From Vermamoeba vermiformis (Eukaryota), in the NCBI GenBank assembly GCA_045837725.1, contig JBEWZL010000239.1:186001-250000 (forward strand): DNA of 64,000 bases, written 5' to 3'. Below, one piece after another: positions 1 to 64,000 of the stretch. The stretch's first letter is position 1, and every line of letters begins with the position of its first letter. The translations under genes and the position numbers were made by a program. The notes below the pieces were generated by a model. The model had not been told where the DNA came from, ran no database searches, and worked only from the letters and a program-made list of their open reading frames with translations.

Positions 1-957
1 CACGAATGTTTGTCGTGATGAATATTGCCAACCAACTTCCAGCCTCTATTGAAAGAAGAATTAGCGGAATTTTAACCAGTACATCTGATCTGATCGGATT
101 TGAAAATTCAAAAGATCGTACGCTACTAATACTAATATTAATACTATAATATCGTACCTTGCTCTAACCATGTCCATAGCTTGCAATACTTTGCTCCAAA
201 ACTGTTCTTGAGCACTTGAATTGGCGCTAATTCGCCCTAGATCTTCCGTCTCTTTGCCAATTTGAAATATTAAGCTTGCTTCGCCACCAGACTAGATCAA
301 ATAATATACTATTAATATATAGTGCATATCGCTATCATTAATTTTTCTGGAATTACCTCTGTTACTCGTAAACAACTCGTACGCGCAAAATAATTTGAAT
401 TTGAATGTGAATTGCCAGGCATATTAGGCAAATAAAATGTAGCTTCGCGCAGCACGAGCTCTTTGCTCATGCCTGGAGGTATGACTAAGCTGCCTGTGCG
501 CATGTAGTCCAAGATCGGTTCGAAGTACCGGCCGTTACGATCTGTTGCAGAAAAATTTATAAGTCGGTGAGTTCTTTTAAGGACATTATTAAGTATGGAA
601 ATATACATGAATCGATTTTAAGCAAATTAACCCAGGGGCGAATTGGATCTGAAATTTAAAAATTTACGCATCTCGTTTCAATTAATATTTAAAAACCCAA
701 AAATATTATAAAAATGCCATCGTTAATATAGGTGAAATATTATTATTACTATAATGCAGGAATTGTAATTACGTACCAATAAAATAATATCCATCCTCAT
801 CAATAACAGCAGGTTTAAGTCCCATTAATAAATCAGTTATATAATTATCTCCCATTGAGCTCACTGTAGCTTCAGTAGTATGATATTTCTTGCCACCCAC
901 ATTAATTTTGATTATTTTGCTCGTGGCGCCAGATGGGATTTGAGGTTTCGATGCCAT
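1..957 (-). CDS. BTB/POZ (KCTD/T1-type) domain protein, multi-exon, probably runs off the window edge
   Basis: Spliced exons give IIKINVGGKKYHTT...DEDGYYFI|DRNGRYFEPILDYMRTG, the typical KCTD BTB signature; GT-AG introns. Confidence 0.85.
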
Positions 958-1346
958 TTTCAGTAAATAATCTATTTCTATTCTCTTCTAATATACAATA
1001 AATTATTTAAACGATAAATCGCCTTTTCAAAAAACAGGCGATTAATCATGTTTTGGATCTCACGTCAAATTTCTGCGCGAGGTTCAATTTCAATTGCGAA
1101 TTGAATACTTTGCTGAACTTAAGATTGAAATGTTCGTTTGGTGTCAAAGGATTACTCCAATAATGTTCAACGAGTTTGCAAGCAAAAAAAGCCACATCCA
1201 AGCCAAAGAATGAACTGTTGGATTAAAACTCAAGCTGACATTTACATTCCGTCCGATTTACAAACTATTACATTCTATGACTACAATTACATTCGCTGAA
1301 CAATTAAACATATATTACAAGCTCTGAGAGCGAGATCCACTTACTT

Positions 1347-4300
1347 TTACAAACCCGCGCTTAATCCAACGTGGTGTTTGTAAGTAATGTTCAATGGCTG
1401 TCCTAGCATTAACTCCAGCATACTGACCATGAAGTCTACTAGGATCTTCAACCATTTCCAGCAAGGATTACGCACAAAAGTACGCATTAAGAGCTCAACG
1501 CGATCTGCGTGCTTCAGATCTCGTCTTGTGAGCTGCAAATTGACGAGTGCAGCGATGTATATAGCGATGAGGGCAGGAAGGCCAGGCTTGTCGAATACAG
1601 CTGCTTGAACAGATGCTTCTTGCGCATGTTGAGAAGCCTGAATCTCGTTGCCGATCAACCAGTGGTCCAACGCAAGGAAGGCCTAAATGAACATAATTAA
1701 TACCGAATCGAAGGCAATAACGGTATACGAAACAAATGTCGAATCGGAAGCACCCCGAGATTTTCGGGTTCAAATTTGTGTTTCGGGATCTCATGTGTTT
1801 CCAACGCCGAAGCTAAAAATAGCTATCATTTAATCACTAGTTACCTCTTCAATAAGTCGCTTATAAGGCTTAGTGTATCCAGGCTCCACAAGGTCAGCGT
1901 AATTGGCAGCAGTAAAAGTAGCTTTGAGCATGTCGTAATAGTAGAAGATCAAGCCCTTCGTCTCCGTGGATAACATTGATGGTATGACGTGCTCGAGGCT
2001 ACCTTCAACGATGCTACATGGCGTAAATAAATCGTTAGAAACAATTCCGAAGTAAATTTCGAACTTATTCCATATTTGGAAATGTCATTAGATCTGACTT
2101 TCTAGCGTCCAAACTTACCTTTCTCTGTTGGCCATAAGATGCTTGAGATGCTCTCTATAGTTGAGGAGCTCAGGAACCATTGCGCTCATCATCGTAATGA
2201 AGTAAGAGAAGGATTGTAGTTCATGACCGCCATTAGCCGAGGCCCACTTGCAGATCTTCTGGCAGGACGAGAGATTGTTCATGTTGCAGACAATATAGAC
2301 CCATAAGCAAGTCTCGTAAGCTCGCTTCTCCATCGTGGCGTCTTCGCCTACATCCGTCTTCGCTTGGATCAACTGTTCGAAGAGTTGATAGCTGTAGGCA
2401 TTGTAGAACCTAGCCTTGCCAATACTTGACTTGGCACCACAACAAAATGCAAATCGATTCAAGCCATCAGCCAGCAGAATCGAATCACTAAAAAATTTCA
2501 GAAAGTCAGAAGCGTTCTGGAACTCATTCTAAATTCATGATTGTCGGACAATTGTGTACCTTCTGCTTAGCGTAGGACGAGACTGTAAGAGTCCATTAGC
2601 GCATTCGAAAGCCAAAGTCGAGAACTTCTTGGCTTCGTCGCCGTATCCGGAAATGCACGCGCCAATAGTCAACGTCGTGAGGACCTACGAATATTATTAG
2701 CATACTTTTAATCAAGATATGAATCGATTTGTTTGCTTAAAGCGGAGTTTTAGGCTTACTTCAAGCATTTGCGGAGATTGAGGATCGAGATCAAGTCCAC
2801 CCCAGAATTCTCGTCTGTAGACTGCAGTATATGGCGATGGGAAGTACCTCTCGATGTAGTCCCTAAGGCAAATGTATTAAGTATCCGTTACACACAATGT
2901 GTCACCATTCCCTCTCAAAATGAACTCGATCGAATCTTTACCTTTGAACCACGGCGAACTTATGAAACATGGAGTCGTATTCATAAGTGTTGGGCAGGAC
3001 CTTGACCAAGAAGTCGACATTAGGCGATAGGCGTCGCTCTTTCTTGACTGGAGGGCCTCTTGGCGAGTACTCTCCGGATGTGTTTGGCGAATCCGCAGTC
3101 TCGTCCAGATCGTACTCATCTTCGTTGGTAGAGTCGCTATTATGATCTAGCTTCCTCTTCTTCGAGGCAGGAGCTCTATTAGCCTTCTCGCCCTTGCTTA
3201 AGACGCGAATTGGACCAACGCTGTTTGTCGAGTGAATGGATGTGGTCGCCCCGTTCTCTTTTTGGAAGAACGCTGTGAGCGTAAGATTAAGACCATAGCA
3301 TCCGTTATGCAGCTCTAACGAAGTGCTATCAGAGCTGTCCTTTTCTGAGGGGTAGTGGTTGTGGTGCGGATGCTTGTTTACGCCGACACAACAAGCGACT
3401 CGAAAACGAATACGAAGCTCTCCGTTCTCATCGACGCGGTTGACCTCGGAGGGAAGAATCTAAAGAGCTATAATTAGCCTTGGAAAGACTAAACATTTGT
3501 TTTGTGTGACAACCGACCCGATCCAGAAAAATGATAGAATATTTACCTGAATGATACGCTTGTTGTTGATCTCGTCTTGCTCGTTCCATATGTTGTTGCC
3601 CTTGCGCTTCTTTTGAATAACAGCCTTGTCTTTATCAATGCAAACGGAACATTTGCGAAGCGCCTTCGAGGTTTGGTGACAGATCGCGCCCAATTGAAGA
3701 AAGACCTTCTTATCCTTCTTGTTGCTATTATCGCCGCCAAGGTAGGTACGACGTCCATCATAGAACTTGTTTTGCTCGTCGTATTCCGCGACACAGTTCG
3801 TCAAGATCGGATGCCCCTAAAAATATAAAAATTGGGGTCAATCAAATGAGCTTTGATAAACATGATTGTATAGAATAAAATTAACATAATATATGGCAGC
3901 TAATATGGAATTCTAAGCTTGCCAATCGAATTCGATAACTTGACAGGCGGGAAGTCCGGTATGATTAATTTCGTTTTCAACAGGACTCGTGCTCGTTGAA
4001 GGTCGGTAATGTAGTAATACTAAAATATATCTTTATATGTTTATAATTACGTCGGTTGGGTAATTCGCATTTGATTTTTATGTTAATGAAAGTCTTACCG
4101 ATCCATCCATGAATTTAATGACCAGGTTGTACCATTGTAAACGGCTCAATACTTGGTTCTCGACCTGCAAATTGATTTTGCCATCGCTGTCCGAGGCAGC
4201 AAGCGCCGGAGAGTTGGTTTTCATGTCGAATCCCATCCCAACAACATTGCAGCTCGGATGGTAGGCTGGTTGAAGCATGGGAGTCATAGTAACGACCTCG

Positions 4301-4389
4301 CTAGTATATACGGGGCCGAAATACAACTGGCTCATCTCCGAGAACGCCGCAGGATAGCTGCTCATTTCGTCATAATATCGGGGATCCAT
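1347..4389 (-). CDS. Putative transcription factor with Spt23/Mga2- or CudA-like DNA-binding domain and helical C-terminal region
   Basis: Exons encode C-x2-C (RKCSVCIDKD), a basic stretch, RIIQ, RFRVACC...HPHH, GPIRVLSK and an NLS-like KKRK. Spacing resembles Spt23/Mga2 DNA-binding domains. 3' end approximate. Confidence 0.6.
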
Positions 4390-4919
4390 CTTCAAATGTT
4401 TCGGGTGATTTTTTTTGTTATAGTATTATGGTGATAATAAATCAATCATACTAGGTCGAAAGCCTTGCGTGCTACTCAATATAAATAAAGCGCGCTGACT
4501 GAAAATCTTCCAGACACAAATGGGCTTTTTTGCGCAATTTGACGAGTTGACAGCTCACGTGGGAACTAAATCACCCTTCGGAGGACGCCTCCTTAACGAT
4601 TCCCACGGTTTATAAGATTTTCTTACTAACGCTTTGATTCTCTCAAAATGTTCATGATCCAGGTAGACATTTAGTTTGGAATCATGGTGCGGCATTGAAA
4701 ACTAACTTCGGCTACTAAAATGTGCGCTGAAATGGCGTTTTACGTCTCTCGGCTCCATTTGCCGATAGACATTACGGTTCTTCATTCCAAACCTTAGATT
4801 TTCGGGTGCGATCACGAATTTTGATTTGTTTCATTCTTAGCAGGTTCATAGAACTTTCAACAACGAACCTCGTCGTGTATTTATTCACTTTTAAGAATAA
4901 TATTAGGCCATAGTACAAT

Positions 4920-5483
4920 ATGAACAACGGTCAGTTCCCTAGCCCAAACTTTGCTCCACGAGCAGATGCAGCTTCCTTGCCACCAGCAAACGCAAATTAC
5001 CAGCCTTACCAACACAATAATCAGCATTACCATCAGCAAAACTATAATGGCTATAATCAAGCGCCAAGAGGTCGTTGGAGGTCGAATCGGGGTGGAAACT
5101 ACAGCCAAGGCAGAAAAAGAAATTTTAATAATTACAACAACGGTCAACAATACCACAACAATAATTATAGACCTCAAAAATATCAAAGAACGAATTTTAA
5201 CCAAAGAGCGCCCTTTAATTCGGATGGATCCGGAGATAATTCAAATTACCCGTTCTACAAGCCTTCATTCGTTCAAGATCCGTGGAGATTTCTCGAACAA
5301 GGTGTTGCCAGTGGCGAGCACGAAGAAAAATCCGTGGACAATGTTGCCGAACAATACGTAGAGAATCCGGAAGAGATTCAGCTCGATCTTGACGAAGCAG
5401 CACCAAGCGATGAGACAACTGCTTTGGAGCAACAAAATAACGCAGCAATCGAGAATCCCGAAGAAATTCAATTGGACCTCTAA
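4920..5483 (+). CDS. MPLKIP: MPLKIP/TTDN1-like protein, single exon
   Basis: N/Q/R/G-rich N-terminus followed by FYKPSFVQDPWRFL, matching the conserved YxKPSMLEDPW-type motif. Confidence 0.7.
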   Translation: MNNGQFPSPNFAPRADAASLPPANANYQPYQHNNQHYHQQNYNGYNQAPRGRWRSNRGGNYSQGRKRNFNNYNNGQQYHNNNYRPQKYQRTNFNQRAPFNSDGSGDNSNYPFYKPSFVQDPWRFLEQGVASGEHEEKSVDNVAEQYVENPEEIQLDLDEAAPSDETTALEQQNNAAIENPEEIQLDL

Positions 5484-5970
5484 CCAGCGGAATGTTTTTC
5501 TGGATGTGCTGGATCGGCTCCTGCTTTGAAGGCTTACAGAGCGTTGCCCACCTTTGCCAATATGCCATGGCAATAATAGCCTTCAAGACCCGATAAATTC
5601 GATTCAAGGAAGAGCTCGCAGTGTACTTATTAAATAATGCCAAGTTTGGAAAATGTGAGGTGCCGATTTATTGCAAGAATTTTTGCAAAGCGGATGTGTC
5701 AACGGTTAGGCGATTACTTCATGATACGGCCAGTCAGCTGCGTATTCTCTCTTATGATAATACGCTCTTCTCTCGGCTCGTCATCTTCGCCAAGCAGATC
5801 TTTGCCTTCTGGAAATTGAATATTTGAACAAAGTGTCATAAAAGAATTGTAAAGTAAATAAAACGGTTGCAGTTAAGCAAATTGATGCGATTTATATTTG
5901 TGGAGTCTATTTGTACACGATTATGAAGCGGAAATTAACTTTTTTAGACAAGATCGAAAAAAAAAGATCC

Positions 5971-7650
5971 TTAGTTCAATTTCTCTAATTTGGTATTATC
6001 TTTGGTCGATGGAATAACGACAGATAATGGCTCTTTCTTAGCTAAAATAAGAAAGAAATAAGAAATTGATCTCAAACTGAAACGTAAACAAATCCATTTC
6101 GAAAAAAACGGAAATTGAACCACATTTGGATTTGAAAATACAGGAATGCTTGTGGGATAATAAGACTTACCTTCTTCCACTGTATACGTAGCGCTTAACT
6201 TCCATTCCAAGCCATCGTTTTCAACCGTTCTTACAGGGAAAAACCACCAAAACACGCTACGACCCATAACTTGCTTAATATTATACAAAACGTTGAATGA
6301 GTAGGGCCAGCGATAGTTTTTCTATTCATAATGTTAATATATAGCCACTAATATTTCAAATTCTACTTACGATGCCTAAGCGTTGAATAACGAATTTGCG
6401 ATGTTTTTTCTCGTTGTAGTTTTCAATCGAGGTAAGGTTGCGGAACAACATTGAGAGTTGGAAGTAGCATAACGAGCCTACTGCAATGCATACTGGCAAT
6501 GTCGTAATCAGGTTCAGAATAAACAACGTCAAATTGAGGCCAGAAATAGATCCACCGGGCTAATTAACCGAAAAAAAATAATTAGTCGTTGAAATAAGGA
6601 ATCAAGTGAATATATAATATCATTAGTAGATATATATTGCTCTGAAAAGCCGACCAGTTTAAGATTGGATTTACGATTCAATTAGAATTTTTGCAAAGTT
6701 TGAGTGGCCATGTTCGACACGAAATTACCTTTTTAGAAGTTCGAATGTCGTAAACAATACTAGCAATGATTGTTGCGATCACGTAGCTCATGCCAATGGT
6801 AGCATATGTAACGAATAGGATGAAATACTTGTGGTTATTATGACCCACACAGTTGTTCACCCACGGGCAATGGTGATCCATTCGTTTAACGCATCTGAAT
6901 AAAAATATCATTTAATATACGTCCATATATAACGATAGCGATATAAATACTGCTCGCAAAGCATTTAAATTATATCAAGCGATTTCATGGCGTTCTTTTA
7001 GATCGAGCCGCGGTTCGGTTCTTAAACACCACGTGACTTTAAAATAAAATTGATAAAATAATTACCTGTTACATTCTCTGCAGTGATGCGTGCGCGGTGG
7101 TTTGAACTCTTTGCAGTGCGGGCACCATCGTACTGAATCGAAGTCAAAGCGAATTCTTTTCTTAGCTGGTTTCTTTGCGTCTTCCATTTCTTGTTGCGTG
7201 GCGTTAGGTACCTATTGGGCATGTACATTAATATTTTGCGTAATATTGGAATTGATAGTTGGATTAAACGGCGCAGATCTGACGTTTTACGAAAATTATG
7301 AAAAAAAATCTCAAAAAATCCAAATAATTACGATATAGTTGCCCACCGATATAATAATTATTATTTGTAATTTTCCAATAACTTACCCAGCCAGGAGGAT
7401 TATAACCGGGATCGGAGAAAATAGTCCGTCCCCAACTGACTACAATCATCAACACGACAAAATTAAATACTATAGTGTTAATTAATCCAAATGTAGTGTT
7501 CCACCACTGCCAATGAATAGCCACCACTATCCACCAGCTCGCGTAAGCAAATCCAATTAAAATTGCAACGAGGACCAATAAAGATCTGTCCTGGCACTTC
7601 TGTGAACAACACGTACAGCACGGGCAGTCATCTTCGTCTTCGCAGCACAT
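5971..7650 (-). CDS. DHHC palmitoyltransferase
   Basis: [24 protein letters not shown] motif, SDPG, transmembrane helices, NIKQVMG C-terminal motif. Confidence 0.95.
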
Positions 7651-7797
7651 GATATATACAATAAATTATATACAAAGTGTTGTGATTAACAGCACCGGAA
7701 CTGAAAAATAAAAAAAATTTAAATTGAGAACGTTGACCCTGGCGACCACGAGGGACCTTAATTAATATTATATAGATAGTATATTAATTATAAGAAG

Positions 7798-9299
7798 ATG
7801 GATAGATTTGGTGCAGCAGCTGTATTCAATAACTTATTCTTGCAGCCTTTGGATGTGATTAAAACACGAGAAATATTGAGTTCTGATAAGATTAGGACCA
7901 CTGATTTAGCTAGAAATATTTGGAACAACGAAGGGTAAGCATAATAAATTAATTAGAGCTTGTTTCAAAAATACCTGGTCAATCCACCGAAAATTTATTA
8001 CCTGTCATACTCAACAACTTTCTTTAGCCTATTAATATAATATACTGATCGTATTTAATATTAAATAGAGTCCAAGGCTTATATTCAGGTGTTGTCCCGT
8101 CGATTTTAATCAGTATCATTCAGAGTCTATTTAAAAATCGATTGAAAAATTTCTTGGTCGATTATTATGTTACTCATATTAATCCTACGGTAAGAGAATA
8201 TAAATAACTCTATTTTTATAATTTTAAATTCGATCCATAGCTCAAAATCTTTTCAATTTCAGATGCGATAATCTTAAACTAAAATCCAATTGCAATTAGA
8301 CTACCAAAGCATTATCATATGATCGAATATACAAAATAGCGTCATATTAACCGGTCGCTTTACCAAACAGGACGATAGTCGCGATGATTACCCTCGCCCG
8401 CCAAAATTGGTCCCAGAAAACATCTTTTTAGTTGAAACTCTTTCTTACGGCCTCGCTGGTGCTGCACTCTCTGTATTTACTTCGCCTCTCGACGTTATCC
8501 GCGTTGCTATGCAGGCCGATAGAAACGTAAGTTGTTTTAAAAATTTTGAGCTCAATCCGGATCTCGCATTAATTGATTTTATTCTTAGCACAAGTTCCTT
8601 AACGCGTGGGATGCATTCACATATATTTGGCGCGAACAAGGATTCAGCGGATTCTGGCGTGGATTAGTTCCTGCTGCTGTTGGATCCAGTCTCTACAGCG
8701 CGGCACTTTGGGCCATTTACTCGTCAATCAAGAAGCACCTATTTACCAAAAAGGTATTGATTAATATTATAGCCGTCATTGAGAATATATTATAAGGAAT
8801 AATTATCTATAGGGACAATCAGAAAGCAATGTGCCACGTGCTGAACAGACCCTCGCGAATTGGCAACAAAAAAAGAGCAGTTTTTGGCCACTAGCTTTCT
8901 CGCTGTTCATGGCTGGTGTTACTGCTTCAGTGCTCGATGCGCCATTTGATGTGCTCAAGACTCGTCTGCAAGTACGTACAAGCAACGCAGATCCGGATCT
9001 CCTGCACTAACCTTTAAACATTGTTGAATAACGTTGTATTGACGATATTTTTGCGTGTTAGGCCGACATGGTATTCTCTCAGTACAAATACAAAGGATTA
9101 GTTGATGCTGCTACGACTATTAAGAACAACAAGTAAGGACAAAGGAATTCATCCGAATCAATACTAATTTCATTGTAATTACAGCGCTAGCGATTTCTTT
9201 GCCGGAATTGTTCCGAAATGTCTCCGAGCAGGCTTTGCAGGAGTTTTTTCATTGACTACTGTCAGTGCGATTTTATTCTTTGCCGGAAACGATGTATAA
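7798..9299 (+). CDS. Mitochondrial carrier (SLC25) family protein
   Basis: Three Px[DE]xx[KR] repeats: QPLDVIKTR, SPLDVIRVA, APFDVLKTR. Confidence 0.9.
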
Positions 9300-9497
9300 G
9301 TAGAAACTTTATATTTATGTTATTAGCTCCTTTTGAAATTCGTTTAATATAAACATGTGCATATTTGCGATTCAATTGAAGCCTTTTTTGGAAATAATTT
9401 TCTTTATTACATTATAAACGACAAAAATTAAAGAAAAAAGACAAAAATGTTTCGTGGTAATAATACAACAGGAATGAAACGAGACAAGGAAGGATTT

Positions 9498-12472
9498 TTA
9501 AGCCTTCTTCTTGTTCATAGTCGAGACGGCCAATTGACGGATCAAGACGAGCACGACAGTTCTGTAGACTAAGAAGATAATAATGAGACCGATGAAGCCG
9601 TAGTAGTACTCGTTGAGCTTGAGGTCAAATTGGTCCAAAATGTCAGCGCCAGTGACGAATGATTTGTCCTTGCCGGGCTCAGGAGGAGGGCACAATTGCG
9701 TCGAGGATGAAATGCATTCAACGTCATCGATGTCCTTGTATTGCACTAACATGAAGATTTGGACAGCGTACTTGAACGGAGCAATCCAGCAGATCCAGAA
9801 CCAATAGCGAGGCATATCAGATTCGCCTGAAAAAATTTGACCGTTAGATCCAGATCTCGCGAGTGTAAGTTTTCGAACAGATTTTTTGGTTACGTACTAA
9901 TGAATACACCGGAGACCATGCCCATAATACCGAAGAAGACGACACCAATAGCGTTGGCACTAGCGACGTTGGGAATAAGAAGACCCAAGATCAGCGTGAA
10001 GCCTAAAAAAGGTAAGTTCAGTTTTTTTAGTTCAAAAATTAGTGTTTCAAGAGCACTTCATACCTTCACCGATAAGTACTACGAGGTAAATCATTGCGAC
10101 ATAAATGAAGAATCGATCGGCGCCGACGGTTACACCAACCTACATATGACGGGTAAGTCTAAATATGGTAATTAAGTCGCGCGACGTACCATGAAGTAAG
10201 TGACCGCGCAGAAGAAGAGTGAGTTGATTAATAAGAAGATACACGCCGTTATTAGCTGCGCCAAGTACCATGGGAACCATCGGTAATAGCCAGTAGCGTA
10301 TTCGTGTATGAATCTATTTCTTTCTTCAATAACTACAAAAAATTCAAAAAGTCAGTACGCGATCCAAAGATCTCGATCGAGAATTATTTTTTGGGACTTA
10401 CGTTGCGGCAATGAGTTGAGGGCAGTAAAGATGTTGATAAGTGCGACGTAGAAAGCAATGCCGTAGTAGTCTCCAGCTCGCTCAGTTGAGTTAGGTATTT
10501 TATACCAAAGACTTCCGATCAGGACACCACCGAATGTAATCATAACAATTCGGATCATATAAGCCAGCGGATCTCGCTTCGCCGTTGCAAAGTTTCTCGC
10601 GATAAGCCAAAGTGTTTGCAAGAAGAATCCAGTCTGATAAGCCTTTGCTTTTTCGACCTCTTTGTCGCGGTTAGCGTGAGCGAATTTTTCTTCTAAAAAT
10701 GTAACTTCATCTTCGAGTTCTTTGTTGCGATGTTGAGACCAGTTATTAACGATGCGTTCGATGTCGTCTAGACCACCGAAATCAGCGTTGACGCAATCGA
10801 CGTAGTGATCCGCAGGATTGCAATTAATAGGCAAGGGCTTTCCTAAGTCAGCGAAATATTTCTGCATTTCATTAACAGGTCCGAAATAGACCATTTTGCC
10901 CTAAATTCATGTCATTAATAACTTGCAATCAATACACAATTTGATTCGGATCAGTTCAAGTCTCAATATCGGGACGTAATCTCTTACCTTAGCTAATAGG
11001 CACACGTTATGAAATTCGGCGAAAATAGTCGAGCGAGGCTGATGAATAGTGGCTAATACTGCAATACCGTTGTTTACGGCCAATTCTCGGATCACCTCCA
11101 TGACTTGAGTAGCAGCAGCGCTATCGAGACCAGAAGTAGGTTCGTCCAAGAACAAAATAGCTATTTTAACAAGAAATTAATACTTTTTCGAGTTGGGATC
11201 CGGATCGAACGTACAAGGCTTCTTGAGCAATTCCAAACCGATTGAAACACGTCGCTTTTGACCACCAGAAATACCACGCCTAAGAGTAACATATTAGATA
11301 TGATTTTAAATTGTTTTAACGGGGTTTTTCGTACTTGAAGGGAGTTCCGACAATCGTATCCGCTACGTGACTGAGACCCAAAGTTCTGATGACATCATCG
11401 ACCTATGCCGCCGTTAGTATTATTCTATAGTACCTTATTAAGCGTTACGTACTCTCGCGGCTTTCACAGCATCAGGAATTGAAGAGGGCAAACGCAATCT
11501 GGCAGCGTAGAGCAAGTTTTCTCGAACGGTAAGCGCACCAATCAAAGCACTAATACGAAAATATTATTAATAAGGTTTAATTAAAGCTATAGATATCTCT
11601 CTATGTTATTTACCGTTCGTCTTGCGTTACGTAGCCAATGTAAGTTTTAAAACTTTTGTCGCGAGGTTTTCCGTTCAAAGTAACGGTTCCTTGGTGCTTG
11701 GCGATAGTACGGCCTGAAATTAAGTCTAAAAGACTTGATTTACCAGCACCAGATGGACCAAGAATAGCAGTAACAGTTCCTACAAAAAAGATCTCGGATT
11801 AAAAATTTGTTTTCAGACCTGATCTCGCGTTATGGAATTTTTACCTGGTTGTAAATAGCCCGAAAGGTTGTCCAAGATAGTAATCCTCTTCTTGGTACGT
11901 TTGCAACCTTATTTAAAATTAGTTTGAATCACAAAAATCTTGATCTCGCGCACCTTCTCGTTCAGATTTGGAGACCTGATAGGTGATGTTTTTCCAAGCA
12001 AGGAGAACTTGGTCTGGTGTGAATAAGGTCTCGCGTTTCTGATTATTTAAGCAAATTAGTCATTTTTCAGCTCATTTACAGCGAGATTTCCACTTACCGC
12101 ATTTCCGAGGTTAGATCCAACCGAAACAATTGTGTCAGACTTGCCCAAATTACTTGTACTGTAGGAACGGGGAGGCATGACGTGCATATCGGCACTGGAA
12201 TTGGTACTAATGCTTGATTGCGATACGTTGGCGTAGCTTGTGGATCGCGTTGGGACTTTAGGGGGCATCGGTGGCAAAGGTCGTTGACTCGTCGTAGGAG
12301 TCATAGGAGGCGTCATTAAGAGCTAATAAATTGTGAGTATTGATATGGATGTCGTTACAATAGTTCTTACTCTCGCCTGGCTGTTGCCATGGATCGGTTC
12401 TCGGTGGCCTGGATTCGCGAGTAAGAATTATTATACTTTCGTAATACCCAAAAACTTACCGTAATCCGACAT
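9498..12472 (-). CDS. ABCG (White-type) half transporter
   Basis: Walker A GPSGAGKS, signature ISGGQKRRVSIG, Walker B LFLDEPTSGLD, NPADH, C-terminal TM domain; NBD-TMD order. Confidence 0.95.
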
Positions 12473-12913
12473 CGTGCAGCTTTGTTTCCACGGAAGTTAA
12501 AAAAAATGGTCCATTCTCGTATTCGGACTGAAGGCACATTGCATGGGACAAAATCTAGCATAGTCACATCGAAATTTCGTATGTACCTTCATTTTCTACC
12601 ATTACGGGACGTAATTAAAATGAGCTAAAATTCAAATTGAATAACATAGTTGTAAAATTAATGACCGACCCATGCTATTATATCATTTTTGAGCAAGCTA
12701 TAAAGCGCATCCGATCCTGGTCCCTTTAGATCTCGCTTAAAAATTAACTTTAGCAAGAGCAAACCTCAAGAGCCCCTGAAGTATAAAAAGATATAACGAA
12801 TCATACGAATTCACAGTACAACACGTCCTCTTAACAATTTCACCGATCTGACAGTTCAATAACGGTTGTGCGAAGATTTCCACCATATCTAATTCCGCTT
12901 AATTTCTTATTGT

Positions 12914-13081
12914 AAAATCTGGTGGAGGAATTTGTTTGGTGTTACTTACTCATCAGATCTTGAAGTCTCGTGGACTTGACCCAGCATCCACCATTCGACA
13001 GAGAAAAGAGAATCATAGGAACACGCTGATTAGGGTTAACCAGATCTCTGGCTGTTGTTGTGTTGCTCGCTACTCGCCGTC
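12914..13081 (-). ncRNA. Structured non-coding RNA, candidate telomerase RNA
   Basis: GC-richer ORF-less island between two genes. Minus strand carries UAACCCUAA (13030-13038) directly 3' of a hairpin, enclosed by long-range stems, then a second branched domain and UUUU. Strand not certain. Confidence 0.45.
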
Positions 13082-13226
13082 TTTTTAAATTTATTGTGAA
13101 TATTAACGATTTTCATGAGGCGTTTTAAAAATTCGCCATTACAAACAAGTAAACAAAAAAAACGGCAAGAAAACTATATACAATTCATAGTAATCTGCTC
13201 TTAGTAGTAATAATAATCAATTCTTC

Positions 13227-16200
13227 TTATGCATCGTTGTTATCGTACGCGTAGTCGTGGTCTTCGCCCGCAATAATTTCTTCGACCACTGGTCCTTCGC
13301 TCTCATCCGCATTAACTTCCTATAAGATTGTATATATTAGTCTATGTTCTATATGATACTACTCGCCAGCCTAATACTTACATCGTCATTTTTGTTGCCT
13401 GTGCCTGGCTGTGAAGGTCGTGCATTCGGGTCAAACCAACTCGCTGTCAATTTGTGCGCGTCAATTGTGCTGCCTCGAGAGATTGCCTGCAATTACAATA
13501 TTAATAAATGTGTCATTATATATTACGGTAACTTCATTATAATGCTTATGTTTATGCTTACCATTTCAGCGTTGCGTCTGTTGTCCATTTTGACCGTCGC
13601 TTCATTGCCATTAAGTTCGACACTGACAACGCCACCAAAAGCCTATTGAACATTAATATACAAGTCATTAATAATACTATAGCGATACATACTTTGAAGT
13701 GCTCCGTCAATTTGTTCTGATCCAGTCCTTCAGGCAAGTTGTGTAATTTGAACTGCGTGGTACGATTGTCCAATTTCATCGCACGAGGTGGATAATACGG
13801 CGCTACATAACAACCATTAGAATATGAGCACGAGGACTATGAGTTAATATGGACGTACCTGGACCACCTCTCGGCACACGACCACCGCGGCCACGAACTC
13901 TTCGCGTGCCCATGAATGGCGGGCGCGTGACAGGCGGAGCAGCAGGGGCGTTAGGATCACCGCCCATGCCTTTTAACTCTTGCTTCAGCGTCGCTAGTCG
14001 TGCTTTGAGGGCCTCGACATTCTCGCCTTCAGCTGGAGTCGCCGAGGTCTCTTCGCTCGAGCCTTCAGTGGTTAGTTCAGTCTTCACGGGCTTGGCCTCC
14101 GCTGCTTCAAAGTGCGGTGGCGGGACCCTTCTGTGAGGCACAAATGGCGCGGGCTGTTTGGGCTTTGAAGGTGACGCGGCCACGGCCTTTTGTTGCTCTT
14201 CAAGTGCGTTCTTCAAGAGGGTCTTGACAGTGTTGATTTGACCGAAGATTTGTTCGAGCTCTTGTTTCGATAGTCCCTCGCGTTTGCTCATTTGCAACAA
14301 ATCTTCGAGCATTTTTTGTTGCTTTTTGATGTAATTTAATCGCTGGTCTTTAAGCTCCTGTTGTTTTTCTTTCAATTTTTTCATGGCCTCTTGGTTCTCT
14401 TTTTCTTTTCGCTATGAACAAAAAAAAAATCAAAGTTAATTTTCCATGTCAGTCATCAACTTTGATCGATATTTCCTAATATGGTAATATTTGCAGTGTC
14501 AAAAGAGTTCGTGAAAACAACTTACCTCGGCCTCCTCAGACACTAGCTTCATAGCAGCGGGATCTACAGGCACGTGTGGCTTGACTTCAGGCTTCTCACG
14601 AGGCTGTTCTCCTTCAACTTTTTCACCGTCTTTCGGCTGATCTCGCGCCCAATACACGTTAATGAATCGATTGCCAAACACGGCCTCGGGAGATTTCACC
14701 GCGGCCTTGGCTTCAAAATGATTCGAGTACTCTATTTGCGCCTTGTTCTTGCCGATGAGATTGATGTTGACGATACTTCCGAACTTCTCAAAATGCTCGC
14801 GTAATTTCTCGGGACTCATGAACTCGGCAGGAATGTGAATAATATCCAAGGTCTTATTGTCTCTGTTCGCACCTTTGATGTGCGGACCTTGTTGATGACC
14901 GCCACCTTGATTGTACCCACCGCGTTGATTGTCACGGCCTCCGCGGCCTGATTTACCTCCGCGGCCTGGTCGATGATGGTCCCTTTCTAAAAAAGGAAAT
15001 TATTAATACTGATTACAATTCATACAAACAAAAGGTACGGAGATGATTGTTCGGGACTGTAGTTTCCATAAAAGGAAATATTTAGTTGACGTACCTTCTC
15101 GTGAATTTTCATCATTGTTCTCGCGCATAGTTTGATTGAAACTAGTGCCGGCGTTATCTCTGTCACTGTACTTCCGCTTGTTGTTATTGTACGGCTTGGA
15201 AATAGGCACCACGTAACTGTCTCCGTTCTGATCGTGTGGCTGCATGCGCGGCATCGGACCTCTTGGGCCTTGATGCATTTGCGGGTTCGCGTCCGGATCA
15301 AACACTGGCACTGCATGACCCATCATCATCTCGGGTGGAATAGCTATATATGGTAATATCCGATTAGGCCTTTGAACGATTGACACGTGATAATGTATTG
15401 TGGACGTACCTCCAGGCTGCATCGATCCGACACCAGCCATCGCAGGCAGGGGCATATTGAACTGTTGTAATTTGTCGAAGTCGTTAATAGCCACGACATT
15501 AGTGCCGTGAGAATACGGACAATTTTCACCACGCAAACAATATCCTAACTCTACGGTGATAAAAAAAAATTAGATCCGTGTGACACGTGCCTTATGAACG
15601 GAAGACATTACCATTAAAATCTCTACAAGGCCTCGTTCTATATTCCTGGCCCATATGTCCTCCTCGTCCTCGACCGCGCCCTCGTCCGCCGCGTCCTCTG
15701 TCACGCCCGTCACGTGGTGGTCTGGTGTCATCTGGCGTCCTATAAAATTCCATTAGTATACCTTGTATTATTGTATAATATACTTTTACTTACTCTATCC
15801 GCCGCCTTTTAGGTGGTCGTTCTTCATCGCTGCGACTACGTGACCTTGATCGTGACCTGGATCTCGATCGAGATCGAGATCGTGACCTGGATCTAAATCG
15901 CCTTGGTGAAACGGGCTTTTCTTGTGTATCTACATCTACGACTACTTCAACCGGTTCTGTATCATTGTTATTATCAACTGGCTTTTCAGCTGGTTTGGGA
16001 ACTGGTGGTTCTGGTTCGGATTCGCTGGGCTTATTTTGTTCTCGAACCAGTAGCTGTTGCAATTTATTTGTAAAAGCGTCTTTATCTTCTAATAGCCTCA
16101 GGACTTCAAAAATTTGATTGACGAATGCTTCAGCTTCTAATAAAATAAATCACGATTAGCTCTTTAAATTTCCTGCAAAGTCATAATTCGATCAATTTAA

Positions 16201-16585
16201 AATCACCCGAATTAGAATTTAGTAAGAAAACGATATATTAATATAATAGTAGTGTTGCTTACCGTTTTTAAGAAAATCTTTCAACTTGTCGATCACTCGC
16301 GGTTTTGTCGCATCTTCTATTTTATCCTTTTTCAAAATTGTGTAGACATAATCGCTTAATAAATCGGGATTTGCTGGTGTTCTAAATAAAATTATTAATT
16401 AAATTATTCTAGCCACAAATAAATTGTGGATGCGGTCTAAAAAAGAACCAAAAATTTTAAAAATCGAATCATTATCATATGTAGTGTTATATACTATAGG
16501 CAAGTACTTACAAAGGTTTAATTGTTTGTTTTAAATAATCTTTGAAAAGTTTCGTCGTCTCTTCATCTAAAATACCGAGATTCAT
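13227..16585 (-). CDS. RBM26: RBM26/RBM27-like RNA-binding protein (PWI, RS, CCCH zinc finger, two RRMs)
   Basis: PWI-like NPDLLSDYV, RS repeat, CRDFN...GYCLRGENCPYSHG, RRM ending SPEAVFGNRFINVYW, coiled coil, LDNR before second RRM. Confidence 0.9.
15829..15894 (-). repeat. Arg-Ser dipeptide coding repeat in the RBM26-like gene
   Basis: Encodes RSRSRS... run seen in ORF 15790-16062. Confidence 0.9.
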
Positions 16586-17062
16586 TCTGTTAACTAGCAA
16601 CTACACAAGAACAAGTTCACTATTATATACTATTATACAACGGTACTGCTTATTAACTCGTTCTTTGTTTCGGTGTTGACTTTGATCTCTGGAAAAGTTG
16701 GTCACAATTACAAAAATGTTGATTGCAGTAACAACGACTAAAATTTCACTTTATAGCTCACCCAATAACACTTATAGTGATATTGTCAACAATAGGCTGT
16801 GCAATGCACGTGGGACTCCAAGTCCAAGATTTGGAGGAAAAGAACTCGATCTACCTGGTCAACCTCGCTACTGAGACTTCAAATGGGCCGACGTGGTGTC
16901 TAAATGCGCAAATCCTTAGCATCGAACGTATAACTGTCATATTTTTATTATTGTAAGTTCAGTTCGTCAATAGTTTGAATTTGACGTGACATGACGAGTT
17001 TCATTTCGTCATATTTTTAGCTTGGTGATTATATACAGCATGATTGGTCATTTATTTCGATA

Positions 17063-19066
17063 ATGATCGGTTGGAGAACTTTATTTTTGACTGCTGTATT
17101 GTTCTTGATTTATCTTTTTCGTTCACCAATTACACGGTTAATAGAGCGCTATAAGAAACGAAAAAGACAAAGATTATTTAGCAACGAACCCTCGCAGGCA
17201 TTAATTGACCAGTTGTTGCCTTTGGTAAGCAGATCTAATTCCCACTTTCTCTGATCTTCGTTTCTTTTTTTAAAATTCACCAATAATCTTTGTATAATTG
17301 TTTATTGTACATATAGATTAATTTTACTTCGACACAATTAATCAAATTATTATTACGACCACCAAATCAATAAAAATTATTGTATTATTCTTCCTTAGCA
17401 GATAATAATTTCTTCACTATTGAATTATAGGAAGTACTTATCGATATAATTGGCTCACACGATGTTGAGTTCCTAAGAAAGTGCAGACAAGTCAGCAAAT
17501 ACTGGAACTTTGTAGCCGCCTCGATCCCGCCGCAGCATTATTTAAAGCAGCTAAGGTACTAAATTATTAATTATCTTACTATAACATTTACCTGAGCGTT
17601 TTATAGGCTTTCACGTCCAACTATTGAAAAATTGAAGCGAGATATACCAACCCACGCTCTTCCAAAAACTTTGAGCGTTAACTGGCTTGACTATCCACCA
17701 GTATATCTCTTTTATACAGAGTTATTTTCTTTATTTTTGTATTTATTTAATGGCTTTTTAGGATTGGTACGATCTGCAGTTCCTTTGCGACGACGCAGAT
17801 CTTGTGCGTCGGAAGCGCCGGAAGATTATTGACGCAGAAATAGCGGATTTATTTAGAATTACTAAGCTATTTAAAGGAAATTCAGATAATTTTTACAGCG
17901 ACCTAGTATTACAGTGAGTAGGATCCAAAAATAATATACGTTTCTTACATCCTTTTTAGCTATTTAGCCAAAGTTCGTGGGCGCTTATTTAAAAAGCACG
18001 GGGATTATTATATTGAAGGTCCTGAAACAGACGAAAACATTTTTTTCCCGATCCAACCAGAAGTTGCAGATAGCGATACAGTTGAAATCATAACAGAACT
18101 GGCATTATTGATTAAAAGATCGACTGATTATTGTAGAATAACCCAACCATATATTTATGCAATAAGAGCTCTTACGAAACCTCCACCAAAAGGTACACAA
18201 AAACTAATTCTTCTTCAATCCACCAGACTTTTAATTTCTTAATTATTTTTATTGAAGGAATTATTCCGACGGGCAAAGCATTAGTAGAAGTATTATTTTA
18301 TCTTTACACACCATGCATAGCATCAGATCTGATCCACCCGCTAGAGGCTGCAGCTCCCCACATATACGATATTTTGAGAGCTTCTGCAACCGTATCGTGC
18401 AGTGGCCTGGTATTATTATTGCAAGCGGTAAACGAAGGAGGTCAGTCTTGCAATTTTTCTTACGCGATCGCATCCACTATCCTCAACACTGCCGTTGCTG
18501 CACTCGCCTTGTTGACTGGCCCAATTTGGGAATTTACAACATTTGTTACCTATATTGGCGCAGTAGGTGTCTTTGATGACCTGATCGACAGAAACAAGCA
18601 ACAAATGCAAAAAAATTATGGTTACACGGAATTAATTCGAAGAATTTGGATTGGAATTTTTATGTTGACAGTAGATTGGAGCGCAGCCATTAGATCTATG
18701 ATTGATGGATCAATATGGTCCTATTTACTTCGCAACATCGCCTATTCAACGTATTCAGCGCTCTACGTCATAGTATGGCAGTTACTGCGTTTTAACTGGA
18801 AATGGACCACTGTCAATACGCCCAAGATGAAGTACTTGCTCAGTAGAATATATATACTAGGCCTATTTTACACTTTGTACGCTCCAGCTTTTAAAATGTA
18901 GGATAACAATTTCAGTGACGCAGATCTAAACGCTTTGTTCTCAATTGCTTCATTTCTTTTGATTTTCTATTGGGCGGTCGATTTCCGAACTATTTTTGCC
19001 TGCGCTAATAATAAAATTCCTTTTGAGCGTGCTAAAGTACAAACGGAGTTGAGTGCTTCAGAGTAG
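17063..19066 (+). CDS. Membrane-anchored F-box protein with multi-TM C-terminus; in-frame TAG at 18899-18901 (possible pseudogene)
   Basis: TM helix, then LLPL|EVLIDII...LRKCRQVSKYWN F-box, then several hydrophobic helices. Start codon and one acceptor uncertain. Confidence 0.6.
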
Positions 19067-19579
19067 TCATCGATCCACGAGTCAGGAATCGGACCGTCTT
19101 GTGGTGTTCTGCCACTGACTAATCTGTACGAGAACTGCGCGGGGAAAACTGTTTCGAACAAAAGGAGCAACGCGCCGTTGCGCAGATCGTAAGTAACTTG
19201 GTTGTAGTTGCTAGGATCAGAATCGTCAACCCTAATCTTACCTGACTGGCGTTGCAATACATATCAATGCCTAATGACAAATTGGTTGATTTTGGTACGG
19301 TCAAACTTTAGCCAAAACAACGTACCTCTACGCTTGCTCGGTATGACTGTGTTACATAAAATTAATTAGCAGCTGAAAAATGAAAGCGGGATGATTTTAT
19401 CTATACAAAATAAAGCGCGGATAGGGCGAGCTCGTTGGATAACTTGGCCACCTACCTTTTATAGACACAGCAGAATTCTACAGACCCTAGCTTTAGGGGT
19501 AGATACGTTTGATGGTAAATTAAAATAATAAGCAGCCATACGAATAATATAACTTTGTCAATTGCGTAAGCTAATTTAA

Positions 19580-21256
19580 TTAGAATTTTTCATTGAACCA
19601 TTCGTGCAATTCTTTGTTAACAACTTCAGGCATCTCTCGCGAGATCCAATGAGTGCCGTTAACTTCGACGAATTTTTTGTGATCGTTATCAACGTACTTA
19701 AGGGAGGCACGACCAAGGCGAACGTCTAAGAAGATGTCTTGGTTTCCCCAAATTACTTTAACCGGTGACTTGACGGTGAAGTCCGCAGGATCTGGCTTGT
19801 CCTCGATAAACGCAGCCTTATACCAGTTAATGGTAGACTCTAGCTCGCCAGGAATCGACCATTTAGCTTTAAGCCTAAAAATAGAACAGTAAATTTCCAG
19901 TACGCGAATCCAGATCGACCTTGAAAAAGAAATAAAATTATTGGCAACTAAAATACGTACTCATTGAGATCATATAAGCTGGTCTTGTTCGTAAATGAGC
20001 TCAGTCCAAAATAAGTCAACCAGCTATTCTCGCTAAAAAAAATGCAGATCTTAGTAACGGCATTACACGAGCATAGTATTCATAATAATATTAATCTTAC
20101 CGCTCGACTTGATACTTCAACAACCAATAAGGAGTTTGGAACAAGTAGATGTAATAGCTGTTCAAGAACTGTACGAGCGGCATATCGTTCACGAACGCCT
20201 TGGGATGAGGCAAGTTCAAAACAGCTATCATATCATAGCAAATATTAATACTATATTATGTACTATATGATGCTTTTGAAGCACGTACCAGCGCGTTCAA
20301 CGTGCTCAGGGAATTCAGCTAAGAATTGCCACATCAACAGACCTCCCCAATCATGCGCAACCATCTGAATACGAAATTAAATGATACTCGTATATATATA
20401 TATATAAACACAGCATTGAAATTATTAAACAGTTGGAGTCAAGCAAGCTTGGATCGGGCTAATTTTTCTCGACTTAAGTTCAAGTTCTTGAGCGTACCTT
20501 GACAGGCTTATTGCCGGCATAATGTTCAACGATCTTCAGTACATCGCGCGTTAATTTGCTGCGCATGTAATGCTCGACTCCAACGGGCTTGCTGCTCGTG
20601 TTGTAACCACGCAGATCTGGTGCAATAACGAAGTAGCCTTTCTTCGCAAAATATACTATTTGATGCTTCCACGTCAATGAACTGCATAGCACCGTTAGTG
20701 TTGAGTCGTAACCACATTCACAACGCGGCCCGCGCAAGTAAAACTCGTAACAATAAATATTCCAACGTGAGTGATAGTCTCGTAATAATCAAATATAAAA
20801 CGCATATTTACTAGTAAATATTATTGTCGAATATTAGGCCGCTCAAGCCGAAAATTAAAGATATTCCAGTGAGCTCAAATCTTGGGACACTTACCCTGAT
20901 TCTGGAAATCCATGAATAAAGAAAATAGGCTCTCCTTTGGGATCACCAGCCAAATTAACGTGCAAAGAGACATTAGGCGCCGTAGTAACAAATTCCTGAT
21001 TAAAATAATTTAGAGCTGACTTACAAAAATAGCTCTGAGCTAGCTAATACTATCAGTAGTATATACTTACATGCTTTAATATATTTTGAAGCTCATTGTC
21101 AATTGCAGAGGGCGTCGTTCTTTGATCCAGTTGGGAGAAGTCGATAATTAAGTGGTAAGGAAATAAGAACCACGTAATATACGCACCAACGAGCAATAAT
21201 ACGATATATAATACAGATAAGAACGAATATTTACAAAATTTTGCTATGAAGCTCAT
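19580..21256 (-). CDS. Epoxide-hydrolase-like alpha/beta hydrolase with N-terminal membrane anchor
   Basis: FIHGFPE oxyanion motif, APDLRGYNTSSKP, nucleophile AHDWGG, catalytic GTHW. Confidence 0.9.
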
Positions 21257-21788
21257 CTTGTGTTTGTTCGACGGAGATCAGACGAACAATAAAAAACTCT
21301 CCGTTACGAACCAAGATTAGATAGAATCACAAAGGTTAATGATTCTTAAATATGATTGACTAGGCAAATAGGGCTCTTCAGATCTAGAACTAGCTACCTA
21401 CCGTTTAACTAAATCCACCCAAGCTTGTTACGCTCCAAGAATGCAACCAACCGTATAGTTCATACATATTTCCTTATAATCGAGTTCGCCTAATTATTCG
21501 TCGGCCAGCATTTGGCTAGATGTGCAGATCCGTTGCATTTTCTCATCTCTCCTTCTGATTACGATATCTCCTCGTGCCCTCTTCCACGTGTTTATATTTT
21601 AACAATATGGTTTATTAAATATAACAGTGCTGTAAATGTATACGTGGATAATTTTGTCTCGATCTAGAAAATTACAAGTAGGTGTTAGAAAAATATACAG
21701 AGCGGTGTTTAATTGCATAATATTATTTTTAGTATATTATTTGCATGCTCGAACGTACCTATTATTTTTTCTACATTGTTGAACAGAT

Positions 21789-22175
21789 CTATTGTTGCAA
21801 AGGGTACCGTTTAGCAGCAGCGTCGAGGTTCTTGGCTAATTGAGCGTCATTTGCTTTGCTCCAGTTCTTGTACCAATCACCAAGCTTCCAACCTACGTAC
21901 AGACCAGCAGCGTGCCAGTAGGGATCTGATAAAAATATCAATAAATATTATAAATTAACCTAGCTCACTAAAAAATGATTTAATATTACAGCAATGATAT
22001 GTTATCATCACTTATATTTTATGCGTATTATTTAAGGCATTGGCTCTGATTATAAGGCAAGTGTTATGTAGCTGCATCTGCTCGGGTTCTTACACTTGTA
22101 AACAGGCTTGCGAGCCATAACAGAGGCTGACAATGTAATAGACGCAACCAACGAAGCACCAATCCAATTTTCCAT
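21789..22175 (-). CDS. NDUFC2: Complex I accessory subunit B14.5b (NDUFC2-like), 2 exons, ~72 aa
   Basis: Spliced product MENWIGASLVASITLSASVMARKPVYKYPYWHAAGLYVGWKLGDWYKNW... matches the RKxPxxxxPxxH two-helix pattern of plant/fungal B14.5b; only the first exon appears in the ORF track. Confidence 0.7.
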
Positions 22176-22639
22176 TGTGTTCTCGTTGTTCAAAGCAAAA
22201 TATTTTATTACAAACACGCGATCGCACAGCACAAAGGGCAACACTGGCACTAACTAAGTCTTATAACGACTATATTTGACAGATAGAAGACTCTAAACAT
22301 GCATTAAAGAGCCGTTCGCACATCATGCTGCATAGAAATTGTAAGCTTTGATATCGAGCCACCCAGGTCGCACAACATCTCGAGAGGTAACTCCGACTAA
22401 TTCAATAACTCTCGAAAAAAATTATTAAAATAACCCTTATTTTATTGTATTAGAAACATCTATTTTCAGAAAATGCTGGGCAGCGGTTCAAAATTGCCTC
22501 CCTCCGTCAATTCATTTGCCTCCTGCCGACGGAACTGCCGCGGAAGTCTTAAAGCTCCGAGAAAATATAAAAGCAATTTGAAATGTGATATTTAAACACA
22601 AACTTACCAAGCTAAAGAAGAATACAACAACAACAACAA

Positions 22640-23810
22640 ATGTCGCAACAACAACAAAAACCATTGATCCTCGTCACCGGTGCCTCAGGCCAAGTTGGAT
22701 CCACAGGCTACTACACTATTAAGAATTTACTACAACAAGGCTATCGCGTTCGAGCGTTAGTCCGCAACATCGATGACCGATCCGCTCGCTTGTTAACCAT
22801 TGGCCAGCCCGGAGACGTAGAAATCTTCAAAGGCGATTTGCTCGATTACAACTCCGTTAGAGAATCCGTAAAGGTAACATAGGCAGTATAGATAAGGTAC
22901 ATATCGGATGATTCTAATCGAGTTTCGCAGGGAGTCAAGCGAATCTACTTCTGTTTTCCAGTACGAGAAGGCATTGTGCAGGCCTCCATAATTATGGCTC
23001 GTGCCGCGAAAGAAGAAGGCATCAAAGGCGTTGTTAATATGTCGCAAGCTGCTACTATTGATGTACGTTCGAATTAATCAATCGTATTTAATATTGATGC
23101 TAATATAAATTTGTAGGAGGGCTTCGACGTTAAAAGCAAAATGAGCCGGGATCATTGGTTCTCAGAACAAGTGTTTGAATGGGCTGATGTTGGCGTCATT
23201 CATCTCAATCCCTATTTCTTCTTGGAAAATTACTTCGTCTTTCCTGGTCCTGCACTCATTCTTCAGGGTGCAGCCTTCGTTCCGTTTGATCCAAAATTCA
23301 AACACGTAAGTGACCTTACTTTATCATAACTGCAATATCTAGCTATATGTACATTCGTATATCATATCGTTACTAATGCGGCTATTATAGACACCAGTTG
23401 CGGCTGAAGATCTGGGAGTGGTCATTACAAAGCTTTTAATTAACCCAGAGCCTTACTTTGGTCGTAGAATACCTATTACGGGCCCTCCGTCTAACACTGG
23501 CTCGTGGAAGGACCACTACGAAATCGCTTCAAGAATTACTGGAAAACAGATCTCGTTCACGCACGTACCGATCGAGGCTTGGGCTCAAGCTTCATCTCAA
23601 GCATTGAATCCCCATGCTGTGCAACATTTATCGATTACGGCGGGGGCCTATAATAACGGCCGAATGAACAAACAAAGCGCCTCGGTGTTGGATGAGTTTT
23701 TGCCGCGAGATCAACAGACTACCGTGGAGCAATTTTTCGAGAAACATGCGCACCTATTTGATAGTCAAACTGGTATGCAAGTTCTCTGGGGAGAGCATGC
23801 CTCCAAGTAA
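22640..23810 (+). CDS. NmrA-family NAD(P)-binding atypical SDR
   Basis: ILVTGASGQVGSTG Rossmann motif, VRALVR, GDLLD, VVNMSQ, HWFSEQVFEW, PVAAEDLG. Confidence 0.85.
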
Positions 23811-24133
23811 TTACCTACTGAGTTTTCAACTAACTCAACATTCAACTCCGTAGTGTTGGCTTATCTAACAATATAATATATACAACATTTGTATCTCAGC
23901 CAATAATAAATAAATAGGATATTTAGTTTAATTTGTTAGAGTATTTTTACAAACAATGCCGGTTAAATTCGAAGCGCACGAGTACGAATCCAACTTGAAG
24001 CCCTATGTTTGATGCACCTTGTAGGATCATTCTACTGCACATTAAGTTTTATGTCGGCTATTCTATCAAAGTGGTTCTTGTCGGCGTTCAATTCTTTTTT
24101 ATTCGTCGAACAGCGTCTCAAATAACACACAAG

Positions 24134-26354
24134 ATGTCATTTTGGAGTAGTCTTACAACTTTTACTAATATTACTTCTTCTATTATCCAAAATGAGACGC
24201 CAACAAAAGTGCGAAGCTATGAAGAACCTGATGACCCCGATCTAAAAATTATTTATACCGGATGTCATTTACTTTTAAAGGAGTACCTCCAAGAAGGTAT
24301 GTATTAATTTATTTAATTATCATTTAACGATAAATAAGGAGAGAAAAGCAAGCACATTCAGTTCTGGCAGAGACTCCGAGATTCGATCACCAATTTAGGA
24401 GCTAGTGCCGATATTGAAGGATTAAAAGTCATACTAAATATTAATACCATCACGCCGTTAATCGAAACAAGTAAGTGTCACGAAGTAGGAGAGTTTGCAC
24501 GACGTGCACCAAGGAAATTGATCTAATTATTTTTAATTCATCAATTGCCGACATTATTTTGAATGCCTATTTTAGATATATTTCATAGATAATCAATTTC
24601 ATAATTAAATAGAAAGATAATATCGGGTGAATAAAAGCACTGATTTAATTTTTGACAGTTCGAAAGTCTACAAGCGAAAATACTTCCAATATCGACAATA
24701 TTGTTAGCATCTTCGAAATATTTCAAAAATATGGCCTAAATCATTTGAACGATTTAACCATCAAAGTCAAATTTCATCAAATCCACGCCAAAGAAAACCA
24801 ATATAAACTTCTGTTGCGTGGTATCTCCGAAAAAAAGCTAAAAGAAGAAGAACTGTTGCTTAAGAAGGACATGGATTCTGTTGTTCAATTGAGAGACGAT
24901 CTTAAAGGGTAAGATCTGATCCGTAAATTGACTTTGCAAAAATTTACTTGCTGGCATCAATCATTTATAAGCGATGATAATTAACTGACTCTTATAGGCT
25001 TCACGAAGACACTATAAAATTGCTAGATAACATGATTGATCAGCTATTGGACTTAAAATCGGCGTCAAAACATTGCATCCTCAACATCGAATCCCAAGTA
25101 GCCGAGAAACACCTGCCATTCGAAAAGGAAAATACCTTTTCGTTACAGTTCGCTCAAAGTGTCATCGATTTGTACTTAGAACCGCTTCGAGAACTGATTA
25201 AGAACGCAGATCTTGACCGATCCGAGTTCGAGGTCCGCCAGAGCAATTTCTTTTTGGAAGAAAGCGAGAAAAGTCGCTTACAAAAAGAAGAATTTCGTAG
25301 AATTGAAGGATTGGAAGAAGATTTGAGGCACGAGAACGAACTTAAGAGTTTTCAGACTTTTCTGCAGCAACTTACCGACAAAGAGAATGCAATGCACGAG
25401 CATCATAAAAATGGAGGCTCTACAGATAGAGTACTAGAAGAATTAACTACGCAGAATGCTTTCATATTGGCCTTTTACAAGCAACGAGAACAAGATCTGC
25501 AGCAAACAAAAGCCAAACGCTCCGAAATTCTTGCTCAACGCGATATCGAAGAAAAAAAGAAGAAAGAGGTATAAATTATCGATAATATTTGACATTATTT
25601 TTAATCTCGATCGTTTTCTTTCAGAGACTCGCAGTTGTTGGAAACAAAGTCAAAGCAAGACTAGAATGGCTTGAATTCTCGCAGAAACAATATAAAGCCG
25701 TGGTCCAAGAACGAGAAACATTTATCAGTACGTAATTAACTAACTTCAAAGCTGTTACGCGGCGGTTAATTTTGACACCTGTCATCTTGCGAAGTGTCAC
25801 TTTTTTGACACCGGTTCACAATATAGCCTGTACTAATTCATGTATATAGAGTGTTTGTCTTGCATATCCAACGCCATTGATGTATTTGTAACGTCACTGA
25901 ATGAAATCATCGAAAAGGAGTTGAGATCCGTGATCGAGAAACAGGTCGAGCGCATCAATGACTATTTGAACTTTTTGGACCAAAGAATTCAAGCGAAAAC
26001 TAAAGACATTGATTATTTGAAAACTAAGATCGCTAGAAAGAACGAAAAACACGTAAGTAGTAGTAGACTTGCAAATCAATCTTGGATTCGGATCGCGTCG
26101 TGTTTGGATCCGGGTTTCAAGTACAATACTGAACCATCTTGAATGTTGACTAATCAATGCTTATCGCGTATTTTTAGGTCGGTGCGCTGGAAAGAGACGA
26201 TCAAACAGATGCACGCAAATTGAAAGAGACCATTGCCCAGCACACACTCAAGTTACAACAAAGCGAGACAGTCCTAACTGAATCCAGCGCTAGAACTGTA
26301 GAATTGCGAGAAAAACTGGAGGTCCTTACTAAACTATTAGCGCCTAATTTGTAG
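24134..26354 (+). CDS. Coiled-coil protein of unknown function
   Basis: Multi-exon, E/K/Q/L-rich heptad-like exons joined by GT-AG introns. Confidence 0.65.
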
Positions 26355-26460
26355 GAGTGAATTGCCTAGATCCAAATGAAATTAAAGTAATTTTAATGTC
26401 ACGTACAAATGAACAACTTAATTCACCCGTTAACAGATCCAAACATTGAATATTGAACTC

Positions 26461-27033
26461 TTATTTTGGTTCGTTGGCTCGAGTTATTTTGACCACGAAT
26501 CTGTCTCCAAAGTGTTTCAAGTATTCAGTCACTAAAGCACTACACAGCAAATGTATTTGAGGCCTCATCTCTAACTCGAAATATTCTTGCAGCTCTTCTA
26601 CGGTCGGTAGTTGCATGTTGCACGTGTGTTGCTCGCCCCAAGCAACTAAATCTGCAGCAGAAAGTCGAACTTCCTCTGGCAGCTCGTTGTAGCACTCCTG
26701 TACGCCTCCCCATAAGCTGTATTCTAAAGAGTAAAATAGTCCGTGCCAAGGAGTGCCTTTACTTTGCTCCAAGCGATCAATTTTTCCGTATCTGAAAAAG
26801 TGAACTCCATCCGGTATTGTTATCGTCGGCTCAGTTAGTGTTGGGTCTCGTGTTGCTATGCCATACTCTTCGTACGCATCAGTGATTTTTTCTCTAATTT
26901 CATCGTACGCCGCTTCAAGTTGGATCATTAACTGGGTGTTGGTTTTATCACCCCTCACCATGGCCATTTCAACCTCAGTTAATTGTGCTTCTAACTGCTT
27001 GATCTTATCTAGGATAGAAGAAGTATTCTCCAT
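26461..27033 (-). CDS. Hypothetical protein, intronless, ~190 aa
   Basis: ATG (MENTSS) in A-rich context, N-terminal coiled coil, then a globular-looking region. Confidence 0.55.
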   Translation of the reverse strand: MENTSSILDKIKQLEAQLTEVEMAMVRGDKTNTQLMIQLEAAYDEIREKITDAYEEYGIATRDPTLTEPTITIPDGVHFFRYGKIDRLEQSKGTPWHGLFYSLEYSLWGGVQECYNELPEEVRLSAADLVAWGEQHTCNMQLPTVEELQEYFELEMRPQIHLLCSALVTEYLKHFGDRFVVKITRANEPK

Positions 27034-27233
27034 TGTGTGTTGTTCGAGTGTGCGTAGAATAAAAAAGCCAGTAACAAATCGCATTTCTGGTGAGATCTGC
27101 AAATATAACTGTCATACTTCTATGAATGCATCTTTATAGGCCATGGGCTGCAGAGTAATGGAATGAGAGACACAAACCGAGCATCGATCAAACGGACCGA
27201 TCTGCAAATAGCTATCATGTCTGATGCGAAATT

Positions 27234-30092
27234 TTAGAACGACAAAATTAACATTACAACAGCAAGCAAGAGAGTTCTGAGACACATCACCCGTGAGCCA
27301 GATGAAGTTGGACTGACAGGAGTACTTTGGGGTGTCTCACTTGGAGGAGGATTGTTCGTGGGCGATGCAACAGGTGGGACAATCGGAGTCAACACACCAC
27401 TTTGTGAGTTCACTGGTGCTTTGGGAACAATGCCTAACAGGTGTTAATATCACTGTTGCCACAAAGAGAGTCTCAAACTTACCATTGAGTTGCGTGTCAG
27501 TTGGTGCATCAGGACTGCTCGACACTTGATTGCCAAACTGAGTGTACTGATTGTTGACCAAGTTTTTGACAACCTCTGCAGAAGTTGGCTCTGATGAGTT
27601 TCCTAAACAATGACACGTGTCAGTTCTATTACTCTCGTGGACGTGTCAGTAATTTCTCCAACAAGTGCGAGGGTCACTTTGACGTACCAGCACTGACTTC
27701 TAACTCGACTTCTAGCGTGGGCGCTCCTTGTCTGATCATACGCTTGGCACCGTTGTTCGTTGTACTAACATTAAGGACTGATACACGTGTGTCACGCACA
27801 CCTGTGACTGCAACAAACGTATCGACGACAAGTTTGACAAACGATGTCACATTGAATGCGCTGGAGGCAGTGAAGGTCAAAGTAAGCGACACATCTACCA
27901 TAACTGTGTTAGATTCCGTGAAATCGTTAAATGTTGTGACACGTACTTCTAGGGCAAGCGAGTTGAGGAGTGATTGAGAAGGTCAGCAAGTAGTCTTCAA
28001 GACGCCATCGGTACTCTGCACTTGCATTCTGAAGCTGCACTCTTCTACCAAACGGAAAGTGGTCCCCTGCTCCCTTGTTGAAGTAAGTGATTGGAGCCAA
28101 GTTCTGTGTGATCAATAGTGAGTTACAAGCACGACTAATGCCACATTGACTTACACCCGGCGAGAGTGCATTTCTATCAGCAACATAAGGTATTCTTAAG
28201 ACACTCTGCTCGTTGTTTTTGTACGAGAAGTAAGCCACATTGAACTCGTCGATGCAGTCAAGCACGGGCACGACGTCACTGATGGGCAATGGCACCAGTT
28301 TATGCCCTAGTCCGTCACCAGTGGTCACAAACACATTGCAGTTCTCATCGAACACTGCTTCAGACTGTGAAAATAAGATCAATTCGAGTGACACTTTGAC
28401 ACGTAAAGTGTCAAAAAATATGACGCGTGTCATTTGTACGTACCACGCTGCTTGCGAAAACCACATTTAAGAGACCAGTCGCCTTCACTTCCCACGTGTC
28501 CCAATCGAGAGCCAACAGAATTATATTACTGTCCTGGTCGTCCGTCGCGAAGACAACCACATTGTCCGCTGAAATTTCATTCGGATTAGAACTAACACGT
28601 GCGTGGAGTCAAATGTTGATTAATTTACGCACGTATAGAAAACGTTGGAGGGCTGTAAAACTTTTTGTCTTGCAGAATTTTTTGCTGGCTGTAAACTTCG
28701 ACAATGACCTAATTACGAACGATTAATATCAATGATATTAGACCTAATAGCTTACGTCTTCCGTCTCGGACTTAAGGGACGCAAGCGCTTTGGATCCGCG
28801 GATCATCATTGCTGCTTCGATGAAATAATTATTACTGCCGCCGAAGTATACTGACTGAACGAATGTCCTTGTCTCCTATAATATCATAGTTAAATACTTT
28901 GAATTTGCCACACTTGACTCGGGATCAAGTCGCGATAATCAAAAAATAATTTTAAATTATAAAAAATCATCTCATATTAAATATCAATAATGCTTATTAC
29001 TAGTACGTAGCATTATTGATATGACTATAACTTACGAGATTAAATGAAACCAGAGTGCTATTCTGAAGGAACAGGTGCAACACTCCATCGGCGATGAAAG
29101 GAGGTGCCCAAGCATTCAATATAGAAGTAGGAATAGAGTAGCTACTATTGTCAACGTAGATCATCACACCGGCAGCCGAATCCGCAGCAACGACGAGCAC
29201 ATCTCCTGCCGAAGGCGATACATAGACCATGGTAATGAGAATGCTTTCGGGGCAACTAATATTAGCAGTCCAATAGGCATTTGCAATGTTATTGGTCAAA
29301 TTTAAGACCGAAATAAAGCCTGCGCCTGCAGAATCGTAAGGACGAAGCAAATATGAGCCTTGATAGGGAATCATCGATGTATATCGTAGCAAACTATCGA
29401 GATTATTGAGAGGAGTAAATAATTCTGTCGTTAGATCCGCGCTGACAACTGTTGAGTGTGTCGTGTTTGACAACGGCACAGATCCGTCCTGTAAAATCGT
29501 GGGTATTGCCCTTGATGGGTACTGTCTTGATAATAATAGTCAATTTCATATTTAAACTTTTGGTTAACCATAAATTAGTATTTAAAAATTAAGCTTAAAG
29601 ATCTTTTCGGTTTATAATTGTTGAACTTACCCTGCAGCAATAGGATAGCCATCAATTGTGTAACGACGAATGAAATAATTACTTGAATTGTCGGCCATAA
29701 GCAAATAAAAATGATCCTAGGATTTTAAACTCGTAAGCCACTTCTCACATCCGCTTGGTTCGTTTACCTCTCCAAGAATCGGGGGTAATATATCTGCATT
29801 CCCATCGGTACTGGTCCATGTGTCGTTGAATACGGTTGTTCTTCCTGGTGCTACTGAGGAACACAAGATCTGCAATAATAAATAAGTCATAAGGGGTTAG
29901 AATTACCGCAATGAATAATAATTACACAAAAAATACTACAAAATTACTTACGTTTCCATTAAGTTGGTTATTCCTTTCACGATTCGCTTTGTAAAACGGA
30001 TACTGTGAGGTCGCCAGATCCACGCTTTGCGCACCAATTGCAAATAGGCATGCTATTAAAAATAGACGCACAACATGCGAAGATGTGGTCAT
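27234..30092 (-). CDS. Secreted/surface protein, tandem copy A (signal peptide, propeller-like region, PVLDC domain, SEA-like domain, P/T stalk, GPI/TM tail)
   Basis: Signal peptide, YPFYKANRERNNQ, VVPVLDCIDEFNVAYFSY, AKRMIRQ, hydrophobic C-terminus; introns shared with copies B and C. Confidence 0.85.
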
Positions 30093-30283
30093 TCTACTAA
30101 CCTGAACAAATAAATAATTCCCACGGTTGCACAACCGAAATACGACAGCTGCCGAGGTAACTTTAAGCGAATTAAGCGGCATTCGTATACGGAAACATAA
30201 TATGGATACTAAGTCCCTTTGAATGAGCCGCCAAAGAATCAAAAAAAGCGCGTGCGACTTGATCTGGATCCAAAAAAAGACAT

Positions 30284-33143
30284 TTAGAACGACAACACTA
30301 AAATTACAACGGCAAGCAAGAGGGCTCCGAAACACTTCACCCGTGAGCCAGATGAAGTTGGACTGACAGGAGTACTTTGGGGTGTCTCACTTGGAGGAGG
30401 ATTGTTCGTAGGCGCTGCAACAGGTGGAACAACCGGAGTCAACACACCACTTTGTGAGTTCACTGGTGCTTTGGGAACGATGCCTAACGCATATTCAATA
30501 CATTGTTGTTGCCACAATGAGCCTCAAACTTACCGTTGAGTTGAGTGTCGGTTGGTGCATCAGGACTGCTCGACACTTGATTGCCAAACTGATTGTATTG
30601 ATTGTTGACCAAGTTTTTGACAACCTCTGCAGAAGTTGGCTCCGATGAGTTTCCTAAACAATGACACGTGTCAGTTATATTACACTCGTGGACGCGTCAG
30701 TGATTTCTCCAACCCATGCACAAGGGCCACTTTGACGTACCAGCACTGACTTCTAACTCGACCTCTAGCGTGGGCGCTCCTTGTCTTATCATACGCTTGG
30801 CGACGTTGTTTTGCGTGGTAACCTGAACCACTGATATACGTGTGTCACGCACACCTGTCACTGCAACAAACGTGTTGACAACGAGGTTAACGAATGATGT
30901 CACGTTAAACTTGTCAGTCGCTGTGAAGGTCAAAGTAAGTGAAACGTCTGTACAATTAGAACGTTAGACGATATGAGACATCATTGTGCCACATACTTCT
31001 AGGACAAGAGAGTTGAGGAGTGATTGAGAAGGTCAGCAAGTAGTCTTCGAGACGCCATTGGTACTCTGCACTTGCATTCTGAAGCTGCACTCGTGCACTG
31101 AATGGGTAGTGGTCACCTGGTCCCACGTTGAACAAAGTGACTGGTGCGACGTTCTATTGGAGTAATTATTAGCTACGGCTATGAAAGTAACTTGATTTAC
31201 ATACATCCGGTGAGAGTGCATTTCTATCAGCGACATAAGGTATTCTCAAGCCATCTGGTTGATTGTTGGTGTACGAGAAGTAAGCTACATTGAACTCGTC
31301 GATGCAGTCAAGCACGGGCACGACGTCACTTATGGGCAATGGCACGAATTTGTGAACGATTCCGTTGCCAGTGGTCACAAACACATTGCAATTATCATCG
31401 AACACTGCTTCAGACTGTACAAAAAAAAGATACTATCAGTTCAGCTGACACTTTAGAGTGGCAGTTTGAAAGGAAACATGTCAACACTTGTGACACGTGT
31501 CACGTATTCACATCAACTCACCACTCCAACTCCAGTGGGCACTTGATCAAAGAGACCAGTCGCTTTCATCTCCCACGTGTTCCAGTCCAGAGCCATCAGT
31601 TGAAGGTTGCCACCGTCGTCCGCTGTGGTGAAGACTGCTGCATTGTCCGCTACAATGATCGTTAGTTTGAATGTCCAGGAAACTCGTGTCATTGAACTTA
31701 CGGATCGAGAAAGTTGGATGACCGGCAAATCTTTTGTTTGCAAATATGGTTCTATTGCTAATGAGCTCTATAATGACCTGATTGCATATTTACAATTAAT
31801 ATTGAATAACCAAACGAGCGTTAATACTTACGGGTGTGTCGCTGAATGTAACCAAAGAAGCAAGCGCCTTGGATCCGCGAATGATCATTGAACTTTGGGT
31901 GTCGTAATAGGTGTTAGTATCCCAAGATATGGCACCAGTGAATGTCCTAGAATCCTATAATTATAGTTACGGCTTTAATTTGGTTCCATAAGAAATGTCT
32001 TCGTAGCGGACAAATTTCCGCTTCGGTAAATGAACTTGAACAATTAAAATTCAATAATTTAATTGCGCGGTAATAATGCGTTCTACTATTTAATATCAAA
32101 AGGAGAATAGAATTGAACTTACGAGATTAAACTGCACCACAGAGTTGTTCTGGATGAATACGTATAAAACTCCGTCTACGATGAATGGCGCGGCCCAATC
32201 GTTCATATTAATGCCGTCTATAGTATATCTGTTGCTATCGACGCTAATGTTGACACCCGTTCCGGATTCAGCTTTGGCAGCGACAACGAGAATATCTACA
32301 GAAGACGGCGAATATATCATAACGTTTCTTATAGTGCCAGGGCAACTGATATTAGCGGTCCAATGTGCGTTTGAAACGTTGTTTGTCAGATCCAGAACTG
32401 AAATGAAGCCTGCACTGTCTGAAGTATCAGGACGGAGCAAGAATGTGCTTTGATAAGGTATCAAGTTTTGATAGCCTATTTGACTATCAAAATTTGTGAG
32501 AGGCGCAAATAGTTCTGCGAGATCTGCGGTGAGAATGACCGTTTGAGCGTCGCTGGAAACTGCAACAGATCCGTTTTGTAAAATTGTCGGTACGGCTTTT
32601 GTTGAATAAGATCTACAAATTATATGTTAAACTTTTAAGTCCAGTGCGGTTACACAGGTACAAAAATAAAAAATTATCTACAGATCTTACCCCATGTAAA
32701 AAGATTTGCCCGCGATTGCATATTGACGGAGTTCATAATTACTTCCGGCACTGCTCAACATTATGTAAAAATAATCCTGAATTTTTTAACGTTAAAACAT
32801 AATCGCATCCAATTCGCTTTTTACCTGTCCGAGGATTGGAGGCAGTACATCTGCCTGTTTTGTATCAGTACTGGCCCATGTATCATTTAATACAGTTGTT
32901 CTTCCTGGTGCTATGTCTGAACACACGATCTGAAATAAAAATTTTGATTAGCAGCGGTTTTCTATTTTCTGAAGCCTTTTTGCTTAATTAAATAAATTCT
33001 CTACACACGTTTCCATTGAGCTGATTATTTCTTTCGCGATTTGCTTTGTAAAGTGGGTACGCTGAATTAGCAAGATTAATGCTCTGCGCTCCAATCGCGA
33101 ATAGACAAACCGTTAGTAATAAAACACAATAAGCCGTGGTCAT
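30284..33143 (-). CDS. Secreted/surface protein, tandem copy B
   Basis: Same exon layout and motifs as copy A; 3' region nearly identical in DNA. Confidence 0.85.
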
Positions 33144-33344
33144 TTTCTAAACATTCATCAATTAAATAATATTCCTCCGCGTTTTATGCACAACTGAAGA
33201 ATGACAGGAGCACGAGGTGACACATTAAAAATTCTGAATTTGTATATTACCCGCAAAGACGATGTTATCTTCAACGATGATCTGTTATTACGACGCTAAT
33301 ATGAACCATCCGGAGCTTGACGCGTCGCTAGATCCAAGACATGT

Positions 33345-36058
33345 TTAGTGCGCTAAAGCTAGCACAACTAGGGCAAATAACACTGCTGTACCATGCTCCG
33401 CTCGTTGCCAGATGAAGTCACAGTACTGACTGCTGGTGTACTTTGTGGCGTCTCTGTTGGCGCAGGAGGATTGTTCACGGGCGTTGCGTCAATCGGTGTC
33501 AACACACCACTTTGTGAGTTCACTGGTGCTTTAGGAACGATGCCTAACAGGAGTAAATATCACTGTTGTTGCCACTATGAGAGTCTCAAACTTACCATTG
33601 AGTTGAGTGTCGGTTGGTGCGCCAGTAGTATTCTTCACTTGATTGCCAAACTGATCGTACTGATTGTTGATTAAGTCTTTGACAACCTCTGCAGAAGTTG
33701 GCTCCGATGAGTTTCCTAGAAGATGACACGTGTCAGTTTTACACTAGTGGACGAGAGTCACTTTAACGTACCAGCACTGATCTCTAATTCAAGTTCTAAT
33801 GTTGATTCTCCTTGATGAATCATGCGCTTGGCGTTGTTTGTATTGACATGCAAGATTGACACACGCGCACTACGGATACCTGTCGTTGCGACAAGGGCCT
33901 CAATGACGATGTTAACAAACGTCGCCTCATTGAACGGTCCACTTGCAGTGAATGTCAATGTGAGTGATACGCCTGCACAATAAGCGCGTTAGCATGAACA
34001 CCAATTGTCATAAGAATCATTGAGACACGTACTTCTGGGACAAGCGAGTTGAGGAGTGATTGAGAATGTCAGCAAGTAGTCTTCGAGACGCCATTGGTAC
34101 TCTGCACTTGCATTCTGAAGCTGCACTCGTGCACTGAATGGGTAGTGGTCACCTGGTCCCACGTTGAACAACGTGACTGGTGCGACGTTCTATTGAAGTC
34201 TACGTTAGTACAAGTTTAATCGCCACTACTTACGCCTGGCGAGAGAGAATTTCTGTCAAGGACATAAGGTATTCTCAAACCATCTTGTTCGTTATTGTAG
34301 TATGAAAAGTAAGCCACATTGAACTCGTCGATGCAGTCGATCATCGGCACAACGTTGCTGATGGGCAAAGGCGAGAAAGTATGAATAACTCCGTTGTCTA
34401 CTGTGACATAGACGTTGCAATTGCCATCGAACACGGCCTCAGACTAGAAGAAAAAAAGTGTCAATAATAAAGACGACAATTTGACAGGCAGACTTGACAC
34501 GTGTCACGTCAACTTACGACTTTAGAATAAGGTGGAACTTGATCGAAGAGGCCAGTCGCGTTGACTCCCCACGTGTCCCAGTCCAAGACCATGAGCTGTA
34601 ACTCGCCACTCGAATCTACCGTAGTGAAGACAACCATGTTGTCAGCTTAAGAATAAAAAATTAATAACTAATCAACAGTACTACTAGAATACTATTATCG
34701 GGCTATCTCGCCACTGTGTGCCTTACGAATTGAAAAAGTTGGGTTTCCGGCGAATCCTTTGCCTTGCAGTACAGTGACGTTGTTAAAGAAGTCCATAATA
34801 ACCTAATAATACATCAATATCGACTACTATGTGTTTGGATCTGAAGTACTTACGTCACCATTGCTAGCACTGAAAGAGGCGAGAGCTTTTGAACCTCGAA
34901 TGATAGGCGAATATTGAAGTTGAAGATTTGCTCCAAAATACTTGACCGATTGCGATGCATCAGTCTAAGACAGGTTCAATTGGCATTAGTTCATTGTAAG
35001 AGGCTATTATCTCCTATTATTTCATTCGACTTACGAGATTCATGGAAGAAATGAAGTTTTGATCCTTCCAAAACAAAAACAAAACGTCGTCAACCATGTA
35101 CGGGTCAACATCCGGGTTTGTCTGAACCTGAGAATATCCGCGTACCGTCCCTTCCCAGCCAATAGTAGTCGTAACCATACCATCAAAATCCCTAACCATT
35201 ACCAGCACATCTGCGCCACCTGATGGGTCCTGGTAGACCATAATATTTCGGAGGTTGCCAATCAGTTTCTGCGATATTGAACCAATGCCGCCAGTTGCAA
35301 TATCTAAGTCATAAGCTTGCGAGGTATTGTCTCTTGGCATCCGGGGACTAAAAAGAAGCAGAAGTGTGTCTTGATAGGGGACCAACGGTTGAATAGTCTC
35401 CACACTAACGAGGTCGGTGAAGTTCGCCATGACGTATGAAAGATCTTCATTCATGAGTACTGTTCCGTTAATGCCAGAGAGAGCAACAGATCCGTTCTGC
35501 AAGATCGTGGGTATGGCTTGCACAAAAGGAAGCTCGCTTAATAAATTAGTCAGCAGCGTTCATCCACTTAAGGAATAACATTATATTAAAAAAAATAAGT
35601 AAGTTATTCCGTAATAAAAAGATCTTACGCTCCACTCCATGATGGCTTTCTTCCTAAGATGTATGAACGAATTGAATATTGTCCTGACTCGTTCGCTACC
35701 ATATAGAACTTATCCTGTTTGACAGATCCAGTCAAACACTGATCTGCATCCGTCAATTTCTTACCTGGGAAAGGATAGGAGGCAGCAGCACTGCATTATA
35801 TACGCCGGGACTCTTCCATGTGTCGTTGAACACCAGTGTTCTTCCTGGTGTTATTGACGCACACAAGATCTAAAAAATTAGCTCATTAAAATTCTGTTAC
35901 AAATCAACAGACGGATCCAGACTTACAGTAGCATTTAGTTGATTGTTTTTCTCGCGGTTTGCTCTGTACATTGGGTATGCCGAATTCGCAAGATTAATAC
36001 TCTGCACTCCGATCGTGAAGAGGCACGTAATTAATAAAATGTAATATGTTGCGGCCAT
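33345..36058 (-). CDS. Secreted/surface protein, tandem copy C
   Basis: YPMYRANREKNNQ, VVPMIDCIDEFNVAYFSY, same layout. Confidence 0.85.
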
Positions 36059-36506
36059 CTTCCATTTGTAAATGAAAATAAAACAAATCACTTGCAACCA
36101 GACAACAAAAGACGATCACAAGCAATGTTTGTAATGACTTCCCGGGACTACGAGATCTCACTCGAAGCACGCTTTAATAGTTAAAACAAGAGTTAATTAT
36201 ATTTAGATAGTACGCACAAGACTTTTATTACCGAGATCTTGAGTAGCATAGCTTGGCAGAAGAGCTGCGGTGCGATCAAGGATCTGTCATTTTTGTGTGT
36301 ACACATTTCATTTTGCGGCAAAAATCCCGCGGCACAAATTTTCCTCTGTTTACGACGGGCTGGCCAAAATGCATGTACGCTCAATAAACTGATCGCACGG
36401 CGTTTGTTGGATGGTTCTGAAGATAACCGATCCCAGATCCAACGCGAAAATGGTAACCAGATTCTTTCGCTGTAATCAACTGCAATAACTAGAGGCAATG
36501 ATGCCA

Positions 36507-39243
36507 TCAAGATTTTTGTTTCTTTGGCGGGCTTTCATCGGGCAACGGATCCGCTTTTCGCTTGTTGTTTGTTGCTGTACCCGGCGACAACATCGTATTG
36601 TTGCTGTTATTGTTGATGTTCATATTCACATTGTTATTGAGCGGCTCGCTTGGCTTGGGCGGAAGAACTCGAGCACTAGTATTCACGGCACTGAACGCTA
36701 CTGGAGAAATCGTCGGAGATAACATGGGAGGGCTGATATGACCCACTGGACTTGTGCTCACAAACCTCTGTTTGCTCGTGGGTGAGAGTTGCTGTAGCAA
36801 GTGAAATGCAGCTTGAAGTTGTGGCTCAGAAGTCACGATGGATCCAGTACGAGGACTGACAGGTGACATTTGACCAGGGGTATTGACAGTACTTTGGAGA
36901 GGTGAGATTGCTCCTAATTGCGGCAACGGCAATAGTGTGACAATGCCAGGGCCAGTGACTGAATGTTGTCCCAATGACGGGCTCAAACTAGTGTTGTTGA
37001 CCACGAGGCTCGAGATGTTTGATGCTGGTAGCGGTGCAATGTTCTTTAACGGAGACCGCATTTGAGGTTGTAGAACTACACTCGCTTGCTGTGGCTGAAG
37101 TATGGTATTGTTTCCACTGCCTGGTTGAATGACCTTGACGGGTGAAAGTGCTGGTTTGGGCAAGATGTTCGGTGGTGCTGTTGTTGTGGTACTGTTCGAT
37201 GCTGGTTGTGAATGTATTACTAGCTGTGAGGGCTTTGCGTTGTTGTTCGCGCCTTTCTTCGGTGCCATTTGCGGCGTTGGTTTGCTTGCGCCAGGTGTTG
37301 GAGTAGCCTGAGGCTTGTTCGGAGCCGATGACTTTGCAGCTCCAGCTGACGGTGTGCTCGAGTTATTATTCGATGCCACAGGGGCCTTCTTATCTTCCTT
37401 AGTGTCTATTATTATCGTTAGTACTTACGTGGCATAAAAAGTCATTGGTATCGTCATACCTGTCTCCGCTTTGTGCAAAGCTGAAAGTGAATTCTTGTGT
37501 TCTTTGGGAATAATCTGATCATAATGTGGTTTCAAATCCTTTAGTGTGCCGCGTAGCGTTGCTTCTGCACGGCCTGCTTGCGTGGCAATTTCAGTTTGTG
37601 TTCTCTTCTCGCCAGATAAATTGCACGCAATGTAACTATGATTCAATTAGCACCCATTACGATACTCTATTTTGCTAATTTCAACGTACATTACTGCCGC
37701 GGCAATACTCACTGGATTATTGCGCGTGATAGTCGCGTAATTATCGATTCGAACAGAAATCTCGACCGCGAGATCGATTGTGCGGTCAGTCAACTTCAAT
37801 TGCTTGCCAATGCGATGCTAATAAAATATGATTAATATTATAATAGGAACATATCATAGCCAACACCTACTATATGGGCAACCGCTGTACTCGCCGATTG
37901 GGGCGTTGTCAGGTTATTGTTCGACACCACAGGTTGCTGCTCTGTAGTTGCAACGTGCACGTGCGGAATTTCTTTTTCATGTGCTAATATTAATGTTTGT
38001 GCCTCTCTGTGTTAAATAGGATAAGATACATGATCGAAAATGATCAATTAATCTGCCTTACTTGAGATAAATATGAAAGTGCTTCTTCTTGCCCGTAGTT
38101 ATCTCGGTGACTTTATCGAGTCCTAGTGGTCGTGTCTTCTTACTGAGCTCGTAAACTAATGCACCTGCCATGCTCGCTATATTTTTAGTCTTTTTGTCTC
38201 CCGTTGAAGTTGCTATATGTAGCTTCAATCTATTGAACACGCGTTATTAAAAACTTTGAAAAAAGTTGTTCGCTTACAATTCTTTGCTCTTCTTGCTAAT
38301 TTCTATATCAAGACCTAACTTTGCGACTAATTTTTCCACGACAAAATATCCCGTGATCAAATCTTTAATTCTTTTCTGTTGAATTGACGCAGGAGATGTC
38401 ATATTGCTGTGAGAACTCATGCTGTTGCTACCACTTCCAATACCACTATTAGTATTGCTTATGACATTACTCGATGAATTTGATAATTCGCCGTGCAAAT
38501 GAGGCACGTGCAAATGAGTGCTAGTGACAGCGGGCATTGGATCCGCGAACATATTAGTATTTTCGTTGATAATAGCATTGGTGATATTTGGCTTTGGTGC
38601 TAATGTATCCTCTGTATTTTTTGAATTGCGTAGAGCCTTTGCAAATTCACGCACGAATTTTTGTAATTCTGCCATTTGGCCAGGAAGCGAGCTAAAAATT
38701 CATGTTCAGCCTATTAGGATCAAAATAACTTATAATTAAACAATACCTCGAAGCACTTGAATACAATACATATCGATCGCTTTCTAAGACTGAATAGGCG
38801 GTCACGAGTCTTTCGGCTTGAAATTGGTCCTGAGGCTTGCGCTAAAATAAAGCACGCGATTAAAAGTCGCTTATATTGCGAGTATTTTATCCTAATTTAC
38901 CTCATATACATCGGGAAAATCGCTGGTGTACGCGTACAAAGGTCTGCTTTCGGTTCGTTCTACGATCGTCGGCAAAAAGTGAGATCGCTTTTCTTCGACA
39001 ATTGTCCCACATTTCAGGCAGCTTATTTTGTTATCCTTGCTAAGTAAAATATTAGTTTACGAATTTCGGTACTTGATTTAATAAAAATTGATGAAAAACT
39101 GTTCGAGATTTACCGAAACAGAGAAAATAGATACTAAAGCAACGAATAACCGCGCTATTCCGTAATAAATTAAATAATATTACTCACGTCTCAAATTCAT
39201 TTAAAGAATGACACCAAGGACATTCAACACAAGATCCCTGCAT
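36507..39243 (-). CDS. Divergent TFIIB-family protein with low-complexity insert and ~290-aa S/P/N-rich tail
   Basis: Spliced N-terminus ECPWC...ISCLKCGTIVEE zinc ribbon; cyclin-repeat motifs NIASMAGALVY and YIACNLSGEKRTQTEIA; intron 37405-37459 with TACTAAC branch point joins ORF 36507-37379. Confidence 0.7.
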
Positions 39244-39584
39244 TTTTGCCGATCAAATCTAACCGAAGACTATCGCATTCCGAAATATCTCAATAAATAA
39301 CAAATATAAAACCTATCGTGGGTCAATGCCGTTAGGAAGATTACTTAATTCTTGTGGAACTGAGCGAAAACAAGCTGGTCAAAAAAAGTCAAAGCGAAAA
39401 ACATAAATTCGTAACTTTTCTTCGGTCATTTTATCCTCCTTGCCGAAAAACGAAGAACCACAACTCTCTGTTTTACGGCATAAACGTTTAGAAAACAATT
39501 ATCAAAAGTTGGGATTAACTTCTTCGACTTTCTGTAAATAAGATTACATCAACCAAGCAAATCTATTGCACTACCAATCCGAAA

Positions 39585-40917
39585 ATGATGTCCATTGACT
39601 ATGTTCAAACTCGTATTGACACTACGGCTGGTATGCTAGAATGCCCGGTTTGTCGCAATTCGTCGCAATTTGTAGAGGGTAGGCATTCCTTAGTCTTTCT
39701 CGCTTTCAGAGATTGGATTTATAATAAAACCCAATACGAATTATTCCTACATATAACTCACCCTTCATATTTAAAGATCCCGCAAAAGGAGACATTGTTT
39801 GCGCGAATTGTGGTTGCGTTATGAGTGAAAGAATAATAGATGAGGGCCGCGAGTGGAGAAACTTCAGTGACAGTGACAAAGACCGCTCTCGAGCTGAAGG
39901 AGTGGACGAGTTTATAAGTACGATGTCTTATAATATTTTTCTGGCTCGGTTTCTTTTTTGCTTCATTTGTCTATTCTTTTAAATGATCGGATGGGAATAT
40001 TAACGTTTACTGCCCAGATGAGCTTACCACCGATATCTCTCGCTCACCCAATGCCACTGGCGATATGGCTCGCATGTCCAAAGTTCAAAATCGCATTGCT
40101 GTAGGTGTCATTTTCGAAGCAGCATCTAATCGGCAAAAAGCGGGAACTTCGGTACTAACGTTCTTTTTCCTTTCTAGTTGGATTCTAACGCGCGTAACCT
40201 CGTCTCTGCTTTCGAAAAGATCGGTCACTATGCCGAGGTTATGAAGCTCCCTAATACTATTAGAGTACGCATAAATTTTTCCGGCGCCTCGATCGTGGTT
40301 TCGAAATCTAACCCTTGTTTTTCTTCTAGAACAAAGCGAAGAGTCTTTATAAACAATTCGAGGAGAAACGCTCGAAGACAATGAGAGGCACCAAGAAAGA
40401 GGCTATTATTGCCGCTGTGTTGTACATGGCTTGCAAAGAAGAGCTGGTGCCTCGTACCTTCAAAGAATTGGCCAAAGAAACTGGCATTAAAGAGAAAGAC
40501 ATTCGCAAATTCTACCGCAACTTGACCCAATTGTTGCCTAAGACGGTCAATACCGCTCAAGCTGTTTCACCTGTTGATTTGGTGGTACGTAACGGTCACT
40601 TTTCGAATCTGATCTTATGCTCAATATTGATTGCTTAGAACCGCTTCTGTTCCAAACTCAAACTCCCCCACGAAATTGTCACAGCTGCATGCGCTGTGGC
40701 AGATAAAGCCAATCCTCAACTCGAAGGCAAGAGTCCTAGCTCGATCGCTGCTGCTAGCATTTTGATGGTTACCAAACTGAGCGACCAAAAGCGATGGGAG
40801 AAGGACATTGCCGAGGCTGCCAGCATTTCACCGACGACTATCAGAAACGTTTACAAAGAAATGCAAATGCTTCCGGGCTTGTTGCCAGTTGAGAATCCGA
40901 CGCCCAAGACAAACTAA
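39585..40917 (+). CDS. GTF2B: General transcription initiation factor IIB
   Basis: CPVC...GDIVCANCG zinc ribbon, IIDEGREWRNFSD B-reader, AAVLYMACKEELVPRTFKEL, GKSPSSIAAASI. Confidence 0.95.
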
Positions 40918-41132
40918 GCGAGATTTTTCATTAACGGCGCATAGAGAACAAAGGTAGTGCGAAGTAACTGATATATTTTGTGCTACTACGTGACTCTTTG
41001 AAGCCCTCAAATCTGAAAAACAAAACAAACAACAAAAATGTAAAATACGTTGCAAATCTGTATAAAGTTTGTAAATTAGCAGCGGAAACGAAATAAATCG
41101 TTTAAAAAGGAATGTTGTTTTATTATTTACAA

Positions 41133-43392
41133 TTACATTTTGTCAAGATAAAGAGGAAGGGTAAAGGTTTTGCCTTTGACGAGATCCTCGATTCCCTCGC
41201 CGCGGTATGTTACGAGCGGTGATATTTCGCATAACTCTGTAGTGTCCTTGTCGCGGATGACCTTGCCACCAGCAGCCTCGATGAATCGAATGTGGAGGTT
41301 GGACAAGTGTTGGCGGCAAGTTCGAGGGTTGTCAGATGCCGCATTTTCATCATTCTTCAAAGGAGAGAACTCTTCACTTCGAAGGACCTATTGGTGGGTA
41401 AAAAGAATTATTAGCAAGAGACAAGGGAGAAACAGAAAGCTCGCCAGCAAAAAAAAAAAATCAATGTGCCAACCCCTGGAATTGAACCAGGATTTTTGGA
41501 GCCACAATCCAATGTTCTTCCGTTGAACTAGGTCGGCTTGGTTGATTTTTGATTGTCGACGAGACCCGATCACTTAGGATATCTCGAACATCTATCCTTC
41601 CGATCTGCGTCTTGTGCTTACCTCCAATGCTACCATGTTTTTCGAGAATTCAAACACGTCAAAGACAAACAGTTCCATCTTCCAACCGTTGTTGACTGAC
41701 GGGGTTTCTGTCTCACCGCGCTCGTTAACACACGGGATCTTCTTCTTTGCAATATGATAACTAGTGATGCTATTAGCCCATGATAGTGACTTAACACGAG
41801 GTGAATACTTACGGAAGTGTATGAAGGGCAGTGCGTGTGATGTACTTGATAAAGTCCAATGAGAAGTCGTTCAACACAATATGACTCCAGTTGTACAACA
41901 GCTCTTTCGTCTCTGGATCACGTGCCTGTCTTCGTTGAGGATCGATCTCGCTGTACTCAATGACAGAGTGCTTATCATCTTTTAAGCATAGCACACCGAC
42001 TGGTTCCTCAGGATAAGCCTATTGCAAGTTCGTAAGACAGATCTCGAAGATTTCAGAGGTATTTCATACCTTCGCGACGACTTTTGCAGCGCAATCAGCT
42101 TTCTTTTCTTTGCAGAACCCAACGAACAAAGGATCCGCTACGCGTACCAAGATGTTATCAACGCAGTACGAGCTGATCCACGTGACGCCTCTTCGTTCCA
42201 TATCGTCCAATGTGCCCGTCTGCACAAGAGCGGCGTACAATCCACCATTGCCGTTCGGTGCGGTGGCAATCTAATTTCATGAATGAGCATAAAGAGTTGC
42301 CACAAGGAAAGCAAGGTTACCTTGTGTTTGGTTTCAAGAATTATTTTGCCCTCGGGTGTAATGCACGGGAACTCTTCTTGTTTGAAGAAAATAACTTGAT
42401 CTTTCTCGAGACCGAAGAAATTGTTCTTTTCGAAAAATTCTTTCGTTGGTGCATCCGTCGCAAAACTTGTCATAATGTACCAAGGCAAACTGACGCACTC
42501 TATCGAGGTAATTAGTTCGTATTAATATTAAATAAGATGCATACTCTTTCCAGAGAATTCGGATGCTAAGAATTGTAAGCGGAGAATGCGCTCGGCCTGA
42601 ATTTGGTACAATGATTTTCCTGAAGGTGTTCCGACCAGTGCAACGTAGTTAAAGGTAATAAATCGAAATTTGCAATAAAATTATATATGAAAATAATAGT
42701 ATTAAGGATATCATACATTCCCTTCGGTAAATCAGATCCCAAGCGCGTGCCCTAGGCGGAACATTAGATCTTGCAACAATTTTCAGACTATTAAATTTGC
42801 AATACCTGTCCTCCGGCCATCAACAATAGTGCTACGTGTCCGTCGGCGATTTCTTGGTAACCAATTGATAGCCATCGCTTTCTATCCTCAGGTGTGACGT
42901 CCGACAATTTGGTAATATCCTTCATGGGTTTAATTTCGACTCCTTTTTCTTCGCGACCTTCGCCAGACTTTTGAACTATACTGGTATTAAATATGCACGT
43001 GAAATCAAGTAAACTTACGAATATTGAAGCTGAAGCCTATGAAAAAGATTCCAGTTAGATCTTGCAGTGCCACGTCGACCGAAAATTTTTTAATTTTATT
43101 ACCTTTAGTAATCTGCTCTTGGTAAATATCGTTCACGAGTTTGACGTCGATTCCCTTAATTTTAAAATTATAAATAACCGTTTTTTTATCAAAAGTTTCG
43201 GATGCTGGTACTTGCACCGAAGGAATTTTACAACATCACGATTTGTTTCTAATAATATTATTAGGGTACCTTCAATTGTTGGAGGAGCTTTGCTTTTTCT
43301 TCGGGATTGAGCTTATGGACGAACTTGAACACGTGTCCTTGGCCAGCTTCGACCCATTTTGCTCTAATTTCCTCAAATTCAATGTCACCCAT
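41133..43392 (-). CDS. UAP1: UDP-N-acetylglucosamine pyrophosphorylase
   Basis: AGQGHVF, LLMAGGQGTRLG...[50 protein letters not shown]. Confidence 0.95.
41467..41537 (-). tRNA. tRNA-His(GUG), inside the last UAP1 intron, same strand as host
   Basis: Cloverleaf: GCCGACC/GGTTGGC acceptor, GTTC/GAAC D stem, TTGGA-TTGTGGC-TCCAA anticodon arm, GGTTCAATTCC B box, poly-T terminator. Confidence 0.95.
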
Positions 43393-43467
43393 TGTGGTGG
43401 AGGTTCGCTCTCAAATTGATAACAGGATTTTTCCGCATCTGGCCAAAAACAAGTTCGCGTGGTTTAC

Positions 43468-43791
43468 GATATCCTAAGTGATCGGGTCCTGTCGACCCGA
43501 AAAGCCAAAATTAACCAAGCCGACCTAGTTCAACGGAAGAACATTGGATTGTGGCTCCAAAAATCCTGGTTCAATTCCAGGGGTTGGCACATTGATTTTT
43601 TTTTTTTTTTTTTTGCTGCGTTGTTTGTCACTTATCTCGTGCTCATTCTTTTTTACCCAACAATAGGTCCTTCGAAGTGAAGAGTTCTCTCCTGTGAAAA
43701 ATGATGAAAATGCTGCAGCTGATAACCCGCGAACTTGTCGTCAACACTTGTCCTATCTCCACACTCGATTCATCGAAGCTGGTAGGAAGGT
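43468..43791 (+). pseudogene. Inverted duplicate of part of the UAP1 last intron and start of last exon (partner ~41262-41583)
   Basis: Collinear identity from GATATCCTAAGTGATCGGG through the tRNA and acceptor into [28 protein letters not shown]. Confidence 0.9.
43519..43589 (+). tRNA. tRNA-His(GUG), second identical copy
   Basis: Same 71 nt as 41467-41537, followed by a long poly-T. Confidence 0.95.
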
Positions 43792-43842
43792 ACTTTGTCG
43801 CAGTTCACAAGCAATCATTACGTGTACAAAAAAAGGATAAAT

Positions 43843-45823
43843 TTATTCGCCGACTTCTTGTTGAATCTGCACAGCGTTCTCGGCTGCTACATAGAATATG
43901 CCTTGCTTCAAGTACGTCAAAAATTTGGTGTAGTACACGGTGCCTGCAATGTCCTTTGCGCTTGGTTGTTGCACGATGGCTTCAATAATGCTGTACTTCC
44001 ATTCTTTGCCGAGCTTTGTCGGCTCAGTTCTTCTATTCAACAAGTAGTCTGCCATGCCAGGGAAGGCGAGGATCTCCGTCAGTCCCCAGTTGTGTTTAAC
44101 AACGGCCTTAATCAACGCGAAAACTGCGTATCGTAGCTCGACCAAGTGATAATTCAAGTACTGGTACAAGAGTTGCGTGGTCGGAGGGTGCAATGAAACT
44201 CTGTTGTAAATGTCGCGAAGTGTTTGAGTCTCAGTCTTATTATCCGATTGTCTATGACAAAGAAGAGTAAGTAGAGTAAGCAAAGGGATTTGGTTACGGA
44301 TGTGCCATACCTTTCTTCGAACATGTGCGCGAGTGAGAAGTAGAAGCAGATTCTTGCGTCCGTATTAGATGAGCTGCTGAAGTCCGTAAACTCTTGTAGC
44401 CTAACATATTAAGCGTCAGCTATGTGCGCAAAACGAGTAACTAGATCCGGAGCTGTACGTACAAATCAGGTTGTTGTGCGAGCCATTGAACACCACTTTG
44501 AGAAATGCCAATGCACGAAATGGCTGTAATAACTGCCTCCTATTAAAAGAGGTCAGATATTGTGAGGTGTGACATATACGAGTAACTTACGATTGCTTCG
44601 AAGTTAGATCCGTTGAGGTGTTTGATGAATGGCTCCTTGAGCGGTAGTGTAACTAACTTTTCGAAAAAGAACGAGCCAAGTTTGGCAATATTGCCTATAA
44701 TCTTGATTGATCGCACTGAAACGAGTGAATCGTTGCTGTTAACCAGATCCAAAATCGTTTTCAAGATGCCTTGTTGCTCGAGCCAAGTTAGGCCTTCCTC
44801 GCTTTTGCCAACCTTTTGGACAATTGTTAATATATATAGACGCCGTATAGTACAAGTTGAGTACCTTTTCAACGAGTTCTAATGCGTTCAATTGCTCCAA
44901 AATATCTTCAGATCCGAGCTCTTTGACGATGTTATTGAACATGCCTTGCTCGTTGCAAATAGCAAATGCTTTAGGACTAGTGCTAGATAGTTGCGCAAAT
45001 AGGTCTAATATTCTAAATCGAAGGGTTTCATCATTCTGGTATTTGTTGAGCAATGCTGTAACTTGGGGAATGTATTCTGTTATGATCTCCAGTCCGATCG
45101 GAACACGGGCAATCTGAAATCATAAAATTTTAATATTAGGCGGTATATATAATACTTTTTTTTTACGTTTCAAATAAATTTGAATTAAAGTAATGAAATT
45201 GCCTCGCGAGAATCATAGAATTATAATAAATACCTGTATTATTGTGTCTGAGGCTCGTTCAGCGATAGAGGTGACCTCGTCAACTACTAGATCTATAATA
45301 TCATTCAATAAGCCGTTTTGTTGCTGAACAAAAAAATTAGTGAGTAATTATTGCGTGGATCTAATTCGGATCGGACTTACAATATATTGAATTCCCCATG
45401 GATTGGCGCTAATGCGTTTAATTTGGTCAATAGTCAGTGTTCTTAATGGTGCCGACGGGCTCTTAATTCCCATCTTTAAGTACGGCTTGATCTAATTTTC
45501 AATTTGGGTTAGAAAATTGGAAATAATTATGAACAAGGTGTAAAAGTAATTTCAATACATATGATACTACTACCAAAGCAGTTAAACAATTATTGAATTT
45601 GTTAGCAAATTATGACAAATTATTAACCCGCAAAACTTTTCACGATGGATCAGAAGCGATAATATTATAATTATTATATACATACTGCATCGGAGCGTAG
45701 CTTTTGAAGGCCTGAATCTCCGTCCAATACTTTCTTCACATTTCCAAGGACATCTTGAAACTCGTCTTCGTCATTAACTTGGCCGAGCTTCTCGAATAGT
45801 TGAACTAAATCTGATGCTTCCAT
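43843..45823 (-). CDS. PSMD5: 26S proteasome assembly chaperone PSMD5/S5b/Hsm3-like
   Basis: ETLRFRILDLF, SEDILEQLNALEL, YLLNRRTEPTKLGKEWKYSII, YLKQGIFYV match PSMD5 motifs. Confidence 0.85.
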
Positions 45824-45984
45824 CGTGTATTCTAATTGAAAAGTGAATTATAATGGTGACTTTTGTGCACCGAGAAATTTTGTTGCTAAAGAAAAAGCTT
45901 GGTGGATCGAGAAACAAGCAGCACAGCAGTTTGCAAATTCAAGTATATTATGTTGACACAATAGCACCAATACGGCGTGTAACT

Positions 45985-47402
45985 ATGGAGCCACCTCTTA
46001 AGAAGCGAAAGATAAGCCACGATGTCGAAGGCTGGCTTTCTGTTGACATTTTGCCTGCCGAATTAATTCAAATAATTATAAACAAAATAGAATATGATCT
46101 AAGAACAATAGTAAGGTAAGTGATTATATTTTTGAACGTTATTTATTAATTGGGAAGGTTTTGCCGCTTTTATCCGAAAAAAACCATTTATTTGCCGCTC
46201 CTAATTTAATTATACGTGCAGGCTTAGTCGAACGTGCACAAAGTGGTTGCAAAATATATGGCAATTCGTGTCTCATTTGGATGTGACGAACGGACAGCCT
46301 CAAACAGCGCCCAAGCTAAGTCAATACCAGATCCAGCCACTTCTTGAACGTATCGATTGCTCTCACATGAGATCGTTAATATTCACTAGTAAAGTGTCTA
46401 TAACTGCGTGGTTATTGAAGGACAAATGCGAGTTTAGCGGATCTAACAAGTTCTGGGTGTAAGTTCAAACATTCGTTAGATTTCTTTTATTAATTTTATT
46501 CTGCTAGCTGGGAATATATGGAGAGGATGACGAGATTAGAATCGTTGACTATGATAAGTATTAATTTGCCGGAGCAGTTTTTCGAAATGTGCTCAATTTT
46601 CACCAACCTTTCCTCATTGATACTCGACTGCTCCAATATGTCATATCACCCTCAATTTATGGACAACATAACGTGCTTGACAGCACTAAGACACTTGTCA
46701 TTTGGTGACGGAGTCAGATCAACACGAGCTTTGGAAAAGTTGTCTAATCTGGTCAGTCTGCACTTGCCAAGTTTGCCAGCCTTAAATTATGACCTCGTAA
46801 CACGCTTGACACAATTACGAAGCTTACATGTGGACAGATTTGCAGAGTCATTCATGAAACAAGTTATTACTATGACGAACTTAAGAACGTTTATTGGACC
46901 CGGACTCAACCTGTATGAACCAATCAAAGAAATGCCTAATTTGGAATATCTCAAAGTCAAATCAGTTAGAGTGACATTTATACCACATAATCTTACGTAC
47001 TTAAGCACGCCTTGGTCCTTTGTATTAACGCCGTGGCTAACGCAGATCCACGCTTACGAAGGAGATCTCGTTGACAAAAATCAGCTCAACTTGTTCAATA
47101 AGCACTCAAATATCACGCACTTGTCACTAAAAGTGTCACAGTTCACTTATCCAATGCTGACGATGCTAACAAGCATCAAAAGTCTCTCCATAACAGATCC
47201 AGATATTGCGGAGTACCCAACGGAACTGTTTCTCAAAACATTTCAGAATATGACTTCATTAAGAAGAATCGAGTTCCTGGTGACAAATGGCGAGTCATCA
47301 TTGGATATTGCTGCGAAATTTCCTTTGAAGGATGTTGTTTTATCAACGCAAACAACCCGACCATTCCACACCGGTGCGCCACGACTACGATGGTATGAAT
47401 AA
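45985..47402 (+). CDS. F-box/leucine-rich-repeat protein
   Basis: PPLKKRK NLS, DILPAELIQIII...LSRTCTKW F-box, repeated LxxLxxLxL. Confidence 0.85.
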
Positions 47403-47464
47403 AGCAAGTCATTGGTTAAATATATTACTATATTACATTTACTTTTATGATTACATTTGATTTT

Positions 47465-50400
47465 TCAATTAACTCTTCTGTTTCGTTCGTTTGCCGCGCT
47501 TTTTATCCTCGCTATTAAACAGATCTATCGCGGACGTTAAGGTCGCTTTAAAATTAGGGTCGGTCGATCGTTCACTAGCCTTAGTTAATATCTCTACTAT
47601 TCTTTGCTGCAAGAAGTAATCTCTCCTCTTGCCTTTTTTCTTCGATAAAATACATGCAATAGCTACGCAAGAAAAAAATTAATAAGAAGGCCGAACTAAA
47701 TAAGGATTATATTATTAGAACATACTAGTAGCTTCAATTTGGATGTTCGTTGCAGGTGATTCAATCAATTTCATTAAAAATTGGGGTGCATTTAGTTCGC
47801 AGATCAGATCTTGGTTTTTAGCTGTTAAGAGCTTCGTTAGTATTCGCTTGGCTTAAGTGCTATAATACAATACCATTGTCCTTGACGAGTTGAATCAGGG
47901 CCTCGCATGTGTGCAACAATACTTGAGGACTGGTTGACTGCAATAGCTTGACAAGTGCCCCGATCCCACCGTTTTCGCGCACCAATTTTTGAATTTTTTC
48001 TGCGGCATAAATTAGCATCACCATTACATAATCTACTAGGCAAATACATACTGTTATCTGAGCTTAATGATGCTATAGCCGACGCTGCCGATGCAATCAA
48101 CGAGTCGATGCGTTGTTCGAGCATTCTAATTATGGGCACAATGCCACCTGTTTTCTTCACGTGCAATTGATTCTTATCTAATATAAATAGCCATTATTAG
48201 TACTACTGCGAATGACGCTCCGTGAGATGTTACGTACAATCGTTCTTGGCGAGGTCAGCAATGCACGCAGCAGCGTTCTTTTTGACCTGCGAGTTCTCGC
48301 TGTAAAGGAACGGCACGAGCTTCTCAAACACACCTTTTTCACGTGCCAATGTTTGGAACCTCCCTAGCGCAACGTCAATAAGTAAGTAAAACGAGGAAAT
48401 ATGTGTTGGGACGTACTGTTATTTGAGCACAATCCTGCGAGTGCGCGTGCTGCTTTCGACTTGAGATCATCGTTATCAGCTAACAATAGATCGATAAATG
48501 TATCCATGCCGTGGTCTTTCATAATGGCTTTTTGACTCTCGACTGCGAGTTCAGCGATGTTAGCTCAAGTTTGACACTTTTGACAAGTGACACCTGTCAT
48601 AGTTTGACACTTACTGTTGTCATGTGCTACTCGACAGAGGATTTCAAGACTGAGGGACAATACTACTGGATCGACATTTCTAGGCTCGGCAGCGATGCTT
48701 AATAACATTGAGATAGCTGAAGACTCGCGGACTGCGTTTTGATTTTGAACTGTTTTGATGATCGCTAAGATTGTTCGCAACGATTCTATTCGCAGTTCAT
48801 TATCATCGCTCAAAATATTGTCCACGAGTGGCTTCAAACCATCTTTTGAAAATATTTCTGCTCGACTGGTCGCTACAAAAAATTAGCCAAAATTGTTTGA
48901 CGAGGACAGAGAGACTTACCAAATTTGGAAAGTTTCCTTAAAAGGACGGTGGCAGTGATCGCTAGCTCATTATGGGTCGACAAACAAACAGCGGACAAAA
49001 TTTTGACTCCACCACATTCCCGAATGATTTTTTCGACCAGCACTTCATCTATTAAAATATGACTACATTAGCCCAGTCTTATATAATATTAACGTTACTA
49101 TACCTAGCCCGAATAGGCGATCGACTTCACGAGCCCTTTGATATGCTACGTCAACATTGATGTGCGGCAAGTTGCCTAAAAGTGCGGGTATTGCCTCTTC
49201 GAGCGGAACTTCGAGTTCAGCCACTGATTCAGCCATGATACTGCCTATTATATAGTAATATGTACGTATTAAGCCGATGCTTTTTAATAGTTCCCGAGAC
49301 CTATTACATGTTTTCGATACTTACGTTGTTCAAAGCTGAACTGACTGCTAGCTTCATCGTCTGGAGGTCCGCGTGGTGAAATGCTTTGCTCGCCTGAATC
49401 TACGAAGAAATTTAGACCGGTTGTGCTTGCAACTTTTTCCTGGTCAATTTTTCTTACCAGAGTCGCTTGACAGCACTGAGGCGGATAGATCTTGTTCGTG
49501 CTTTTGATTGCCAACTACGGTAACATGTTAGAATATAGCATGCGTATTATTATGACCGAGCACGTACTCTGTTCAGGACTCAATTCAAACAAGGCTTCAA
49601 GGGCCTCTTGTTTGATGTCTTCGTCCGATGTCTGGTACAATTTCTGCAACACTTTGACACAGCCTTGTTTAATCAAAAGATCGTGATTGGCGCCTGTGAC
49701 AGAATTAGTAGTTTTACCAAATAAGGAAATAACTTCAATCTTACGATTCGCTGCCAAGTTATTAAGCGCCATAGCAATGCTGAGTGTAATTTCAACGTCA
49801 TTGACTTTAGTGCACATAATAATTTGATCGACGATGCCAATGTCAATCAACTCTTCGTGAAAATCAACTGTGCAGTACAATAGTTAATTCTCGAGCTAGA
49901 GTTTGCCAAATAAGGAAACTTACTGATAGCAGTGAGATTGGCTACAGCCATCATAACACCTTTCAATGTCATCAAATCAGCTGTTTGCATAATTTCCGCT
50001 AATCGCTGCCACGTCACTTCTTCGACGATGGTTTGCTTTAGCTCGGGTGAAGACTCTAATAATATTATCAATTAGATATCATTACCATAAGTAGGTCTCG
50101 TCGGTTATTGCGATTTCCTAATTTGGTAATTGATTTTGATGACGTACCAGCGTTAGTCAAATTGGCCAAAGTGTGGACACAACCGCGCAAGAGTTCTTTG
50201 TCGTTAATTCGAATCAACTCAAATATCAAATGCAATGCACCACACTTCTCTAGCGCATTAATATTATCTTCTTCAATCGCTATATTTGCAATCGCATTCA
50301 CTGTGGCTCGTCTATCAGATCCAGATCAATAAATGAACTACATCATCTTTCTATGATATTATTTGTACTATGGAATGTATATTGAACTTACTTGGTTTTA

Positions 50401-51484
50401 ATATCATTGATTTTTCCTAATTTGACTAAGGTATCAATAACACTATGACCAATCATGGCCCGATGATGCTCGTCTTTAAAATGTTAGTAATCGGAAATAA
50501 TCAATGTAAACTATAATTACCAAATAAGGCAAGATTTCCTAATAAGGTAGCCATAGCGCGTTTGATTTCCAAATCATCGCTCTCGGTCAATTGTAGCAGA
50601 TCCTGCCAACCAAACAACCTGACAATTTTCCTGTTGCTCTTAGGCACTGATGCTAATATCGCTAGTGTCCAAATAGCTTCACCGCGTACATATGGAATAT
50701 CAATATTAACGAGCTCTTTTAATGCTTTGTAACCCGCATCGCCCTTCAACGTAGCTCTGCCGTCGTCTAAAAATACCTCGTATTAATATTGAATCGGATT
50801 GGACGCAAGCATACTATATTAGTGTTGCTTAAGTGTCTTATTATAATCTTTACCTGTTAATTCGACTGCGGAGATGCAAACTTCAGCGAGAGCGTGGATC
50901 TGTCAAAATGAATTTTTTGTTAGCTTGTATCAATGAATATTTTAAGTAATAATAAACGGCCTTTATAATGGTAGAATAATAGATATATTGTTATAATAAT
51001 CCGAATAATTTACTAAAAAAGATGACAGGCTCTACGTACTTGGTCATCGTCGTAGGCATATAAATTAAATAACGAATCTAAGCCTCCCTCTACTGCCAAT
51101 TCAATCTTTTCGGCATCTATAAATGGTAATAAATATTAAAATTGCGTTAGTAAAATAGAGATCTCTATTTTTTGAACCGGATCTTTGAAATCGAAACTAG
51201 GACGTACCCATATCAGTTGGCAATCTAAATCGAGGCTGTTGAGGTGAACTAACGTCCTCACCACGCACCATTGGCGTGCCTCCGCTTTGAAAAGACAATC
51301 GTGTGCCTTTTTTTAAGCTCAAATGTTTAATGTTCGGAAGGGACACTGGTTCTCCTTCGTCAGAGCTAAAAATAATTAAAATTAATATGATGTAATAATA
51401 GGTACTCGAGAATACTTACATCGAGCTCGAAAAGCTAATATCTTCCGAGATTGAAGAACTCTCTTCGTTGTTGGACTGTTCCAT
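47465..51484 (-). CDS. Armadillo-repeat protein, many exons
   Basis: Multiple ARM motifs such as GGIVPIIRML, NAAACIADLA, ATLLGNLA, LANLT. Confidence 0.85.
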
Positions 51485-51513
51485 GAGCTCTGAATAAATA
51501 ATTGTTAATCCCC

Positions 51514-51855
51514 TAAATATTTCTATTATTTTTAAAATTAATGGCATGCTATCGGTGGAGCTGCATGTCTTTGCACGTGCATTTATTGGATCGTGCATTG
51601 CAATTTAATTTGTATATTTTTACTTGATTAATTTTCGGTCCACAATAAAATATACACAAAAATCAAGCGTATTTCATTGCGTCATAAATTTGTAAATTAA
51701 ATGTCACCAGCATCTGTGCAACAACTTACCAGTTTAAAACCAATTACTGTTGTGCATTAATTAATGTTCCTTTGTAAATCATTGCGTTAATAATGTGCCA
51801 TTGACCAATAAAAGCAGAATTGTTGGTTTTAATGCTTTTTGGAGCTAAAAATAAC
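51514..51855. repeat. Diverged direct repeat copy 1 (upstream region of the ARM gene)
   Basis: Shares TAAATATTTCTATTATT, CATGTCTTTGC, GCAATTTAATTTG, CATAAATTTGTAAATT, CAGCATCTG, CAACAACTTACC and CATTGACCAATAAAAGC in the same order with 55124-55653. Confidence 0.85.
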
Positions 51856-51977
51856 AAACCCGCTAGATCTCACTTGTTGAAGAGCACAACGGCTAAAAGA
51901 GGATTCACCGTCCAAGTAATATGCACAAATCTTGTTTATGGAATTGAAGCAATTTAGTAAGAGACAGATTGGCCATG

Positions 51978-54694
51978 TTAAAACAAGGGCCACTCAGCAA
52001 GTAAGAACAGCGCAATAGCTACAAAGAAATTGGTAGTGATAGCTGTCGCGCTCGATGACCTAATCGCGAGAGGGGTAGCGACCGGGGCTGCTGGGGGTCT
52101 GGTGAACGTCGCCGTAAAGAAGGCAGCTTGACTAGGATTGTAAAAAGATGTCGCAGGTGTTTGCGTCAACTGCACTGCCTTGACCAAGTAATAGTTGGTT
52201 CCATCGGCTGCATTCGCATCGAGAAAAGTTGTGTCGGATACTGGTGATGTCGTAGCACGAGTATAAGGACCTTCAACGGACGAAGTGGATCTGTACACGT
52301 GATATCCAACGACATTATCAGCTGATCCTGTCCACGATAAGCTCAATCCACCACTTTCCGATTTTGCTTGAACGTTTGAAGGTGGATCCACGATGAAAAA
52401 GCGTAAAGTCGGATCTGGCAAAACAAAATTCGTCAATTTGCTGATAATACAGCTCTGTGAGAAAATTACCTCCTTGAAGTGTATTATGAATCATCCAGGC
52501 ATAGAAATTCTATAATACAGCAGTATTAGATCTAGATAATCGGTGGTAGCCACCAATCAAATTGCTTACGGAGAAGTATTTGCCGTCGTGAGCTAGGGCC
52601 ATATGCGTCGCAAATCCAATGTGTTTTCCTGTCGTTGTCATATGCAAAAATGAATACGGACGACCAGACTGGATCACACCCAATCCGTGCGATCCGAGCA
52701 ACGGTGATCGTAGAATATTATTATCGGAGTCCCAGTCGCACAAATAGCTTCCATAAACTTGAAGAAATGCTGCGCGAATCGTATTGCTAAGAATGTCGTC
52801 GGTCGTACCAGTGTTTAGAATCGAACTGTACGTTCCGTATCCAATTGCAGCTGCCACTAGTGCACTAGTGCCCAAATTAATATTAAAGCCGGATAGATAT
52901 AGATATATATATCACTAACATACCTGTTCTCTTTCAAGTCCGTTACTAATTTGCCTTCAACAATGTTGCTCAAGCCTACAATATGAGGGTAGGTTCTCCA
53001 CCTGATCAACCATGTTAAAAATAAGCTCGTTATAATTCATAATTAATTTCTTACACTGAGGAAGACATCGATTCTCCTCCAAACCATTGGAAGTCGTCAT
53101 TCACGAGCGCTTTGTTTTCAAAAGTATAATTGGCTTCTCGGAATCGATATCCGTGATTTTTCTTGAAGTAATATTTCATAGCGGTGAGTTCGTCAATTTG
53201 ATTGTATTTTCCGAGGTAGACTCTTCCAACCTGGGGCACGAGTCAGTCACTGACGAGAAGAAAAATTGTTCATTGTACCTCAAGTTCGGCGACTACGTAG
53301 GGTTGCATATGTTGAGGAGGAGGGTATGCGGCATCGGAGATCCTGTCTACATACGTTTGATCGTATTTTCCGTCTCCAGGAACGTTTTGATTGCGCGGAT
53401 CTTCAGCTCCAGGATTATTGACCACGGAATCGGTCCAATAGTTGTCAATGAGGCTAGTATAAAATGCTGGACGAATTCGTAAATTAGTATTCGTTGTAGT
53501 AAGCAACAAAAATGTATATTTACAATCTGCTGGCCAAGCTCCTTTGACACCGTCCATGGATACCAGCGCATTAGGATGCGGTAATTGCCTATCAGACAGA
53601 ATACTATGGCGCAATACATAACTGAGGCGTGTATTGAAATGCCTGATGGGTCGTCTCGTGGCACATCTGGATTCTCGCGCAACATAAAGATGAACGAGAT
53701 TGCTGAGCCGATTCCGCCTACCAAAATTACGTCTATTTTTAGGTAGTATTTCCAAAAATCTTTGCCAGCTATCAAGCCTGAACAAACAAGAAAGATCGCG
53801 ATCCGAGGGTAAGTTGTGTAACAAAATACTTCGTATGGCAGCAATTTGTCATCCATCTTCAGTACTAACATGATTCCTATGGTAGCAAGTGACAATTATT
53901 GTCGAGCTCCTTTGTGGTCCCCATGCCCATCTGGATTCTCGTTTCCGCTGTATGGAACCGGTACTCTGCCAATGAGATATAGAGTAGATTTTTCTCGCGT
54001 TCCGTGTGCAGCAACGATGGCACTTTTCACATCCGGAACTAAAGTCGTTAACCATTTGCATTCAAATTGAACGGAACGTACCTGAATCGGATGCGTTGAC
54101 AAAAACGCTCGTTATTTCCCATCCATCGCCAATAAGGTCCATTTTAAGTTGCTGAAGCTCATCCACCAACGCAGCTCCGACCGATCTCTCGATGACTAAA
54201 ATTACATGTCCTCTGTTTTCAATTAGAGGCAATTCCTGGCCCACGACGACGAATCCTTCAATAGGTTGCCATGCATTGGTGTAGTTTAATTGAGCACGAA
54301 TGTGATATTCATACGCAATTCCAATCTAAATTTAAAATAATCAGTTTTTTCTGACGGAAACGCACCCACTTTTCTTACCTGAATATTATTGTCGGTAAAG
54401 GTAAATGTGTTTCCGTTAGCAAAATCATTTATAGGAATCGTATCCAGTGGAACAAAGGCTGCTTCCGAAAAATTGTACGCGTTATCAGATCTTCTAATCA
54501 GAAAATAGCTATCCGTGTAATTACGACCCGCCACTGCCGTATGGTTCCAAGTTAATGTTACGCTGAGCGGATTGGAACCAAACTGAACTATTGGGATAAT
54601 GGAGACATCTTTGGGAGTTTGAGCGCGAGTCTGCCAGATGCACGGTGCCAAGGATACGCAACAAATATTGCACGTATGCCAGCTCCGCTTTCAT
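51978..54694 (-). pseudogene. Bacterial-like peptidase C25 (gingipain)-fold/FN3 surface protein gene, disrupted
   Basis: LIGRVPVPYSGNENPDGHGDHKGAWPAD, VPGDGKYDQ, ELEVGRV, GDPTLR, FN3 (LSWT...GYHVYRS...YYLVKAV), hydrophobic tail; ATG out of frame with exon 1 and an insertion in the KGA codons. Confidence 0.75.
53537..53914. mobile_element. 358-bp insertion flanked by 10-bp direct repeat AGCTCCTTTG
   Basis: Repeat at 53537-53546 and 53905-53914; removing the insert plus one repeat restores HKGAWPAD. Confidence 0.85.
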
Positions 54695-55123
54695 TTCCGC
54701 ACTTCCTTTTCAGCTTGTTTTTTTTCCGGTTCGGTAGTTTAATTTTAGTTCAACTTCACGATGGCTAACCGAATTCAACTGCTCACGGTTATATCTATTA
54801 TTTTGTGCCTTACAAAACGGGACCCCTAATCCTACTACCTAAAGGTAAATTTTTTTTATTAACAATAATAACTGCCGTTTCATCAAAATTCTTTTTACAA
54901 TAAAAATATTTATTCGAATTTAGTTCAGCAAAAATTTTCTATACCAGCAAATTTAATTTCTACAAAAATGTCCGCTATCTAAAGAATAACTACATCAATA
55001 TGGAAACGAATGTTAGATATACAACATAATAGCGGTACATCAGATCACGCAGGTTCAACCTGATTACCCTAATTTTTACTTACTTCGATACCTTATGAGC
55101 TTTACCGGTAATTGTTAGTACCA

Positions 55124-55432
55124 TAAATATTTCTATTATTAAAATTAATGGCGCGATCGGTAGATAGGATTACATGTCTTTGCGCACGGTATTTATGGAT
55201 GCAATTTAATTTGCAATTTTTCGCTTCACTAATTTTCACCCTGAAATATACATAGAATAAATAAATTTAATTTAATTAATTGCGGGCATAAATTTGTAAA
55301 TTCAGGCAGCATCTGCAGCAAGACAGACAGCGGAGGCCAAGGTGAGCGGAGGCCAGGCCGCACCCCCGACAGCCCCCAGAGAGGGGGGACGGGGAGGAGG
55401 AGAGAGGGAGGCGGAGCAGGCGGGCGGGGCGG

Positions 55433-55512
<80 letters not shown>

Positions 55513-55653
55513 AGGACCCCACGAGCAGCGCAGGCATTCCAACAACAACTTACCTCATTTTATAAGTATTACCACAGTTGGTCATAAGGTTCAATTTGAT
55601 GTGGCATTGACCAATAAAAGCGGAAGTGTTGTTTATCGACTTAAAAAAATAAC
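55124..55653. repeat. Diverged direct repeat copy 2, interrupted by a G-rich insert
   Basis: See copy 1; homology stops after CAGCATCTG and resumes at CAACAACTTACC. Confidence 0.85.
55322..55542 (+). repeat. G-rich, nearly T-free ~220-bp insert with a 73-nt poly-G run (55436-55508)
   Basis: Direct reading; absent from repeat copy 1; could be partly a sequencing artefact. Confidence 0.7.
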
Positions 55654-55733
55654 GAAACGGCGTCACATCAATTTACGGATCCAAAACAGCGATTTTGTCT
55701 ATTTAACTTGTTCACTAGCACACAACTAGTAAT

Positions 55734-56962
55734 ATGGAGAATCAGCTCCAAGAAGGGATGTTCATACGAGGCAACGTAAGCCTTAGCTATCGCCTCTACG
55801 GTAACAAGGCAGGTTCCAAGCGATTGTTTTGGATTTGTGGATTCGGCGCTACAATGCAAGGTTACGACGAACTTGCACGGAAATTATCTACTAGTAACAA
55901 CGAATATTTGATATGCTGCTACGATCATCGAAGTAAGATCCGATCGGATAATTATTGAAAATGCGAAAGTTTCCATGCTGTTTCAAATTACTTTATTTGC
56001 GCAAAATAATAGGATTAAGCTGAATATATATTTTTACATTATAGCGGTTGCCAAAAGCAAGGCCCCAAGTGCTCGATACACATCCACCATCCTCGCTCAA
56101 GACGCCCTTGCTCTCCTCGATCATTTAGATTGGAAAGATAGCGTGCATATTTACGGGCCTTCTATGGGTGGTATGGTCGCTCAAGAACTTGCTTTACTGG
56201 ATCCAAAACGTTTTGCCTCTTTGTTTCTCGCAGTCACTAATTGCGGTACGTATAGTTATTCATAATTATATATGCAGGTTGATGCTGTTAATTATAGATT
56301 GTAATCTTATTTTATAAAAGGTAAACCTATACGGTTAGCGATGCCAACGTTCGTTTATGGATTTATGATGCAGAAATTCGTATTATCAACGCCTAGAGAC
56401 CAATTCATTAAAGATTTAGTCGAAAAAGTATTCAGCAAAGAATTTTTAGCGAAAGAAGGCAAACGGCAAGCTCGATCTCAAATCAGATCCGTTCCAAACA
56501 GCTTCTAACATGATCTCTAGCCAAGAATGGATTACCCGCTATTCCGAGAGATTCGAAATTGATTTCTTTTGGGATAAGGGTGCGTTGCAGACCTAAACTC
56601 GGTTAGATCCGACGTAAACTAATGAAATTTCCTTGCAGAATCAATGACTTGCCTTGCATCGGTCTCTGAAACTCATTACGTGTCCTCTAGGAGGATGAAA
56701 CTAATTAAAGCTAGTAACATGAGAGTGGCCGTTATGGTTTGCACTAAAGACGCTCTTGTGCCACCGGCAAGTCAATATAAATTAGCTAAGAGTCTCGGTG
56801 TTGAGCCCTTAGTCTTTGAATGTACGTAACATTATGACCTCCAACTAATATATATCAGTCGACACTAACCTATTGTTAGGTGGTCATATGGGTGCTGCCG
56901 AAGAAATCGAACGATTTGAACGAGAATTTCAAGAGTTCGTTAATGCGCCTAATAAAAACTAA
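55734..56962 (+). CDS. Alpha/beta hydrolase
   Basis: CCYDHR, LAQDALALLDHLDW, nucleophile GPSMGG, KDALVP, GHMG. Confidence 0.9.
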
Positions 56963-57011
56963 AAATTGTTATTGGTAAAAGTAAATACTATTTAAATAAT
57001 TACCTACTTTT

Positions 57012-59261
57012 TTATTTCGAGTCTCGATCAAACATCAATGCTTCAATCTCTGACGGTTCTTTGGGTGCTTTAGCCGTCAGTACTTCGCAGCCAGTAGGTG
57101 TTATAACAACGTCATCTTCTATTCTCACTCCAATGCCTCGGTATCTAACCACCACTGTCAATTACTGTACTTCTCAAATACGTATAATAATTCCAACTTA
57201 CTGTTCGGGAACATCCGGTTCATCAGGTATGTACAACTATTAAAAGATTAATTAGTCGCCATTACTATAACGTAGCATCGTTACGTACTCCAGGTTCAAC
57301 AGTGACGACCATTCCAGGAACAAAGTTGAGTGACACGTGTGCAGACGCAACGTCGTGCGTGTCCATTCCTAGAATCGGTTTTTAGTTTGACCCGATCAGC
57401 AATTATCACCTATATGATATAGTACCTAAATAGTGACCAATGGCGTGAGGATAAAATCGTTCATAATCATCGGGAGTCTTGAGTAACTTCAAGTTTTTGA
57501 GCTCGTTAATCATCAGCAGCACTGATGCTTCGTGCAATCTAGCCAAACTAAAGCCAGGCTTGCACAATGAAATACAACTAAGTTCCAATGTTAATAGATG
57601 AATAACTTCGAAGGCAGTCACTTACGCTTTTTGCACACGCAGCACAGCATTGTAAATGTCTAATTGAGGCTTGGTGAATTTGCCATTGACGGGCCAAGTT
57701 CTCGTAATATCACTAGCGTAGTTTTGGTACTCGCCGCCAGCGTCCAATAATATCATGTCTCCGTCCCTAATTCACTAATTAGACCGATTTATAACCGTTG
57801 AAAGTGACTTACTTGATGATAGTATTGTTTTGAATGTAATGAATAATTAGGGCGTTCTTTCCTGCAGCAACTACAGGAACATACGACAATCTGAAAGATC
57901 CACGTCGTTTGCATTGATAATCAATAAATGCCCACACTTCTTTTTCGGACATTCCAGGACGTGCAAATTTCATGGTCTATCAAAAAATGTTAGGCTTCAA
58001 TAAATACCGCCTGATATCCTTACGTCAGCGAAGGCTTCACCACTGATAGCTCCGCTTTGCTTCATAATTGCAATTTCTGTAGGTGTTTTGACGAGACGTT
58101 GTTGCTCGATCAAAGGAATTGGTGACGGGTAGTCTCGATTGTCTGACAATAAATGTTAAAACCAAATATGCGTATACATCATAAGACGTACTTGCGATAG
58201 TGTCGGGTACTTTGACGTCCGTTTGAATTTTGTTATAAAACACTTTCTTCGATCGCTTGATGATAGTCTCCAATACTTCTTTGACACGTCGCGAACTGAA
58301 CACTTCATCGGCACCAAAAAACTCAGCACCTCGCTCGACACCAGTCAACGGCCCATCCCAAATCTCGCTAACATATTGTCATTAATATGGCACGAAATTC
58401 GCCAACGAAGCTAGTACGTACCGTTGCGGATCTCGGTCTTTTAACAGCAATGTAAACCAAGGCTTGCCCGCTCGTTTTTCTATGATGAATATGAGCCTCA
58501 TATTATGATGCTTTAATAATATTGCGCCATACCTAATACGATCAAGGACTCGGGCTCAGTGAGACCACAGTAATAATAAAAATCTGAGTTCTGACGGTAC
58601 TCGTAGCTTATGTGGCCAGTTAGCACAAGCTCTTATTAAACTAATAATATTATAAATACTTACAAGATGTCGTTACTCATCAATTTATGCGAAGCTGAAG
58701 GAAGAATAACAGCTGTGCCCTCAGGCAAACTATTGATAAATGTATTTCTGCGCGTGGCATATTCGGCCTTGGTAACACCTGGGGTAACTGAATAAATGGA
58801 ATTAATAATCATACATATCAATTAATAGTGTTTAATGTGTTGCATGTTCGAATAAAGAATAGGACAGCTTGGCTGAGTTCAGCTCGTGAGCGATCGCAAG
58901 ACAGCTCGGTAAATATTTTTAAAAATTCTACAACTATGTTTACCTTCACCAGGTTTCAATAAATGTGGATGTGTTGAGGGATGAGCCTGGCCATAATTTC
59001 CAGAGTGCCGAACAAATTGTCTGCATGAGATCTTGCTTTTACAATGCGTAATATTCACAGAAGGTGAATCTATATTGATAACATAATTAAGAATAAATAT
59101 TGCACGATAAATCAATCGTGTAATATACCTCTCAATGAAGATCTTGATCCCTTCTTCAAACTCGTCAACGTTCGAATGGTATTTACAGTGCGACTAGTAG
59201 TGTTCGTCAACACTTTACGAGTGCATATATTTCGAATACAACGAACTCCGAAGGTCGACAT
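57012..59261 (-). CDS. XPNPEP3: Xaa-Pro aminopeptidase 3 / Icp55 (M24B), mitochondrial
   Basis: Presequence-like N-terminus, [65 protein letters not shown]. Confidence 0.95.
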
Positions 59262-59518
59262 GTGGCTATTGTGCTGTTTGAGTGGATGACTAAAGTGACA
59301 GAAGAAAACAGGCGGTGCACGATTTTGACAGCGGAGTACCTAACAACTACTGTAGTAATATTTTAAACTATCAATATGATGCTTTTTGCCTCACTTTGTC
59401 GTCAGGCGCCATAGATTAAATCATAGAACGCACACTGAGATCGATCTTACATCAGAGTCTCCCTGTGTTGCAGGTAACACTTTTTATTTTACCGATTTTT
59501 AACAAAATATTAGAGAGT

Positions 59519-60215
59519 TTATTGTTGCATGCTCTTAATGATATCAGAATCACCTGTTGAAAAATTGGATTAGATACCGCAGATGAATTATTTCAATTAT
59601 AATTTTCATATTAACAGCTGAATAGAGATACTTACCAGGGTCGGTAATAACCAAAGTGCTAACTCGGAAATATTTACCGCAGGCAGTACCGAGATCGATG
59701 TTGTTGCCGTTGTAGTGGTAGACACCGCACTTAGCCAACATAGCGTAGTATTCAATTTCGGACTTTCTCAAGGGAGGGCAGTTGTTAGCAATGATAACCA
59801 ACTTGGCTGTTGAAAGAGACAGGTTAGATGCATTATTCAAACAATAATTATTTGTAAAATATCTAGCGTTGATAATAATAATACAATAACATTAAATCGA
59901 GACGTATAATCCACAGAATAGCCATGAATAATACGAATAACAATTATTCCTCGATGTAGAATTTGTGTCGTTCAAATCCTTACATTTTCCTCCTCTGATC
60001 AACTTGAGGCCAGACTTGTAGCCAAGAGTGAATTTACCGCTCTTAACTACGAGTTGGAGACGAGCATTAATAGACTCTTGAGCCTTTTTCTAAATTAAAT
60101 AATAATAATATTAGAATCTGTAATAATAATCGTCGATGCACTGCTGAAATGGCGTTATACAAAAATATAGCACCATTAAATAATATTAGTCACGTACTTG
60201 TTTTTTGGAGACCAT
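59519..60215 (-). CDS. RPL30: 60S ribosomal protein L30 (eL30)
   Basis: [20 protein letters not shown]...[19 protein letters not shown]...[12 protein letters not shown]...DPGDSDII. Confidence 0.97.
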
Positions 60216-60872
60216 CGTGACTGGTGTATGCCTGCTGGGGTAAATAGGAACGAAAGTGGCGAGGCGAAGAAAGGATTACAAAAACGGACGCAAAAAATTT
60301 GGCCCAAAAAGTTTTCCGAAGAAAAACGTCGGAAAATCGAACAAGTGCCAATACCGCTCCAAAGCAGCGTTATGTTTTTAACAGTACACGTTGTGCCAAT
60401 ATACAATATGCATGCTAATATTTTAGGACCGTCGGGGTGAAAAAAATTTGGAGGTCGATGAACTAAATCAAAAATTGATAGCAATGGAAAATGGCTGTGC
60501 TTCGGTAAATAATTTTCGTTTAATATTTAAACGTTTTTCTATGCAACTGCGGCAGAATCCGGTCAGCAGCTTGCTTAAGACACCGTTTCGACAAGGCATG
60601 GCACAAAAATTAAGCCCAAAGCACAATTTATAAATTTACTCCACTTTATTTCGGGCGAAACTCGTTCAAATTGATGATTTGCTATTGTAAAAATTGCATT
60701 TTACAACTTCTATTAAATTTCATTGATTATGCCGGAGAATTTGGAAAACTGGCCGAGATATTTACCGAAACGCATAATACACGCGACTCTAGTACGACAT
60801 GTGAAAATATAAATAGGACCTTTTCGAGAGTAACTTCAATCAAAAACTTTTCAAAACCAAACAAACAACAAC

Positions 60873-63652
60873 ATGGAACCTCACAAGCATACCGAGAAAC
60901 ACGTTATCACCGAACGTGTTGTCCCTAAGGACGGTACCACTCAACGCGTTCTCGTTGAGCAACCTCACATGGGCCAAGAGAAGATTGTTGTCGAGAAGGT
61001 CGATCCCGCCACTGGTGACACTATTCGTGTTATCAAGGAGGGCCACACTTCTGGCATCACTGGCGCCATGAAATCGATCGGCCAGGGTCAAGTTCCGACC
61101 AACGCTGACTTCCAACAGCTCGTCACCAGAACAGATCCTGCTTTCGAGCGCAGATTGGCTGATCCTACTTTGCCTTCTGAGACTAAGAAGGTCATTGGTG
61201 ATACTCAAGCCTTCTTGCACGCTGCCAACCAGACTATGCAATCCGTGAATCAAGGCGGCCACATCCAGAACTTGGCTATGTACGCTGGTGAAGCCGGAAC
61301 CCACGCTAGAACTAAGGCGTAAGTCTCAATTTATTGCTATGTGCAAAATTCAGTCGCCGATTACCATATATATTGAAATTGCAAGGCTAAAAATCCTCTC
61401 GATTCCCATTTTGTCGACGAAAAGTTTTGCTAATTTTTGGTTAATTTTCAGTGATTTGGCCCGCACAGATCCCACTCTTCGTGGCAAGGCCAAGAACCGC
61501 TTAAAGAAGGCTAAGGGCCGTGGTCGCGACATCGGCTACGGTGCCTACACTGTTGCCAAGTTGTCCATCAGAAACAGCGAATTCCGTCGCTTGTTGGTCG
61601 ACATCATCCGCTTGGTCCAAGAGATCTTCTTGCGCACTGTTCAACAACGCAAGGGATACTCTCAACAATTGACCGGTGCTACTACTATCCCTACTGCTAT
61701 CCCCATCACTGGCACTACTCCTGCTGTCGTGCAAGTCGTTGAAAGCACCGCTCAACCCATTGTCACTCCTGGCGTCCCCGTGTCAACTTACTCTTCGGGC
61801 TTGCCCGGAGTTGTCCCCGTGATCGAGGGCAATGTTGCTAGCGCTACTACCCTCCCTGGCGGCTACGACTACATGTCTTCTGCTCCTCTTACCTCGCAAT
61901 ACTTTGACGAGTACGAGTGGGCCATGCCTGACTACTCCACTTCGACGGTCAATGTCCCCTTGGTCGGCCAAACTGTTATGCCCACCACCACTACCACCAC
62001 TACCGCCACCACTAGCGCTTGGTCTGCCAGCATTCCTCAATCCAAGAAGCGCGAGTTGGCCCAAAAGGTGCTCGAGTTGTTGCGCAGATTCAACCAGACT
62101 CCTCAATTCCAAACTGGTTTGACCGCTTTGATCCAATCTTTCTACGACTTGGAAAGATACACTCGCGCCAAGGTCAAGACCACTCCTCACGCTCAATCGA
62201 AGATCACCTACGCCGACAAAATGTACGGCGAGGTTCGCGCTTTGTTGACTCCTTATGCCCCCAACAAGAACTTGAGCCTCATCACCTCTGGCTTCAACCG
62301 ACTGTTCGAGGACATCCGCGCTGATCAACGTCGCAGCACTTACTTCTCTGAGCTCAGACTCTTCTTGGACACTTTGTTGACCAGCCCCGAGTACATGGAC
62401 GAAGAAACTGCCGTCTACCAAATCGAAGACTTCATCGATCGTGGCCGTGAAATGTTCTCTGACTACCGCTACAGATCCGAGACTAGATTGTTGTTGGACA
62501 ACTTGCGCACCATGTACTACAACATTGCTACTGACCCCAACTTGGTCAACTTGAAGACCAAGACTCAAACTTTGATCGAAGACTTCATGTGGGTCGACGA
62601 GACTGGCCGCATGCAAATCAACACCGAATTGCTCGGAGAGATGCGTCACGTGCTCATCCCCATCTTGTTGGAATCCATGCAAACGATGCGCTTGCCCGTC
62701 ATCGAGGGTACCACCAAGAAGATGGACTTCCGCGTTGAAGACATGGTCTTCTCCACTTACGACTTGTTGCCCGAGAACATCAAGCTCAAGACCAAGAACC
62801 AAGCTAAGATGAAGAGCTACACCACTGGTCGCCCCGTCATTCCCACGCCTCACCTGAACCACGTTGCTCTCACCTTCAAGCTCCACCACATGCAGACTCG
62901 CATGGAGAACATCCGTTACTGGTTCAGACGCAACTCCTTCCCTAAGGTCGAGGACTCTGGTCTCGTCGACGTCGCCATTGTCGGAGGTGGCTTCAACTTG
63001 AAGGTCAAGACTTTGTTGCGCACCACCAGCACTACTCCCAAGTTCACTGTTAGCAAGGTCAAGGTCCACATCGACCGATTGGACGTCAAGTTCCACGACG
63101 CCAAGTACGACTGGTTGCTCAACTTGGGTACCAAGTTGTTCCGCAAGAGAATCCAACGTCAAATGGAGCTCCAAATCGAGAACAGAATCCGCACCTACGG
63201 CTTCAGAATCGAGAAGGCCTTGAACCGCGCCTTGAAGAGATTCCCTCCAGAGAAGTTGAGATCTATGGCTCACCGTGGTGCTGAGAACAGTAAGTGACAC
63301 TTTTGACACCTGTCAAGAACAAACTTTCTAATCCAATCTTTCTTTAGTCCGCGCTCACCGCGCCAACTTGCAACAAGGCACCGATGCTGGCATCCCTGTT
63401 GAGTCCAAGGGCGATGTCTTGAGACACGGTGTGGACCGCCTCAAGGAGAAGGTCAAGGAGAAGACTTTGGGCACTACGGCTCCTCAATCTGGCTACGTTG
63501 AGCCCATTCCCGTTGCCACTACTAGTATGCCCGCCATGACCACAGCTCCTATGGCCACTACGACTATGATGGGTACTGGTCCTGTGATCACTGAGACTAA
63601 GGTTAAGCCCACTCAAACGACCACTACCACCACTACTACTTACCAATCTTAA
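60873..63652 (+). CDS. HAM1-like / DUF4449-type protein with C-terminal BPI/TULIP-like domain, 3 exons
   Basis: GQVPTNADF N-terminal motif, helical middle, LIPILLESMQTMRLPVIEG...VEDMVF...PENI, YWFRRNSFPKVEDSGLVDV, HDAKYDWL; strong C/G-ending codon bias. Confidence 0.7.
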
Positions 63653-64000
63653 GCTGATTGGTTCGTGTAGCGGATCTCGGTACGAGCATGTCGCTTTTGA
63701 ACTATTATGATTGCCGTCGAGCGAACATAATACACTTATATAACATAGTCTTATTTATCTTATAAATAAATGCGTTTTTAAAAAAGCTTTGTTTGCGCGT
63801 AGTATTCAATCAAAAGTTTAAGATTTTATTTACAAAATGTACGAGAGGACCCTCTAGAGCCTCGTTAAGTCAGCTTATAATACTGCTCGTTATTTACAAT
63901 ATTACAAACTTTCAATAAATAATGCGCCGAATTTCGAAAAAAAGTATGTCCAAAAATGCTTGATCCAGACCTAACTCTACCGTCCGTATTCAATAATTTT

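Follow-up and report, generated by a model that had tools for sequence, protein, structure and literature searches.

What kind of protein is encoded by the gene that lies head to head with an ordinary TFIIB gene in this DNA, and that has the fold of TFIIB without its EWRxF B-reader? The choice of RNA polymerase for a given promoter is made by TFIIB-like factors; Brf1, Brf2 and Rrn7/TAF1B each adapt the TFIIB plan to another polymerase, and textbooks credit fungi and animals with three or four TFIIB-like factors. To our knowledge, opisthokonts hold only TFIIB, Brf1 and Rrn7. Having analysed the window, a stretch of 64,000 nucleotides, we propose, with a probability of roughly 0.68, that the minus-strand gene is a TFIIB-family member of the pBrp/BRP1 type adjoining the ordinary TFIIB gene. 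In the passages of a review available to us, pBrp/BRP1 is presented as something added in plants and algae, and a literature search that covered the primary papers on the family through passages citing them returned no description of a pBrp outside plants and algae.

Two divergent TFIIB-fold genes in a conserved head-to-head pairing

A sequence-only reading of this DNA had described two TFIIB-fold genes with start codons about 340 bp apart. Both gene models were built by hand and then checked by script, and the interval between the two start codons measured 341 bp. The features are as follows:

36507–39243, minus strand: coding sequence of the paralogue, 9 exons, 736 aa; ATG at 39243, stop codon ending at 36507
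39188–39243, minus strand: exon 1, start codon and first CxxC (Cys5, Cys8); donor GTGAGT, phase 2
38901–39039, minus strand: exon 2, second CxxC (Cys26, Cys29) and first pBrp-type linker motifs (IVEEK..., VERTESRPLYAYTSDF), from the alignment, the plant HMMs and AlphaFold
38747–38841, minus strand: exon 3, linker motif that is the counterpart of plant DPFE..GFITAFS, from the alignment and the plant linker HMM
38278–38691, minus strand: exon 4, G.MAELQ helix (plant GHLAELER motif), disordered insert and start of cyclin repeat 1, from the HMM and AlphaFold
38062–38229, minus strand: exon 5, remainder of cyclin repeat 1 (pLDDT 91–96 over residues 196–305)
37871–38006, minus strand: exon 6, poorly conserved inter-repeat linker (69% identity to a relative, dN/dS 0.15–0.17; pLDDT <50 at residues 310–326)
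37690–37817, minus strand: exon 7, first half of cyclin repeat 2 (Pfam TFIIB repeat at residues 328–416 of the orthologue P0009, E = 1.9e-13)
37460–37635, minus strand: exon 8, second half of cyclin repeat 2 with the conserved ...KRTQTEI...EATLR... helix-turn-helix, from Pfam and PDB matches
36507–37405, minus strand: exon 9, disordered S/P/N-rich tail of 299 aa and stop codon (pLDDT mostly <50)
39244–39584, no strand assigned: spacer of 341 bp between the two divergent ATGs, holding the 5'UTRs and promoters
39506–39536, no strand assigned: 31-bp block identical in the window and the metagenome locus L003, 49–79 bp upstream of the TFIIB ATG
39585–40917, plus strand: canonical TFIIB gene, 6 exons, 312 aa
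39585–39678, 39777–39917, 40018–40100, 40178–40264, 40330–40584 and 40639–40917, plus strand: TFIIB exons

The plus-strand gene is an ordinary TFIIB, matching Pfam Zn_Ribbon_TF (7e-13) and two TFIIB repeats (2e-12 and 1e-15) and carrying the reader REWRNF, whereas a scan of the paralogue found no EWR anywhere in its sequence, as had been claimed for its B-reader. All eight paralogue introns are of the GT..AG type, the first being 148 nt long and the other seven 48–59 nt with CTAAC/CTAAT-like branch sites.

The proposal that synteny be sought in relatives was answered by the metagenome locus L003, where TFIIB and the paralogue are once more paired head to head, their ATGs 373 bp apart. The window TFIIB is 65–100% identical to the L003 copy, and 232 of the 341 spacer bases in the window are identical to the 373-bp spacer. 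The paralogue and TFIIB may be co-regulated from a shared promoter, as the sequence-only reading proposed, and the conserved divergent pairing yields a simple testable hypothesis, namely that the general TFIIB and the specialised paralogue are expressed in step.

Elsewhere in the window, an ORF at 61249–63297 carries a HAM1_N domain (3.8e-45) and has its nearest Atlas clusters in Ascomycota and Mucoromycota. This one marker gene and the short introns give the window a fungal look. Another 39 window ORFs, screened for families peculiar to a taxon, returned generic eukaryotic domains only.

The paralogue is a real gene under constraint

The orthologue P0009 has 727 aa, is 83% identical to the paralogue over its full length and shows the same exon joins; at the N-terminus the two differ by a single residue, which falls at the exon join. 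Uninterrupted 727-aa orthologues occur on contigs of 2,280–2,303 nt, as compared with a genomic span of 2,737 nt in the window, and since such contigs are too short to hold the introns, the exons are joined at least in a relative, which speaks for the gene model on the earlier question of whether they are spliced together. In a related metagenome contig, nucleotide identity is 79% in exons versus 53% in introns for the paralogue, and 89% versus 66% for TFIIB. The core exons of the paralogue have dN/dS values of 0.03–0.08, and the core is thus under strong purifying selection. The paralogue is a real, constrained gene and not a set of chance ORFs, and its expression is predicted from the intronless sequences of its relatives.

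A TFIIB fold with a divergent ribbon and a long disordered tail

At E≤1, Pfam finds only PF00382, DUF7695 and Cyclin_N in the paralogue, and recognises neither its ribbon (PF08271, Zn_Ribbon_TF) nor its cyclin repeat 1. When Pfam was run exon by exon, exon 8 was the only one to score, with a sub-threshold TFIIB match (E = 3e-4) too weak to classify the gene; the same exon matches repeat 2 of human TFIIB in the PDB with E = 5e-8, and its alignment columns are nearly invariant. Structure was predicted by AlphaFold2 with an alignment of 87 rows, a single-sequence model of P0009 (mean pLDDT 38) having been set aside. The model contains two five-helix cyclin repeats with pLDDT >90 and a ribbon with pLDDT 82–90. 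Zinc ribbon and cyclin repeats are therefore retained, as the sequence-only reading had stated, with the ribbon cysteines at 5/8 and 26/29, one repeat (repeat 2) recognised by Pfam and the other cyclin fold, that of repeat 1, visible in the AlphaFold model as a fold only. Matches to the TFIIB core span 214–309 alignment columns, and the best fold matches in the PDB are TFIIB chains (E 1e-9 to 1e-7). A search of the ESM Atlas with the core returned only 'TFIIB family' (score 0.92, clusters mostly viral), a result that has no power to discriminate within the family.

Two low-complexity regions complete the protein, both of them foreseen from the sequence. The N/S/H-rich insert occupies residues 125–195 (S 18%, N 15%, T 10%, H 7%) and has pLDDT <50, directly after an exon 4 helix (residues 101–124) with pLDDT 88–91. 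The tail, which had been put at about 290 aa with many SP sites and a PPKKQKS end, is rich in P (15%), S (14%) and N (10%), and holds 13 SP and 5 TP sites, as compared with a single site of each kind in the 437-aa core. It diverges with a dN of 0.22 against relatives, contains the conserved blocks LPLPQ.G, EPQLQAAFHLLQQLSP and ARVLPPKP, and terminates in an NLS-like KRKAD...PPKKQKS; no Pfam family matches the tail exon at E≤1.

The linker and the database ranking point to plant pBRP1

In plant pBRP1 the place of the B-reader is taken by a linker with the consensus motifs VVEER / FVERA.D.PL..VTPDF / DPFE..GFITAFS / GHLAELER. Against an N-terminal HMM of 142 positions built from 16 plant pBRP1 sequences only, the paralogue scores 43.6 bits over HMM positions 2–127, and the window TFIIB 3.6 bits over the ribbon only. 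With an HMM of the plant linker alone, the paralogue scores 32.7 bits, as against a maximum of 7.9 bits among 200 shuffled versions of its N-terminus, and the best 60 rows include neither the window TFIIB nor any TFIIB-type protein of about 300 aa. On our reading of the alignment, rather than by a published criterion available to us, the region from the ribbon to cyclin repeat 1 would mark the pBrp family.

Database ranking points in the same direction. A phmmer search of 1.84 billion representatives with P0009 as query gave 295 matches at a cut-off of E≤1e-3. After two fragments from its own lineage, the top matches are the long proteins P0018–P0028 (487–924 aa, E 3e-21 to 5e-14), while no E value better than 1.5e-9 is reached by TFIIB/TFB-type proteins, about 300 aa in length, from outside the pBrp clade. 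These data uphold the earlier view of a specialised factor of the TFIIB family, separate from the canonical TFIIB next to it. They do not favour its description as lineage-specific, since the linker is common to plant pBRP1 and the protein ranks with pBRP1; the plant pBRPs had been cited there as an analogy only.

Phylogeny and competing origins

Maximum-likelihood trees were built from pBrp-like and TFIIB rows, without Brf1, Brf2 or Rrn7 sequences. Over the cyclin core (83 rows, 208 columns), the paralogue and P0009 are sister to a 46-row pBrp-like clade with SH-aLRT support of 92, and over all shared columns (351) the resulting 48-row clade has SH-aLRT support of 99. Because the lineage of the paralogue sits on a long branch (1.55–1.75), this placement is fragile. 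AU tests did not reject a grouping of the paralogue pair with the eight eukaryotic-TFIIB rows, either over the cyclin core (p 0.51) or over all columns (p 0.35, delta lnL 9.9), and on the trees alone membership of the pBrp family would be tentative.

The unrejected grouping would suit a lineage-specific duplicate of the adjacent TFIIB, produced by local inverted duplication, that diverged fast and gained the insert and the tail, its likeness to pBRP1 then reflecting convergence or retained ancestry. The two genes are indeed direct neighbours across 341 bp, in the adjacency expected from duplication, the branch is long (1.55), and the nearest solved structures by both sequence and fold are those of TFIIB. 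Nevertheless, the paralogue and its neighbour are 28% identical over repeat 2 only, both trees place the paralogue with the pBrp clade rather than with the window TFIIB, and the linker of about 90 residues fits the plant pBRP1 profile far better than its shuffles do, with the motifs in the same order and with TFIIB-type proteins missing from the best 60 rows. By a count made by hand, the ribbon intron of the paralogue and that of TFIIB are offset by 4 nt when aligned and are not in the same phase, so a shared intron position gives local duplication no support. We consider this origin unlikely. A true pBrp could also have been acquired horizontally, with a plant, an alga or a protist as the donor, instead of being inherited vertically, which would agree with its very narrow distribution, the close relatives among the 1.84 billion representatives being only same-lineage fragments (P0016, 73% identity; P0017, 55%; P0029; P0058). 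Against such a transfer, which we judge distinctly improbable, the paralogue branches outside all 46 other pBrp-like rows and not within plants or any named protist group, and its 8 short introns are in the style of the host. Moreover, dS against relatives is saturated, and the paralogue has therefore long been resident in the lineage.

That the gene might simply be the Brf1 (Pol III) or Rrn7/TAF1B (Pol I) orthologue, in a strongly diverged form, was anticipated in the sequence-only reading, and such an identity could find encouragement in the name 'TFIIIB Brf1 subunit/TFIIB' given to the orthologue by the automatic JGI annotation, as well as in a length and a long C-terminal extension that resemble Brf1. 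The profile data speak against it: the paralogue matches no Pfam family of BRF1, RRN7 or BRF2 type at E≤1 (the Rrn7-type families being those that we take to be such), the BRF1 domain occurs in 0 of 39 long relatives, and the tail in which it might be sought has no Pfam match at that threshold. In the PDB, Brf1 is matched at 0.026 by sequence and 1e-4 by fold, versus 5e-8 and 1e-9 for TFIIB. An orthologue of Brf1 or Rrn7 is thus very improbable. The further suggestion of a Brf2-like factor for snRNA-type promoters was dropped, there being no BRF2 match in Pfam at E≤1, while none of the 50 best fold matches is a chain of Brf2 or of Rrn7/TAF1B; the BRF2-type family PF21886 has no match in the paralogue or P0009 and was found in 1 of 39 relatives.

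Distribution of pBrp-like proteins

Look-ups of 20 clusters placed pBrp-like proteins in chlorarachniophytes, amoebae and Rhodelphis as well, with hits in Rhizaria, Amoebozoa and Anaeramoeba; none of the 20 clusters looked up among the pBrp-like relatives carried a fungal name. If the paralogue is truly of the pBrp/BRP1 type, its presence and these hits would shift the origin of the factor towards the base of the eukaryotes. We tentatively suggest, at somewhat less than even odds, that pBrp/BRP1 is not plant-specific but an ancient fourth branch of the TFIIB family that has often been lost, and that survives in plants, red algae, Rhodelphis, chlorarachniophytes, Stygamoeba, Anaeramoeba and the lineage of the window, where it is paired with TFIIB and may serve Pol I or a special class of promoter. 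If true, a plant curiosity would become a case of repeated loss, and a microbial system could settle the job of pBrp.

A proposed role in transcription initiation

By analogy with studied members of the family, the paralogue is likely a TBP-dependent alternative initiation factor. Its two cyclin repeats would dock on TBP and promoter DNA, and the N-terminal zinc ribbon would reach an RNA polymerase, with the pBrp-type linker, in place of the B-reader, conferring specificity for another polymerase or promoter. The disordered tail may supply a signal for nuclear import, sites of phosphorylation and short conserved motifs for interaction. For the paralogue itself, binding to TBP, the polymerase partner and nuclear localisation are here inferred.

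The portions of the literature available to us disagree as to whether pBrp works with Pol I or with Pol II: pBRP1 of C. merolae is reported to bind the rDNA promoter with TBP and to co-precipitate with a Pol I subunit, while Arabidopsis BRP1 is reported to bind TBP, and its knock-outs to have normal rRNA and altered expression of Pol II defence genes (PMC7865254, PMC3044737, PMC11319285). By analogy with the red-algal pBrp, our best single guess for the polymerase partner would be Pol I, acting at the rDNA promoter; a gene-specific role with Pol II, of the kind put forward for BRP1 in Arabidopsis, seems about as likely.

Comparison with known TFIIB-type systems

With Brf1, Brf2 and Rrn7/TAF1B the paralogue shares a ribbon, a linker, cyclin repeats and a C-terminal extension, and so represents the same kind of solution, while it differs from Brf1 in lacking the BRF1 homology domain and in matching it at only 0.026 by sequence and 1e-4 by fold. 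Canonical TFIIB likewise has a ribbon and two cyclin repeats, with the ...TLR... helix-turn-helix of repeat 2 conserved, and is the top solved-structure match of the paralogue (5e-8 by sequence, 1e-9 by fold). The paralogue, however, has neither the EWRxF reader nor a Zn_Ribbon_TF match, both of which its neighbour possesses, is 736 rather than 312 aa long, and is 28% identical to that neighbour over repeat 2 only.

An extra factor beside the general TFIIB, presumably for a subset of promoters, has parallels in Arabidopsis and Tetrahymena. In the passages available to us, pBRP2 of Arabidopsis is described as lying inside the TFIIB clade and keeping a TFIIB-like ribbon and the reader, and an extra TFIIB-type paralogue of Tetrahymena, a specialised TFIIB, is described as grouping with TFIIB (PMC12082453). 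Unlike pBRP2, the window paralogue has no reader and carries the pBRP1 linker.

Compared with plant pBRP1, whose members in this comparison have 487–924 aa, the paralogue is only about 24–27% identical, adds the S/N/H insert before repeat 1 and a linker exon between the repeats, and ends in the basic KRKAD...PPKKQKS, whereas Arabidopsis BRP1 is reported, in the passages available to us, to have no NLS; its head-to-head position with TFIIB is a further difference from pBrp/BRP1. What the paralogue has in common with pBrp/BRP1 is the CxxC...CxxC ribbon, whose cysteines align with those of the plant ribbon, the family linker that replaces the B-reader, with its motifs in the same order, two cyclin repeats, the second of which is nearly invariant in the same columns, and a C-terminal extension that is variable and of low complexity.

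Gene models of the divergent pair

Gene models were assembled from stop-to-stop ORFs and the sequence of both strands, and were then checked by script. The window is a eukaryotic sequence whose spliceosomal introns are short, and the models place a nine-exon paralogue (CDS 2,211 nt, 736 aa) head-to-head with a TFIIB gene, with start codons 341 bp apart; the coordinates and the spacing of about 340 bp proposed for these two TFIIB-fold genes in the sequence-only reading were thus correct.

Features of the divergent gene pair (window positions)
39585-40917, plus strand: TFIIB gene, 6 exons, 312 aa
39243-39188, minus strand: paralogue exon 1
39039-38901, minus strand: paralogue exon 2
38841-38747, minus strand: paralogue exon 3
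38691-38278, minus strand: paralogue exon 4
38229-38062, minus strand: paralogue exon 5
38006-37871, minus strand: paralogue exon 6
37817-37690, minus strand: paralogue exon 7
37635-37460, minus strand: paralogue exon 8
37405-36507, minus strand: paralogue exon 9

The plus-strand protein carries a Zn_Ribbon_TF domain (Pfam, 7e-13), two TFIIB repeats (2e-12 and 1e-15) and a REWRNF reader, features that identify it as the canonical TFIIB. All eight paralogue introns are bounded by GT..AG; the first is 148 nt long and the other seven are 48-59 nt. A search with exon 4 returned a single relative, P0001 (714 aa, 85% identical), whose 90% cluster contains two full-length proteins, P0009 and P0014, both 727 aa long. 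The source contigs of these two proteins (at most 2,280 and 2,303 nt) are shorter than the ATG-to-stop genomic span, which is 2,737 nt in the window and about 2,694 nt in a related locus, L002, and we therefore infer that they are intron-free and RNA-derived. Their exon joins match the paralogue model exactly, and the model aligns with P0009 over its full length at 83% identity, so that the splicing together of the nine exons, on which the earlier interpretation depended, is supported at least in a relative.

Comparison with L003, a metagenome locus from a relative about 77% identical, gave nucleotide identities of 79% for exons and 53% for introns of the paralogue, and of 89% and 66%, respectively, for TFIIB. 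Against relatives, dN/dS stayed at 0.03-0.08 over the core exons and was 0.15-0.17 for exon 6; the tail had a dN of 0.22 with saturated dS. Together with the exon joins above, these comparisons indicate that the paralogue is a real, spliced gene under constraint. At L003, TFIIB again lies upstream of the paralogue on the opposite strand, with 373 bp between start codons; the synteny check thus shows a divergent pairing that is conserved, as judged from sequence, among close relatives, and shared regulation of the two genes is plausible. Across the spacer, 232 of the 341 window bases are identical in L003, which is no better than the TFIIB introns (68% versus 66%). One 31-bp block (39506-39536), located 49-79 bp before the start codon of TFIIB, is identical in this relative, although intron identity between the two sequences is no more than 53-66%; the block could belong to a promoter or a 5'UTR.

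Architecture of the paralogue protein

The paralogue retains the ribbon cysteines (5/8 and 26/29), and a check of its sequence found no EWR, in line with the sequence-only reading, which noted a retained zinc ribbon but no EWRxF reader. The N/S/H-rich insert noted there lies at residues 125-195, with T abundant as well, and the tail, put at about 290 aa with many SP sites and a basic end, measures 299 aa (P 15%, S 14%, N 10%), with 13 SP sites, 5 TP sites and KRKADPLPDESPPKKQKS as its C-terminus. The protein also has a conserved EPQLQAAFHLLQQ helix. When single exons were scanned with Pfam, only exon 8 gave a TFIIB repeat, below threshold. We compared the disordered tail with five sequences from relatives (P0009, P0016, P0017 and the nearly identical pair L001 and L002) and found the blocks LPLPQ.G, EP.LQAAF.LLQQ.SP, ARVLPPKP and KRKAD....ESPPKK.KS identical in all of them, even in P0017, which at 55% identity is the most divergent; these blocks look like short interaction motifs and a nuclear-import signal.

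An AlphaFold2 model based on an 87-row alignment resolved the ribbon (pLDDT 82-90), a helix at 101-124 that contains the G.MAELQ motif (88-91) and may be the counterpart of a B-linker helix, and two five-helix cyclin repeats at 196-305 and 330-440 (>90), with values below 50 for the insert, the linker between the repeats and almost the entire tail.

Probable relationship to the pBrp/BRP1 family

The paralogue is most likely a member, outside plants and algae, of the known pBrp/BRP1 family of TFIIB-related factors. One sign of this lies in the linker between ribbon and first cyclin repeat, where an alignment revealed motifs common to plant pBRP1 and the paralogue and missing from TFIIB: FVERA.D.PL..VTPDF, DPFE..GFITAFS and GHLAELER in plants correspond to IVERTESRPLYAYTSDF, DQFQAERLVTAYS and GQMAELQK in the paralogue. 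With profiles made exclusively from 16 plant sequences, the entire N-terminal region scored 43.6 bits for the paralogue and 3.6 bits, from the ribbon alone, for the window TFIIB; a linker-only profile that excluded the ribbon still gave the paralogue 32.7 bits against 7.9 for the best of 200 shuffles, and no TFIIB-type protein of about 300 aa appeared among the best 60 rows listed. A phmmer search with P0009 against 1.84 billion representatives produced 295 matches at E<=1e-3, led, after two tail fragments from its own lineage, by P0018-P0028 (487-924 aa, E 3e-21 to 5e-14).

Trees were built from 83 rows, comprising the two window proteins, P0009, 13 plant pBRP1, 17 other linker-positive, 7 partial-linker and 13 other long proteins, and 30 of about 300 aa; matches below about 250 aa and most plant near-duplicates were left out, and the rows included no Brf1, Brf2 or Rrn7. 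In the cyclin-core tree (208 columns) the paralogue and P0009 form the sister group of a 46-row pBrp-like clade (SH-aLRT 92), with the window TFIIB in a separate 8-row group, and on 351 shared columns the resulting 48-row clade reaches 99. AU tests did not reject a grouping of the paralogue pair with the 8 TFIIB rows, either on the cyclin core (p 0.51, likelihoods essentially equal) or on all columns (p 0.35, delta lnL 9.9), and the paralogue lineage has a long branch (1.55-1.75). The trees therefore favour, but do not prove, placement in the pBrp branch, and given this non-rejection, the long branch and the reference set used, the case for membership comes chiefly from the linker signature and the search ranking.

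Foldseek matches of the model in the PDB were led by TFIIB chains (1e-9 to 1e-7), and a sequence search of solved structures found human TFIIB repeat 2 (5e-8) and archaeal TFB as best matches. We rejected a Brf1 or Rrn7 identity: Brf1 reached 1e-4 by fold and, for the yeast protein, only 0.026 by sequence; a Pfam scan of the long phmmer matches detected PF00382 in 39 of 39, Zn_Ribbon_TF in 2 and the BRF1 domain in none; and no Rrn7/TAF1B chain was among the best 50 Foldseek matches. Nor did these 50 include a Brf2 chain, and pBrp/BRP1 is preferred to the suggested Brf2 analogue. The earlier view of a specialised TFIIB-like initiation factor stands in part, as the gene is probably not the lineage-specific invention assumed there, given the pBRP1 linker and the search ranking.

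Six pBrp-clade proteins of 600-720 aa (P0085, P0063, P0055, P0065, P0067 and P0086) start directly at the GHLAELER-type motif; they represent truncated gene calls or else a variant of the family that lacks the ribbon.

Distribution outside plants

Named proteins with the pBrp-type linker (P0037, P0116, P0046, P0032, P0106 and P0113) come from Rhodelphis marinus, the chlorarachniophytes Norrisiella, Chlorarachnion and Amorphochlora, Stygamoeba regulata and Anaeramoeba ignava, the last already labelled 'plant-specific tfiib-related protein' at NCBI. Judged by this linker, the family termed 'plant-specific' thus has members in several eukaryotic supergroups; the literature searched yielded no description of pBrp outside plants and algae. 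An organism name was available for 7 of the 20 clusters looked up, and none was fungal.

Other features of the window

Just downstream of TFIIB, a UDPGP-family gene that probably encodes a UDP-sugar pyrophosphorylase (its ORF at 42138-42521 matches PF01704) is bracketed by two tRNA-His(GTG) genes in inverted orientation (41466-41537, minus strand; 43519-43590, plus strand), each scoring 65.6 bits with Rfam. A single ORF at 61249-63297 (plus strand, 682 aa) encodes a HAM1_N domain (3.8e-45) of a fungal-type family, with its nearest Atlas clusters in Ascomycota and Mucoromycota. A fungal host, suggested by this one marker, would also fit the intron sizes and the CTAAC/CTAAT-like branch sites. 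It is overlapped antisense by an open frame at 61783-63312 (minus strand, 509 aa) with no Pfam match; this frame is probably a composition artefact, given that negative GC skew is stronger here (-0.14) than anywhere else in the window. The other ORFs scanned matched generic families only. Neighbouring genes, among them the ORFs at 10352-10900 and 43843-44364 (both minus strand), are of ordinary eukaryotic housekeeping types: an ABC-2 transporter, a PSMD5-like proteasome non-ATPase subunit, an L7Ae/L30e-family ribosomal protein, an RRM protein, an aminopeptidase P N-terminal domain, an alpha/beta hydrolase and an armadillo repeat.

Proposed function

By homology, the cyclin repeats would bind TBP and DNA and the zinc ribbon would contact an RNA polymerase, while the pBrp linker would stand in for the TFIIB reader, so that specificity changes. 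We put the chance that the partner is Pol I at roughly one in three, and that of a subset of Pol II promoters at about the same, with other possibilities making up the remainder. In published work on the family, pBRP1 of C. merolae and TBP are reported to bind jointly at the rDNA promoter; Pol I transcription in lysate requires this pBRP1, which also co-precipitates with RPA190. Arabidopsis brp1 knock-outs are described as having normal growth and normal rRNA but defective Pol II defence-gene expression. Since these two systems point to different polymerases, we commit only to the reading that the paralogue is probably a TBP-dependent alternative initiation factor.
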